64,000 nt of DNA from Pseudogymnoascus verrucosus (lineage: Eukaryota), in NCBI GenBank assembly GCA_001662655.1, contig KV460215.1; one strand, given 5' to 3'. Below are positions 1 to 64,000 of the stretch, in pieces; the first letter of the stretch is position 1; each line of letters begins with the position of its first letter. The position numbers were made by a program, and so were the translations under genes. The notes beneath the pieces are model-generated. The model was not told where the DNA came from. It ran no database searches and saw nothing but the letters and a program-made list of their open reading frames with translations.

Positions 1-604
1 GTCGCCATGGAGGGCACAAGAAACATAAGTCGCATAAGTCGAAGACGGAGACGGGGAGTGCGTTTGGGGATTGGGCGGCGGGGGTGAGTGGTGGGGGGGT
101 GCCGAGGGGGGGAAATAGGAGTACAACGAGTTTTTTTAGTGTTGGTGAGTTTATGTCCTTTCCTTGGGGGTTGGTGGATTGATGGGGGGGGTGAGGGATG
201 AAAGATTGGGATTGGGATGGTCGTTAACAAGTGCCATAGGATCCGGCGCACGCTCAGCAACATCCTCCTACCGCCGCTCCCCCCGCCGCGGCCTCCTTTC
301 CAGGACTTACTCCCGGCTCCGCCACCTCCTCCGCAAACTCCTCCATTTCCTCAAAACCCACCCCCTAAAAGTATTCATGCTCGTCATTATGCCCCTCATC
401 ACCGGTGGCGCTTTGACGGGGCTGCTCGCGAGGTTTGGGATTAGACTTCCTGCGGGGTTGGGGAAGTTGGCGAAGATGGCGGGGGTGGGTGGTGGTGGGG
501 GAGGGGTGAAGGGGGGGAGAGGGGGGTTGGAGGCGTTGGGAGGGGTGGGGGGGATGATGGATGGGTTGGGGGGGGTGATGAGTGTGGCGAAGTTGTTTAT
601 TTGA
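1..604 (+). CDS. 5'-partial hypothetical protein with a C-terminal hydrophobic segment and Gly-rich tail; intron 145-239
   Basis: The frame is open from the window start (RHGGHKKHKSHKSK...TTSFFSV). A GTGAGT donor at 145 and TTAAC...TAG acceptor at 239 join in frame to GSGARS...LKVFMLVIMPLITGGALTGLL...AKLFI*. Confidence 0.7.
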
Positions 605-1180
605 TGGGTCTGAGGGCTTGATAGGAGGGAGGGGGAAGAGAGAAAGTGTTTTGATATCCGGGAAGGGGAGGGAGGGAGGGAGGATTTTATTTGCGTGCTT
701 TTTATGGGAATGGGGTTTGGGAATGTGATGTGATGTGATGTGCTATACGATTCTCTTTTTAGCTTAGACTTGCTTCGTTGGGTTTGGAATTGATATATGA
801 TTATACCTCATCACAGCTTTTCAATGCGAATAATTCGCACGCACGTGCACGACACACAGAAGTAGTCGCCGTCATCCGTGAAGGAAATATAAGACTCACC
901 AAAACCGGACGGTGGTAAATGTAAACGGATTATAGAGGTAAATAGAGTTACAGAAGAAATACCTAGCACCACCACCTTAACAGGTAAAAAATGCAAGATC
1001 CCCCCCCCCCTCCCATTTCCCATCTATGCAAAAAAACATTTTATCCATCTTTTTCCCCCTATTTACACTCGAATCCCCTCCCCCACCCTTCAACCATTTC
1101 CCTCCACCACCACCACCCAAAGCCTACACTTAAAAACACCCAACAACAGCGAAGCGGAAAAACAGACATCTCACATCCGT

Positions 1181-2513
1181 CTATTTCCGTCCACCCTTCC
1201 TGCCGCGCACCTTCTTCACACCCCTAGAGCGCGTAGCACCGCTCGTCTCGCCGGCAGTGTCGTTCTCAGACGTGAAGTCGTCGCCCTCGTCGTAGTCGGA
1301 GTCGGAGTCCGCGGCGGGGGCGGGGGAGAGGAAGCGGCCTGCGGTCTTGGCGTAGATCCAGACGGGGAGGCGGATGAGGGCTGTGTCGCGGAGGCGGGGG
1401 GATTGGAGCTCAGCAGGCTATGTGGTGTTAGCGGCAAGGTTTGCATTTGAGGGGAGAGTTGATAGGGGGACTTACATCAAGCAAAAGCTCCTGCATCTCA
1501 CCATCATCATTACGCTGCTCGAGATACACATTTCCCACAGCATCAACAACGAGGATCTTCCCATTCTCAGCCACAACGCGCTTCTTCGGCCCCGTAACAC
1601 CAGTCGGCGTATCAGCTGGGGAAACCTTCGCCTTAGGCGCCTTAACCTTCTTCTCCGGCTTCTCCTTGCGCGAATCCTTCTCCTGCATGCGTCTCTGCCT
1701 ACGGTTCATAGGTTGCATAGCAGCCTCCGCATCGCTATCCGTCGCCGGTGGTGTCTCGGCGCCTGCATCAATACCGGGGATGGTGAGATTCGCGCTCCCC
1801 GCCGCGCGGCGCGCGAACTTAACATAGCGGCCTACGAATTCCTGCTGTCTCTTCCAGCCGAGGTACAAGGCGAAGTAGTGTCCCGCGCCGCCGACGAAGA
1901 TGAACAATCCCAGAAGCACAGTGCCGAAGCCAGGGCGAAAACGCGCGTAGTAGTATCCAGTCCCCTTCCAGACGGGGAAGCCATTAGCGAGGAAATGATC
2001 GTAGCGCGCGCGCTCCGGCCCTTTCAAGAGTTTCTGAACGAGACCCAGGCGCGCGAAGCGGTCTGAGGCGGCTTTAGCGGCGGCATTGATTTCAGCGTTT
2101 GAAGGGCGGCCGGCGGGTTTCTTGGACTTGTCGGTGGATTTGGTGCGGGAAGCGATGAACTTCTGCTTTACCTTGTCGGGGTGAAGGGCGAGGGAGCGCT
2201 TTTTGTAGGCTTTGGTTATCTCGTCGTGGTTGGCGTTTTGCTTGAGGTTGAGGAAGTCGTAGAAGGTTACTTCGGGGCCTTCGGAGAGGGCGATTTCGTC
2301 GCGGAGGCGGAAGATTTCTTGGTCTGGGGGGGGGAGGGGTGTTAGTTGGTGGTTGTGGGGACTGGATGGTGAGGATGGGAAATGGGAATTGGGGATTGGG
2401 AATTGGGAAGATGAGAAGGTGAGATTGGGGAATGAGAGCATACCTTCTTTGCTCCATGCGGCCACCAAGGTGACAGCGCAGGCGACGACGGAGAAGGCGA
2501 GGGAGAGCTTCAT
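1181..2513 (-). CDS. ERJ5: ER-targeted DnaJ/J-domain protein (Erj5-like); exons 2513-2444, 2323-1476, 1417-1181
   Basis: Signal peptide MKLSLAFSVVACAVTLVAAWSKED, J domain with HPD motif (SLALHPDK), RYDHFLANGFPVWKGTGYYY and a TM segment. Canonical GT..AG introns restore the frame to TAG at 1181. Confidence 0.88.
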
Positions 2514-3177
2514 GATGGCTAGATAGACAGAACTGGTCCGTCTGGCAGGGCGAGTCGAGGTGGTGTGGTGCGGCCAATTAAGAGACCTGGTGGTGTTGGC
2601 GGTGATGTGGCACCTTTGCTGGCGATTAGAGATTGGACAGCGTCGTGGTCATTGAGGGTGGTGAACAATGAAGTTATATAGGGAGCTTAGATTATATATA
2701 ACCCGACTGCTGCTCACCTCACAATAACCAGACTGGCCTCAGGAACGGACTATAAATGTTGCGACGTTGTCACTTTCCAAATGTTTAATTGTGGGGACTG
2801 ACAGTTTGCGGGTTAGCGTGGTGAGGTGAAGCGAAGTGAGGGAGAGTAGCTGGAGTGGGTTTAGCGTTGTGATGGCCTGACATATGGGGACTAGGCTGAG
2901 TAGGCGGGTCGGGCTGAAGGAGTGGTTCGACCACAGTTGAGCACAGGACCACGTATGGATATATCACGTGACATCATAGTACCTGGAGCTATCTATGTCA
3001 CGTGTTATACTATACAACGAGTAGAGTGGGATAGCGGGAATATCTTGAGAAACTCTAGAATTCTAGTGGTAGTGGAGAAGAAAGTTGTGGGAACGCCCTA
3101 CCAAGTGTGCTTCCAAGTACTCGGATGGTACATCTAGGACCAGTCGGAGACCGCATGCATGTCAGCTTTTTACCTTA

Positions 3178-3424
3178 TTAGAAATACTAGAAATACTAGA
3201 AATACGTGGGAAATAGAGCCAGATCTTTATCTGCCCAGCCATGCTGCAAGTACAGCCCAAGTACTCCTTTTCTCCTTCCCTCACCGTATAGAAATCCAAG
3301 CTGTGAGTTTGAGACCTGTGAGCTGTGAGCTGTGAGCTGTGAACGGACAGATGAATGGGACAAACGGGGTACAGCGAACACCAGCGTATATAGCGTATTC
3401 AGCGTATTCAACGTATTCAACGTA
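3178..3424. repeat. Cluster of short tandem repeats (TAGAAATAC x3, CTGTGAG x~5, GCGTATTCA-type x~4)
   Basis: Directly visible at about 3178-3204, 3301-3341 and 3383-3424. Confidence 0.8.
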
Positions 3425-4792
3425 TGGCAAAAAAGAGGACAGACGACACCGCATCAAGTACCCGCTTGGTACTTTCTCGCTGACCACGCATACGTGAGTG
3501 GGCATACTCCGTAGGTGAGCGTGTATGTGTATACCCGACAATACATCATACCGACAGTATACCGACATAAGCTTCCTGCAGTCTCTTCCCCATTCCCTCC
3601 ATTCCCCTCATAGAAAAGAATTCCACCATAGATCCATAGCTGTGTGTTGTCCTATTTGATATATCTTTGACGTCGTGTCTCTTCTCTCTTCCCTTCTTTC
3701 CCCTCCTTCCTCTTCCTTCTTCTCTCCTTCCCAATCCTCACACTCTCTCCCCGCTCTCTGCGGCCCTATACCACCAGCGCCCATTGCTGGCTGGACCCAA
3801 AACCCCGGTGGTGCTCTCACGAGCAAGAACTCGACAGATCACTCACCGCTGCCCCGATATTCAGCCGCCGCATGACGAGTCAAGGGGACTTATCGTGCGT
3901 GTAAGGGAAAGGACGAGGTGGTGGACAAAGAGGTCGTTGTGCTGAGTGAGTTGTTCCTTCATCCTCTATCCAAATCACTTCATCTGCACTGTACCCTGAA
4001 GCCATGCCAGCTGGACCTCAAGCTGGACCAGACCAACTCCACCCATTTTCCCCCATCCACAATGACGAACCCCCTGCTTACTTAAGTCCGACGACCACAG
4101 AGCAACTTACGAATACTCCCCTTCACTCTTCTCTCGAATTTCGACAGGAATAGACCCGGATTCATTTATCTTCTTCTTCCTCCCAAGCCCTCCAAGGCTT
4201 CCAGATCGCCAATCACTGCCCGTTGCGCCGAGAAAAGTAGTATTGCTATTGTTGGTATTTATTGGCACTGACTTCCGACCACTCGGCATTACGTGAACCA
4301 ACCCCTGTTGCGGGTTATCGGATTATTTGGGGATAATTACGGGCCTCCGAGACTCTCCTATTTCAGTCAGCTCCAGCTCCCAAAAAAGATTCACAGCCTA
4401 CAAAACGTACGTACGTCAGTCATCGAGATTACATTTGTCGGCCTTTTCAATTGTCCACTTAGACTTCACTATTTTATAAACAAAGGTTCGTGAGCCTGGC
4501 ACCTTCCCGAAGCTAGTACCTTTTACTGGTGCCTGGGAGACTTGCGTGTCTTTTGCTGACGACACCAGCCCCTGCCCATCACAGCTCCTTGCACCTCCAA
4601 AAAGATTTGACAGATCTCCCGTCACGACACGAAATCACTACAACCATCCACACCCGTCTTCGCGTACATAAAGGACTCAATCCGCACCTCGATTCGTCAG
4701 GAAGCATCTCTGAATCACTATAAACCAACTACAACTCCACAAAACCCTCGATTACCTCTCAATTCGTCATTAACAACAACCCAACCTTCACA

Positions 4793-5323
4793 ATGGCACG
4801 CATTCAGATCCCCCTGGACGTCTTCACGTCGAGACTCAACCTCTCCGACCGCCTTGCTGGCTTCCGCTCGCAGACCATCGGCTCCCGCTTCGCCAACATC
4901 AAGCCCATCTCCGAGTTCCTCGACTTCAAGCGCCTGTCCAAGCCCGCCAACTTCGGCGAGGCCCAGTCGCGCGTTAACTGGAATCTGGGCCACTTCTCCA
5001 GCAACTATGCCGCCGTGTTCGTGATGCTCAGCATCTACAGCCTGGTGACGAACCCGCTCCTCCTCTTCGTCATCTTCCTCGTCGTCGGCGGCATGTGGGC
5101 TATTGGCAAGCTCGACGGCCGCGACCTCGAGCTCGGGGCCAACCGCATCACCTCATCCCAACTCTACACCTTCCTCCTCATCATCGCCATCCCCCTGGGC
5201 TTCTTCGCGTCGCCCTTCTCGACAATCCTGTGGCTCATCGGCGCGTCCGGAGTCACCATCCTAGGACACGCCGCATTCATGGACAAACCCATCGATGCGG
5301 CTTTTTCCGGGGAGGCGGTCTAG
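4793..5323 (+). CDS. YIP3: Prenylated Rab acceptor 1 / Yip3 (PRA1 family), 176 aa, intronless
   Basis: Motifs KPISEFLDFKRLSKPANFGE, SRVNWNLGHFSSNY and WLIGASGVTILGHAAFMDKP, with long hydrophobic stretches and strong C-ending codon bias. Confidence 0.95.
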   Translation: MARIQIPLDVFTSRLNLSDRLAGFRSQTIGSRFANIKPISEFLDFKRLSKPANFGEAQSRVNWNLGHFSSNYAAVFVMLSIYSLVTNPLLLFVIFLVVGGMWAIGKLDGRDLELGANRITSSQLYTFLLIIAIPLGFFASPFSTILWLIGASGVTILGHAAFMDKPIDAAFSGEAV

Positions 5324-5349
5324 GTGGTCGGCCGCGATCTCCCGAATCT

Positions 5350-6612
5350 ATGCCCCCATGGGGAAGACCACCGGGGGCGAAGGGGAGCAAGGCGCGCAAG
5401 CGGTGGGAGCGCGACCAGGCTCGCTACCGCGAGAGCGTGCGCGTCGAGGAGCTCGACTCGGACGACTCCTCGGACGCGCGCGGTGTCGACGTTAACGGCT
5501 ACCCCGCCCGCTACGCCGCCATCGATGTCGCCCCCAAATCGAGAAAGGCATACGCGTACCAGTCCGACTCGTCGTCCAGCAGCAGCAGCGCCTCCTCCAC
5601 CGACAGCGACAGCAGCGGCAACGTCAGCGCGGCCCAGATCGCCCTTCGCGACAAGGAGGAAGCCCTCGTCCAATCCGCACTCGCGCGCATCCGGCGCGCC
5701 CAAGAAAAAGGAAAATTAGAAGTGAAGCTCCGCGAGGATGAGCTCGCCGCCCTCGAAAACAGGCGGAAGCGCATCGCTGCCGAGAATGCGGCGAAGGCGA
5801 AACCTAAATCCTCGTCCTCGTCGTCTAAACGCGATAAAAACAGTGGCGGCAGCGACCGAAAGAAAAAGAAGGGTTCTGGTCCGCCAATGGTGACTGTCCC
5901 CATCGTCCCGCCGCCCGAATCCGCACCGTCGTCGTCAAGACCGCAATCCAGACGCCACAGCCGCGCCATCCACGCTGACCCCGCACTGATGGAGTCCTAC
6001 GCCGCAGCGGAATACCGCCCCCCCTCCTCGCACTCGCACCAGCACCAACACCACGCGTCGCCGGGTCGTCAACGGTCGTCGTCGTCGCTCGCGCGCCCGG
6101 GGTCGCAGCACTACGCGTACCCGCCGCCGCCGATGATGACGGGTCGCCATGTCTCGGATGGGGTGAGGCCCGGGTCGTCGGCGTCGATGGCGGGGATGCA
6201 GATGCCTATGACTGTTATGCGGGCGATGTTGCCGCATGAGGAGGGCTGGGATCCGAGTGCGTCGCGCAGGGGGAGCGTGGGGAGTGGGGTGGGGGGGGTG
6301 GAGTATGATCCGTTTGAGTACCAGGTTAGGGGGGAGGGGGAGTATGGGCGTGGTGGTGGGGGGTATGCTGGTGGTGGAGGTGGAGGGGGGGGGTATCCTG
6401 TGGGAGGGGAGGTGGTGTATTCGAATGTTAGGAGGGTTATGCCTCCTGGCGGTGGTGGGGGGTATGTGGAGAGGAGGGACGAGAGTAGTAGTAGCGAGGA
6501 GACGGATGAGGGGAGTGGTGTCAGGGTTGTACCGGAGCGGGTTAGGGAGAGGGAGGTTGTTCCTGTGCCGGTGGCGACGCCGTCGAAGAAGGGGAGGAAG
6601 AAGAAGCGGTAG
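5350..6612 (+). CDS. Hypothetical Ser/Gly/Arg-rich protein (420 aa) with a helical core and basic C-terminus, immediately downstream of YIP3
   Basis: ATG at 5350 (MPPWGRPPG). Long ORF with coding-like codon use, helical segment ALRDKEEALVQSALARIRRAQEKGK..L..DELAALE and NLS-like tail KKGRKKKR. Confidence 0.8.
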   Translation: MPPWGRPPGAKGSKARKRWERDQARYRESVRVEELDSDDSSDARGVDVNGYPARYAAIDVAPKSRKAYAYQSDSSSSSSSASSTDSDSSGNVSAAQIALRDKEEALVQSALARIRRAQEKGKLEVKLREDELAALENRRKRIAAENAAKAKPKSSSSSSKRDKNSGGSDRKKKKGSGPPMVTVPIVPPPESAPSSSRPQSRRHSRAIHADPALMESYAAAEYRPPSSHSHQHQHHASPGRQRSSSSLARPGSQHYAYPPPPMMTGRHVSDGVRPGSSASMAGMQMPMTVMRAMLPHEEGWDPSASRRGSVGSGVGGVEYDPFEYQVRGEGEYGRGGGGYAGGGGGGGGYPVGGEVVYSNVRRVMPPGGGGGYVERRDESSSSEETDEGSGVRVVPERVREREVVPVPVATPSKKGRKKKR

Positions 6613-7569
6613 TTCATTTGCGCGCGGGGGGTTCGACTCCTGTTTTTGTTTTAATGGCTTGTTTTTTTTTGGAGAGAGAGAGGGAGATGGGGTTGTGCGT
6701 TGTTTTTTGCTTTCTAATGATGAAGATGACTTGTTTGTTTTTTAGCTCTAAAATTGGGGGGAAAGGGGAGGTTGCATATAGAAGTTTATTCGTAATGGGT
6801 GGAAAAGCGAGGGGGGGTTATATATTATTTTTGATGGCTGAGATTTATTGTCTTTTTTTGTCTGGTGAGATGTAAGTGGGTGTGATGTAGTGTGGATGGT
6901 TGGGTGGGTGGCTAAGTGATTAAGTGACTGGTGAGTGAGTGAGTGACTGGTGAGTACGTGTGGGTGGTCAGTGAGATGGAGATCGAGAAGGGGGCCTCTG
7001 CCTCTCTATCGACCCTACTAACCTCACTCTACAGTTCGAGATTCAGGTTTATGTAACACTGTGATGACAGAGCTTACGTATATCGAGGTTCGTTGTCTAC
7101 GTAGTAGTGTTCTCGCATCAGCTTCACAGACATTTTATTATAGGGCCGCATTTTATCCCTTCTCAGGATGGACCAGGATACCCTCAACCAGCTCTCCTTG
7201 CTTGATGCACAAGGCAGCACAGATGGATACGGGCGTGGAGTGGAACGCGTTACCAGTCGGCGTAAACGAATTTGATTACCTCGGAGCAGTGATTGCGAAA
7301 TATCAAACCTTGATGTTGCCCACCCCTGCAGCTACTAAGCCGCTGCCATCCAACCCCCCTAAGAAGACGAAGACCAACCTACCCTAAGAGACTGCTACGA
7401 GCAGCCGCCCTCCACGCAACACTACCGCTGCAGCCCTTAAACCTAATGAGACGGCGCAAACCCCACTCTTATCTACCGTCCGCGACGGAATTCAACGTAC
7501 AGTACTACTCGGGCAACACTGTGCATTACATCTACTTCATATAAACCGAAATCTTCACTTCTAAGAGAT

Positions 7570-10045
7570 ATGGGACATACTACTTACTGCTGCGTCCTCT
7601 GTGGCGCTATAATTGGCGAAGACACTGAAACGTGGCTAGACGAGTTCCGTGGAGGTTTGAAGCCCATACCCAAATTACAGCATCGTATGACTATGCTAAC
7701 TGTAAATCCCAATATAGTTTATATCAAAGAAAATCAGTGGAATAGTCCACGGCTCTCCGGCATAGGGATTATAACTGATACCATCGGTGTTAACCTTACG
7801 GTGCCTCTCGAAGCAGACCAAAGGCATGACGATGTCGGCCTTGACCCGTCTGCCATCATGGATTTATGGTTGTTTAAATGCTCATTTAGCAAAACGAATG
7901 AATATCCGTGGTGCGTTCCACAGCCCTTTTGGGGGTTTCCTTTCCACGAATCGTGCTGGGTCCTTCTAGGTATCCTACACGGGCCTGGAGATCTTGACAT
8001 ACAAGCCCTACATGGGATGTGCCGGTCCTTCCCGGTAGTAAGTTGCCTACTAGACTTTGGACATGATTACGGAGGAACAATGCAATACTACCCTGACCCC
8101 AAAGATCACATTCCAGGGGAAGAGTGTAGTGTTAGTAGAAGTTATTATAAGGAGCGTTACTATCCTCAAGACTCGAAGAGGGACCCTATGGAGTACTCCG
8201 ACCCCTTAAATATTCCTATTCTCCAAGAGATATTCCAACAGACGTTCAAGAAGGCGGGCGGGGTTAACAAAAAGAACGACGCTGGCGAAGCCGCCTGGAC
8301 CAACGATTCGAACCCAACCGATTGCTTCCAACTTTTCCCGACAGAGATTATCTACGACATTCTCGTCTGCTTGCCATCGAAAGATGTGCTGAATGCTAAG
8401 CTGGCGTCAGCGACATTTGCCGCCTTGCCGCTGACAAACACATTCTGGGCATCGAGATTCCAGCGAGGTTTTGAATTCCATTGTGTTTTCGAGGCCCAAA
8501 GATTACAGACAAACGACTCCGACTGGGAAACAATGTATCTGAGCGTTAAAAGCCTTCAGAATACCCCTAGCTTCAAAAACAGGCGTCGGATCTGGAAGCT
8601 TCTCCTTCTTGTGGAGGAGTTACATAGCCGTTTGATTTCGGCGGAACTAAAAGGCACTATGTCACATTCATTTTTCGAGCCAGATGCACCGGAAGATAAT
8701 AGGTCATGGAATTTAGCAAGCGGTGTACTGTGTCAACCAGACAATTACTTCGATCGTGGCTGTAGGTCCTTGTTTGCAAGGACCGTAGACATTACCCGTA
8801 AAGTCACTGGCGTATTTCTCAGCTTCGCTAGATTCAATAGCACAAAGTATGTTTCGGGTATTCGATTTCAACAGTGCAATGGCGTCAATAGCTCTCTTGG
8901 CTACGTCGTCTCGGATGAGGAGATCGAATTGGATGTGGATGGGTCCGTTCTGAGCAAGGATGGATGCAGCATCTTTGGGTTCTATCTTGCTATTGATTCC
9001 CGAGGGGTACGGGCATTGTCTCTGTTGGCCAGTAATGGCAAAGTGTCAACATGGGTTGGTGAACATGAAGGGATCCCTAAGACGCGATTACTTCTGAATC
9101 AAGGGGATATTTTAAGTCTAAAGGCTGGATTCGATGTAGGTTGTTTCTATGCCACTTATGATATCTCTACTGACCCGCTCAAATGCCTTCAAAATGGTGG
9201 CACTAGGTAGCTTAGATGACGATTTCACTCCGACAGGTCAGTTGGACCTCCGAGACCATGCTCGATGGTTGCCAGATGTGCCTAATGAGGCCCTATCTTT
9301 AAATGCGAGTTATGTCCCTGCGATAACAAGACGACCCCCGCAAAAATACAGCCCGCTAACCATGCTGTTATTTGGCGGTCGGCACGGCGCGCATCTCTCG
9401 AAACTAACCATGATATCGATCTGGATGGGGGAAGACGCGCAAATTCTTGGCATATACTTCACGTACAGCGTCGAAGTAGATGGATACAAGGTCCACAGCT
9501 TAGGACGACCATGGCCTCTAGGTCGAGATGATAGGAACCGAGTGCCTTGCGACTGCTATTATACAAACGAGTGCTTAATAGATTACTCTGGCGGTGATTG
9601 TCCAGGAGACGTACGGGTTGACTTTCCAATTGATGGGCCTGGAGGGGAAATTATAAGCAGAGTCGATCTACAATCCATGAGTTGCGGAACATTTCTGGGA
9701 TTTCGAGTACGTTTACTCCTTTGCCTACGACGCCTACCATGTTCGTTATTAACAGAGATGGCCTAGATCAATACTAACTTTAATCGGACTGCTACATTTC
9801 CTCAGGAACGTGTAGATGATAATCTTGATGATTTTCCTCTACAACCTGTGGAAACTCCTGGATTAACGACAATAACTGGATTTTACTCTATACTAGTATG
9901 TTATTACCCATGCAAGGCATCTATGACTATGATGGGCACATACTAATGATTATAACAGTCTAGTTCATGTGGTCTAGATTACCTAGGCGTCATCTCTGAA
10001 CACATTCAAAAGGATGATGATCCCAGTGTGATTCCCGAAGCGTGA
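7570..10045 (+). CDS. F-box domain protein, possibly pseudogenised; predicted introns 7655-7717, 9136-9184 (acceptor non-canonical), 9707-9766, 9896-9958
   Basis: N-terminal CxxC, GFPFHESCW motif and F-box DCFQLFPTEIIYDILVCLPSKDVLNAKLAS..FWASRF. Three introns are canonical; the second predicted intron ends AAT instead of YAG. Confidence 0.75.
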
Positions 10046-10150
10046 TTCTTACGCCCAATCGACAGCTACACCCGCACTCTGACCTTACTCGAATTTTGAA
10101 GTGATGGCGATCAAGGGATGGCAGGAGCGAGGCTATGCTTGAAGATTCCG
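10042..10150 (+). repeat. Diverged dispersed repeat, copy A (begins at the F-box gene stop codon)
   Basis: Aligns by eye with 14842-14951 at about 25 differences in about 110 nt. Shared core: CAGGAGCGAGGCTATRCTTGAA. Confidence 0.85.
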
Positions 10151-10354
10151 TGGAGAGACAATGTCGAAGTTGGTCGGCAGTAGGCAATGATATAACTATA
10201 GAATTACGCGCCGAGTCCATCTCCGCAAGATAACAATATGCACGACCTCGCTGCTCCTCGGTCGTCTCTAGCAACTCGCCCCTATTCATCTTCCCTTGGG
10301 AAATTGAGGTCCCAGTCGATTATTAACAAGCCGATGAATGGAGCATATTGTCTA

Positions 10355-11092
10355 TTAGGTAAATGAGAAAGTTTTATACACACAGCAGCAGCAACATATG
10401 GGAACGAGCCGGCAATAGAGAGAATCATCTTCGCAAAGCCAGAGTTGCCCGTTTGACAAAATGGAGGCGGATAAAGGCCTGCAGGCGGGTGCCGGTGGGT
10501 GCCTCATAGTGTGGGATTCCTCTTCTTCAGGGACGTCTGGGTTTTCTCGGGGTTGCATTGTCGTTCCATACACGATCTGAGCCCTGAAAGTAGGCGATAC
10601 ATTTATCAACTGATGGAACGAGATGTTTGGTTGGGACTTCCTTGCGTGAAGGTCCGTCCAAATTTTGTACGAGACAGCTTCCTCGATGGCCCGAATGGGC
10701 CTGGCGCCTACGAACGCCTCAATTCCAGTCTCCTTCTTGGCCCTTAGCTTACGTTAAACACCTGGAACCGGGGCAGATGCATCCCCTGGTCGGACGGTCC
10801 CTTGTCCCAATCTGACGTCTTGTGGTGCGAGAGGCGTCTTCCTCTTTTCCGCACCATACGTTTTCATAGGTGGGCGAACATCAGCCGTAGCAGTAGACAC
10901 ATGGGGTTCCTAAAAGACTGAGACACTCCCACTAAGCATCTTGTTTCGAGTCCTTGAAAAGTCTGAATCCTGATCGTAAAGTCCATCATATTCCTGGAAA
11001 GCCTGGAAAGAGATCATATTGCAGATGAGAGACGGGAGGTGGTATAGATGGATCACACGGCATAGGCCTTTGTAAATGAGGGGATGAAACAT
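10355..11092 (-). pseudogene. Degenerate ORF resembling the gag/pre-protease region of Ty3/Gypsy-type LTR retrotransposons
   Basis: ORFs 10910-11092 and 10355-10609 share one frame interrupted only by a TAG (10910) and a TAA (about 10754). The joined translation contains YKIWTDLHARKSQPNISFHQLINVSPTFRAQI, resembling the 'NIT.GQLL..SP..R' segment of fungal retroelement gag-pro proteins (from recall). Confidence 0.45.
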
Positions 11093-12461
11093 ATATTAAT
11101 TATGTCTCATTGCTCGTGTGCCTACCATCCCTCGTGTCTTATCCCGCATATCTCATCCCCTCACTTCTCACCCTGGAAAGGAGAATAACCGACCAACCGA
11201 CGCCACCTCACCATCTCCACGCCTTTGACAGAAACATTTTTATAGCCCGTTCTCTATGTCCTGTCACGAGAACTTGTATATGTGGTACTCAGAAAGGGAT
11301 CCTATCATAGAAGGGGGAAAGGAGGCTGTCTGTAGGGAGATTTTACGGAATTAGATCCTGTGATGAGAAAGAAAGAGGCGAGACATGATATTCCTCCAAG
11401 AAAACAATATAGCCGATCAACCGACGCAGCCTCGTTAGTCCGCATGCTGCGAGGTGAGGGATGGTAGTAACTCTCCCGTATATCTTATTACTAGAGGTTT
11501 GTAGATATGATTTTCATAAAGATGTTTCGTTACAGGAGGAAGGGTTGATATTTATTGTTTCTTTGGTGGTAGGCTTTGCGGGGGTTTTGCGGCAGTGATG
11601 GGTTGTGGGGCCTCGTTCTGACAGCTGTCGATCTGGGTTTCTTCACCGAGTATGCTTCTGCGAATCCGAGAATTTTTACGTCGCATACTTCTAGGCTACC
11701 ATCAGTCGTCTGCTTCGGGTAAGATTCTGTTATTTATTTTGAGCTCTTGGGTTGGGATTCAAGGACATTGTTACATTCATGTCGTTGATGACCAAACACA
11801 GGTATAATGCATTTCTCATTGATTTGCGGGGTGACAGTTGCAATATGGATAATGGCAGCCCATCGATCAGCATTAATGTGCTTTCACAAACCTACTTGCA
11901 AGATAGAGGCAATAACAGCCTCAACTCATCATCCGAGCGCTGCCACGAACCCGTTTTCCCCCTTTCTCCGTGACCTTTGTGCAGAAAACATCAGCCCCCT
12001 CATCTGTCCAGCGAATAATCCATGCCGGAAGGGATGAGATCTTCTACGGGAGAAGATAAATGATTCTGTCAAGCTCCTCCATAACTTCCAGTTGAGCGGC
12101 AACTTCAACTCTGATATCCTGTGGATCGAGCGCACCCTCCCTTCTCCTCTCCTCCGCTCCAAGATCTTCAACTTCAGGGGCCAAAATGTTAACGCAATAA
12201 AACGGCAAAAGAATTGACAAAAAAACATACAACAGTGGGTATTCGCTGGTGGTCACCCACCCAACTACTAATCCACCGATCTCAAGCTTGTGTATGGCAG
12301 AGCGGACGGGATGCCCAATTCTCTTGAGTCTATGGTCGTATGTGCTGGTTGCTAGAATGTTGGGCCATATATTACACTAGGAACAGGCAATGGACGCTGG
12401 TTGAAGCACAACCAAATCTTGTTATACCACGGCACACCAGCGGAACACCAGCGGCACACCT

Positions 12462-13383
12462 CTAGAGGCGCCATGGAACGGTGAGAGGGTGGTATTTGTT
12501 AAAAATTAGATCCCACAGGAATACTTTACTGTTGTCGGCGAGCAATTTCCTTTCGTTGTCCTTTTCGTAAAGGTAGTCCTGCTTAGCTTTCGTAACGTCG
12601 TAAAAGCGGTCTCTTATCTGACTTAGTCCCAGCTTTAAAGTATCGGTAAATTGAGTCTTTGATACCATAGACCGCCTAGCAAAGATGGAGCTGGAGTGCT
12701 GCTCCTTGACCAACAAGATATCATCGAGAATGGAGTTTACGTCAAGATCGCCTGCCTTGATTTGGTTGGCTCTCTTATGCGTTACGAAGAAGAGTGGGCC
12801 ATAAACAATATATTCCACAAAGCGCTTTGCTTGCTTGAGGTCGACGCGTAGCTGAACCATCTGTGCAATGGTGAAGTCCACTTGACGTTGCTGCTACAAA
12901 ACAGTTAGATGTGAGTATGGTTGTGTATCTCAGTATACTGCGTACCTGTACAAGCGGCTGGAATTTCCTTGCGATGAGGTAGTCCGTCAATGTGGTTCGT
13001 CTACCAACTTCTCCCGCCGTCTGCACAAATGACTTATACTCGGCGAAGTCATCATTGGAGCAATCGGCATCCTTGATTTCAATTTCAGTGAAGTTGAAGA
13101 ATTGGGATAGAAACGGTGGCTCTTTTGGGTCCATGAACCTGAAAGTCTCCTCTCGCACAATTGCGAGAAAGGCCCTCAGGCGAGAAACCGCACCAGGGTC
13201 CGTAGATATATCAGCTAGTACGTCAGGCAATGCAGTAGCCATCGCCTTGCTGAATTCATCCGTTATGTCCTGTGGAGAATTTTCGGGTTCTTGGAAGGGA
13301 TCGAACTGCTCGTGGCTGTCCTTATTTTTGACATCGTTGAGTGTCGTTGGATCTCCAACTTCGGGCTTGGTAGGCTCATCCAT
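12462..13383 (-). CDS. Orphan hypothetical protein; exons 13383-12946 and 12893-12462; 5'-UTR intron(s); degenerate coding-like sequence continues to about 11.6 kb
   Basis: Phase-0 GTACGC..CTAAC..TAG intron (12945-12894) joins the two listed ORFs (FQPLVQ|QQRQVDFTIAQ). An upstream GTAAGT..CTGAC..CAG intron lies at 13479-13406. Confidence 0.6.
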
Positions 13384-14251
13384 GGCGAATAGTCGATCGA
13401 ATGGGCTGTTATAAATACGATGTCAGCAAAGATTGCCTGACAATGATCGTAGAAAAGTAAGATTTAGAAAAGCACTTACTTGAAACTATGTTTTGCAATA
13501 TATCACAAAGAAGCAGAGATCGAACTGCCGAATAGTTGCTAAAGCAACTGAAGTAAAATTAGCGAGGGAACAGTGAAGCTGCCAAGCTCGAGGGCCTATA
13601 GAACTTACCCAAAGCCGCAGATGTGGGACGTTGTATGCCCCTCTAAAGTGAGGATAGCCTTGAGGCTGATCTTGTTTGTTGACCGAGGGAGGTAGGTGGG
13701 TGATGGTGGGAAAAAAGATCGATTCGCTTGATGTGGGTATTATAAAAACTTCAACTTCAAATTCACTTTATAAGCGCTCTGCGATCGATTTCACTTTGTG
13801 AAGACTCGCTAGTACTTTTCTCTGCTACTTGCATACCTTCAGTATCGTCCACACTACATTTGGATTTGAAGTTGAGCAGCTTCAATCAACAGCTGGCATG
13901 CTTCTTCTTGCATTTCTAATCTCTGTTCCCATCCTCTCTCAAATACCACTTCCTACATTTTGGTTCAAGATTCAACTACTTTGATCTTGCTTCCGTCCTT
14001 CAGCTCTCCAAACTTCAGCTTCACTCTACAAGCGCTTCACTCCACAAACAGACTCAAGGCTCCTCAAAGGTAAGCATCACTTTCTGCATTTGGTTTTGGG
14101 GTTCAACAGCTTCGATCTAACCTTGCTAACCTTTACAGAGCTGATCAACTCTCTGCTTCTCTTCGAAATACAGTTGTTCACAGGACCATTTCAAGTACGT
14201 CGAAGTTCTCCACGCTGTGAATTCAAGTTCAATACTAAGTTCCTTGCAGAT

Positions 14252-14845
14252 ATGTCGTCGAACATCAACTTCAATGAGGCAATTGCGGACTTGACTGCAA
14301 TGCAAGAGCATCTGCAGATCTCAAGCCTGCCCGTTGAAGCCACAGAAATCAAGGGCGACAATGAGATCATGGATGCCGAAGATATATCCATGGACGAGGA
14401 AGAGGGTCCAGGAAAGTACCTCGAGTTCTGGGACCTTTATTCAGCACTCAACGTTACGATGGCCAATACCATCGATGCCCAAATGGATACGTACAAGCAC
14501 AGTGTAAAGAAGGCCAAAGAGCTCTATTCGACGAGAAAGACACCGGAGACACCGGATGAAGCAGCAGCTGATAGCGCGGCTGCACTGAAGTTGTTCGACG
14601 AGTCTCGCTTTCAACAGCACTATAATCGCATAGATATCTCGTTACAGGCGCTGGAGGACCTCGACGTCGCCGTATATCATCTCGAACTCAGTGAAAAGTC
14701 GGGCAATGGGGTTCCAAGGATGCTATCGCAGCTGTGCGACAGACTCGAGTATTTCTTTGGCTGCAAAGCAAGGGTTCTTAGGTCATGGGATAAGCTCGAA
14801 GCTATCATCACAGAAGAATTGAAGTTCTGGGAGGGGAGACAGTGA
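14252..14845 (+). CDS. Orphan acidic alpha-helical hypothetical protein (197 aa) preceded by two 5'-UTR introns (14070-14138, 14195-14249)
   Basis: ATG at 14252, two nt after a CAG acceptor. The upstream introns read GTAAGC..CTAAC..CAG and GTACGT..CTAAG..CAG, and the ORF is uninterrupted. Confidence 0.65.
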   Translation: MSSNINFNEAIADLTAMQEHLQISSLPVEATEIKGDNEIMDAEDISMDEEEGPGKYLEFWDLYSALNVTMANTIDAQMDTYKHSVKKAKELYSTRKTPETPDEAAADSAAALKLFDESRFQQHYNRIDISLQALEDLDVAVYHLELSEKSGNGVPRMLSQLCDRLEYFFGCKARVLRSWDKLEAIITEELKFWEGRQ

Positions 14846-14951
14846 TTCGTCACGGTCAATCGGCGGCCACACACGCACTCCAGCTTTTCTCGGACTTTGA
14901 AGCAATGACGGCCAAGGCATGACAGGAGCGAGGCTATACTTGAAAATACCG
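14842..14951 (+). repeat. Diverged dispersed repeat, copy B (begins at the stop codon of the 14252-14845 gene); partial copy C at 15088-15154
   Basis: Direct alignment with copy A. Copy C (ATGGCAAGAGGCCGAGGCTATCCTTGAAGATGCC...GATCGGCAG) matches the 3' part of copy A. Confidence 0.85.
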
Positions 14952-16274
14952 CGCAGAGGCAGAGCTATTCGTCACTGTCGATGACAGTCCCTTCCAATCA
15001 AGGACTGATCCAACATGTCTTGCTTACGGATTATTTCTTTTCTTCGGTTTCTCAGAGCATTTCAAAACAACAGCGACTAGGGCCGACATGGCAAGAGGCC
15101 GAGGCTATCCTTGAAGATGCCTTAGATGGACACTATCGCCGTCGATCGGCAGCTACAATAAATCGAGAGCCAACCAAATACATCTTGCGGATTTTTTCGC
15201 CTTTTCATTTCCTAAAGCATCGCGGAGCAACGATAGTTCATATTACAATTAACAGTTCTGCCCAAACCACTGCATCATTTCCGCACACAGCTGAAGAAGA
15301 AGAACGACTTGACATTGCATGGCCTAACAAATGTTGTATTTCAAACGCCGACAATAATGACCCCCGTTCGCCAACGCGTTTAATCGCAAATCCCTGCCAC
15401 CCAAATACCTATAACTGTAAATCTTAACTGACAGCTACAACTATAACCCCCGTTCCCAAACTATCCACAATCCCCATCCCCGTTATCAACGCCTTTCCTA
15501 TCCCGCAATAACGAACATGGCTTACACCCCGCAAATACTATATATAATACCCGCCGACTGCCGACTGCCGTCTACCGTCTGCTACTGCCCGGTGGCGGCA
15601 TGCACGGGCTCAAGAAAAAAACACCAACATACATCGGGAGCACTAATAGATCTTGAAAACCTCGGCATCATCATAAGCACACGACTCCCCCCATAAAATC
15701 TTAACAAAAAAACTATATATCGACTTACCATTCCCATACAAATCGCACCCATTCATATGTACAAAACCCCTTCCTGCTCAAAGGGGAAACAGCCCCATAG
15801 CCGAGGATGAACCCCTTCCCCGGATGTACCCCAGATCTTCAACCCCCCGGACCCCACACAGCCCCCCTAGCCCCCCTACCGAAAAAAGCCCTCACCAAAC
15901 TCCACCTAAACCCCAAGCATCCACCAGGCTGACAGCACGCTGACACCTCCAAGCCGCTCCATTAGGCCATTTTCCCCTCTTTTTCCCCTCCTTCGGCCCT
16001 TCCTCTGGACTCCCAACTCCCAACAAGTGGAAATCGATATAGTGAGACGAAACATAACTAGTTCATGCGTGCGCGTATATAGCCCGGAGGAAGTCATGTG
16101 ATATACAACCGTTGATCCCAGCTCGTGGAGTTGTGGTGGTGATTGAAATAACAAGGAGTCCCCCGAACCCCCAGACCCTGATCCCGTTTCCCCGCCTGCG
16201 CGCGTGCTAGATCCTTGCGTCGCATCACCCGCAACGACGATACGACGCTCGCACGACGCCGAAACGTGGTTAAT

Positions 16275-17429
16275 ATGTCGCATCAATATAGCCTGTACCC
16301 TACGGCGAGCGCGGTGGCGTCGACGACGGCGGCGGCGGCGATGATACCGCAGGAGCCGTTGACGCCGACGAGTATCTCGACGAGGGGGAGGTCGAGTACG
16401 AGCACGAGTACGAGCGCGAGCTTGAAGAAGGGGAGTAAGAGGGAGAGTAAGGATAGTAAGAGTAGTACTGGGTCATCGTCGTCATCGTCGTCGAAGAGGG
16501 ATTGGATTGAGCATCCGTTGCCGGTGGGGATATCGATTGGAGGGAGAGGTATGTCTGTTTGTCTATCTGAGCTATAGCTATCCCGTCTCCCCGTCCCGTC
16601 CCTTCCATTCGTTACCAATGACCATTTCGGTGGGCGGCGCCAACTCCCCAATCCCCGTTCACAAATCCCATAATACCAACGAGATATACCCCGCCGACTT
16701 TCAAATCACTAAGCACCACAACTAACACGCCCAGTAGAACGTGTCAACCCCGCCGTCGCTGTTCTCGCCCCAGCTTTTGCAGAAGATCCAATCATAACTT
16801 ACGTCCTTAACACACTCGACCCCGTCGCGCGGCGCGCCTACCTCCCCGCCTACTTTACGGCGCTAGTCACGCAAGCGACGCTGAACGGCGCTTACGTGCT
16901 CGAGCACTCCGATTGGGAGAGTTGCCTGACTGTCCTCCCTCCCGGACGGAAAGTCGAGAATCCCTTCACCCTTTTGCAATCCGGGCTAGTGGGTGTGCTC
17001 CGGAAAGTGGGGTTATCATGCGTCAAGCGGATGCTAGGAGAATTCGAAGGCGCAGTGAAGAAAGCGCGGAGGCGCGGACTGGCGAGGGGAGAGTTGCCGT
17101 ATTACGTCTTCTTTGTTGGAACGAGGGCGGATCGACAGGGTAGGGGGTTGGGGAGGGAGTTGTTGGGGGAAGTGACGGAGAGGGCGGGGAGGGAGGGGAG
17201 GAGCGTGTGGTTGGAGGCTACGACGGCGGATAGTAGGCGGTTGTTTTTGAGGATGGGGTTTGTGGATGTGGAGGAGGTGGTTATGGGGAGGGGGAAGGTT
17301 GGGCCGGGGGGGTATGAGCAGATTGGTGGGCCGGGGGTGAGGTTGTGGTGTATGGTTTGGAGGAAGGGGGATGTGGTGGTGAATATTCGGGATGTGGAGG
17401 ATGAGGAGGAGGAGGAGGGGGATGATTAG
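16275..17429 (+). CDS. GNAT-family N-acetyltransferase; intron 16549-16734/16737
   Basis: AFAEDP motif, acetyl-CoA motif A (VGTRADRQGRGLG) and motif B (WLEATTADSRRLFLRMGF). GTATGT donor and CTAAC..CAGTAG acceptor are in frame. Confidence 0.88.
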
Positions 17430-17753
17430 GGCGTTGGTTAGAGAGGGGTAATGGGTTTAAAGGGTTCGGAAAGGGTGGTTGTGGGTTTCGGGAGAGATGT
17501 GGGGATGGGAATTCGGAATTCGGAACGGCTTGGGGGTTTCGGGCGTGTCTTGGGTCTTTGTGGCGGACGGGTCGGCGGTGCCCTTGAACCAATCTTTTGT
17601 TGGCAAGTTCGGCTTACTCTGTTCTTCTATTTTCGACACCTGGATGGGGTGTGGGAATGTGTTTTACGATAGTTGATTGGAGTTTTGTCAGCCTTTCTTC
17701 TTTTCTATTTGATACCACTAAGCTGTCAATGCTACGGCATTTTTTTATTCTAT

Positions 17754-17856
17754 TATATAGCCAATGAAGCTATTAATTGTTTTATGGAAATATCTCTAGG
17801 ACTCAATTTATATAGCCAATGAATATATCATTTATTTTATGGAGGTATTTCTTGGA
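17754..17856. repeat. AT-rich imperfect tandem duplication (about 57 nt unit)
   Basis: TATATAGCCAATGAA...TTTTATGGA..TAT.TCT.GGA occurs twice in tandem. Confidence 0.7.
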
Positions 17857-20800
17857 ATTAATAGATTATGTGTCTTCATCATCTGGGAACATCTGGAATG
17901 ACACCCGTCTATAACACTTTTCATCTATCCCGAAGAATATAGCCCACCCGCCTCAAACCACACACCTATCCCGCCGCCTCCCGCCATGTAAGCCTCATTT
18001 CCACAATACCAGGGCAAGACAATCCAAACCACCTCAATCGATATTCCAGCCTCAACGCCACCATCCTGCACCGCCATCACACTGCATCACCATCGCCATC
18101 GCGTCTAAGACAGGCACTCACTCACTCAGCTCAGCCGCAGACATGAGAAGCCATTTACCATCACCGTGTCAACTGATTAAAAAAACAGATAAACACAACA
18201 ATCCACCACGTCTCACCAGCCTCTCCCCTCTCTCTCTCTGTTTATACGCTGCCAAATACATACCAAGCTTCGCCAACGAATTCACCCACACCCACACCCA
18301 TGAAGCTGGAAACTGACAACTGACAGAATAACAAACACCCACTTACTACCCACCTAACCCATCAGTATGGGTGTCACTTCCCCCCACACTACACAGACCG
18401 GTCTTCCCCACCACACACGACCATTTCTCGAAGTCGAAGGATGAGCATGTGGGGGAGGGAGACGAGTCGCGTTTGTACCACCACCACCACCGCCGGCGTC
18501 AACCCCCCTCCCACAAAGATTGTGGAGAGGGAAGAAGAAGAACAGACGCACAGCACGCACGAAGGTGGAGGACGACGCAGTATGTGCGAACAAAATACAA
18601 CAGTGCAGTACAGTACAGTTACTGGGTGTAGTCCCCTCCCTGACCCCCAACCTGCACGACCACCCCATCTCGGACGGACCTGCGTGCATGCATACCTACG
18701 TTCGTGCGTGGTTTACCTTGCATGCATGTCTAGCGCGTCTTCTCTGCACCACTCGGGGCACGTCGTTGATGTTCCCTCATCACTCGGGCCTGTGACGGGC
18801 CGACATGCGCACCGATGGCGTGCCGCCACCAGCGAACCGATAGGGGAAGAGGGAGGAGGTACGGAAGGATGATGGTTTGTAGGGCCTCGCTCTGTGACAC
18901 GGCGAGGCGATGGGAGACGCGCGGATTGGGCGTGGAATCGGCGTGCGCGCGGGCGTGGTCGGTGAGACATCCGTGCTGTGTGGGAGGGAGTGGATTGTGG
19001 GACGGATGTGTGCCGGCGGCAGGCGTGTCGGTGCTGTGCTGTGCTGTGGACAGCGGCGGGGATGGAGCTTGATCGGGACGGGGCGGAGGGTGGGAAGGGG
19101 GTTAGTGAGGTGATGTGATGTGAGTTTGGGTTAGTGAGATGGTGGTTGGTGGATGTGGGTGTGGGAGTGGGAGTGTTGCTGGGTGGGAAAGAGTGGGAAT
19201 AGTGGGTGGGGATACAGCCGTGGGTGGGAATAGTGTGTGGGAATAGTGGGAGTGGGATTATGGATGATCTACAGTTGGTGTAGCTCTTGTGCTAGTCCCC
19301 ACAGTGTTCCGAACTGGTCTGGTTTGTTCTGCTCTATCGGTTTTGCTCTGTTGCGTGGAGTCATTTTGATCGAGTCCAGTTCAGTCGAGTACACTTTGGT
19401 CGAGTACTCTTCACTTCAGCCTGTCATCCTCTGTCTACCCATCCCTCACATCCTCTCTAACAAAGCAAGGGTTCCCGTTCGTCTGTCACCCCCATCCATC
19501 CTCTCATCACATTTTTCTTCACCCACCCCCCTACCCCCCACCCCCCTACCCCCCACCACATGCACTTCACCCTGTGGCTGAACGCCTCTTTTCGTCCCCT
19601 AACTTCCGGTTTCGTGGGCGGGGGGAGATAGGAGGGAGTCTGCCGGTGTGGGTTGGACCGTTGGCGTGGAGAAGGGAATTTCCCCTTTCTTGGCGGGGGA
19701 TGGGTGGTGTGGCCAATGGAGGGAGGGAGAGGGAGAGGGATAAGGGGGGAAGTGTGATGGGAGGGATGGGAGGTATGGGAAGTATGAAATGAGGCGTTGG
19801 GGGTATAGGTGGGTTGGTAGGGGAGGGAAGGGGAGGGAAGGGGATCTGTTGATCTGGTGAAGCTCAGCCAGAGAGGTGTACTCTGTACTGGCCTGTGGGA
19901 TGATGCCATGTGAAGCCGAGTCAGACGCGATCAGTGGGATCGCTGAGGATATAATGGTTAACGACGACGTTATTAATCTATCTGGTTATTAATGGGTTAA
20001 TTAGGATCGTATCGTGCCTGATGTGATGGAGGGTCTATCCCGTGCGTAAATAGTATTGTGGTTAGCAACCATGTCCATGCATTACGAGGAGCTACGAGGG
20101 TATAGAGGCTGTTATTGAGGGAGTGGGGATTTGTTTGTGTGCCGACATGGAGGCTTTCTGCAGGTTGATAGTGCTGGAAAAGTATCTTGTGGTATGATTT
20201 AGTATGAGAGAGTACTTTGGACAAGGGGGGGTAGGGGGGGAGGGGGATCCAGGGGGGACCTTTCCCTACTCTAACTTTTGGTAGGGGTCCCAATGTGAAT
20301 TTAGTGCCCGTCCTTGTACCCAACAGGGAGAGGAGATGAAGGCATCTCCCTTTCTTCATCTTTTGTGTCTATTGTTCGTTGGTTTCTTCAACAAAGGAAT
20401 TGTTGCCTTGCATATACTGTATAATACAGTGCAGTATAGATCAGTATAGACTGCGATAACAACCAACAACCTCGACAGCGACAGCGACAGCAACAGCGAC
20501 GGCGACCTTCCCCAGCTTCATCCCCAGGCTGTCAGCACACTACCTCTACTTTCTACCCGTCCGCCAACCTTTACCCGTCAAAGGGCCCGCCGCCGCCGTT
20601 CGTGCCGTGCCTGAGCCGTGCCTGCGTTTCTCGCTACCAAGCCTGTCCTTGTTGTCTCCCTTGGTGTCTCTTCAGTCTCTCCTTGGTGTGTTCCACCACT
20701 GCAACATCGGAGAATACCAGAGACACTACGACTCGCCCGCCGAGTCAGCGATCGATACACTGTGGCACCACACACAGATACACGATCCACGATACACAAA

Positions 20801-22039
20801 CACGTCCACGGTGGAAAAAATATATATAAAATTCAAAATACAAACAAAAACGACTTCAAGAACGCGACAATTCATGCCAATCTACAGCTGAATCTACAGC
20901 GTCTCACTCCACAGCCACGGATCTACACACGAAACAAAGCATCAATCGTCAAAATCAACCCCCAAGAACGACCACCCGAACTATACAACTCTACACCAAT
21001 ACAATCAGTCAACGATCACTCAAAGACCCCATTGATCGCTGCCTCTCCTTCCTCTTTTCCTCCTCCTCCAAGCCCCCCAAATCACCCCCAAAACTCCCTC
21101 CAAACCTTCCCCCAATCAACCCCCAATACTCCATCCTGGAACCCATCCTGCACGCTACTACTGCCACCGGCCTACACTCGACCAGTCGCACGCACGGGCG
21201 TTGCATGCACGTCCACCGTCTGCACGGATCCAGCCAACCAACTAAGTAAGGTACTGTCCACTACCCTACCACTAACAGCCACGCTACCACCACACTTGCG
21301 ACCAAAACCTACGAGAGACCGACGAGGGAGGAGGGAGAGAGTCGCATGGGGCTATCCGGCAATACCTGAACGAACTCCTTTCTCAGGGACCAACCGCCGC
21401 CTTATCCATTCCTCACCCGTCTCCTCCGCCTTCCCCCCCCACGACAAAAACACAACACGATTGCGACTCGACGGAAGGGAAGATAGACGACACTCTGCGA
21501 TTCTTTAGCAGAGACTTCATTTCTGAGGAGATACTGCGAGTTTAGTGCGAGAATTGGGCCTCCATTTTCACCGGGCCGTATCGCATATCCACGTGCATTA
21601 ACGAGGTAGGTTGAGCGCCCTCTGCTATTTTTGATCCCCCCCCCCCGGATTGCGGATTCACCGTGGTCAAGAGGATTCGCGCACCTTATTCACAGTGAAT
21701 TTCATGCGATCTTCCCGTTTGCTGTCATACTTGCCGCACTTGGCGAAAAAACCACGGACCCGGCGCTGACCGCATTGCGAAGAACAGTTACAGGACGCCG
21801 ATCTAGGCCTTAAGATCCCCCTTTATACGCGTTTCGCGAGGTTCGACGCGGGACTTGCCCGGATTGACTCCAACGACGAGCACGCTCGAAAACTGCGACT
21901 CGAAAGCCTCGCACGGAAACCCGACTCGAGCGGCTGGCGGGCTGGGCTCTGCATAACCTAGCACCAAACCCGTCGCCCGGAACGAACATATACCACACAC
22001 ATCTCTCCGGCTGAAGTGAGCCGAATCCAAACATACACA

Positions 22040-25000
22040 ATGGCGGCATCCATACCACGACCTTCGCGGCCGTCCTACGGGCCCCCGACATCCGCCCTAC
22101 CGGCAATCCCAACAACGAAGACGAGAAAGAGCACTGGTGCCATACCCACATTCGCTGACTCGAACGACCTTACAATACCTCTCCCCAAGACCGGACTCCG
22201 ATCGCCGTCAGGCGGCCCGCCCGAGACAGGTCTCACCTTGCCAAAGACACTGCCAAAACTGAGGACTCTCCCCGCCGGCACGAATTCGCAGGGCAAAACG
22301 ATACGGAAGACGATCAGCATTAATTCCTTCCCACAGCCGCCGCGGAGCACGCGCACATCGAGTCTACCACCGAGCCCACTCTCTGCAGGCGCAGGAGCGG
22401 CGTCGAACCGAGACTCGACAGAGAGCAGCCCTCTGACACCACTCGGCGCAAAGCCGCTGCGGCGGAAACCGAAGACTTCGCTTGGACCTGGCACGCAACT
22501 GGCTTATGCGGGCGGTTCCTCGCCCAGTCTACTCAACGGCAGCGGAACTACAAAATCTATATCGAGCGGGCCAGGCGCAAGAGGATCAGATGGCCTTCTC
22601 AGCCTCCCTTCACCGCCACAGAGCAGGAGCTCTTCGGCGCAGGACACGGAGTCCACGGCGAGTACGTATGAAGACGGCCTGGATGCCGGGAGGGGCAGGC
22701 AGACCTCAGCGGAGCTGGCTAATGGCGACTCGAAGTCGACAGAGGGGAAGGGGAATGTCATCGTGAGCGTACGTGTGCGCCCGGATGCTGGTGGCGATGC
22801 GCCGGGCGCAAGCAAGACTGATGGGGAGTGGATGGTGGATGGGAGGCGCTCGCTCGTTGCCTACAAGGGGCCAGCGGGTGGTGACCATTATTATGGTGAG
22901 ACTACTACATTGAGAATCTACGGACTATGCTAATATCATACAGATAATGTATTTGCGACACACGACACGAATTCCCGCGTCTACGACGGCTCGGCCAAGC
23001 GATTAGTACGACGAGTTATGGAGGGATACCATGGAACGGTCTTCGCATATGGAATGACGGGTACAGGAAAGACATTCTCGATGCAGGGCACGGCGACAAA
23101 CCCTGGTGTCATTCCTCTCGCCATCACCGACATATTCTCCTACATTCGCGAAACCCCTTCACGCGAGTTCCTCCTACGCGTCAGCTACCTCGAAATCTAC
23201 AATGAGAAGATCCACGATCTGCTCAATCCACCGCCAGCGAACGCTCTTGGCGCAAATGCACCCGCCCAGGAGGAAATCAAGCTCCGCGAGGACGCAAAGC
23301 GAGGCGTTTACGCCAGTCCCCTCAAGGAGGAGATCGTGCAGAGCCCGACACAACTTCTTCGTGTTATTGCCCGTGGTGACCACGCCAGACGGACATCGAG
23401 CACGCAGTTCAACGCCCGCAGTTCCCGCAGTCACGCCGTCGTGCAGATCGTCGTCGAGAGTCGCGAGCGACTTCCCGGCAACGGTGCTATGTCGGATAAC
23501 AAGCGCTCTGGGCTCGTCCCCGGTGGTGTCAGAGTCTCAACTCTGAGTCTCATCGATCTTGCTGGTTCGGAACGTGCAGCTGAGACCAAGGAACGCCGCG
23601 AGGAAGGATCGCATATCAACAAGAGTCTTCTCACTCTCGGAACGGTCATCGCGAGGCTGTCAGGTGATAAGGATAAGGAGGGCAAGCCGATGGACAAGAA
23701 CGGCAAGCATCTTCCTTATCGTGACAGCAAGCTCACCCGCCTGTTGCAGGGCGCACTCTCGGGTGACTCCCTCGTCAGCATCCTCTGCACCATCCAGATC
23801 GGCTCTGTTGGGTCCGCAGCGGCGGCGAACACGCACACCGGCGAGACACTGAATACGCTCAAGTTCGCATCTCGCGCAAAGAACAATATCGTCTCGCACG
23901 CCAAAAAGGCTGAGGAAGCTCTCGGCGCCGGCGGCGACGGCGGCGCCCGCGTGCTCCTCGAGCGATACCGTCTCGAGATTCAAGACCTACGCGGCCAACT
24001 CGATGGACAAGCCAGGTCCAAAGACGACGAAGAAGAGAGCAAGCGCGAGAAGGAAGCCGAGCTCCGCCACGAAGAGCAGATGCTCGAAATGCAACTCGCG
24101 CGCACAGCACTCAAAGAGCGCATCGAGCACCTCAACCGGCTGATCATCTCGAGTAAATCCACAGGTGTGAATTCCGGGTCCTTCTCCTCGATGGGGAATC
24201 ATCCCCGCTTATCGACCATGACGTCCAACACCAACCTCGCGTCGGCGCGCTCGTCGTATGCCGCTTCGCTCGCGGCGGATTCGAGGAAGTCCCTTGAACG
24301 CTCGCCGAGTATGGCGAGTCAGTCTACGCTGGGGCAGCTGCCGGCGTCGGATAAGGGGGGGACGGGGTCGAGTACCCCGCACCACCATGATGGGCATGAT
24401 GATGAGGATAGTATGGGGGAGTATGGTGATGGGACGGCGTCGCTTGCTGCGCAGAATAGGGCGTTGCTGGCTGATGTGGCGGATAAGAACCGCTACATCT
24501 CCACCCTCGAGAAGCGACTCCTGCAAGCTCGACGATCCAGCCATTCCCGCGCGAGTATCGGCTTCAACGGCGGCAAGAGCGGTGCAGCTGCTGCGGCGGT
24601 GGCGGGGGGCGAGGACACCGGCGTCGCTGCGCTGTTGAGGGATAAGGATGCTGAGATCTTGGATCTGAGAGCTAGGCTTGATGATAAAGATCATATGCTC
24701 ACCGCGCTCCGCTCTGCAGCTCGATCACGCGATGCAGCAGAGCGAAGCGGCGAGACTACAGGACGTACGAGCGTGTTGACGGCGGAGAATCTCGCTAGTG
24801 CTGCTGCGGCGCTGGGTAGGGGAGAGGTTGGGCTTGGTCTGGGGATGGGGATGGGGTCAGCGGGGAACCATGTCAGTATTGCCTCAGCGCCTACTGGTGC
24901 TCCCCTCCGGACGGGGGCGGTGACGGCGCCTGCTACCCCAGCGGCGGGGGCGGTGGTGGCAGACCCGATGGCGGCGTCGATGCCGACGAGTCCGGTGCTG

Positions 25001-25183
25001 ACGAGTCCGACGAGGGGGAAGGGGAAGAGGAAGAGTGTGGATGAGATGAGTAGGATGCTGGATGAGATGATTCAGGATCGGGTTGAGAGGGGGGAGATTG
25101 TTAAGGGGGTTAGGGGGAGTGTGAGGCTTCCTGGGGTTGGGGGCGAGAGGAAGGAGGATGGGGGTGTTGCTGTTGTTGCTTGA
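22040..25183 (+). CDS. kipA: Kinesin-7 family motor (KipA/CENP-E-like); intron 22896-22943
   Basis: VSVRVRP, P-loop AYGMTGTGKT, switch I NARSSRSH, switch II LIDLAGSE, HINKSLLTLG, HLPYRDSKLTRLLQ and ETLNTLKFASRAK. It has a long S/P-rich N-terminus and coiled-coil tail. Confidence 0.93.
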
Positions 25184-26288
25184 GCGGGTCTGTCTTGAAG
25201 GAGCTTGGTTCACGGGGCACGGGTTTTGAGAATTCGATGAGCGTCGTGTGTGGGGATTTTTGTATTTGTTATGGGTGTGTTTTGTGTGGTTTCTCCCTTT
25301 CTTTTCTTTATACCCCCCCGTTTCTTTCGCTTCATTGTCCACACCCTTCTTTTTTTTCACACACTCGTTGGGGGTTTGTTAGATATATTTTGTTTCGATT
25401 TGGGATAACTCGACGGACGAGGAAATTTACAAGGAAAGGAAAGACTGGAAAGACGGGCACGGAAGAAAGTGTGGATGGTGGCGGCGACGCCTGTGGATGG
25501 GATAGTACGAGATGAAATAGGATATGGAAGAAAGGAAGGAAAGAAGGGAAGGGGAGCGCGGCGTTAAGGGATCAGGAGTCCGGAAGGAACCTGCAGCGAT
25601 CGGCTGGTGGGTGGCGTATATGTATGAGTATGTCGTACCATGAGCGATGAGAAAGACAGTCTGTAGTCGGTAATATGGGGGCGAATACCCAAATTCAAAT
25701 ACCAAGATTCACCAAATTAGCTACTTTCGTATACTGTGTGTTCAGCCTAGACTCCTTTGCCTGGGACGTGAGTAGCTTGTACTTTCTCTATCCCCGCCCG
25801 CCCTGTCACCACTTTCTCTATGGTTCATTATACTCGCGCCGCCCAAGAGAGAGTAGAGAGGAGCTGTATATAACAACAGTGATTCCGGCAACTACAATTT
25901 AATCAGAGGCAGGCGGTCACTCACAGCTACGATCAGCAAGCTAGCTAGCTAGCTACTAATATAGGGAACTGAAGAGATAAGCTCTGTCAGTCTAAACATT
26001 TCATATTTATCCCCAGCCAAGCCAGCCCGTCCCTCTTTCAACCCTCAGGACAGCACCAGTTTGCGTATCCCTCTCCTGCTCCTGCCCCACCCCCCACCAA
26101 GCGTACTCGCCCAATCTAAACACCAGCACTAACTAAACCACTTCCTTCCCTACTATCCTACTATGCTATCTCAATACGTCCGACCATTCAAGAACTGATA
26201 TCTTCCCCTTTTAGGAACATATACTTCTCCATCCCCGCCGGGCCCGCCATCACTCTATCTCTATGGCTCATCGTATGCGTATTCCCCT

Positions 26289-27375
26289 CTAACCCAGCCG
26301 GTCCGGCAAACACGCTGAATTGTCCCCCACACTCCCGGCTGCTATGTGGGTTATGGGCGGGAGGGCGACGATGGGAGAGGGAGTGAGGCCGGTGATACGG
26401 GAGCGGGGGAGGCGGCGACCGAGTTGGGATTGTTCGGGTGTGCCCCAGGAGAAGACGCGGCCTGTTGTGGCGAGGGCGAGGATGTGGTTGTTTCCTGCGG
26501 CGAGAGAGATGATGGGGGGGAGGGAGGGGATGGGGAGGGGAGTGCGCTGGCATCTGTTTGAGGGGTTTGGGGATTTGGCGGTGGCGGCGGTGAAGCCGCG
26601 GATGCCGTCGTTGGCCTGGGGGGTGTTGGTTTAGGGGGTTAGAAAGGGGAGGGGAGGGGGACGTACGCGGAAGGTGCCCCAGCCGTAGACGGCGCCGGTG
26701 CTTGTTAATGCGAAACTCGCACTGTCGAGCGCGACGACCTGGACAAACTCCCCAGAGACGTTGCCGAATGCATCGCGTGCTATAGCAGTCGGCGTGCTCT
26801 CCTTGGGATTCAGATCCCTCTCATCCTCGGAATCTTCCCCATCGGACCCCTCATTAACATCCCTCGTCGGCGCCTCCCATGTCGTGTCCCGCCCGAGCGC
26901 GCCATCATCGTTAACTCCCCAAGTCAGGATCTTCTGATCATGCGTGAGAGCTACGCAGTGCATCCCCCCCGCGGCGATCTGGACGATTCCGACGGTAGCG
27001 GCGGGGAGGAGGGGGTTAAGGCGGGGCCGGGTGACGGAGGTGGGTTTGTTGCCGTTGATGGGGGTGGGGTCGAGTCCGAGCTCGCCGGACTCGCCGTCGC
27101 CGAAGACGTAGATGTGGAGTTTTGTTGTTGGGGGGGTGTTGAGGGGGGTGGGTTTGAGTTTTTTGGTGGGTTGGGAGTGTGAGCGGGGGATGGGACGTCT
27201 CTTTTTTGGTGTGGGGTTCGAGGCCGTGGGTTTTGGAGCTTTGGAGATGTTAGTATTCGCGCGAGCATTTGGATTACAAGATGCGTTGTAAATATTAGTA
27301 TATACCTGAATCTGCGTCCTTCTCGACCGGCGCCTTTGGCGGTGGCAGTCTTCTCGTGGATTTCGTCCTAGCCAT
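26289..27375 (-). CDS. C-terminally truncated RCC1/Pim1-like repeat protein (possible pseudogene); exons 27375-27306, 27238-26667, 26615-26289
   Basis: RCC1 repeats VFGDGESGELGL, IVQIAAGGMHCVALT..KILTWGVNDDGALGR, VYGWGTFR and AAGNNHILAL...VFSWGTPEQSQLGR. Introns are canonical. A stop follows about 4 repeats. Confidence 0.8.
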
Positions 27376-28391
27376 TTCTGATATACGACCAGGACGCGAC
27401 GTGACCGTGACGGGGTGCTATAATTGACGATTCTCAAAGGGCATCTCAGTAACTGCGTAAAATATATAGCGCTCGAGAGATTGAGATAAATTAGTTGAAG
27501 CTATGAAGAAGACAATGGCGCGAGTAAAGTCGAGTATCTCCCTTTGTTCATCAATTTCCACTTGGCGCGCGTCTGCCTGATCGACGACAGCCTGGTCGAC
27601 CTCTGCCTGTTGGACGACTGCTTTGTTGGACGTGAGATTACAAGTCCAACCGCTGTAAAGCAACTGCGTCCATGCCTTAAAATGGTCTGTCGAGCTTGGG
27701 TTGAAACGTTGCTTGCCCAATTAGCCTCTCAATTGCGTTATTCCGCATCATGCAGTTCGTCGCATTGATCTGAGGTTGCAGGACAAAACAAAGAAACGGC
27801 CGGCTTCTCGACCAGCAAAAACAAAAAATGGTGGCGCCTTGCGCTACGACTGAACCATCCAACAAGGATACCTATCTATCCCATTTTTAGAGAGTTCTTC
27901 ACAATGGCCCAGGTGGAGTTCCTTCTGCAGCACTAGAGAACAAGGAAGAACAACGGCGACTCCATGAACCGCGGACAAAAAGAAAAAGATTCATCGTGGC
28001 AAGCAATTAGCATCTCCACATGCTGGCGACGGGTTGTTTACTTATACAACTCGTGTCCATAGAAACGCCTTATCTGGGTCGTCAGAAATATAATTCAGTC
28101 AGCCATTAGCTCTCTAAATCCAAAAATGCGCATGCCACATCTGACAGTCGCCTGTTTCAAGCTCTGCTATATTACTCCTAACTTTGTCGGTTTTAAGGCG
28201 ACTCAACCCGAAAACCAACAATTTTTAGTTCGTCTAATAGATCATTAGCTACATTATAAAACTCTTCCGAATTTATATACAAATCTATTATACTTATTTT
28301 AGTTCTTTAGAACAGTAAGTAGGTCACTGTTCCGAGCAAACTAACTTATACTCTAAAATAAGAGATCGAAATTCTAGAATTACAAACACCA

Positions 28392-31031
28392 TCAAGCCAG
28401 AATCTCTACCTTCCAAGAATCACCCGCATCAGCATCATTTCCACCTCTCTTTAACTCAACTTCAATAAGCCAGCATGCCTCTGAAAGTTCTGTACGCCTC
28501 GCTTCAACCTCGCGTCCATCAACATTGACCTTTAATCCAGCCGAACTGACTACAAACGCCACAACACCTTCGTATAGTATGTCCACCGTCAACCTCCCCT
28601 CTCCATAAATAACGTGTTCCGCAGCAGCTAGGCCAGAATATTTATCAAGCAAGCTTAGAAATGCGATCTTCGGGCCGTTTTTTGACAATGTGTGATTAGG
28701 AACAATTCGAAGAACCTCATGGGCCTCAGGTTGGAGGGCTAATGTTGCAACAAGACTAGACTCAAAACTCTCTTTCGACTTATTACTGTCGTTAATGTCG
28801 CAGGATAGAGAGACTGGGACACATTGGCGTGCGTTGGCAAACCACACCATATATTCGCCCCCACTCTTGGGTGATAGCTCAAGCGCCTGTCTGATATCTG
28901 TCTCGGAAATTATATCAAGACTACAGTCCTTAATACAGCCATGGCTCCAGGCTACGATCACAGCGGAGTGCAGAAGCGGAAAGCAAGTTGATGCTTTTAT
29001 CGTGGGGCGGGTCTCACATTCCGCGTTTTTGCCGGTCTCCCACAGTCGATTGGCAAGAGGACGAAGAGGATGCTTCGCTCGAATGGTCTTCATTGCGCCC
29101 GACTTGGACACACCGACCAGTCTATTGATGACTTCGAGGTTATGCTTTCCTAGGTGGTCGGAGAGGATGATGGGACCGGGGAAGAATGCCCGCAATACAG
29201 CATGATACTCGGGCCACTGCTTGCCTGTCATGAACATGTCTGCATCAAGTATGAGACACGTATTTGAGAGGACAAGAGAGTTGTAGACGTTGTACAAAAT
29301 GTGTTGCGCATGTGTGTACGTAGGTAGACCAAAGTCATTCGTGTTGCGGAACATGATGCGTTGGCCTTGAGTGGCGAGTCCGGTTGCTATGTCCCCAACG
29401 AACATGCGCTCAGAGTGAGACATGCAATGGATGACTTTCCCGGGACCAAAGACTTCATTTGCTGCTGCGAACATGCCGTTCCACATGGCGTGCGCCGCTT
29501 CTGCACCATGTCGTCCTTCGAGAAGGGAAATCGAAGCTTGGTTGTCGACCTTTACGAATGTAATGCCGGCTGTGGCGCAGGTTCTGAAATAGTCCTTCCA
29601 GAAGTCGAACGCTCGTGAGGGATGTGGGAGATACCATTCTCGATTGGGGCTATAGCGTTGGGCGACTATCTGAGCGACGGCAGCACTTGAACCATTCTGG
29701 ATCTTTGGGACTCGGGAGGCGCTTATTCTGTAAGGGCTCATATCATACTTTGGTACTAATGGAGACGACGGTACTGTGCCGTTCCAGTATCCTTGTATGC
29801 TGTAGCAATAATTAGTATCGGTATAGAAGAATATACCAAGAGCTAGTGTGTAAGGGAAGCCAACTTACGACATCCATACGCCAACATCCTTTACGGTCGG
29901 TAGTTTCTTTTTGATGTGACAAACTGTTTCTTTTAAAGAACCTCCCAGGCCCTCGTAGGCACCGAAGCCCCAAAGTCCTTGATTATCCGGACCATCGCTT
30001 CCATTGTGTCGAATATCTTGCCAGCCATCATCGATAATGAAGGTGCCGATCGGAAGTTTGTCGTCTGCTATTGATGCGACTAGGTCTTTCATGTTCTGTT
30101 TTGTCGGAAGCACAAATTCTCCAAGTGATGACCTGAGTATACCTTAGTGATTATGAACTGCTGAAGTAGAGAAACACCTTACCATGTGCAGAACCCAAGG
30201 GCATCAAAGGGGCTGTTATTATTCTCTGTCGTGTCGATCTTTTTGACTGCAGCTCCCATCACCTCTTTTATTGCTAGAGATGTATCTCCAGTCGTACTCA
30301 GGTAAGAAATCACTTCTCCAGAAGCCCTGCAGGTATCGCCATTCGCTCGTCGAGCCCTAATATATGCCCCAGGTTGCTCTCCTTGCCGTGCAGCAGAGAT
30401 GTGCAGTAAGACGCCATCAGAAGAAACTGGGACAATAAAGAGTACGGTTGAATTGCAGTCTATCTTCCTTAGTAACAGAGCCTGTGTCTGATAGTTGGAA
30501 GGCAGTTGAGAAAGGCGCATGAATTGTGGCTCAACCCATGTAGGCCTATTTATATTAGTAAATGTGAAGAATCCTTGAATTGACAGTTAACTACCTTGAC
30601 CGAATCCAAAGCCAGCCTTCCCATTCATCAAGATCTAACCATGGCAGCCAGCTCGATGACTCAACTTCCACCTCGGATAGTCGGACTTCAGTTTTGAAAG
30701 GGCACGAAACTTGGCTTTCCTGAGTCTGGGAGTGTATGGAAATAGAACCATGGTATTCTTTTTTTCCATCTTGTATTGTGGTGTACTCGAGCTTTCGTGA
30801 AGATGATGTGATTGGTATCGAGACGTGAAGGGTAGTAAGAGATACACCTCCCCAATTACCCACCGCCGGCCTTACAGCAGATCTAAAGGAATATGACTCT
30901 TTGGTTTGAAGGTCTTCGGCAGCAAAGATAATATCATTTTGAATTTCCGCTCTAATGGTGACATAGACTTGATAGAAAGCTGCGTTCGGAGTTGTGACGA
31001 CGGTTTGTCCAGGGGCGGGACTGAACTTCAT
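28392..31031 (-). CDS. GH36 raffinose synthase/Sip1-type alpha-galactosidase; exons 31031-30595, 30545-30183, 30132-29869, 29799-28392
   Basis: Motifs LGFCTWSSLG, FIIDDGWQ, VGVWMSIQGYW, FVKVDNQA (nucleophile Asp), IHCMSH, RNTNDF, DADMFMT, YHAVLRA and GPIILSD. Three canonical introns restore the frame. Confidence 0.9.
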
Positions 31032-31191
31032 CTTTGTGACCAACAGCTGGAAATGGATGTCAGGTTTAGAATAATTATTTCCTCATTGTGGCGTGTTCTA
31101 TGCTAATATACCCCCGTTTCTCGGAATTGCTCTTCCTCTTGCCCTCTTGCCTCCATGATGTGGGCTAGGGGCAAATCACGCATCAACGCCA

Positions 31192-31461
31192 GCGGAATTG
31201 GCGGGATTGACATGCGGACATCTTTTTATACGTCCCTGGAGCATCTCTTGTCCACTCATCGAGCTTTAGCAACATTTCTTAGCTTGAGGCTTTTGAACCC
31301 CGCAATGGTCTTGGACGTGTGATGGCAATTCCAGCAATCCCGTCAATTCCGCCAATTGGGGCGGGACATTGCCAAGACAACACCGAGCCAATACCCCGCC
31401 AATGTCCCGCCGAATTGGCCAGTCAGAGCAATCCCGCCGCGATCCCCTCCCCAATTCCGCC
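31192..31461. promoter_or_regulatory. Repeated CGG-containing motifs in the divergent GH36/transporter promoter (candidate Zn2Cys6 sites)
   Basis: GCGGAATTGGCGGGATTG (31192-31209) has a near-exact reverse complement CAATCCCGTCAATTCCGC (31335-31352). There is also an inverted pair GGCGGGACATTG/CAATGTCCCGCC and further CAATCCCGCC and CAATTCCGCC half-sites. Confidence 0.55.
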
Positions 31462-31804
31462 TGGCACCAATCATGTCGCCCTCTGCAAATCCAATATTTG
31501 TTTCCAGTCTGAAAATTGTAGCCGTCTTCTTGCTTTTTTTACGAACGTCTTAACTTCAGTCCCCCTCTACCAACCCGTTAGTTAACTTCAGGGGCATACA
31601 GGCAACGTCGAGATTTGCGCCTAGTTCATGTACCCCGCAGTGTTGAGAACCCCACGGGGGGATCACCGACAGCCACCCCAGTATTAAAGACCAGGACATT
31701 TCCCTCCCTCCTTAGATTTTTATATCATCAACTTCTTTCATATTCTAAGATTCTGTTACCGTCCTCATTTTGAACATACTATTTCGCACAACAGTGCCTC
31801 AAAA

Positions 31805-33671
31805 ATGGCGTCAACGGACGCCAACCAGAAGGAATCGCTGGCGGTCCAGGATTCTAATGTCTCCCATATCGAACGAGGCCTTGAAGAGAAGCTTCAAGGT
31901 GCCATCCTCACTGAATATGCCCAAACCGGTATTACTTCTGAACATAAGATGGGTCTCAGAGAAGCGCTCAAAAATTATCCATGGGCTATGTTTTGGTGTC
32001 TCATGGTTTCCATGTGCGTCATCATGGAGGGCTATGATACAATTTTGATGGGAAACTTTTATGCGTACCCGTAAGTTTCTAATCTAGAACACAATTCTTC
32101 AGCACTTTAATGACAGTTGATAGCGCTTTTGCACTAAAGTATGGGCAGTACGTCCCGGAAACCGGAAACTACCAATTGACTGCAGCGTGGCAGTCTGGGC
32201 TGGGTAATTCCAGCGGCGTCGGAGCATTTTTTGGTGCCCTCATTAACGGCTATCTTGTCGATATCTTGGGGATGAAGCGCCTAATTCTGATCTCACTTGT
32301 AGTATTGTCTGCATTTATCTCGATCACCGTTTTTGCAAATAATGTCACTACGCTTTGCGTAGGACAGATTCTATGTGGACTACCGTGGGGAGTCTTTGCG
32401 ACAACAGCACCAGCATATGCTTCGGAGATTCTTCCACTGCCTCTTCGTGTCTACATGACATCTTATACTAATATGTAAGCTTATTTGACCCTTTTAACAA
32501 CGTTATACTAATATGTTACAGGTGCTTCATCATCGGTCAATTGATTGCTGCTGGTGTTCTTTCTTCCTTTTCATCTCAGAAAACTTGGGAGTGGGCATTT
32601 CGAATTCCTTTCGCAGTTCAATGGGCATGGCCTGTGATACTCTTCCCAATCCTGCTCTTTGCTCCTGAATCCCCATGGCATTTGGTATGTTATTACGTTG
32701 CCGTCTTGTATCTCTCTTCCAATGACTAACGTCGATTATTAGGTTCGGAAAGGCCGACTCGAAGAGGCTGAGAAAATACTTCGACGACTTCAGAGCAAGT
32801 CCTGTTTGGCCGATCCAAAGGAGGCACTTGCTATTATTATACACACCGACAACCTTGAGAAGGAAATCACGGCAGGCACATCATACTTTGATTGCTTTAG
32901 AGGCGCAGAGAGACGTCGCACAGAGATTGCTTGTATGTGCTTTGCAGGCCAAATATTTTCGGGTACCCTCTTTGCGTACAACTCAACATACTTCTTCCAA
33001 CAAATTGGCCTCAATACCGTTGCGACATATAAGGTAACATTGATTGCCACCTTTCTCTCTTCTGACCGCGGTTAACACTCAAACAGATGAACGTCGGAGG
33101 TACCGGCATGGCATTGTTTGCGACCCTCTTAAATTGGTTCTTCTTAATGCCACACTTTGGTCGTAGAAAGATCTACATGACTGGAATGGGCGCTCTCACG
33201 ATAATCCTATTCATCATCGGCTTCCTTCAAATACGTGCAACTGGCACCGGGCCACTTCTTAATGCACAGGCTGCCTTCACGCTTCTATGGACATTCACTT
33301 TTCAGTTGTCGATAGGACAACTGGGTTGGGCACTCCCGGCTGAAATTGGATCTACCCGCTTGCGGCAAAAGACTATCGTGCTTGCCCGTAACGCGTACTA
33401 TCTCTCGGCAGTAGTCTCACGCACGCTGGAAAATTACTTCCTCAATCCGCGGGCGTGGAATCTGCGTGGATACACTGGATTTGTTTGGGGTGGAACCGCT
33501 CTGCTTACCTTAATCTGGGCCTTCTTTCGTCTTCCGGAGACTAAGGATAGGACATTTGATGAACTCGACATTCTGTTTGCTAAGAAGATTCCGGCAAGGA
33601 AATTCGCCAAAACTGATGTTAACACGTTTAATGAGGATGAGCCTATTACAGCGGCTGCCATCATTGCATGA
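31805..33671 (+). CDS. MFS sugar porter, alpha-glucoside/maltose permease type; introns 32071-32123, 32475-32521, 32685-32742, 33034-33086
   Basis: IMEGYD, YQLTAAWQSGL, GQILCGLPWGVF, AYASE..P..LR, PFAVQWAWP, PESPWHLVR, RRTEIAC, STRLRQKT and PETKDRTFDELDILF are typical of Mal11/MalP-like transporters. Confidence 0.93.
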
Positions 33672-34126
33672 GACATAGTTGCCACCAACGAGAGCAACTG
33701 AAGATCAAGGAAACATGTATGCTAAGAATGCCCTTCTTAGGTAGGGCCATAAAAATGTTAAGCTTTTCATAAAGTAATATAAACAACAATGAGCAGAAAA
33801 TAGAGTATTTATAGACATTATAGCCGAAGTGAACCAATTTAATGCGCCTTTTAAAGGGACGAATAGTGAGATGATGTCGAAGAATGTACGCTAGAGACAA
33901 CAGAGTTTAGTACCCGTGCGTGCTAAGCGAAAAAAGTCGATAGCTCCTCGTCTGAAATGCGGGGAGCTCAATTATCTCACTCGCTCACTCACCTCTCTGT
34001 AAATCATAACGCAATAAGTTTAACTTCTCCTACACACTCGGAGTGATCCAAATGTCTTAAGCTTCTTAGACATTAGCCGAACTCTGCGTGTTCCATTTTA
34101 CCGCAAACGATGGTCACAATTGAGCT

Positions 34127-35814
34127 ATGAGGCAGCCTTCAGCCTGTTTGACCTGCCGGTAGGTAGTCTGGTTGGTATAAATATTTCGTGCTTACAATTC
34201 ACAGAATACGCAGGCGAAGGTGCAGATTTTCAAATGGTCCTAATTCCTCTTGTGAATATTGCGCATCGAAACGGCTGAAATGTACAGGATTTCAGCCAAC
34301 CTCGGCACCATCTACGGGTGCTTCAATTCGCTCACTAGATGAGGCCTCGGGCGGAGCACATAGCGGTAATGGCGAAATTGTGCAATCAAAATCCGCAGTA
34401 GGACTTCCACCGCTGGAAGTATGCTCGGAACTTGTATCTTTGTATTTCGACTATATTCATGACCAGTTTCATTCTCTCTTCCATCGTCCAAGCTTAGAGA
34501 CAGACCTTGCGAATGGCAAGGTGCCACTAGTAATACTTTATGCCATTATAGGATTGGCCGCAAGGTATGCTATCTTTAGCCTTATTCCTCTTCTGTGCAT
34601 CAGCCCTCGCAATTAAAGACTAACTACAGTTTGAGGTTCTCAACACATGTACTATTTTCAGAGATAGATCCGAGAATCAGAAGCAAAGTGTACGCTGAAG
34701 AGAGTGATCGCCTCCTCAAAGTGGGCGAAATCTCTTTAATAACCATTCAGGCGAGTGTCCTATTAGGTACGATTAGTAATGCCGAAGGCCAGGCAGACAG
34801 TGGATCTATATATTATGCTATTGCAGTTCGAATTGCTGCTATCATGGACTTAGCAAATAGGCCTGCTACATGTTGGGTGGAAAAGGAGGTTAATATTCGA
34901 GGTATGATCTTATAAGATTTACAGATACTAAAGCGTCAGCTCATACTAAATTTTATTCCATAGTATGGTGGACACTGTACATGACTGATACTTGGTCGTC
35001 ATACGGTCTCCGACTTCCAAAACAAATGCATCGCATTAACAGTCTCCCCCTTCCAGCCGACGACGAAGCCTTCCTCCAGGCTAGATGCGGCAATGAAATT
35101 GCTCCCAATCTCGATACAGAACTAGAAAGTTCACTACTTAGCCAAATGGTCAAACTCCACTTCATCCTCATAGAAGTCAACGATTTCAACTCCTACACCG
35201 TCACAAGCCAGATAACGGAAGCAGAGACCGTCACAATGGTCACAAAACTATCACAAAAGCTCGATGACTGGCATACATCTCTTCCTCCCTGTATGCGCGA
35301 CACGCCGGAGAACCTAAGTCGCTATGCGGCCCAGGGTTTCGGCCGCATGTTCGTCGCCGTCTATCTCGGTTACTACAACTATGGTCAACTCCTCTTCTAT
35401 CAATTCCTCAACTCTGATCACTACAGCCCATACGTGCAATCCCAACTCTACGCGGCAAAGTGCGAAAGCTACGCCACTCGACTCTGTGAGATCGTGTATG
35501 CAGCAAACGCGATCCCTGAGTGCGAGGTGCACTACATGATGGCAGGGCATGTGCTGGCAATTGCGTCAACCGTGCAGATCCATACGCTGCTGTTTGCCGA
35601 TAACGAGGAAAAGATCAAAGCCGCGAAGTACAGATTGGAGCGAAACTTTGAGATTCTGATGAGGCTAAAGAGGTTTTGGCCGACGTTGGATATTTCGTTT
35701 GCTAGGTTCCAGGAGTTTCATAGGGTGTGTCGGGAGTCGATGGAGACGAGCTTTAGGATGGACAGGTGGATGCTTACTTTCTTGTTGGAATTTGGGAAGC
35801 CTTTAAACAAGTAG
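34127..35814 (+). CDS. Zn(II)2Cys6 transcription factor with fungal-specific TF domain; introns 34159-34204, 34565-~34629/34635, 34902-34963
   Basis: Spliced N-terminus ACLTCRIRRRRC..NSSCEYCASKRLKC, plus LYFDYIH..FHSLFHRPS and R.WWTLYMTDTWSS. Confidence 0.9.
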
Positions 35815-35855
35815 GGTATATCTAAAAGGGGAATTTAAAGGCTTTAAGAAGACGC

Positions 35856-36536
35856 CTATAGAGCATTGTGGACTATACCGCAATGTTGACTGAAAAACAT
35901 TCTCTTTATATACCACTTAAAGCCTACGAGACAAGAAACGTCCGGCGCCGCAGTATCCATGCAAACACCACCTTCTCCATTTCGCTCTCCGACACACCCA
36001 CCATCACGCCTTTCACTCTTACTCTCATCCGCACCACCCTCACCCACCCCTACACCCCTTTGCCGAATCACAACACAAGCCCTACACCCACCAACCTCAC
36101 ACCTCTTCACCTCCCCCCTCTCCACCACCTTAATCCTCATCTGCAACGCCCTCGACATCCTCATCTCCCTGGTCCCATTCGCAGCCGCGAACGCAGCGAG
36201 TAGCGTAGCCTCCTCCATTAACGGCGCGATGGGCTGGTCGACTCTAAACACCTCACTGCCGAGGCGGGTGTGCGCTAGCAGGACCTAGGAGCTGCTAGTG
36301 CTGGCGGTGCCTGCGGTGGTGTTGGTAGCGCTAGAGACGGAGGGGGCGGGGGTGTCGACTAGAATGCTGTGTGCACGTGCGAGGGTTTGGTTACGGACGT
36401 CAGGGTCGATGAGGAGGGCGGCGATGACGGTGTAGGAGGTAGGGATTTCGTCGGTTAGGTAGTCGGAGAGAGTGGCGGGGGTAAAAGTTGCGCCAAGCCA
36501 CGTCAGCCACACGTCGTCGGCCCCCTGCCGCGCCAC
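35856..36536 (-). pseudogene. Possible degenerate gene: two in-frame ORFs separated by one TAG, no clear ATG
   Basis: ORFs 36285-36536 and 35856-36251 share a frame (…TASTSS*VLLAHTRLGSEVFRVDQ…) and show the C-rich 5'/G-rich 3' gradient typical of local genes. Confidence 0.3.
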
Positions 36537-36843
36537 GAATGCCCCGCCACGGTGGTAAGGCCGTACGGTTGTGCTGCTCTGTCCGGCTTACGGATGGGTG
36601 ATGGGCTGAGCCGCAGTGGTACGTACGTACGTATGCTAAGGGGAAGGAGATGCTGCGGATTTGTGGTCGGAGGGGGGAGGGGGATATTGTATAAGTATGG
36701 ATGGGTTTCCGGTGTGGTGGAAGGGATTATAATCACGATCAGACTTTCATCTATCACACGCAGCCATCCGAACGCATTTATCACTTCATCCACCACCAAT
36801 CCACCTACAATCTACCAAACCAACCTCATCCCCAACTACAGCA

Positions 36844-37186
36844 ATGGGTCTCCTGACGAAAGCTGCTGTTATCGGCGCCGGGATCTACGCAGTAAAGCAC
36901 CTCAAGTATGTTGCCCCTCTCCCCACTACCTGTCAACCCACTAACCCCCCACAGAGAGAAGAAGGACAACCAAAAAGCCGGCGCACAGTACGAGCAGCAA
37001 CAGCAACAGGGTCAGGGGCAGTTCGCGCCGCAGGGACACCAACAACAGCAGTACCAGCAGGGTCATGGACAACAATACCAGCAGAACCAGCAGCAGCAGT
37101 ATGCTCCGCATGGGGAGAAGGGGGGCCCGCCGTCGTATGTCCAGCATAATGGGGGTTATGGAGCGGAGAAGATGGGGGGGAAGTGA
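36844..37186 (+). CDS. Small (about 97 aa) Gln/Gly/Tyr-rich protein with an N-terminal hydrophobic helix; intron 36906-36954
   Basis: MGLLTKAAVIGAGIYAVKHLK is joined through GTATGT..CTAAC..CAG to EKKDNQKAGAQYEQQQQQGQGQ...GPPSYVQ..MGGK*. TATAAG occurs upstream at about 36690. Confidence 0.8.
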
Positions 37187-39038
37187 GCTAATAGAGTAGA
37201 TGGGTGTTTTTGGGTAAATGGTTGATTTGATCAGTGTGTTGGTTGGGGGGGGGGGTTGGATTATATATGGTGTTCTAGGCGTGTGGATTATATGGGATGA
37301 ACAGATGAATATGACATACCTGTGGTTGTCCAACACGCATGCCCTGTACAGCATGGATTCTCAACTGCCTGTGCTTAACCAACCTTGCAACGAACCTTGA
37401 TACCTGCCACGATGAAGGAAGTCTAGCCAGCAACGCGCATATCGCGAGATGCACATATTAGCCGCCGAAGTATCACAGCCCAAACTCCAGCTTACGTGCG
37501 TATGCACCGCCGTCCCGTCCCATACTACACCTCCAATCCCGTGACGCCACGGCTTCAAAGATCAGCTCAGCCCATCCACAACGCCCACTCTATTTCCATC
37601 TGTAACGCGCCAAGTTCACCCACGTCTACCGCCTTACCAAACAACTAGGGCCAAGCGCTCTTTACCGCCGCATTTTCTGCACAGACAGACGTTGTTTGTT
37701 GGCGGTCGGTTAGTCATAGACGGGCCATTCGTGGAGTGTTTCTTGTTTGGTTGCTTCGCGCTTGGTGGGAGAGAGAAACGCGTTGATGCGAGGTTGACAA
37801 CGCGGGTTGGGCTATTTCGAGTGATCGCCCCACACCCCTGTGGAGTACGTCAGCCCAGCCACGACCGGGAAGACGGGCGCTTACCACTACCAACGTCGCT
37901 GCCCCTACGTAAATTGTTGGCCCCTGATCCAGCTACCCCTGGATAAAATAGGTGGAGTGGACGGCAAGAGGATGAGATCCTACAGGCTACAAGTCAGAAT
38001 CTCACGACGCGACAGGGCAGTAATAGACTACAAGATGCTAAAGTAGGAGTAGATCTTAGTGATCTTAGTGTACTAGCCTACTTTATTTCCCGGACCTTGC
38101 CAGTCACAGCCGGAATCGCGCGCCTTCCATCCCATCCCTTGTATATCTTATCCGCATATGATAAAACATAGCCGGGGAAGGTGCTCCAATGCTGGGGGGG
38201 ATCAGCATATTTTGTCAGCCAAGTCTTTTTCATTTCGTTTGTATACTGTGATGTGCAATTTGTTTGTTACATCTTCTCTCAACACTGCACTGCCTCCTTC
38301 TTCTCCGCATGCGGATGCATCTTCCCTTCCCGTGGGTGGTGGCACAGCGCGGTGTGGGATGAATGGCAGTGGATCAGGGGCATTCCTTCCTTTCCCCCCA
38401 GCCGTCCTTGCATCGGCATTCCGTGCATCATTCCTTCCATTTATACTTAGAAATACACCTAATATTGGAGACCTTGCAGTGAGAACACACGCTGACTGAC
38501 TGGTGTATTCATGCTGTAACACCTGTATAAGTAGTTGGCCCCACGTATCTTTGTCTTGCCTTGTCTCTCCCCGTCGCCTACCCGCATCCACATCCACATC
38601 CACGTCCAACATCACATCCCACATAACTCCCTCTGTATTTCTTCAACCTCACTCTGCTTTCATTCACACCACCACTTCCCACATTCCTGCCCGCCCCGAG
38701 ATTGGATACCTGTAATATCAATCTATTACCCCGTCGGCCAGTTCATCTACCAGGTACGTTAGTTTGCCCGACTCTGACGCTGTGAGACAGCTGTATCACG
38801 CAATCTCGTTCGTTTACACTGCACAACTTCACCTCGAAATTACTTGTCTACGAGGATTCCTCCCTTGCTTCCTCAGCTACATTTCACTTCCCTCTTCTGG
38901 CTCTCACAGCCACTTTCCCTCCTCCTTAAAGAGCTCAGAACTTCCTCGTTCCTTGACATTTCAAACACACACGGACTTACACACCTTCCTCTAGAACAGC
39001 CTCTATCACTCACCAACACAACCTCACCAACCGCCACC

Positions 39039-39900
39039 ATGCGTTCCACACTCATGCTCGCTGTCGCATCCGCCCTTGTGGCCACCACCGTAAGACACCT
39101 CAACCCGTACCCTCCCCAATTGACCCCCAGCTAACCACCCCCCAGGTTGCCTCCGACGCCCCCAAGGTAACCGGCAACCCAACCGACGTGACCTACAAAG
39201 CCCAGATCGCCGATGACAACAAGAACGGCGTCTCAGGCTTCGTCGAGATCGCTGCTGGCCCCCAGGGCAACGGCGCAGACATCAAGTACCAATTCAACCT
39301 CCCAGCGGAGGGCGGACCTTTCAGTACGTCTCTTCACTTAATCCCCCTTTCCCCGCCCCCCTTTCCACCCCCAGACCAACTAACACGCTCCCAGCCTTCC
39401 ACATCCACGAAAACCCCGTCAACGCAACCGGCCTCTGCGCCTCCACCGGCGCGCACCTCGACCCCTACAACGCGGGCGAGAAGCCCGCCTGCGACACCAC
39501 CAACCTCGCCGCCTGCCAAGTCGGCGACCTCTCCGGCAAGATCGGGGACAAGCTGCCCAGCGGCGGCAACACGGGAGAACTCGATGACGCCTTCACCAGT
39601 CTCGTTGTCGGCGCCCCGGCGTTTATTGGGAATAGAAGTATTGTTGTGCATGCTTCTGATAAGACGAGGATTGCGTGCGCGAACTTTGAGTTGGTGAACT
39701 CGAACGGCGGAGGCGCTGGATCTGGGGGTGGGAGTGCGAGCCCTACTGGTGGTGCTGGGGGTGGTGGGTCGGCTACGAATGGAACTGCTACGCGCCCGAG
39801 TGTTACGCCGACGGCTACGCATACTGGTGCTGCTGCCGTGGTGTCGGGTAGTGTCTTGGGATTCTTGGGGGTTTTGGCTGTGGGGGCTGCGCTTTTGTAA
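39039..39900 (+). CDS. Secreted, probably GPI-anchored Cu-only superoxide dismutase (SOD5-like); introns 39090-39145, 39324-39394
   Basis: Signal peptide, GGPFTFHIHE, CASTGAHLDP, CQVGDLSGK, NRSIVVH and TRIACANF, followed by an S/T/G-rich linker and hydrophobic C-terminal GPI signal. Confidence 0.9.
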
Positions 39901-40737
39901 GGGGGTGATTGACGGTAATTGGCTGACTGGCTTTGTATCATTTTATAGAGGCAGGAAGGGGTGAAGGGGGGTTTATTCTTGTGTGTGATTGATTTGGGGG
40001 TGGGTTTATATCTGCGGATTGTGGGTTGGGGGGCGGACTTAATAAGTGTAAGGGGGCGTATGAAAAAGGGTTGATAGATGGGGGTGAGGATTGCTGATGT
40101 GATTATTGGGAGAGTAGGAATTACTTCTGATATGATTTGAGAGTTATTGGGGGATGTGAGGGAGCTTGTGTATGTTATGTGACATGCAGGAGTGTGTGAG
40201 GAGTAAGAAGTTGGGCAGTGGTATTTATGAAATGCAGTAGAGATATGATGATGAATACACCGCAGCCGCAGGAAGCCCCTCGCGAGAGAAGTGATGTGCT
40301 AAGTAAGGAAAAAGAAAGGGCTGCGCCACGTCACTGCTTGGTGGTGTCTGATGGTTTGTTTGTAAAGGACAGGACAGAAAATGGACGTTGAAATAGCTTT
40401 TTTTTGGCTCCTGGTATATCATAGATATCTATGCCCCCGACATATCTGCAATGCGCCCGTCTCGCAGATTGCACCCCCCCATCGCAGAGCGACTAGCCAA
40501 CAACGTCGGTGCTCCATCGGTGTAGAAACGCATCAATGTGCACCTACGCATGGCAATGCATCGTCGTCACCGTCTTCCCGTATGATTTTTGTTCGTAGTC
40601 GTAGAGGGTCTGTAGATGGCAGGTCCCGACGATCTTCTACCCCACTCCCCCTTTACTCATTCTTCCAGTCTCATGTATCCTCCTCTCCTCTCCTCACCTC
40701 ACTTCCACATAGTACCGCCCAACAGCAGGTCTCGAAA

Positions 40738-41291
40738 TCAGTCGGCGGAGATGTACATCACTAAACCCCGTCAGCTGAGTCCTTACACGCACACACACAC
40801 TGGCCCCTCTGCACTCCCATATCCCACGTGCATCACACACACCCTCTCTCAGAGAGCATAGAAACGCAAGAGCCGCGAACTAAGAAGCGAACTCACCATT
40901 GTTCCCGCGGATAAACGCGTCGCCGTAGCTGCGCCGCCTCGCGCCATCAACGTGCTCGGTGCAGTTCTCGAGGGCGATGTTCATGTATCCGTCGACGGAC
41001 TGGAGGGAGCCTTTGGGGGGGGTGTCAGTTTCATGGTAGGTAGAATAGAGGGGGAACGGTGAGGGTGGTGTGGGTAGGGTCGCGATAGGAGGATGGGGGG
41101 TGGGCTATGGGCTCGGGAACCCGGATGGTGGGAGATGAGAGGGAAGATGGGGATTGATATAACGCAGTACACGCACCTTTATACACGACTCCAGAGTTCA
41201 ACTTGACAGTAACAGCGCTGTTGATGATCTCGCCCAAGAACCCGCTTGGGTCCTTTCCCTCCCCCTGCTGTGGTGCGCCTCCATTCTCCAT
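40738..41291 (-). CDS. LSM6: U6 snRNA-associated Sm-like protein Lsm6; exons 41291-41177, 41010-40897, 40760-40738
   Basis: KDPSGFLGEII..VTVKLNSGVVYKGSLQSVDGYMNIALE...YGDAFIRGNNVMYISAD*, with canonical introns. Confidence 0.93.
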
Positions 41292-41711
41292 CTCTGCTCG
41301 TTCTATCGTCTGCGTTCGTGTTATTGGTATGAGCTTCGTTGATATCGTCGTTCAATTGCTAGCAGGAGTCGGTGAGTTGCTGCTATGTTGGCGGTACAGA
41401 AGAAAGATCGAACGTCGTCGTCGCATCACTCCGACACTCCTCTGGCGGGGCGAGCTTTCTTAGCGTCGGCTGTTGGCGCAACGCACTGACCGATGCGATC
41501 TGCGGCAAGGCTGGCCGCCAACGCCAACCAACAGGCAGGTACCTCTCCACGATATTCCACCAGCGCCCAGGAGCAACGAGCAGGAGGGACGCACAGAGCC
41601 GCGGGAATTTATTATACGGACGTACTGCGCGGGTATTTGCATTGCTTTAGGGAATATACTGCGCTTCTATAGTACTAACGGACATACCAAACCAAGGCCC
41701 ACGCAGCCACA

Positions 41712-43192
41712 ATGTCGACACCCGACCCCGCCTCCTCCCCCCTCGCATCCCCCACCAGCCCCGCGCCAGCACCCGCACCAGCGGCGCGGAAATCGCTGTT
41801 CAAGAACCGAAACAGGGGGGGTGCAGCGGCGGCGACGACGACGGATGCGATTGGCTTTTTCTCGCGGGCGAAGGATGTTTTTGCGGAGAATGTGGAGGTG
41901 GAGCGGAGGGAGCGGGAGAGGGAGAAAGAAAGGGAAAGGGAGAAGGAATTACAGCGGCAGATGGAAGAGGAGCGGGTGAGGGAACTGGAAAGGGCGAGGA
42001 GGGAGAAGAGGGTGAGGGGGGTTGGGAAGGTGGAGAGTGAGGGGGAGGAGGGGGATAGTGAGAATGAGAGGAGGAGGAAGAGGAGCCGGAGGTATGTGGA
42101 TTCCTACATTGTTCGTCCAAGGCCCGATCTAATAATAACAGTGAGGACAGAAGCAATACACCAGCCGGAGAATCCGGGTACGGCGATGAAGAAGAATCAA
42201 GATCGATAGAGAGAGAGGGCAGCACACACTCCACCTACGGCAACTCCGTCGCATCACCAGGCCCAAGTCAACGAACCACACGAAGCCAAGCACACATAAT
42301 CTCCCTCAGCTCCGACGACGAAGACGACAAACCTGCCCCCTCCCCCCGCCCTGCCTACCACTCCGCCTTCTCCTCCCCGCCACCCAAACCTCACTCTACA
42401 AACCACGCACCAATCGCCATCCCCTCCTCCCCCCCCGCCAACCCCCCCTCCGACGACGACGAACTCTACGCCGACCTCATCGCCGCCGCGCGGCGCCAAC
42501 CAGCCACCACAGCTACCGCCCCCTCCAACGCCCCCGACCCAACCCTCACGATCCTCATCACTTCCCCCCTCCCGAACACCACCCCGCTCCTGATCCGGCG
42601 CCGTCTCTCCCAGCGTCTAAAAGACGTGCGTCTAGCGTGGTGCATGAGGCAGCCTCCGCACGCCGGCGCGGCTGGAGCGAGTATTTTCCTTACGTACCGC
42701 GGGTTGAGGGTGTGGGATACGAGTACGTGCGGGAGTATGGGGGTGAAGATTAGTCGTGCGGGTGGAGTGCTAGATGATGGCGGAGGAGCGGAGGGAGGAG
42801 ATGTGCATCTTGAGGCTTGGACGAGAGAAGCGTTTGAGGCGTATAAGGCTGCTGAAGAGACCAAGGCGCGGAATGCGCATCTTGGTCTCGAGAATGAGGA
42901 TCATGCTGTCAGTGGAGGCCCAGCGGCTGAGGCGGCGCCATCGCAGCCGCAGCCACAGGAGGAGAAGTTGCGGATTATCCTGCGGGCGAAGGATATGCCG
43001 GAGGTGAAGTTGAGGGTCAAGGCTACGACGAAGATAGCGGATCTCGTGGCTGCGTTTCGGGCGCAGAGGGAGGCGGAGGTGGGGGTGAGGAGCGTGGAGT
43101 TGTGGTTTGATGGGGATAGGATGGAGGAGGATGATTGTGTGGGGGATGCGGATTTGGAGGATTTGAGTGGGGTGGATGTTGTAGTTAGGTAG
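41712..43192 (+). CDS. Rad60/Esc2-like protein with C-terminal SUMO-like domains; intron 42092-~42150
   Basis: Charged disordered N-terminus, SIM-like IISLSSDDEDD, first SLD (ILITSPLPNTTPLLIRRRLSQRLKDVRLAW) and second SLD (LRIILRAK..LWFDGDRM..VGDADLED..VDV). Confidence 0.8.
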
Positions 43193-43796
43193 TGGGTGGG
43201 GAAGGGGGAGTTGAGTTGGGTTTGGGTGCTGGGCGTTTGATACCAAGATGATGACTAGGAAGGAAAGAGCGGCCATGGAAGGAACGCTGAGTAATGGGAA
43301 AGCAAAAATTTAACAAGGGAAAGAACGATCATCTAGTTTTGTTTACCTCCCTACGTTCCTTCCTAGGATGGGAAACAGATATATGTATTATGGTAACTCA
43401 ACCCTAGCCAGAGAAAGGCCACCAATATTGATTGTGTGAACCTAATCTCACAACTACCTCACTCAGTCCACCACATCTTAACGCAACAAGAACAGTTTTT
43501 ATAAAGTACATCAGCATCCATTATTAAGGTACTATAAGGTAATTTACCCTCTGGCCTTCCATCAGCTTATCCATTTGTATGTCATCCCCATCCGCAACAT
43601 ATGCCCATCTCACTAAAGAGTCCACTTCTACCCATATAAAACACAAAACAAAAAAGATCCCCTCAAAGAGATCATAGTTTTCCAGCGCACATCCCACCAC
43701 CTCCCACCAAAGTATAAAAAACAAGAAGAACGCCCACGCAATGCTCCCCTACCATTCATTCTCTCTGCAAACACCTACATACTCAACAGCTCAGAT

Positions 43797-46700
43797 TTAA
43801 CTAGTAAATCTAGCCATCTCCCCCACCTCCTCAACAAGAACCCCCTTCTTCTCCCTCTTCATCCGCCAAATACTCTTCTTCTTCTCCTTTTGCCTCTTCA
43901 TCTCCTCCCACGCGTCTTCCTCGTCCTCATCTCCACCATCCACGGGGCGCACCGTGACATTTGGCCCCTTGCCACCCACAGCAAGGACGCTCATCCGCGG
44001 GACGCCGTTCGCGTTCTCCACTGGCATGTGGCTGACGGGTCTGTATCGATCCGGCATACCGACGTTACTCCTCTCGCTCGGCGCAATAGAGGCTGCGTAC
44101 GGAGCACCCCTCGGGTCGAGCATAGTCATCGGGCGTTGCGTACCGGCGACGCTGCGTGGTCCAGCTGGGAACGCACCACCGAATCCAAGGCTACTACCCA
44201 TCGTGCTCGTGCGGCCCATACCACCAAGCTGCGGCGCACCTTGTGCCGGCATACCCTGTGGGGGCATCATCATACCCTGCGGCATCATGCCCGGCACCAT
44301 CTGGACCCCCGGAGGTGCCTGCATAGGCGGCGCGGCCCCAGCCATCATCTGGAAGAACTGGAATTGCATCTCCATGCTCTGCTGCAGCTGAGCCTGCATA
44401 GCCGCGATCTGCGCCTGCATCGCGACGGGGTCTTGCGACATCGCACCTGGGGTGCGCGCGCCGCCCGAGTAGCCTAGTCCCATACCAGCTGGCATGGCTG
44501 GGTATTCGCCAGCAGGATTAGGGCTTCCGCGTCTCATGGCGCGCGAGCGCTCTTCTGAGGCGATAACGCCTACCAGTCCACCCGGCTGCGCGCGCGGGCC
44601 GCCGCCAGTACCACCGTACTGCGAGCCGCTGCCTAGGGCGAGGGACTCGCGGTTGGTCGAGTTAACGAGGCCAGCGCCGAAGTACGGGTCTTGCGGGAGG
44701 CGACGGGCGAAAGCAGGGAGGGCGCTGCCGCGCTCACCACCGCCGCCAGTGACGGAGCGGGGAGGTGGGGGGTACGCGCCGCTCATCTGGCTGGCGGCGC
44801 GGAGGTTGGGGTTTGAGGCCATGCCGCCGAGTTGGCCTGGGGCGCGGCTGCGGTTGGGGAAGCCGTGGGCGGCGAGGATGGCGAGGGGGATATCTTCGTC
44901 CTCCTCTTCGTCGGCGGCGGGGTTGTCGGCGTAGAGCTGGAGGTTAGGTGTGCTTTGGGAGGTGACGGCGGAGGGGCGGGCGCCGGGGTTGGCTGTCTCG
45001 CCGGTAATTTTCATCATTTGTTGGCGGTAAACGGTCATGTGTGCCTCTTGCTTGCGGCGCTGCTTGGCCTGCTCCTTGCGGCGCTCCTCTTCATCGTCAC
45101 CCTCGTCCTCGTATGTGTCGTCTGCGGCATCGTCGTCATCGTCGGCTTTGGCGTCAGGGAACTTTCCCTGGCTGTACCGCTTCTGGCGCTCCTGCTCTTG
45201 GCGGTAGCGCTCGAACTGTGCCGTCGTCATAACCTTGTTCTTTGGCGCAGAGGACTGGGGTGTGCTCGGCTTCTCGCCCCATTGAAGGGCGAGGTTGGCG
45301 GAGGCGGCAGTCTGTTGGTCGAAGAGGCCATCTTCTTGGGGCTCCATGGCCGGGTAGCGAGCACGGGGGGTGGTGTTATTCGAGCTCGCTGCTGTGGGTT
45401 TTGGGGTGTTGGCAACGTTATACGCAGCTACTGCGGATGGGTTGATCCAGCTATCCCTCGCCCTGGGTGTTTCATCCACATTAAGCTGCCTCATCGCATT
45501 AATGGACTCCCTCATTAACTTTGCGTCCTCATCCTCTCCATCCCCAATGGCCATCAGCGATTGCCGCCTCACAGCACTGCTCCTCCTTAATCCTACACCT
45601 GGTCTGCTTGTGTTATTACTGCCATTCGTGTCATGCTCCGGTACAGGCGGCGGTGTCGCTGATGGTGATGGCCCGGGGCTCGTGCTAAACATGAGCCTCT
45701 GCTTCTCTGCCGACTTTTGTTGTCCCCATGGATATGATGATGTATCCCCTGTCAGGGACCGCTCGTTGCTCACATTCCCGAGCGGTTTCCTCGAAACACC
45801 AGATTGTCTCGCTGTCGATGTAGATCCCTCCTGTGTCATCGTTAGCCATGCTCCAATTGTCCAGTGTGTGAATGTAAACTTACCGCCGGGCTCACCGACT
45901 GCGTCCGCCTATTCTCAGCATCCAGCACCGCGCTCTTGCGGTTCCCAGTTCCCATAAACATGGCTGCGAAGTCACCACCGAGACTAAGCCTATTATCCAG
46001 CTTCAGTGAAGCGTTCGCGCTCGAGTAATCACTCCTCGCGCTGTCGGTCAAAGTGCTTGAGCGGGTTGTATCATCCTTTGCCGGCGTGGGCGGTTTCGAG
46101 AGGTCCTCCTGGGTGGTGCTTGACGGTGTCGAGCCCGAGGACTTCCGTCCGAAGGAAAAGGCTTTGCCCGTCGATATCAGGGAGAACTTTGATGTGCCCT
46201 TCGGTACGGCGGGGAGGGGCGCGTTGTTGTTCTTCCCGTTGGCGGTGGTGTCTTTCGGGTCGGAAGACGCGGATGAGACAGCACTACGCCTCGAGGAATT
46301 GTCAGCCGTTGAAACGGTGTTTGAATTAGAGGTCCCGCTGCCGCTTCACAGTTGTCAGCCGCTGACTGGCAGGAGGCGTTTGTGGGTAGGTTGAGGATTG
46401 GAAAGGGGAGAATGGAAATAAAGATGATGGGTGGCTGTGCCGCAGGATTTATTTACACCCCTGGAAAATGGATGAGGCTACCCCCGTAGCCAATGCCAAG
46501 GTGGGCCTGTCCCCGTATACCCAAAAATAAAAATAAAAATAGCAAAACACATATAGGAGCCGTGGGGACTTGAACATACCGGTTGCTGAACCCTGAGAAT
46601 AAATTATCATCCCTCTCTGGATCGGTGCTGGGCCTGCCACTGACGTTGCCGCTGCCACCGTTTAGCCTCGGCTTGCCGCCATCGAAGTTAGCGGTGTTGG

Positions 46701-46812
46701 CACGGTCAAAGACCCTGAAGGTCTGCTGGTTCGGCGGGACGTCGGCGAGAGGCTCATCGAGGACATTGGCGGCCGACTTGCGCCGAGCGAAGGCCTTGGG
46801 GAGCTTCGGCAT
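43797..46812 (-). CDS. Large low-complexity hypothetical protein (about 900 aa); exons 46812-46580, 46343-45884, 45830-43797
   Basis: Canonical introns join three ORF pieces in frame. Structured-looking blocks include NKVMTTAQFERYR, QRRKQEAHMTVYRQQMMKITG, EDEDIPLAILAAHGFP and SIAPSERSNVGMPDRYRPV. Confidence 0.85.
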
Positions 46813-49800
46813 GGGGGTGGTGGGTGGTCGTGGTGGGAAGGGCAGCTAAGCTGCGCTGGGCATGAAGCGAGGTTGGCTGTACGGGAGATATGAGTATGTT
46901 TATGTGCTGGGTATGCAGTGTAGAGAAGGAATATGTAAATCTGAGTGTCGCAGTAGATCGGGACGGCGGAGATGTCGTGTTTTTGTGCGACGATTCTTTG
47001 ATGTGCTGTGCTGTGCTTGTGTGAAGCGCAGTATATCCAAAACCTACACCCGAAGAGATCGGAAGCGTGTGAAGGTTGAAGGTCGTATAGGATGGATATG
47101 AGGGCCCGCTAGAAAAGACTGCTAGACGCTGAGACGTGTATAAAGTTCGTAAATGATCGTGTAGAAGGTCGAGAGAGATTCGTGTTGTGTAGAGACAGTT
47201 GGATTAGGTGGCAGGAGAGTTCTGTTTTGTTGCCTTTTCTTTTCGGAGATGGAAGGGGAAAGAGATTGGTCGTATGCAGGAAGACTTGTAATATGGACAA
47301 GGAAGAAAGCAGAGTAGCAAGGTAACGAGAGTATTAGGTCGTAAAGAAGCAGGAGTTTAACGAAAGAGAGCAAGCAGTACAGGCAAGCAGATTATCGCTG
47401 GGGCTGGGAGAAGAGTGGAGGTGGAGGTGAAGTTTCCGGTAGTGTTGCTGTCGGTGGTCGGCGGTGATGGGGGTTTTTTTTTGGGAGGTGGAGTGAGTGA
47501 GGTGGAGGAGGAGGTTGGTTGAAGGTTTTTGGTTGCTTGGGGGTCAGTCAGAGAGAGTAAGAGCGTGCCTGTCGTCGTGGGTTGGGATTATTGATTATTT
47601 TGCATGAGGTATGGTCAAAAGTACAGTCTGGGCATGTATAGTACATGGAATATAGTATAAATTAGTGGTTGACAGGAAGTCACAATTGTGATGGGGAAGG
47701 ATAGTCGCGCATCCCTACCAAACAGTCCAACACTATAGGTAAGATAGGTAAGTAAGTACTATACAAATGCAATACAGTACAGTTACAGTAACAGACAGTA
47801 CACTATTTCACTTCCTCTACCGCCGCCTGACTCTACTCTACTGTTCCTGGTGTGCCAAGTAAAGGGGAAAAGACGGACGGGGAAGGGAATAAGGAACGGG
47901 GAGGCGAAAAAGAGAACGGTTATGGACAAAAATATACAAATCCAGACATCATACATACATACGGCTGCAGTTTTCCCCTTATTCCCTGATTCCACTGCTG
48001 TCTAAGACGAGATCTGAGATGTTTACAGTGAGCAAGTCCCCTGAAATACCAGCAAATGAACCAGCCTCGCAAATAATCAGGGGCCTGATCGCCATATCTT
48101 CGCCGTCACCATCTCAGACCCGTCTGAGACCGTAACTGAGACCGTTGCTGTTGCTGGGCTCATTTGCTAAAGCCGGCCGTCTTTAGTCACCTAAACCGTC
48201 AGCAGTTAGCTGTCACTGCCGCCGGGGAGCTGGAGAGCTGGTAGAGAGCTGTCAACCAGACTTGAGGAATGTTGGGTGTCTGAGCTGACCACGACTCATG
48301 GGTGGTAATATGTATATATATACACTCATATATATATACTCATACCACGCCGCAGTCATACCACAATCATACCACAGTCATGCGCACACTCATACATAGC
48401 ATACCTTCCCTCGTACACTCAACTCGTACAGCTCACTCATACTGTACGATGCCCTGTAGCGTGCACGAACAGTATCGTGTACAGAACTGTACAGTACATT
48501 CGCGCACACCATCCACCCAAACACCACCACAAAGCCCACGGCCATAACCTCCATAACCTCCATAGTAATAACCCAGTCATCCCCTCCATCCCCTGAAAAG
48601 CTGAACAATCCCCCACCCCTCCCAGCACCCCGTCATAGCGCCTCCCTCCCCCCCATAGCGTCCCAATAGCCCCAAACTCTCACGCCACTCTTCCCCCACC
48701 CCCCCTAGCGCGCCACTCTTTCATCCCTCGCCGATTACAATAGCGCCGCCCCCCCAGCGCCCGGACGAACCACACCCAGCCACACCAGCGCCCACGTTCT
48801 CGTCTCCCACAGCGCCGCTCGGTGGTTCCTGGGGCTAGCCGACCCCTGACGTACTTGTATCGGTCGCGTAGGGTACGGAGATAGCAGCGACGGCGTACGT
48901 ATAGCGTAGCGTCTGTTTGAACTGGAAGTCCGGCGCGGATAAGTCGATCGGTAGGCGCTAAGCCAGTGCGGAGCTTGTCGCGAGGAGCTAGGGGGGACGT
49001 GGGTTGTTTGGTAACGGGGGCTTCTCCGGCGGTGCTTGCTGTGCTGTACCCTTCTGTCGCGACCTGGGCCATCAGTCCGTCTCGTCTGCGACGTCCATCT
49101 CCCCAGCGCCGCCCCCTTCACATGCCACCGATCGCCGACGCTTGTACATCATTCTCCATCATTTTCCATTGTACATCCGTGGATACCATCCAACGTCAGC
49201 GCCCATCCCCCCCCCATCCATCGCAATCTCCACCTAAGACAAGACATATTTTCCCATTTTCCCTCCCTACCAGTGCCGCGTGCGTGTCTGCATGCAGGTT
49301 CTGTTCCCGCGCGGAGCTGTTTTGCCTGTTCTGTTCTGTTCTGCTCTACTCTGTTCGGTTAGGGTAGTAGTAGGTGTTGTTGGTGCTGTGCCGCATCCGG
49401 CGAGTCCGGCGCGGGCGGAGAATTTGGGAGGAGCGGGGCGAGGCGGGGCGGGTGTCTAGATGGGGAGGGAGGGGGATCTAGAATGGACTGGCTAGCTGTA
49501 GGGGGAAGAGGGATTGGAGGAGGATGGATTAAGAAATGAAAGAATGATGAGTTTTTTTTCTTGGGGGGACGTGCGGTATGTGCGTAGATTTGAGAGCGGG
49601 ATGAAATGTGATGCGGCGATATGATGGGGTTTGTGGTGATGGGTGAATTTGGAGGGGATGGGAATTGGGTACGTACCGGCTTTGGTGGACGGTGCGAGGT
49701 TAGGGTATATGTAAGCTTTATGCCCCCTTTTCGGTTCATCCACCCCCTCTATTGTAGAGTTGGATGCTAGTTACTCGGAAATACACTGTGGGTATGGTAT

Positions 49801-50080
49801 ATAAATATCGAGTTCCATATGATTATATGGTAATTTATGTACTACATATATATTTCTGCCCGTGAAATCCGCAGGGCGAGACGTCCCCTGAGATGGGAGA
49901 AATAGGAGAAACAATAAAGAGTACAGAAAGATGAAGCCTCCTATCTCCTTCAGTCCATCAACTGCTCGAGTAAAATCCCCAAGCAATCATGCTCCCAATA
50001 CTCGCTCCATGTCTGCTCCATCAATTTTCCCAAGGAATGTTCCATCCTCAATCCCACCTCCCCCTCCTCATAACAACCCC

Positions 50081-51856
50081 CTAATCACCAATCTTCATCT
50101 CCTCCGCCCTCCCCTTCGCAAAATCATCCTTCCACGTCTCCCACAACCGCACCAACTCATCACAATACCTCTCATGCAACTCCTCCACCTCCTCCACACT
50201 CGGCATCCTATTCTGCGTCACCGGAATCGGCCTCCCCACTACCACATTTACCGCGCGCCTGTATGGCACCAGCCCAACATCATAATTAAACACCCCCCTC
50301 GCATGAAACAAAGGGAGCGTCCAACCTAAGGTGCGCTTGAGCAAGTCCTGGCCTCGTCTGATCCAGGGGCGGTTTTCGACGCTGAATTGGTCGTACAGTT
50401 CGTTCTCCCCAAATCCGAGGACGGGGACGAGATCAGCGCCGGTGCGGAGAGCCATCTTGACGAACCCATACCGCCTCCTCAGCACCAGCCTCAGCGTTCC
50501 CGGTCTCGCATCAAGCGACTCCCTCGCGCCACCAACAACGATAGTAATCGCCCTCCCCATCCCCTCCCCATTCACGCCCCCCTTACTAAGTAAATTCTCA
50601 CAACTCTGTCTGCTCACGCTCGCGAGCCCCAGAGCAAGGATATACTCCCTATAAAACGGGATGCGGAAATTACTATCCAGCGTAAGGAGCGAATTCGTAA
50701 TCCCCGGAAACAACTGCGCAAACCCCAACGCCTCCGTCGCGAACGCTGCGAACGCGCCATGGCTGATAATCCCATGCGGATGATACCCAAAGATATACTT
50801 CCTCGTCGGGCTCAGCTCCACCGTGCGATGCAAGCGTGCAGGAAAATACCCCGCGAAAAGGGACCACAACTTACTCCCCCTCAACCGCGGCGACCGCATG
50901 CTCAGCTCCCCGCTATAACCAGCCTTGGAAAACATGACGTACACCATATACGGCACAATCAGCGGCCACAGCAGCGGAATCGCGCAGGCGAACAAAAACG
51001 TCCCTATCAGCAAAGCAATACACAGCGTATGCGCTAAGACCATAGCAGTCTGCAGCCGTCTCTGTAAGGGGATATTAAGCGGCGCGAACCGAATCTTCGA
51101 CACGTGCCAGTTCTTCCCCGCTTCGCGCCCGGAGGTGAGCGTGCGTGTGCGTCTTGGGTTTGGGTCGTCGGCGGGCGCGGGGGAGGAAGAGCGAGAGAGG
51201 GGTTTGATGGAGACGAGGTGCTCGGTGGAGTGGGAGGGGGAGCGGGTGGAGGGGTAGTTGGTGAAGATGTCCGAGTCTTCGAATTCGGTGTCTTCGTAGA
51301 GCTCGGCGCTGTGGGTGTGTTGGTGGGAGGGGGGGCGGCGGGTTGAGGGTTTGGAGCGGCGGGGGTGGGTGGTGGGTTTGGGGGGTTGGAGGAGCTGGAG
51401 AGGGGGGTTAGTTGGTGGATTGTGAGGGTGAGGATGGGGGATGGAACTTACTGCTGCAGCGTAGCTTTTGCCTCCGTCGTCGTTGTTTGCTTGCTCTCTC
51501 CGTCCCTTTCTGTCGCCATTCCTCTCGTCGGCGCGTCCCTTCTTATCCCCATTCGTAGCAGTGCCCTTCTTCCCTCGATTCGTCTCCCCAGTACTCTTCT
51601 TCTGTCTATTTGTCGCAGTACTCTCCCCCTCGTCCGCCCCCTCCTTAGCCCCCTCAATCACAACCTCCGCGAAACTCTTCGGCAGCACCGTCTCCCCCTC
51701 CTCTCCATGTCCATTCACCCCCTCTTCCCGCCCATTCACCTCCCCCTCCCCCTCCACAACCGCATCCTCAAACCCCTTCACCGGCTCCTCCCTCTCCTCC
51801 CTCACCTCCGGCTCCGCAACACTCGGTATCCCATTCTCCACCGCCATCGTCGTCAT
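50081..51856 (-). CDS. DGA1: Diacylglycerol O-acyltransferase type 2; likely in-frame intron 51451-51395
   Basis: RFAPLNIPLQRRLQT, YFP, YIFGYHPHG, VVGGARESL, RRYGFVKMAL..GADLVPV.GFGEN and VVGRPI. Confidence 0.93.
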   Translation of the reverse strand: MTTMAVENGIPSVAEPEVREEREEPVKGFEDAVVEGEGEVNGREEGVNGHGEEGETVLPKSFAEVVIEGAKEGADEGESTATNRQKKSTGETNRGKKGTATNGDKKGRADERNGDRKGRREQANNDDGGKSYAAAVSSIPHPHPHNPPTNPPLQLLQPPKPTTHPRRSKPSTRRPPSHQHTHSAELYEDTEFEDSDIFTNYPSTRSPSHSTEHLVSIKPLSRSSSPAPADDPNPRRTRTLTSGREAGKNWHVSKIRFAPLNIPLQRRLQTAMVLAHTLCIALLIGTFLFACAIPLLWPLIVPYMVYVMFSKAGYSGELSMRSPRLRGSKLWSLFAGYFPARLHRTVELSPTRKYIFGYHPHGIISHGAFAAFATEALGFAQLFPGITNSLLTLDSNFRIPFYREYILALGLASVSRQSCENLLSKGGVNGEGMGRAITIVVGGARESLDARPGTLRLVLRRRYGFVKMALRTGADLVPVLGFGENELYDQFSVENRPWIRRGQDLLKRTLGWTLPLFHARGVFNYDVGLVPYRRAVNVVVGRPIPVTQNRMPSVEEVEELHERYCDELVRLWETWKDDFAKGRAEEMKIGD

Positions 51857-53275
51857 CAGCTCTGTGCGTTTATCTCGTCCCTCTCTTCTCTTCGGCGGCA
51901 GTTTCGTGCGCGATTCCGGCGTAGGAGGAGAAGCAGTCGTGTACTCGGTAGGAGCTCTCGGTTCGTACGGCGCACCGCCAAGTTCCCCCGTCAGGCCGAC
52001 GAAGTAATCCGTCCAGTCCAGATTGTCCTTTTCCTCGTCCCCTGGTGTGGTTTTGTTGTTCCGCCTGTGTATTGCGATCTTCCTTTCCTATCCTGTCTTC
52101 CTATCGTCTGCGTCTTTCCTATCCTATCCTTTCCTATCCGTCGTCGTCCAGCTTCACTTGCAAGTTCAGCTCGCAAAAAAATGTCCGTTGTGTCTCACAA
52201 GCCAAAGCTACCACCAAACCCCGTCGTCGATAACCTTGACCTTGTTCCCTCAGCACTACTACGTCGATCCTGCCAAGGTGCAGCTGGGCTTGGTGGTGGA
52301 GCTGGGAGCTCGGCTGCGCACGAGCTATGACGTGTGCGCTTCGCCGGGCAGGGCTGGGTCTGTCTGGTCGGAGAGCGGAGGCGCGGAGGGCGGGGGCGCT
52401 AAGGTCACGGGTGTGGGTGGTAGGTTGTGGGTTCGGGAGGCTGGGGATCCGAGATGCATATATGTTCGGAGATAGATACGGGTGCGGAAGGACGGAGACG
52501 GAAGGAAGGGAAGGGAGGAAGGAAAGGACGGATGGGGATCGGATGGAGATAATACAATAATACAATAGGTGTTAGATGGGGGTGCTGTGTGCAGGTTGGG
52601 AAGAATGGATGTATGATATGTATAGTAGGTATTTTTTTGTAACTCGTGGTTTGGGTATGTACTGTACATACTGGGGCCTAGCGCATATGAGGCGGGACAT
52701 TTCTCACATGTGCTTTTCTTCAGATCTTACGACGACATCATCGTCTACGACCATCTATATAACCGTTCACGGTATTCGCAGCCACAGATGCATTGCAAAC
52801 TTCAAAACAATATCTTTCCATTCATAACCACCATCACCACCACCACATAATCCCTCAATCAGAACATTTCAACCCCACCTCCCCCCCCCCAAATCCCAAC
52901 CAACCCGCTCGCTCATATCATTAACAAACAAAACAAGTGAAAAAAACAAATCTATAAGAACACCCTCTCCCCCCTCCCCCCTTCCCCTCCCAAAATAAAA
53001 AGCAAAAGCGAGATAAGTTCTAAAAAGGTGTTAAAATTTCGTCATCAAAACTCGCCGTGGCAAAGATGTTCTTTCCCCCGCACCGCACCGCATCTCTCCT
53101 TCTTCCTGTTCCCCCGTTCCTGTCCCGGCCAGTTTCGTCCACTCCAATTTAAAAACATAAACAGATAATCCCCATCCCCATCCCCATCCTTTGATCTTAA
53201 CCCCCACCCCCGGCCCCTTTCAAAAAACCCCAGCCAGAAACGCCATCATAGATCTCCCCCCTTCCCCCTTCTCGC

Positions 53276-55366
53276 TCACCCCGTCCTATTCAACCCCGGC
53301 CTCCCCGCCCCCCTCAACCCCTCCACCTCCTCCACCAACTTCCTAATCCTCTCCTCCTGCCGCCTCTCCACCCCCTCCATCCCCACCACGCGCTCCGTGA
53401 GCCGATCAACCTTTTCTTCAAGAGACTGTATATACGTCCACACCCCGCGTTCAGAGGAGAAGAGGTTGTTACTCGCGTCCGGACCTCCTTGCTGCTGCTG
53501 TTGCTGCATTCCTGGCTGTCCACGGAATCCCGCAGTAGAGGAGGAGGTAGAAGTGGATGTGCCGTTGGCGCCCGCTTGGCTAGGAACCATAAACCTCGCC
53601 TCCGGCGGCGCCAACCCACTAAGCGCAGGTAATTTCGGTCCCTGTCCCCCCGTCGATCCCATCCTCTCCCCCTGCTGTTGTCTGCGTCCAAAATCCCTCT
53701 GCTGGACCTGCGTAGCAAGACTAGGTGAGCGCTGGCGGTTCAACGACGATCCGGCGATAGATGCCGGGTCATGGCCGAGTTGGAGGGAGGACATAGCGCC
53801 TGGGCTGATTGGTTTCGGGGATTCGGTCATGGGTGTTTGTGCGAAGAGCATGGGGTTGTTATTGTTGCCGTTATTATTGGTCCCGGCGACACTCCCAGTG
53901 CTAGGCGCAGTAGACATAGTCGTATGTGAACTCACACCCCCCATTGAACTCTGCACCGTCGACCCCGCCGTACTACCACTCCCATGTTCCCCCTGCGCCA
54001 GGTGATGAAAAGACGTCGGTCCCGACTGCCCCCGTCGCGGTCCAGGAGGCGGATAAGTATTCGGCGCGTTCCTCATGAGTGGCGCATACGGATCCTGCCC
54101 TCCCCCACCACCACCGCCACCGCTGCCATCAACATGCTGCGCCTTAATACTCGGTAAACTATACCTCCTCTCCTCCTCCCCCTCATCCACATCCCCCTCC
54201 ACGGGCTCCGCATACAGCACCCCCTCCATCCCTCCATCCTCTCCCATATGCGAGTCGTCATACTCCTCATCGCCGCCAAAACTGCCCATACTCGCCCTGC
54301 GACCCGCACACCCCCCCTGCCCCTTCGCGTGCCGCGCCAGCGCGTCGCCGCGCGCGAACTTGCGATCGCACTTGGGGCAGATATGGGGTCGTTCGCCGGT
54401 ATGAAGTTTGCTGTGCCGCTTAAGATCGTGTAGTCGGCGGAAGCGCATCTGGCACGTGTTACAGACGTACGGCTTCTCCTGGCTGTGCGTGAGGAGGTGG
54501 GATTTGAGGTTATGGTGGCGCGTGAACTCCGTGTCGCAGTACGGGCATTTATGTTTCTTATGTGAGGGCGAGCGCGGGTTTAGACCGGACATTGGGAGGG
54601 AGAGGCCGCGCATGGGGTCGCGCAGGCCTTCGGGGCGCGCGAGTGCGTTGCCGGGGAATGTGAATGCGCGTGCTGACGGCTTATCGCTCTGCGGCTCGCC
54701 GCCACCATTCGCGCCATTATCCCGATGCTCCCCTCCTTCTCCCGGATTATTCATCATATTCGACGGACTCGTAATCCCCGTCGTGCTCGCCGTAGCCGTC
54801 TGCGCCGTGCTTGCCATGCTCCCGAGACTCGTCACGCTCGCAGGGCTGTTCTGTGATTTATCCTCAAAGTGCAGCGGGCTCGGGATCGAGATCGCATTCG
54901 CCGCTACCTCCATCCCTTCGCTCATCGTCGTCGTCGCTGCTGGCGCGTCCTGGCGCCCGCCTGATCCGGAGATGAGCGCTGATATAACTTTATGGCCTGG
55001 GTTCTCTCCAGGCGCTTTCTTCGCCGCCTCCGATCGTCGGAGGCGCTCGCGCTCGTCGTCGATGGCCGCCGCACCAGGCGAGGCTCGCGGCGACACGCTC
55101 GTGCCGAAGCGTGGCGACTTGGCGAGTGGAGAGGCGGTGAGGCCTGCGTCGGCGATGGCGCCGACAGTGGCGGAATTGGGCGATGAGTCGATGCGGCTGC
55201 GCTTCAATGGGCGCGCGGTCGATTGGTCGGGAGTGGGGGGTGTGCTGGCCGCGAGCAGCGGTGGCGGCTGCGGCGGCGCGGAGTCGGGGATGTTGTTGTT
55301 CCTCATGAGCGCTGTTGGGGCCGTGGTAGAAGCGGATCCTGGGTCGGAGGACTCCATGAGAGCCAA
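53276..55366 (-). CDS. C2H2 zinc-finger transcription factor (3 fingers, C-terminal coiled coil)
   Basis: HKCPYCDTEFTRHHNLKSHLLTHSQEKPYVCNTCQMRFRRLHDLKRHSKLHTGERPHICPKCDRKFARGDALARH. Confidence 0.92.
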   Translation of the reverse strand: MALMESSDPGSASTTAPTALMRNNNIPDSAPPQPPPLLAASTPPTPDQSTARPLKRSRIDSSPNSATVGAIADAGLTASPLAKSPRFGTSVSPRASPGAAAIDDERERLRRSEAAKKAPGENPGHKVISALISGSGGRQDAPAATTTMSEGMEVAANAISIPSPLHFEDKSQNSPASVTSLGSMASTAQTATASTTGITSPSNMMNNPGEGGEHRDNGANGGGEPQSDKPSARAFTFPGNALARPEGLRDPMRGLSLPMSGLNPRSPSHKKHKCPYCDTEFTRHHNLKSHLLTHSQEKPYVCNTCQMRFRRLHDLKRHSKLHTGERPHICPKCDRKFARGDALARHAKGQGGCAGRRASMGSFGGDEEYDDSHMGEDGGMEGVLYAEPVEGDVDEGEEERRYSLPSIKAQHVDGSGGGGGGGGQDPYAPLMRNAPNTYPPPGPRRGQSGPTSFHHLAQGEHGSGSTAGSTVQSSMGGVSSHTTMSTAPSTGSVAGTNNNGNNNNPMLFAQTPMTESPKPISPGAMSSLQLGHDPASIAGSSLNRQRSPSLATQVQQRDFGRRQQQGERMGSTGGQGPKLPALSGLAPPEARFMVPSQAGANGTSTSTSSSTAGFRGQPGMQQQQQQGGPDASNNLFSSERGVWTYIQSLEEKVDRLTERVVGMEGVERRQEERIRKLVEEVEGLRGAGRPGLNRTG

Positions 55367-58300
55367 TGCTGCGGGTGGGTGTGGTTGGATGGGTGTAGGT
55401 CGCGCTTCTTGAGGGGCATCCGAACTAGGTAGATGGGCTCAACGCTTCATTGTCTGGCTCCCCTGGTGGAGAGCTCGGGGTTGCCAATTGCGAGACGAGG
55501 CAGGCGCGGCGTGGGTGGTGGTACAGGTTGGCGCAACGGTGCGGATGTCGTTTCTAGTTCCGGCCGATGGGGTTGCTGGTGAGGGTTTGTTTGGGGAATG
55601 TGTGTATGTGTCGGTTTTTGTTTTGTTTGGGGTCGTGATGGGGGAGTGCGTGTGTGTATTCGTTGCAAGCCTGCTTGGTGAACGAACGGGGTCAGCTGCG
55701 GTCAGGTTAATGGGCCTGTCTGACCGAGGACCGGGACGGCACATACCACTTTGTTGGAGCAGGCCGATATAGTGTAATCAGTATAGGGACTGGTGCCAAT
55801 GCAATGCAATACCCTCCGCCACAGATGGATAATAAGGGGATAAGTATAAAAGTAGTAGGAGTAGTATCAGAGTTGAGACAAAGGTAGTCAGTGGGTGTGT
55901 GTGTGTAAGTGGATGAGTTTGAGAGGGAAGGACGAGGACAAGATCGGATGAGTCTTGGGAGTGACAGGGCAAGCTTTGGAGATGAGATTGGCAAGGCAGG
56001 CAAGGCGAGGCAAGGCAAGGCCAGCTGAAAAGGCGCCGGGGTGTGTGGTGTATGGGTGTATGTATGGCTGGTGTATGTCTCTGTGTGTCTCTAGGTAGGT
56101 CCTCTAGGCTTGATTCCTGGGAAGAGGCGCAATATTGTGTAGCGACAGTACAGGCCCGTATCAAGAGTATGAGTACAGTACAAGTTTGATTGGGGATTGT
56201 AGTAATTGTGTAATTGTACAGGATAGAGTACAATTGTCAAGATTGAGGAGAGGAGAGTTGAAGTTGAGATTCGATTGAGTTGAGTAGAGCAGAGTAGAGT
56301 AGTGAGTGAGTGAGGCCTGTTTCCCTTTCGTCGCTGCGCCACACATGGGGCACTAGCGCGTTTTCGAGGAAGAAGGGCGGTAGGCGGTAGGAAGGGCGAG
56401 AAGGCTGCCATTCCGGTTTATACGGTACTATGTTCAACTAGTGGGATTAGAAGTACTGTTGCATATAGTTTACAGTGCAGAGGTACATATGCTGATGCTA
56501 GTCCGACATGATTTGCGGTGCGTGGAGCAAGAGGGAGGAAGTAAGTGGTGCTATGTAATGTACCAGTACTTTAAGGGTATAGTATGGTTATAGTATAGTA
56601 ATTTTTATCCACAGTCAGCTCTACAGTCGTCAGAGATGGCTTCACTAACGTCCAGGGTAGAGGGGCAAAGATAATAGCTAGTATGGCTTCTTAGGTGAAG
56701 AAGTACGGGGTATCACAGTATCACATGGATATTCTAGTGTCTAGTGTACTAACAGCATTACAAGACAGTTGCTCTCCTATAGTCCTATAGCACAGTATGA
56801 GGTTCTACAATCCACAACCACCTCTAATACTCTACTACCAGCCATACTCGCATACTCCCATCCAGACCTCCCCTAAAGTACTAGTACATCCTCACCACGA
56901 TCCCTTCGCGCCTTGGAAACAGGGTATTAACATCCATCCATCCTTATCCGCCATATCCAAGTCTGCATATCGGTCTGGACACTCACCGTACCTGGCCATG
57001 TACACTATCACCCATTTAAGCAGAAAAGATACATAACGCCCATCTACGCAGTACAGACAGTACAGACAGTACAGACAGGGCTATTAATAATCCTCAGCTC
57101 CCGCGGTCTGCCTCGCTCCAGCCACGGCACTATAGAGAGTACTACTGTAATCAACTCTATCGTATCACAGTAGCAGTATAGAAGAAGGCTGAAAGGCTAA
57201 ACTTCCTCTAGTATCCATACAACACATACTCTAGCATCCATCTATCCATCCCCCTCTTAAACCAAGAAGCCATGGATAGATTAAAAGAACGGCTTGTAAT
57301 ATATTACTAACCCTCCCATAATCAGCCTCACTCCCTATCTACACCGACCTCTCCCCCTAACCCCTCCCTCGCACTGCCACACCGGTCGGTCCCCTATCAT
57401 CCCTCACCTCCTCACCACCTCAACCCGTCCCTCACCTCACAGCCAGCCAGTCCTTCTCACCTCCACCTCCACCTCCACTCCACGCACATACTTATACCCC
57501 TAAAAATAGATAGCCGCACCACCACCACACCCACACCGCCACCGCCTCACCCGCCCCCCCCTCCCCATTCAGCTCCCCTACCTCCATCTCGCATCCCCTT
57601 TCGGCCATCAACGCGCAGGGCAGGGTTGTGCGGGGTCTCGAAGGGGTTAGTTTATGGTTTCGGGGAGACAGCACGGTGCTTTTCGTAGGGTAGGCTAGGG
57701 TGGCCGAGCGTTATTGGTGCGGTGTGTGGAGGAGGAGGGGAGTGAGCCACAATTGAGGATCGGGGATTGGGGATAGTTAGTTGGTTGGCGGAGGTGGAGC
57801 TGGAGGTGGAGGCATGATTGGAGTTGGGGAAGTCGGGTTGTGGGACGATCGGGGCGGCGCTGGGAGGTAGGGAGGCCGAGAGGAGAGGAGGTAAGTGATT
57901 GAGTGAGGAGATGAGGTAAGGGAGGGAGTTAGTTAGATAGGACTGGGTAGGGTAGAGCAAGGTAGGTAAAAGAAGATAGAGACACTAGAACACTAGAACA
58001 CTAGAGTTGGTAGGCTAGAGAAGAGCTGGCTGGCTGGTTGTAAATTGTATTTGTGTGGTATATATGTGTATGTGTATGTATAGTGTATGGTTGATGATGA
58101 CTAAGATAAGATAATCTACTTTGATATTGTATGTAATTATGCATGTACATGGAAACTCCTATACTGCTGACGACGTTCACGGGGGTGCTCAGCCACGGTG
58201 CTGGGGAAGGGTCGGTCGGGGTGCGTTGGGATGGGATGTTTGGTAGGGGTGTGCTGGGCTTGGCGGTTGGGGGTTATTCAGCCTCGATGTAGGGCCGAGG

Positions 58301-58530
58301 TGTGGGGAGTTGAAGATGAGATGGGATGACATGAGGGAGTGTAGTTATGGAGAGGTGAGATCAGATGGTATTGTGGGAGTTGAAGATGTGATGTTGTGAG
58401 CCTAGTAGATGAGAGAGGGTCTGCTTGATGTAAGGTAGGCTGGACTAGTAAAGAAGGGTTGTGGGATGCAGGCTGTGTTTGATGCTGAGCAGGGTGTACT
58501 GATGGTACAGAGGGGTTGTGATGGTGGTTG

Positions 58531-58750
58531 TGAGGTTGACTCTGTTTGATACTGAAGGAGGAGGGTTGAGATCTGTGGTGAAGATGGTGAAGATGGTCAG
58601 GGGAGCAGAGAAGATATCTGTGGTGATGATGGTGTGGTGAGGGAACAGACGAGAGATCCGTGCTAGTGGAGTCTGTGTGAGGTTGACTCTGTTTGATACT
58701 AAAGAAGGAGGGTTGAGGTCTGCGGTGAGGATAGTGAGGGGAGCAAAGGA
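58531..58750. repeat. Imperfect direct repeat (about 60-70 nt, copies 147 nt apart)
   Basis: TGAGGTTGACTCTGTTTGATACTRAAGRAGGAGGGTTGAGRTCTGYGGTGA at 58531 and 58678. Confidence 0.8.
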
Positions 58751-59014
58751 GGGTCTGTGGCCATGGAGTCTGAGTCTGATGCAAGGAAAGCAGGACTCTC
58801 ATCAGTCTAGCAGCCTCAGTCACGGACACAAGCCATCTCTGATGCCATGCAGAGGAAGATCAGTCTGCAAGGAGTCTTCAAGGACAGCACATCTCCTTGC
58901 TGCCAACCAGGCTCATACCAGCACACACACACACATCCCAGCAATCACCTCCCTTCCAACCAAGCATCCATCACAACCCTCAAACCTTCCCAGTTGAAAA
59001 AACACCCTACCTAC

Positions 59015-60223
59015 TCATATAACCCTAACCCCCCTCCCTACACTCCCCGTCTCAAAAACCTCCACCATCCCCGCCCCCACACACTCCCTCACCACCCACC
59101 CAAACTCCACCCCCCAAAACACCCTCCACCACCTCGTCCTCCCCCTCGCCACCCCAAACTCCCCCCTATCCCTCCTGGCCTCACTCCCCCTCCCCGCACC
59201 CTCCACACCCCCCTCCCACCTCTCCCTCAACCCTTCCTCCGTCATCTCTCTAAACCTCGTTTTCCCCAGCACACCCACGAGATGCGTCCGCGCTGAAGTC
59301 AGGAGTTTGAGATAAGCACCCACGTTCGGGACGGAGACGCTGTAATCACCCATCCCCCCTGCTGAGGAGCCGGCGCGGCCGCCACTACCGCCAGCGGCGT
59401 GGACGACGCCCTCGTTGCCGACTTTCCCGACGCCTCCGCGCGCGGCGGAGGCGATGCTGGTTAGACTCGCTAGGGTCCCTCGCGCCCCTTGTCCAGGGGC
59501 CGAGAAGACATCAGCAGCTGTCCATGTCGGTGTCGCGGCTGTAATAAAACCAGCTTGCATGAGCTGCCTCGCTGCGTCTTGTGACAAGCTCGATCTCGGT
59601 AGTTTGAGCGCCGTCGGCTGCTCTCGGAGTAACTTGATATAAGCCGCTTTGACGGCGTCGTCGAGGGTGGTGGAGGAGTTGATTAGCCCCTCCAGGTCGC
59701 GCGTTAAAATCAGCAACTCCCCCGCGCCTCCACGCCCAGGGATGACGAGTTTCCGTATCGTCCCTTTCGCAGTCAACTCCGCGATCTCGCGCGCCACAGC
59801 GGTAGGCGCGTGCAGTAGCGCTTGCACATGCGACACCGTCGCTACCGGCGGTAGTGCGCGGCGGAAATTCAGGATCTCAGCAGTGCGAGTAGAGCTTAGC
59901 CCCGAGCGCGTGGGCGGGATAGGTGTGAATGTATGCGTAGTGATATGGAGGATTGCTTGCGGGACGTCGCGGAGTGTGAGGTCTGTGAGGAGGGTGTGGA
60001 TTAGGCCCGCGTCTGGGAGGCGGGCTGTAGGATCGGAGGAGGAGGAGGAGGGGGTGTCGTCGTCGGAGTAGTCATCTTGGGATTGCTGTTTGGAAGAGCT
60101 CCCTGCGCGCGCGATGGGTTTGCGACGGGGGAGGGAGGAGAAGGCGCAGGAGGGGCGGCGGGCGCTGGCGGGGTTGGATTTCTTGATGCGGCTTGAGTGC
60201 GCGGCGGTGGTTTGGAAGGACAT
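59015..60223 (-). CDS. STK19-like ('serine/threonine kinase 19' family, winged-helix DNA-binding) protein
   Basis: Intronless 402-aa ORF with LNFRRALPPVATVSHVQALL..PT...REI..L...G.IRKL, LMQAGF, SVPNVGAYLKLL and CVGAGMVEVFETGSVGRGVR. It has no kinase motifs. Family recognised from recall. Confidence 0.75.
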   Translation of the reverse strand: MSFQTTAAHSSRIKKSNPASARRPSCAFSSLPRRKPIARAGSSSKQQSQDDYSDDDTPSSSSSDPTARLPDAGLIHTLLTDLTLRDVPQAILHITTHTFTPIPPTRSGLSSTRTAEILNFRRALPPVATVSHVQALLHAPTAVAREIAELTAKGTIRKLVIPGRGGAGELLILTRDLEGLINSSTTLDDAVKAAYIKLLREQPTALKLPRSSLSQDAARQLMQAGFITAATPTWTAADVFSAPGQGARGTLASLTSIASAARGGVGKVGNEGVVHAAGGSGGRAGSSAGGMGDYSVSVPNVGAYLKLLTSARTHLVGVLGKTRFREMTEEGLRERWEGGVEGAGRGSEARRDRGEFGVARGRTRWWRVFWGVEFGWVVRECVGAGMVEVFETGSVGRGVRVI

Positions 60224-60648
60224 TGTGCAGTGGTGGCGTGGTGGTTCACGGGGGATAAAGGAATGTGATGTGAAGCAACGCAGCTTCGGGTATCATGGGT
60301 GAGAATGAAAGAAATGTAATCCGCGACGGAAGAAGAAGAATGTTATGCGGACGCAATGAGTCGTGGTTGTGATGATTCTCCAAGGCTGTCGTGCGCAGCC
60401 ACTCAGGTGCTCGTATGCATCAGAAGTGGCGGGATGTTCGGCGGGTGGGTAAACTTTAATCCAGCCTGGTGCCTGCCACTTCATGCCGAGCCAATAATGT
60501 GGGGCGAATGTTGAGGTGAATGAAGAGGTGAATGTTGACTCAAAGACCGCCGCTACTGTCCAATAACACTCACATAAAGAGAAGCCAATTGATTATTTTC
60601 CTATAAATCTGTGCCATAAGTCGAACAAAAACCACAGAACAGTTCACA

Positions 60649-61498
60649 ATGGCGCCAACTATCATTTTAATCCGTCATGCACAGGCTGAGCATAGTACGT
60701 ATCAACCATCACCCCGCGCCAGAGATGGAAACAATATACTAACCTCCCTCAGATGCTACCAATAAGTCCCCCCCAACACCGCAAACCCCCCTCATTGCTC
60801 TCCAAACCTAACACTCCCTACAGGACTATTCCATCCCGGATCCCGCCCTCACCGTCCTCGGCGCTGGTCTCCAATGCGACGCCCTCCGCGCAGCCCTCAA
60901 GGAGCTCCCCCTAGAAATTGACCTCATCGTCTCGAGCCCCATGCGGCGCACCCTGCAGACTACCACTAACGCTCTCGGCTGGCGCATGGCAGAAGGCTGC
61001 CCCGCAATCGCCCTCGCTGAGTTCCAAGAGAACTCCGCGAAGCCATGCGATACGGGCTCTGACGCCGCGGCCATGGCGGCGGAGTGGCCGGCGTTCGATT
61101 GGAGCGAGGTTGACCCTGTGTTCCCTGCCAAGACGGGGCTTTATGAGTTTTCGAAGGATGGGCTGACGCGGAGAGGGGTGGAGGCGCGGAAGTGGTTGAG
61201 GGGGCGGAAGGAGAAGGTCATTGCTGTGGTGTCGCACGCGGGGTTTCTGAGGGTGGGTGTTAGCTATTGCCAATATGCCAATGCGGATTTTAGGGTCTTT
61301 GAGTTTGCGGAGGGGGAGGAGGAGGTCGGGGGGAGGCTGGTGGAGTGGGAGTTGACGGAGGAGAGAGCGGGTGGGTTGGGGAAGAGCGAGAAGGGTGTTT
61401 TTGGGTGGGAGACGCAGCATTTTCCGGAGGAGAAGGTGGAGGAAGGGGTTCCGGCTGAGGATGCGCAGGGCGCGAGCGCGGTGAAAGTTGCTTCGTGA
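60649..61498 (+). CDS. Histidine phosphatase / phosphoglycerate mutase-like protein; exons 60649-60694, 60753-60761 (9-nt microexon), 60822-61498
   Basis: LIRHAQAEHN, IPDPALTVLG..QC, LIVSSPMRRTLQT, QENSAKPCDTGS and IAVVSHAGFL. The first intron is canonical; the second gives the right frame only as AT-AC. Confidence 0.88.
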
Positions 61499-61724
61499 GG
61501 GTGAGGAGAGGGGTTTGGTTTGAGGTGGCATTTTGGGAAGCGAGGTGTTGGCACGTTTTGGTGCGACGTGAGATTTGGAGAGGCGGCACGTTTTGGTATG
61601 GTATGGCATTTGGAAAGCATGCTGTCAATATGCGTTCTTGCGTTAGTTTTGGAGGCGGATAGATTTCCTTTTGGGGAATATTCGTTTCTTGCATTAAATT
61701 AGAGGTCTGATAGACTTTTTTTTA

Positions 61725-61850
61725 GATAATATGTATATTTTATATTTTGTCTTATTTTAAATGCTCGGAGAATATTTCCCGAATTTACAGAAGTATATTT
61801 TATGTTTTTCCTTGTTTTAAATGCTCCGAGAATATTCCATGAATTTACAC
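61725..61850. repeat. Very AT-rich tandem duplication (about 60 nt unit) at the boundary of the right-hand block
   Basis: GTATATTTTAT.TTTT..CTT.TTTTAAATGCTC.GAGAATATT....GAATTTACA occurs twice. Confidence 0.75.
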
Positions 61851-62101
61851 TTCTTTAAATTAGGATAAGGGCATTAATAAATATTTTTAGATTTTGAATA
61901 ACTGACTTTAGTTGTGTTTAGATTTAATAGAAACTGGGCGAGTTAACGATAAGGTAGAGAGGGAATAGTTTTAAACTTCAACACAATCACTTTGAAACAG
62001 AGAATGATTGATTTTTGCTCTTTGCCATACATATTTGACGCTCCTGTGAACGTCTTTGAACTGAATAAAGGCGCTAGGCGCTATAGCCTACTTGATATAA
62101 T

Positions 62102-62793
62102 TTACGAAAGACATTTTCCAAGTTCTTCTATCCCCAAAGAGTCAATAAAACCGCGTTTAGCTGGAAGAGGTCCGCCTATCACGGCGCAAGAGTCAAAATC
62201 GACTAAGATTGCATTCTCGCTCTGTATTGTTGGGAACATGACATTGGATGCTTTGACGTCGTTATGGGCCAGATTGAAGCAGTGAAGATGGGCAATGGCT
62301 GCGCTGATCTGATTAACGACAAGTGCCTTGTTTATTAACAAACCTCTTGCCTTCCTTTCTTCAGCAGTCTCAGCATAGCGCTGAAAGCAAAGGCTGCAAT
62401 TCGGCCCTCTTGCACATAACATCCAAGATACCTAGCAACGTTTGGATGGGAGTTCTGCATCAAAATCTCGCATACGCGAGCCTCTTGAAGGATCAAATGA
62501 GCAAGAGCGGGAGTGCTGTCGTATGCAGTAAGACGGGGTTTCTTGATATAGATGTCAGGATTGGTAGGGTCGTCGCAGACGGTAAGACCCCCCTCAAGAA
62601 GTGGCCAAATGTGCCCCCGGAGAATCTTTTGGGGGTTGAGGGCATTGATGCTTTCGGTGTCGAGTTTAGGTCGGCGCTCTTTAGACTGACAAAAGAAGTA
62701 ATCTCCGCCGTCTTTAAAAACGATTTGTGTATAAAGATGTTCTGCTGGGTCTGTATCAAAACTCCACTGCTGAGCTGATCTCGCTACCTCCAT
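62102..62793 (-). pseudogene. Frameshifted small protein-kinase-like gene
   Basis: The N-lobe (YIKKP..QEARVCEILMQNSHPNVARYLGC..EGRIA) is in one frame. The C-lobe (LCFQRY..AIAHLHCFNLAHNDVKASNVM..ILVDFDSC) is in another, needing +1 nt near 62394, with no intron signals. The ORF ends soon after the DFD motif. Confidence 0.8.
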
Positions 62794-63538
62794 GTTGTAT
62801 GGGGATCTACGATAAAGTTCGTTGACAGACGGCTTTCGAGTTTTGGAAATTAGCTTTAAGGACCCACTTGTCGTGTTTTATAGAACAGGTATGTTTGTAA
62901 GTTGGAGCCTTTTCGCTGATTGATGGTCGAGAATTTTACTGTGATGTCGATATGCTACTAGACCAAACAGAACTCTATGTCATTTCCTGCGATGTAGAGC
63001 CTCTCTAGCACGTGTTTGCTTCTGTCCTCAGCCTGCAGCGATGATTGAAGGTATTGCGCGTTTAGAATGAATGGTGTTTCGAGTCGTAGTTATTTGAGGT
63101 TGCCGTCTAGACTCGTATTGAGTTCCGCAGATTGGGGAACCCCGGTGCATGTTTCCTAATGTTGTCCTGCAGCTAATGTCATGGTGCAGCTGCCTGCAGT
63201 ATCCCAACTGAAGGCTCAGCGCCAATGTATTTTCCTCAGTACCCCTCCCCAGCCTCGTTTCGTTTCTTGATTCTTGAACTTCATCTTTCTCTCAACTCTT
63301 TGTCCCTGGTCGAATCGAATTGTCTGAGACAGTTTGCGACCATCTTCGTGAGCGCGAGCTTCTCCATATGGGGTGCAGCATCACCTAGCAGGGGTACATA
63401 GGGTGTTGCAGCGAGCGATTATCCGCAGCCCTTCAGCTACAATTTTCTACTTGCAGAGCAGCATATTAGCTGAGGCGAATCCTTGGACAGCATATAGGAC
63501 TTTTCATAGCATCTAGGGCTGCTTGGCAGCTTGATATC

Positions 63539-64000
63539 ATGGTGCGCCTATCTACTAACACGCAAGAGGGTACACCGCCGACTGATAAACGCAATGACAG
63601 ACATCGAGCAGGCGTTTCTCCCACCTTGGTGCAGAAATAGTTGAAGAGGGGCACAATCCGACCATAGAGTAGTTATTCTAACCCGACATTATGGCCGTTT
63701 CTAACTTCTATTAGCATTGTTTTCGTTCACGGGCTCATGGGGAATCCTCGAACGACATGGACAGGCATTTCACCACCACCGAGTGCCGAAAGCGAACATA
63801 AAAGGTCGTTATGGCAGAAAATAACTCAAAAGAAATCACCGACGACGTGGGAATCACAACCCCAGCCGGTCTTTTGGCCGAAGGAATTCTTGCCGCGAGA
63901 TGTGCCGCACGCTAGAATCATCACGTACGGCTACGACGCGAAGGTGGTGGAATTGTTCCAGTCTGTCTCCCAAAACAGTCTCTATGCTATTTCTCGGGAC
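63539..64000 (+). CDS. 3'-partial alpha/beta-hydrolase (SesB/PGAP1-like) domain gene, typical N-terminus of fungal NACHT/NB-ARC proteins; intron 63669-63714; start uncertain
   Basis: Spliced translation HLGAEIVEEGHNPTIDIVFVHGLMGNPRTTW...FWPKEFLPRDVPHARIITYGYDA. The ATG at 63539 is out of frame with this by one base. Confidence 0.72.

Follow-up and report, generated by a model that had tools for sequence, protein, structure and literature searches.

A probable U2-type AT-AC intron behind a nine-nucleotide microexon in a histidine phosphatase gene of Pseudogymnoascus verrucosus

We propose that the second intron of a histidine phosphatase gene in Pseudogymnoascus verrucosus is a genuine U2-type (type II) AT-AC intron whose removal is required to make the enzyme, and we put the probability of this reading at about 0.88. 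The gene was read in a 64,000-nucleotide stretch of DNA (contig KV460215.1 of assembly GCA_001662655.1), which is called the window below. Its pre-mRNA loses a GT-AG intron 1, keeps a 9-nt microexon, and loses a 60-nt intron whose first and last bases are A60762 and C60821. Mechanistically this is nothing new: introns of this kind are known from animals, reports of them exist for fungi, and the exact product of the gene is already public. The parts of the gene are given here by window position, X7 being a sequencing run from a relative that is described below.

60649 to 61498, + strand: histidine phosphatase gene, with ATG at 60649 and stop at 61496-61498 (model rebuilt by script)
60597..60648, + strand: 5' untranslated part, as far as the X7 contig reaches (X7 record 14)
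60649..60694, + strand: exon 1, MAPTIILIRHAQAEH plus the first base of an Asn codon, ending ..GAG CAT A
60695..60752, + strand: intron 1, GT-AG, 58 nt, phase 1 (GTACGT..CTAAC..CAG), absent from the X7 contig
60753..60761, + strand: microexon ATGCTACCA, 9 nt, the nine letters between 60694 and 60822 in X7
60762..60821, + strand: intron 2, AT-AC, 60 nt, phase 1, C-rich (30 C in 60)
60762..60767, + strand: 5' splice site ATAAGT of intron 2, the U2-type GTAAGT consensus with G1 changed to A
60808..60812, + strand: putative branch-site motif CTAAC of intron 2 (CTRAY is kept among relatives)
60819..60821, + strand: 3' splice site TAC (YAC) of intron 2; the X7 contig resumes at 60822
60821..60823, + strand: CAG overlapping the junction, canonical-looking and unused, which pairs with GT 60695 in wrong public models to give a 129-nt intron
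60822..61498, + strand: exon 3, the remainder of the His_Phos_1 domain, with stop TGA at 61496-61498

The microexon supplies the last two bases of an Asn codon, the codons for Ala and Thr, and the first base of a Lys codon. Unspliced, the frame reads HNATNKSPPTPQTPLIALQT and hits TAA at 60809-60811, and once 60762-60821 is excised the frame is open over 243 aa and reads HNATKDYSIPDP; with both introns removed, the restored frame is RHAQAEHN-ATK-DYSIPDP. Within 60753-60823 GT occurs once, at 60766, and pairing it with the CAG at 60823 breaks the frame. Exon 1 encodes the histidine phosphatase fold's catalytic RH motif, and the predicted stretch LIRHAQAEHN is present only if both introns are removed as described. 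The RHG-type N-terminal motif carries the phospho-accepting His. Judged by its domain match, the gene product is predicted to be a branch-1 histidine phosphatase, phosphoglycerate-mutase-like: the full model (public protein P0140) scores 59.6 bits against Pfam PF00300 (His_Phos_1; cut-off 21.7) over profile positions 1-159 of 194, and exon 3 alone scores 42.6 bits over positions 21-159. The positions that the original prediction had assigned to the introns, the microexon, ATAAGT, CTAAC, TAA and GT 60766 were all confirmed by reading and by script.

Could ordinary splice sites produce the same enzyme? In the original prediction, pairing GT 60766 with the CAG at 60823 and skipping the microexon were both out of frame. 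We enumerated 421 canonical models from the ATG (one or two GT/GC..AG introns, any AG), 69 of which are open to 61498, so that "no canonical solution" is too strong on frames alone. What stands is that none of these 69 open models gives the conserved spacing of HN, three residues and DY. Among the best 120 homologue clusters the RH motif occurs in 20, ten of which have HN, three residues and [DEN]Y, with well-modelled orthologues reading, for example, HNATRDY, HNVAKDY and HNVNKDY. The nearest canonical model, in which HN is followed directly by DY, would depend on a GCTACC donor and an exon of 2 nt; it is contradicted by the X7 contig and was rejected.

Four runs were compared with the window (X2, X7, X13 and X20). 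X7 is a run of a relative that is about 96% identical and is putatively RNA, its junction being read against the window's DNA. One of its contigs, of 439 nt at a depth of 11.5, places 98 nt on 60597-60694 (with one other letter), then the microexon, then 332 nt on 60822-61153 (with 13 other letters in the 332). Both introns are missing from this contig, the second cut falling between 60761 and 60822, and the junction that had been predicted from the window, GCTACCA joined to AGGACTA, is present in it exactly. Exon 3 is covered by X7 record 14 (60822-61153) and record 15 (61431-61700), and among all contigs of the run on this locus none lies inside intron 1 or intron 2. X2, from another relative, has an unspliced 2310-nt contig across both introns, which over 60695-60823 shows a single difference from the window, at 60797, among the differences listed; X13 and X20 have contigs on parts of exon 3 only, where the junction is uncovered. 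The spliced window model is identical over 243/243 residues to the public protein P0140, which is P. verrucosus VE01_03346 (OBT98813.2, XP_059319888.1), and this splice is thus already implicit in the public gene model.

A profile of 16 orthologues retrieved 45 related metagenome loci. In 19 of them (L001-L007, L009, L013-L016, L022, L024-L026, L029, L030, L032) a GT-AG intron 1 of 45-59 nt, in the same phase, is followed by a 9-nt microexon and then by an AT..AC intron of 46-85 nt. Five more (L017, L018, L019, L021, L023) are without intron 2 and have a long intron 1, and a GT-AG intron after a microexon was seen in none of the 45. At this phase-1 site GT-AG occurs only in one outgroup-like locus, L033 (110-236), whose GT-AG intron (GTAAGA..AAG) interrupts the codon that intron 2 interrupts, in the same phase, and which has no intron 1. 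Two further outgroup-like loci also differ: L020 (105-237) seems to require an ATGAGT..CCAC intron that lies two bases off and in phase 0, a GT-AG intron there being out of frame, and L031 (1380-1500) has no intron at the site and a one-base frameshift in its His codon. L037 is built differently. Nine loci (L008, L010, L011, L012, L027, L028, L034-L036) have no visible 5' end, and an RH motif was not found within 900 nt upstream of L034 and L035. The remaining eight are weak loci with 41-residue matches (L038-L045), outside the comparison. It had been suggested that orthologous loci might show AT-AC either conserved or alternating with GT-AG: it is conserved, in 19 loci, and no alternation with GT-AG was found in the orthologue group, where the site holds AT-AC or no intron.

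The intron alignment had 20 rows (the window and 19 loci), with 15 distinct intron-2 sequences (the window and 14 others), and the microexon is 9 nt long in 20/20 rows. In intron 2, A+1, T+2, A+3, G+5, T+6, A-2 and C-1 are each found in 15/15 distinct sequences, the variable sites being +4 (A 12, C 2, T 1) and -3 (C 11, T 4), and the interiors have a median identity of 0.50. Seven invariant positions set against so divergent an interior put the feature far beyond chance. In 14 of the 15, CTRAY stands at a distance of 9-11 nt from the 3' end. In these loci intron 1 has G14 T14 (A11 C3) N G14 (T13 A1)..A14 G14, with CTRAY at 9-13 nt from its 3' end in 14/14. Intron 2 and its GT-AG neighbour have in common TAAGT at +2 to +6 (+4 varying in both), a CTAAC whose distance to the 3' end is 10 nt, and a pyrimidine as the third-last base. 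Since the signals of the two introns match, intron 2 differs from its neighbour only in its first and last base.

How might such an intron be removed? Given its signals, and given that Ascomycota are reported to have no minor introns, the major spliceosome would be expected to remove it, with U1 and U6 reading +2 to +6 and U2 reading CTAAC, and with A60811, 10 nt before the last intron base, as the presumed branch A. The second step would accept an A at +1 solely on account of the C at the last position; if that terminal A-C pair is what permits the step, the CAG lying two bases further downstream would consequently be ignored. In yeast and human U2-type introns a G1-to-A change is rescued by a last-G-to-C change, less efficiently, according to the available part of PMC1557818. 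In Ascomycota and Basidiomycota minor introns are reported absent and most or all minor snRNAs lost (PMC10639083, in the portion available), in agreement with the original prediction, which took Pezizomycotina to be without U11/U12.

A quick maximum-likelihood tree of 52 rows, with SH-aLRT support only, left out L027, L030, L031 and L032 (fewer than 120 stitched residues) and L038-L045; L036 and L037 have long branches and an unsafe placement. The AT-AC loci are spread through an ingroup (support 88) with named Leotiomycetes, among them Pseudogymnoascus, Hyaloscypha, Oidiodendron, Oculimacula, Rhynchosporium, Drepanopeziza, Botrytis and others, the Leotiomycetes placement of the metagenome loci being that of this quick tree with named proteins. 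The ingroup includes a Pseudogymnoascus paralogue clade (L004, L006, P0062). The five loci without intron 2 form one clade (support 95), nested beside the AT-AC locus L007, so a single loss suffices as explanation. Long branches outside the ingroup carry L020 and the GT-AG locus L033. We infer that the intron position is probably older than its AT-AC state, and that the AT-AC change arose once, before the sampled ingroup split, the intron having afterwards been kept or lost as a whole. We count the 19 AT-AC loci as one retained event of common origin and not as independent events. An origin from a U12-type intron was considered and set aside for this gene, as AT-AC is confined to the ingroup and the outgroup-like locus is GT-AG at the same site. 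More speculatively, the state may have arisen in one step, a G1-to-A change having moved the 3' site upstream from an AG to a nearby AC; an AG lies within three bases after the AC, in the first three bases of exon 3, in 11/15 distinct sequences. Among the public proteins of Botrytis, Monilinia, Sclerotinia and Acephala, P0028, P0030, P0035, P0039, P0050 and P0059 read HNVS-HKA-RNY or HNVS-NKS-PNY, and the Sclerotiniaceae/Acephala models are three residues longer there than other orthologues. A modelling artefact, with an ATAAG donor read through to a nearby GT, could account for the additional H-K or N-K; so could a real shift to GT-AG.

What keeps the AT-AC state in place? Most likely it is a frozen accident: a change back at just one end would break splicing, so that no way out has been seen other than loss of the entire intron, and persistence would need no function because such one-end reversion should be deleterious. 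We think it unlikely that selection keeps the AT-AC ends as a compatibility code protecting the 9-nt microexon. Under such a code, the G-first donor of intron 1 could not finish the second step on the C-last acceptor of intron 2, and an A-first donor could not use an AG. With ends so incompatible, the two introns would not be cross-joined, and the microexon, which completes the catalytic Asn codon, could not be skipped via the AC site. AT-AC is indeed present in 20/20 microexon rows, though these have one origin, and in the GT-AG locus L033 the upstream intron is missing, and with it the microexon. However, the AG in the first three bases of exon 3 (11/15) would be usable by the intron-1 donor, so the protection would be leaky.

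Other readings of the same stretch have to be weighed against a U2-type AT-AC intron. One concerns only its borders: in the window the cut slides by one base, A standing at both 60762 and 60822, and TA..CA borders (60763-60822) yield the same mRNA as AT..AC. We find the TA..CA borders scarcely credible. In L015 and L022, which are called Cadophora-like because their protein cluster includes Cadophora proteins, the two possible cuts give a different residue, R or K, and six ORFs fit only the AT/AC cut there: for P0127, P0128, P0129, P0132 and P0134, 60/60 tested residues fit it and only 10 fit the TA/CA cut, and P0034 compared with L015 gives an exact 80-residue prefix when intron 2 is cut at AT/AC and one of 28 with the other cut. 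Three of the first five start upstream of the true ATG and were therefore presumably called on intron-less transcript contigs. These transcript-derived ORFs of a relative settle the borders as AT..AC. Moreover, AT and AC are invariant in 15/15 distinct sequences while the next base, after AC, varies between A and G, and taking AT as the border places TAAGT in register with the U2 consensus. In P0034 (L015:2329-3410) the AT-AC intron and a downstream intron have been removed and the GT-AG intron 1 retained; on this single ORF, the AT-AC intron is not always the last to be removed. That the donor is truly GT and was altered by an assembly error, or that the gene is dead, has next to no chance of being right. 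The idea draws on the Pseudogymnoascus 90% cluster, in which seven of eight members are shorter than 243 aa and, of the seven members read (P0136 aside), six have other or truncated N-termini, P0140 alone having the catalytic one. These wrong models are explained by predictors that force GT 60695 to AG 60823: an out-of-frame ATG at 60677 with the forced 129-nt GT..AG intron 60695-60823 gives a protein starting MHRLSIDYS that is 226/230 identical to P0001, and P0001 and P0141 both have this start, a model that skips the microexon and loses the RH motif. The same A..C ends are found in 19 loci and in the contig of the relative sampled in X2 (among the differences listed), the frame is open for 243 aa with the RH motif intact, and relatives have spliced transcripts.

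AT-AC termini are also those of the classic U12 subclass (PMC1557818, in the part available), and intron 2 might accordingly be thought a minor-spliceosome intron, which we consider very improbable. Its donor is ATAAGTCC and not ATATCC, a donor absent from all 20 rows; the TCCTTRAY branch motif, sought in the last 40 nt, occurs in 0/20 rows; and +4 varies among A, C and T, as in U2-type fungal donors. In addition, Ascomycota are reported, in the available text of PMC10639083, to be without minor introns and most minor snRNAs. The prediction of an AT-AC intron with U2-type signals after a microexon is thus borne out, with ATAAGT, CTRAY and YAC kept and U12 motifs in 0/20 rows. The U2-type AT-AC intron had further been proposed to be a slow, regulated splice that limits expression. 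Engineered A1/C-last introns are less efficient than GT-AG ones, as far as the available part of PMC1557818 goes, and a retained intron 2 would hit the TAA at 60809, yet we regard a rate-limiting role as quite improbable and found it unsupported. Only the fully spliced form was assembled in X7, a weak hint from a single contig; P0034, with intron 2 removed and intron 1 retained, likewise offers one weak hint that the slow step is not the AT-AC intron; the intron has simply been lost from five related loci; and the two-mutation barrier to reversion explains its conservation equally well.

The closest known systems are the U2-type type II AT-AC introns of human SCN4A and SCN5A and of human and fly TAF2 (Sheth et al. 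2006, PMC1557818; available in part, as for all statements from this source), which have the same AT..AC termini with U2-type 5' and branch sites and whose borders are conserved among orthologues, as they are here. This class is very rare, with 24 of about 610,000 introns in the survey table (PMC1557818). Unlike those cases, the intron described here is fungal, 60 nt long, and directly follows a 9-nt microexon, and whereas dependence on the major spliceosome was established for SCN4A and SCN5A by snRNA depletion, here it would follow from sequence signals. To U12-type AT-AC introns the likeness is in the terminal dinucleotides only, ATATCC and TCCTTRAY being absent. The engineered yeast and human double mutants with G1-to-A and last-G-to-C have the same compensating terminal pair, but they are laboratory constructs of lower efficiency, whereas this is a natural intron that has been long retained (PMC1557818).

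In fungi, AT-AC introns are rare in annotations (PMC7072748). The available part of PMC11590231 gives 13 for Ganoderma lingzhi (0.014%), one of them Sanger-confirmed in a zf-C4pol gene; AT-AC is among the Sanger-confirmed non-canonical sites of Fusarium graminearum (PMC3577648, in the part available); and fungal xylanase genes have been hypothesised to hold AT-AC introns (PMC1557818). As far as those sources were available, these cases are also rare, occur in fungi without a minor spliceosome, and break automatic gene models; they differ in gene and lineage, and here the ends have been traced through many related loci. Among the matches listed from the literature on AT-AC introns, Leotiomycetes included, a description of this intron was not found, and no title among them indicated a fungal mechanism paper linking AT-AC, microexon and exon skipping. 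The "AT-AC" of PMC3091305 refers to polyketide-synthase domain strings and is irrelevant to introns.

As to the surroundings of the gene, its divergent upstream neighbour (window 59015-60292, - strand) is of the Stk19 family (Pfam PF10494, E 1e-88), and the start codons of the two genes are about 400 nt apart. Just past the 3' end of the phosphatase gene lies an AT-rich stretch (window 61733-61849) of two tandem copies of a 60-nt AT-rich unit with 85% matches. Further on (window 62102-62877, - strand), a protein-kinase-like frame extends over two overlapping ORFs, with a Pkinase score of 29 bits, below the cut-off of 31.7; the split may reflect an intron or a decayed gene.

The site is skipped or truncated in named models from Cadophora, Rhynchosporium, Mollisiaceae, Diplocarpon, Oidiodendron, Tricladium and Claussenomyces. 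Because this intron breaks gene prediction, pipelines for filamentous ascomycetes need to allow ATRNGT..YAC introns. Beyond annotation, a natural A1/C-last intron, long retained in a phylum without the minor spliceosome and accompanied by an ordinary neighbour intron as an internal control, may be of use for studying how the first and last nucleotides are proofread in the second splicing step, and for studying the origin and persistence of a two-mutation state.
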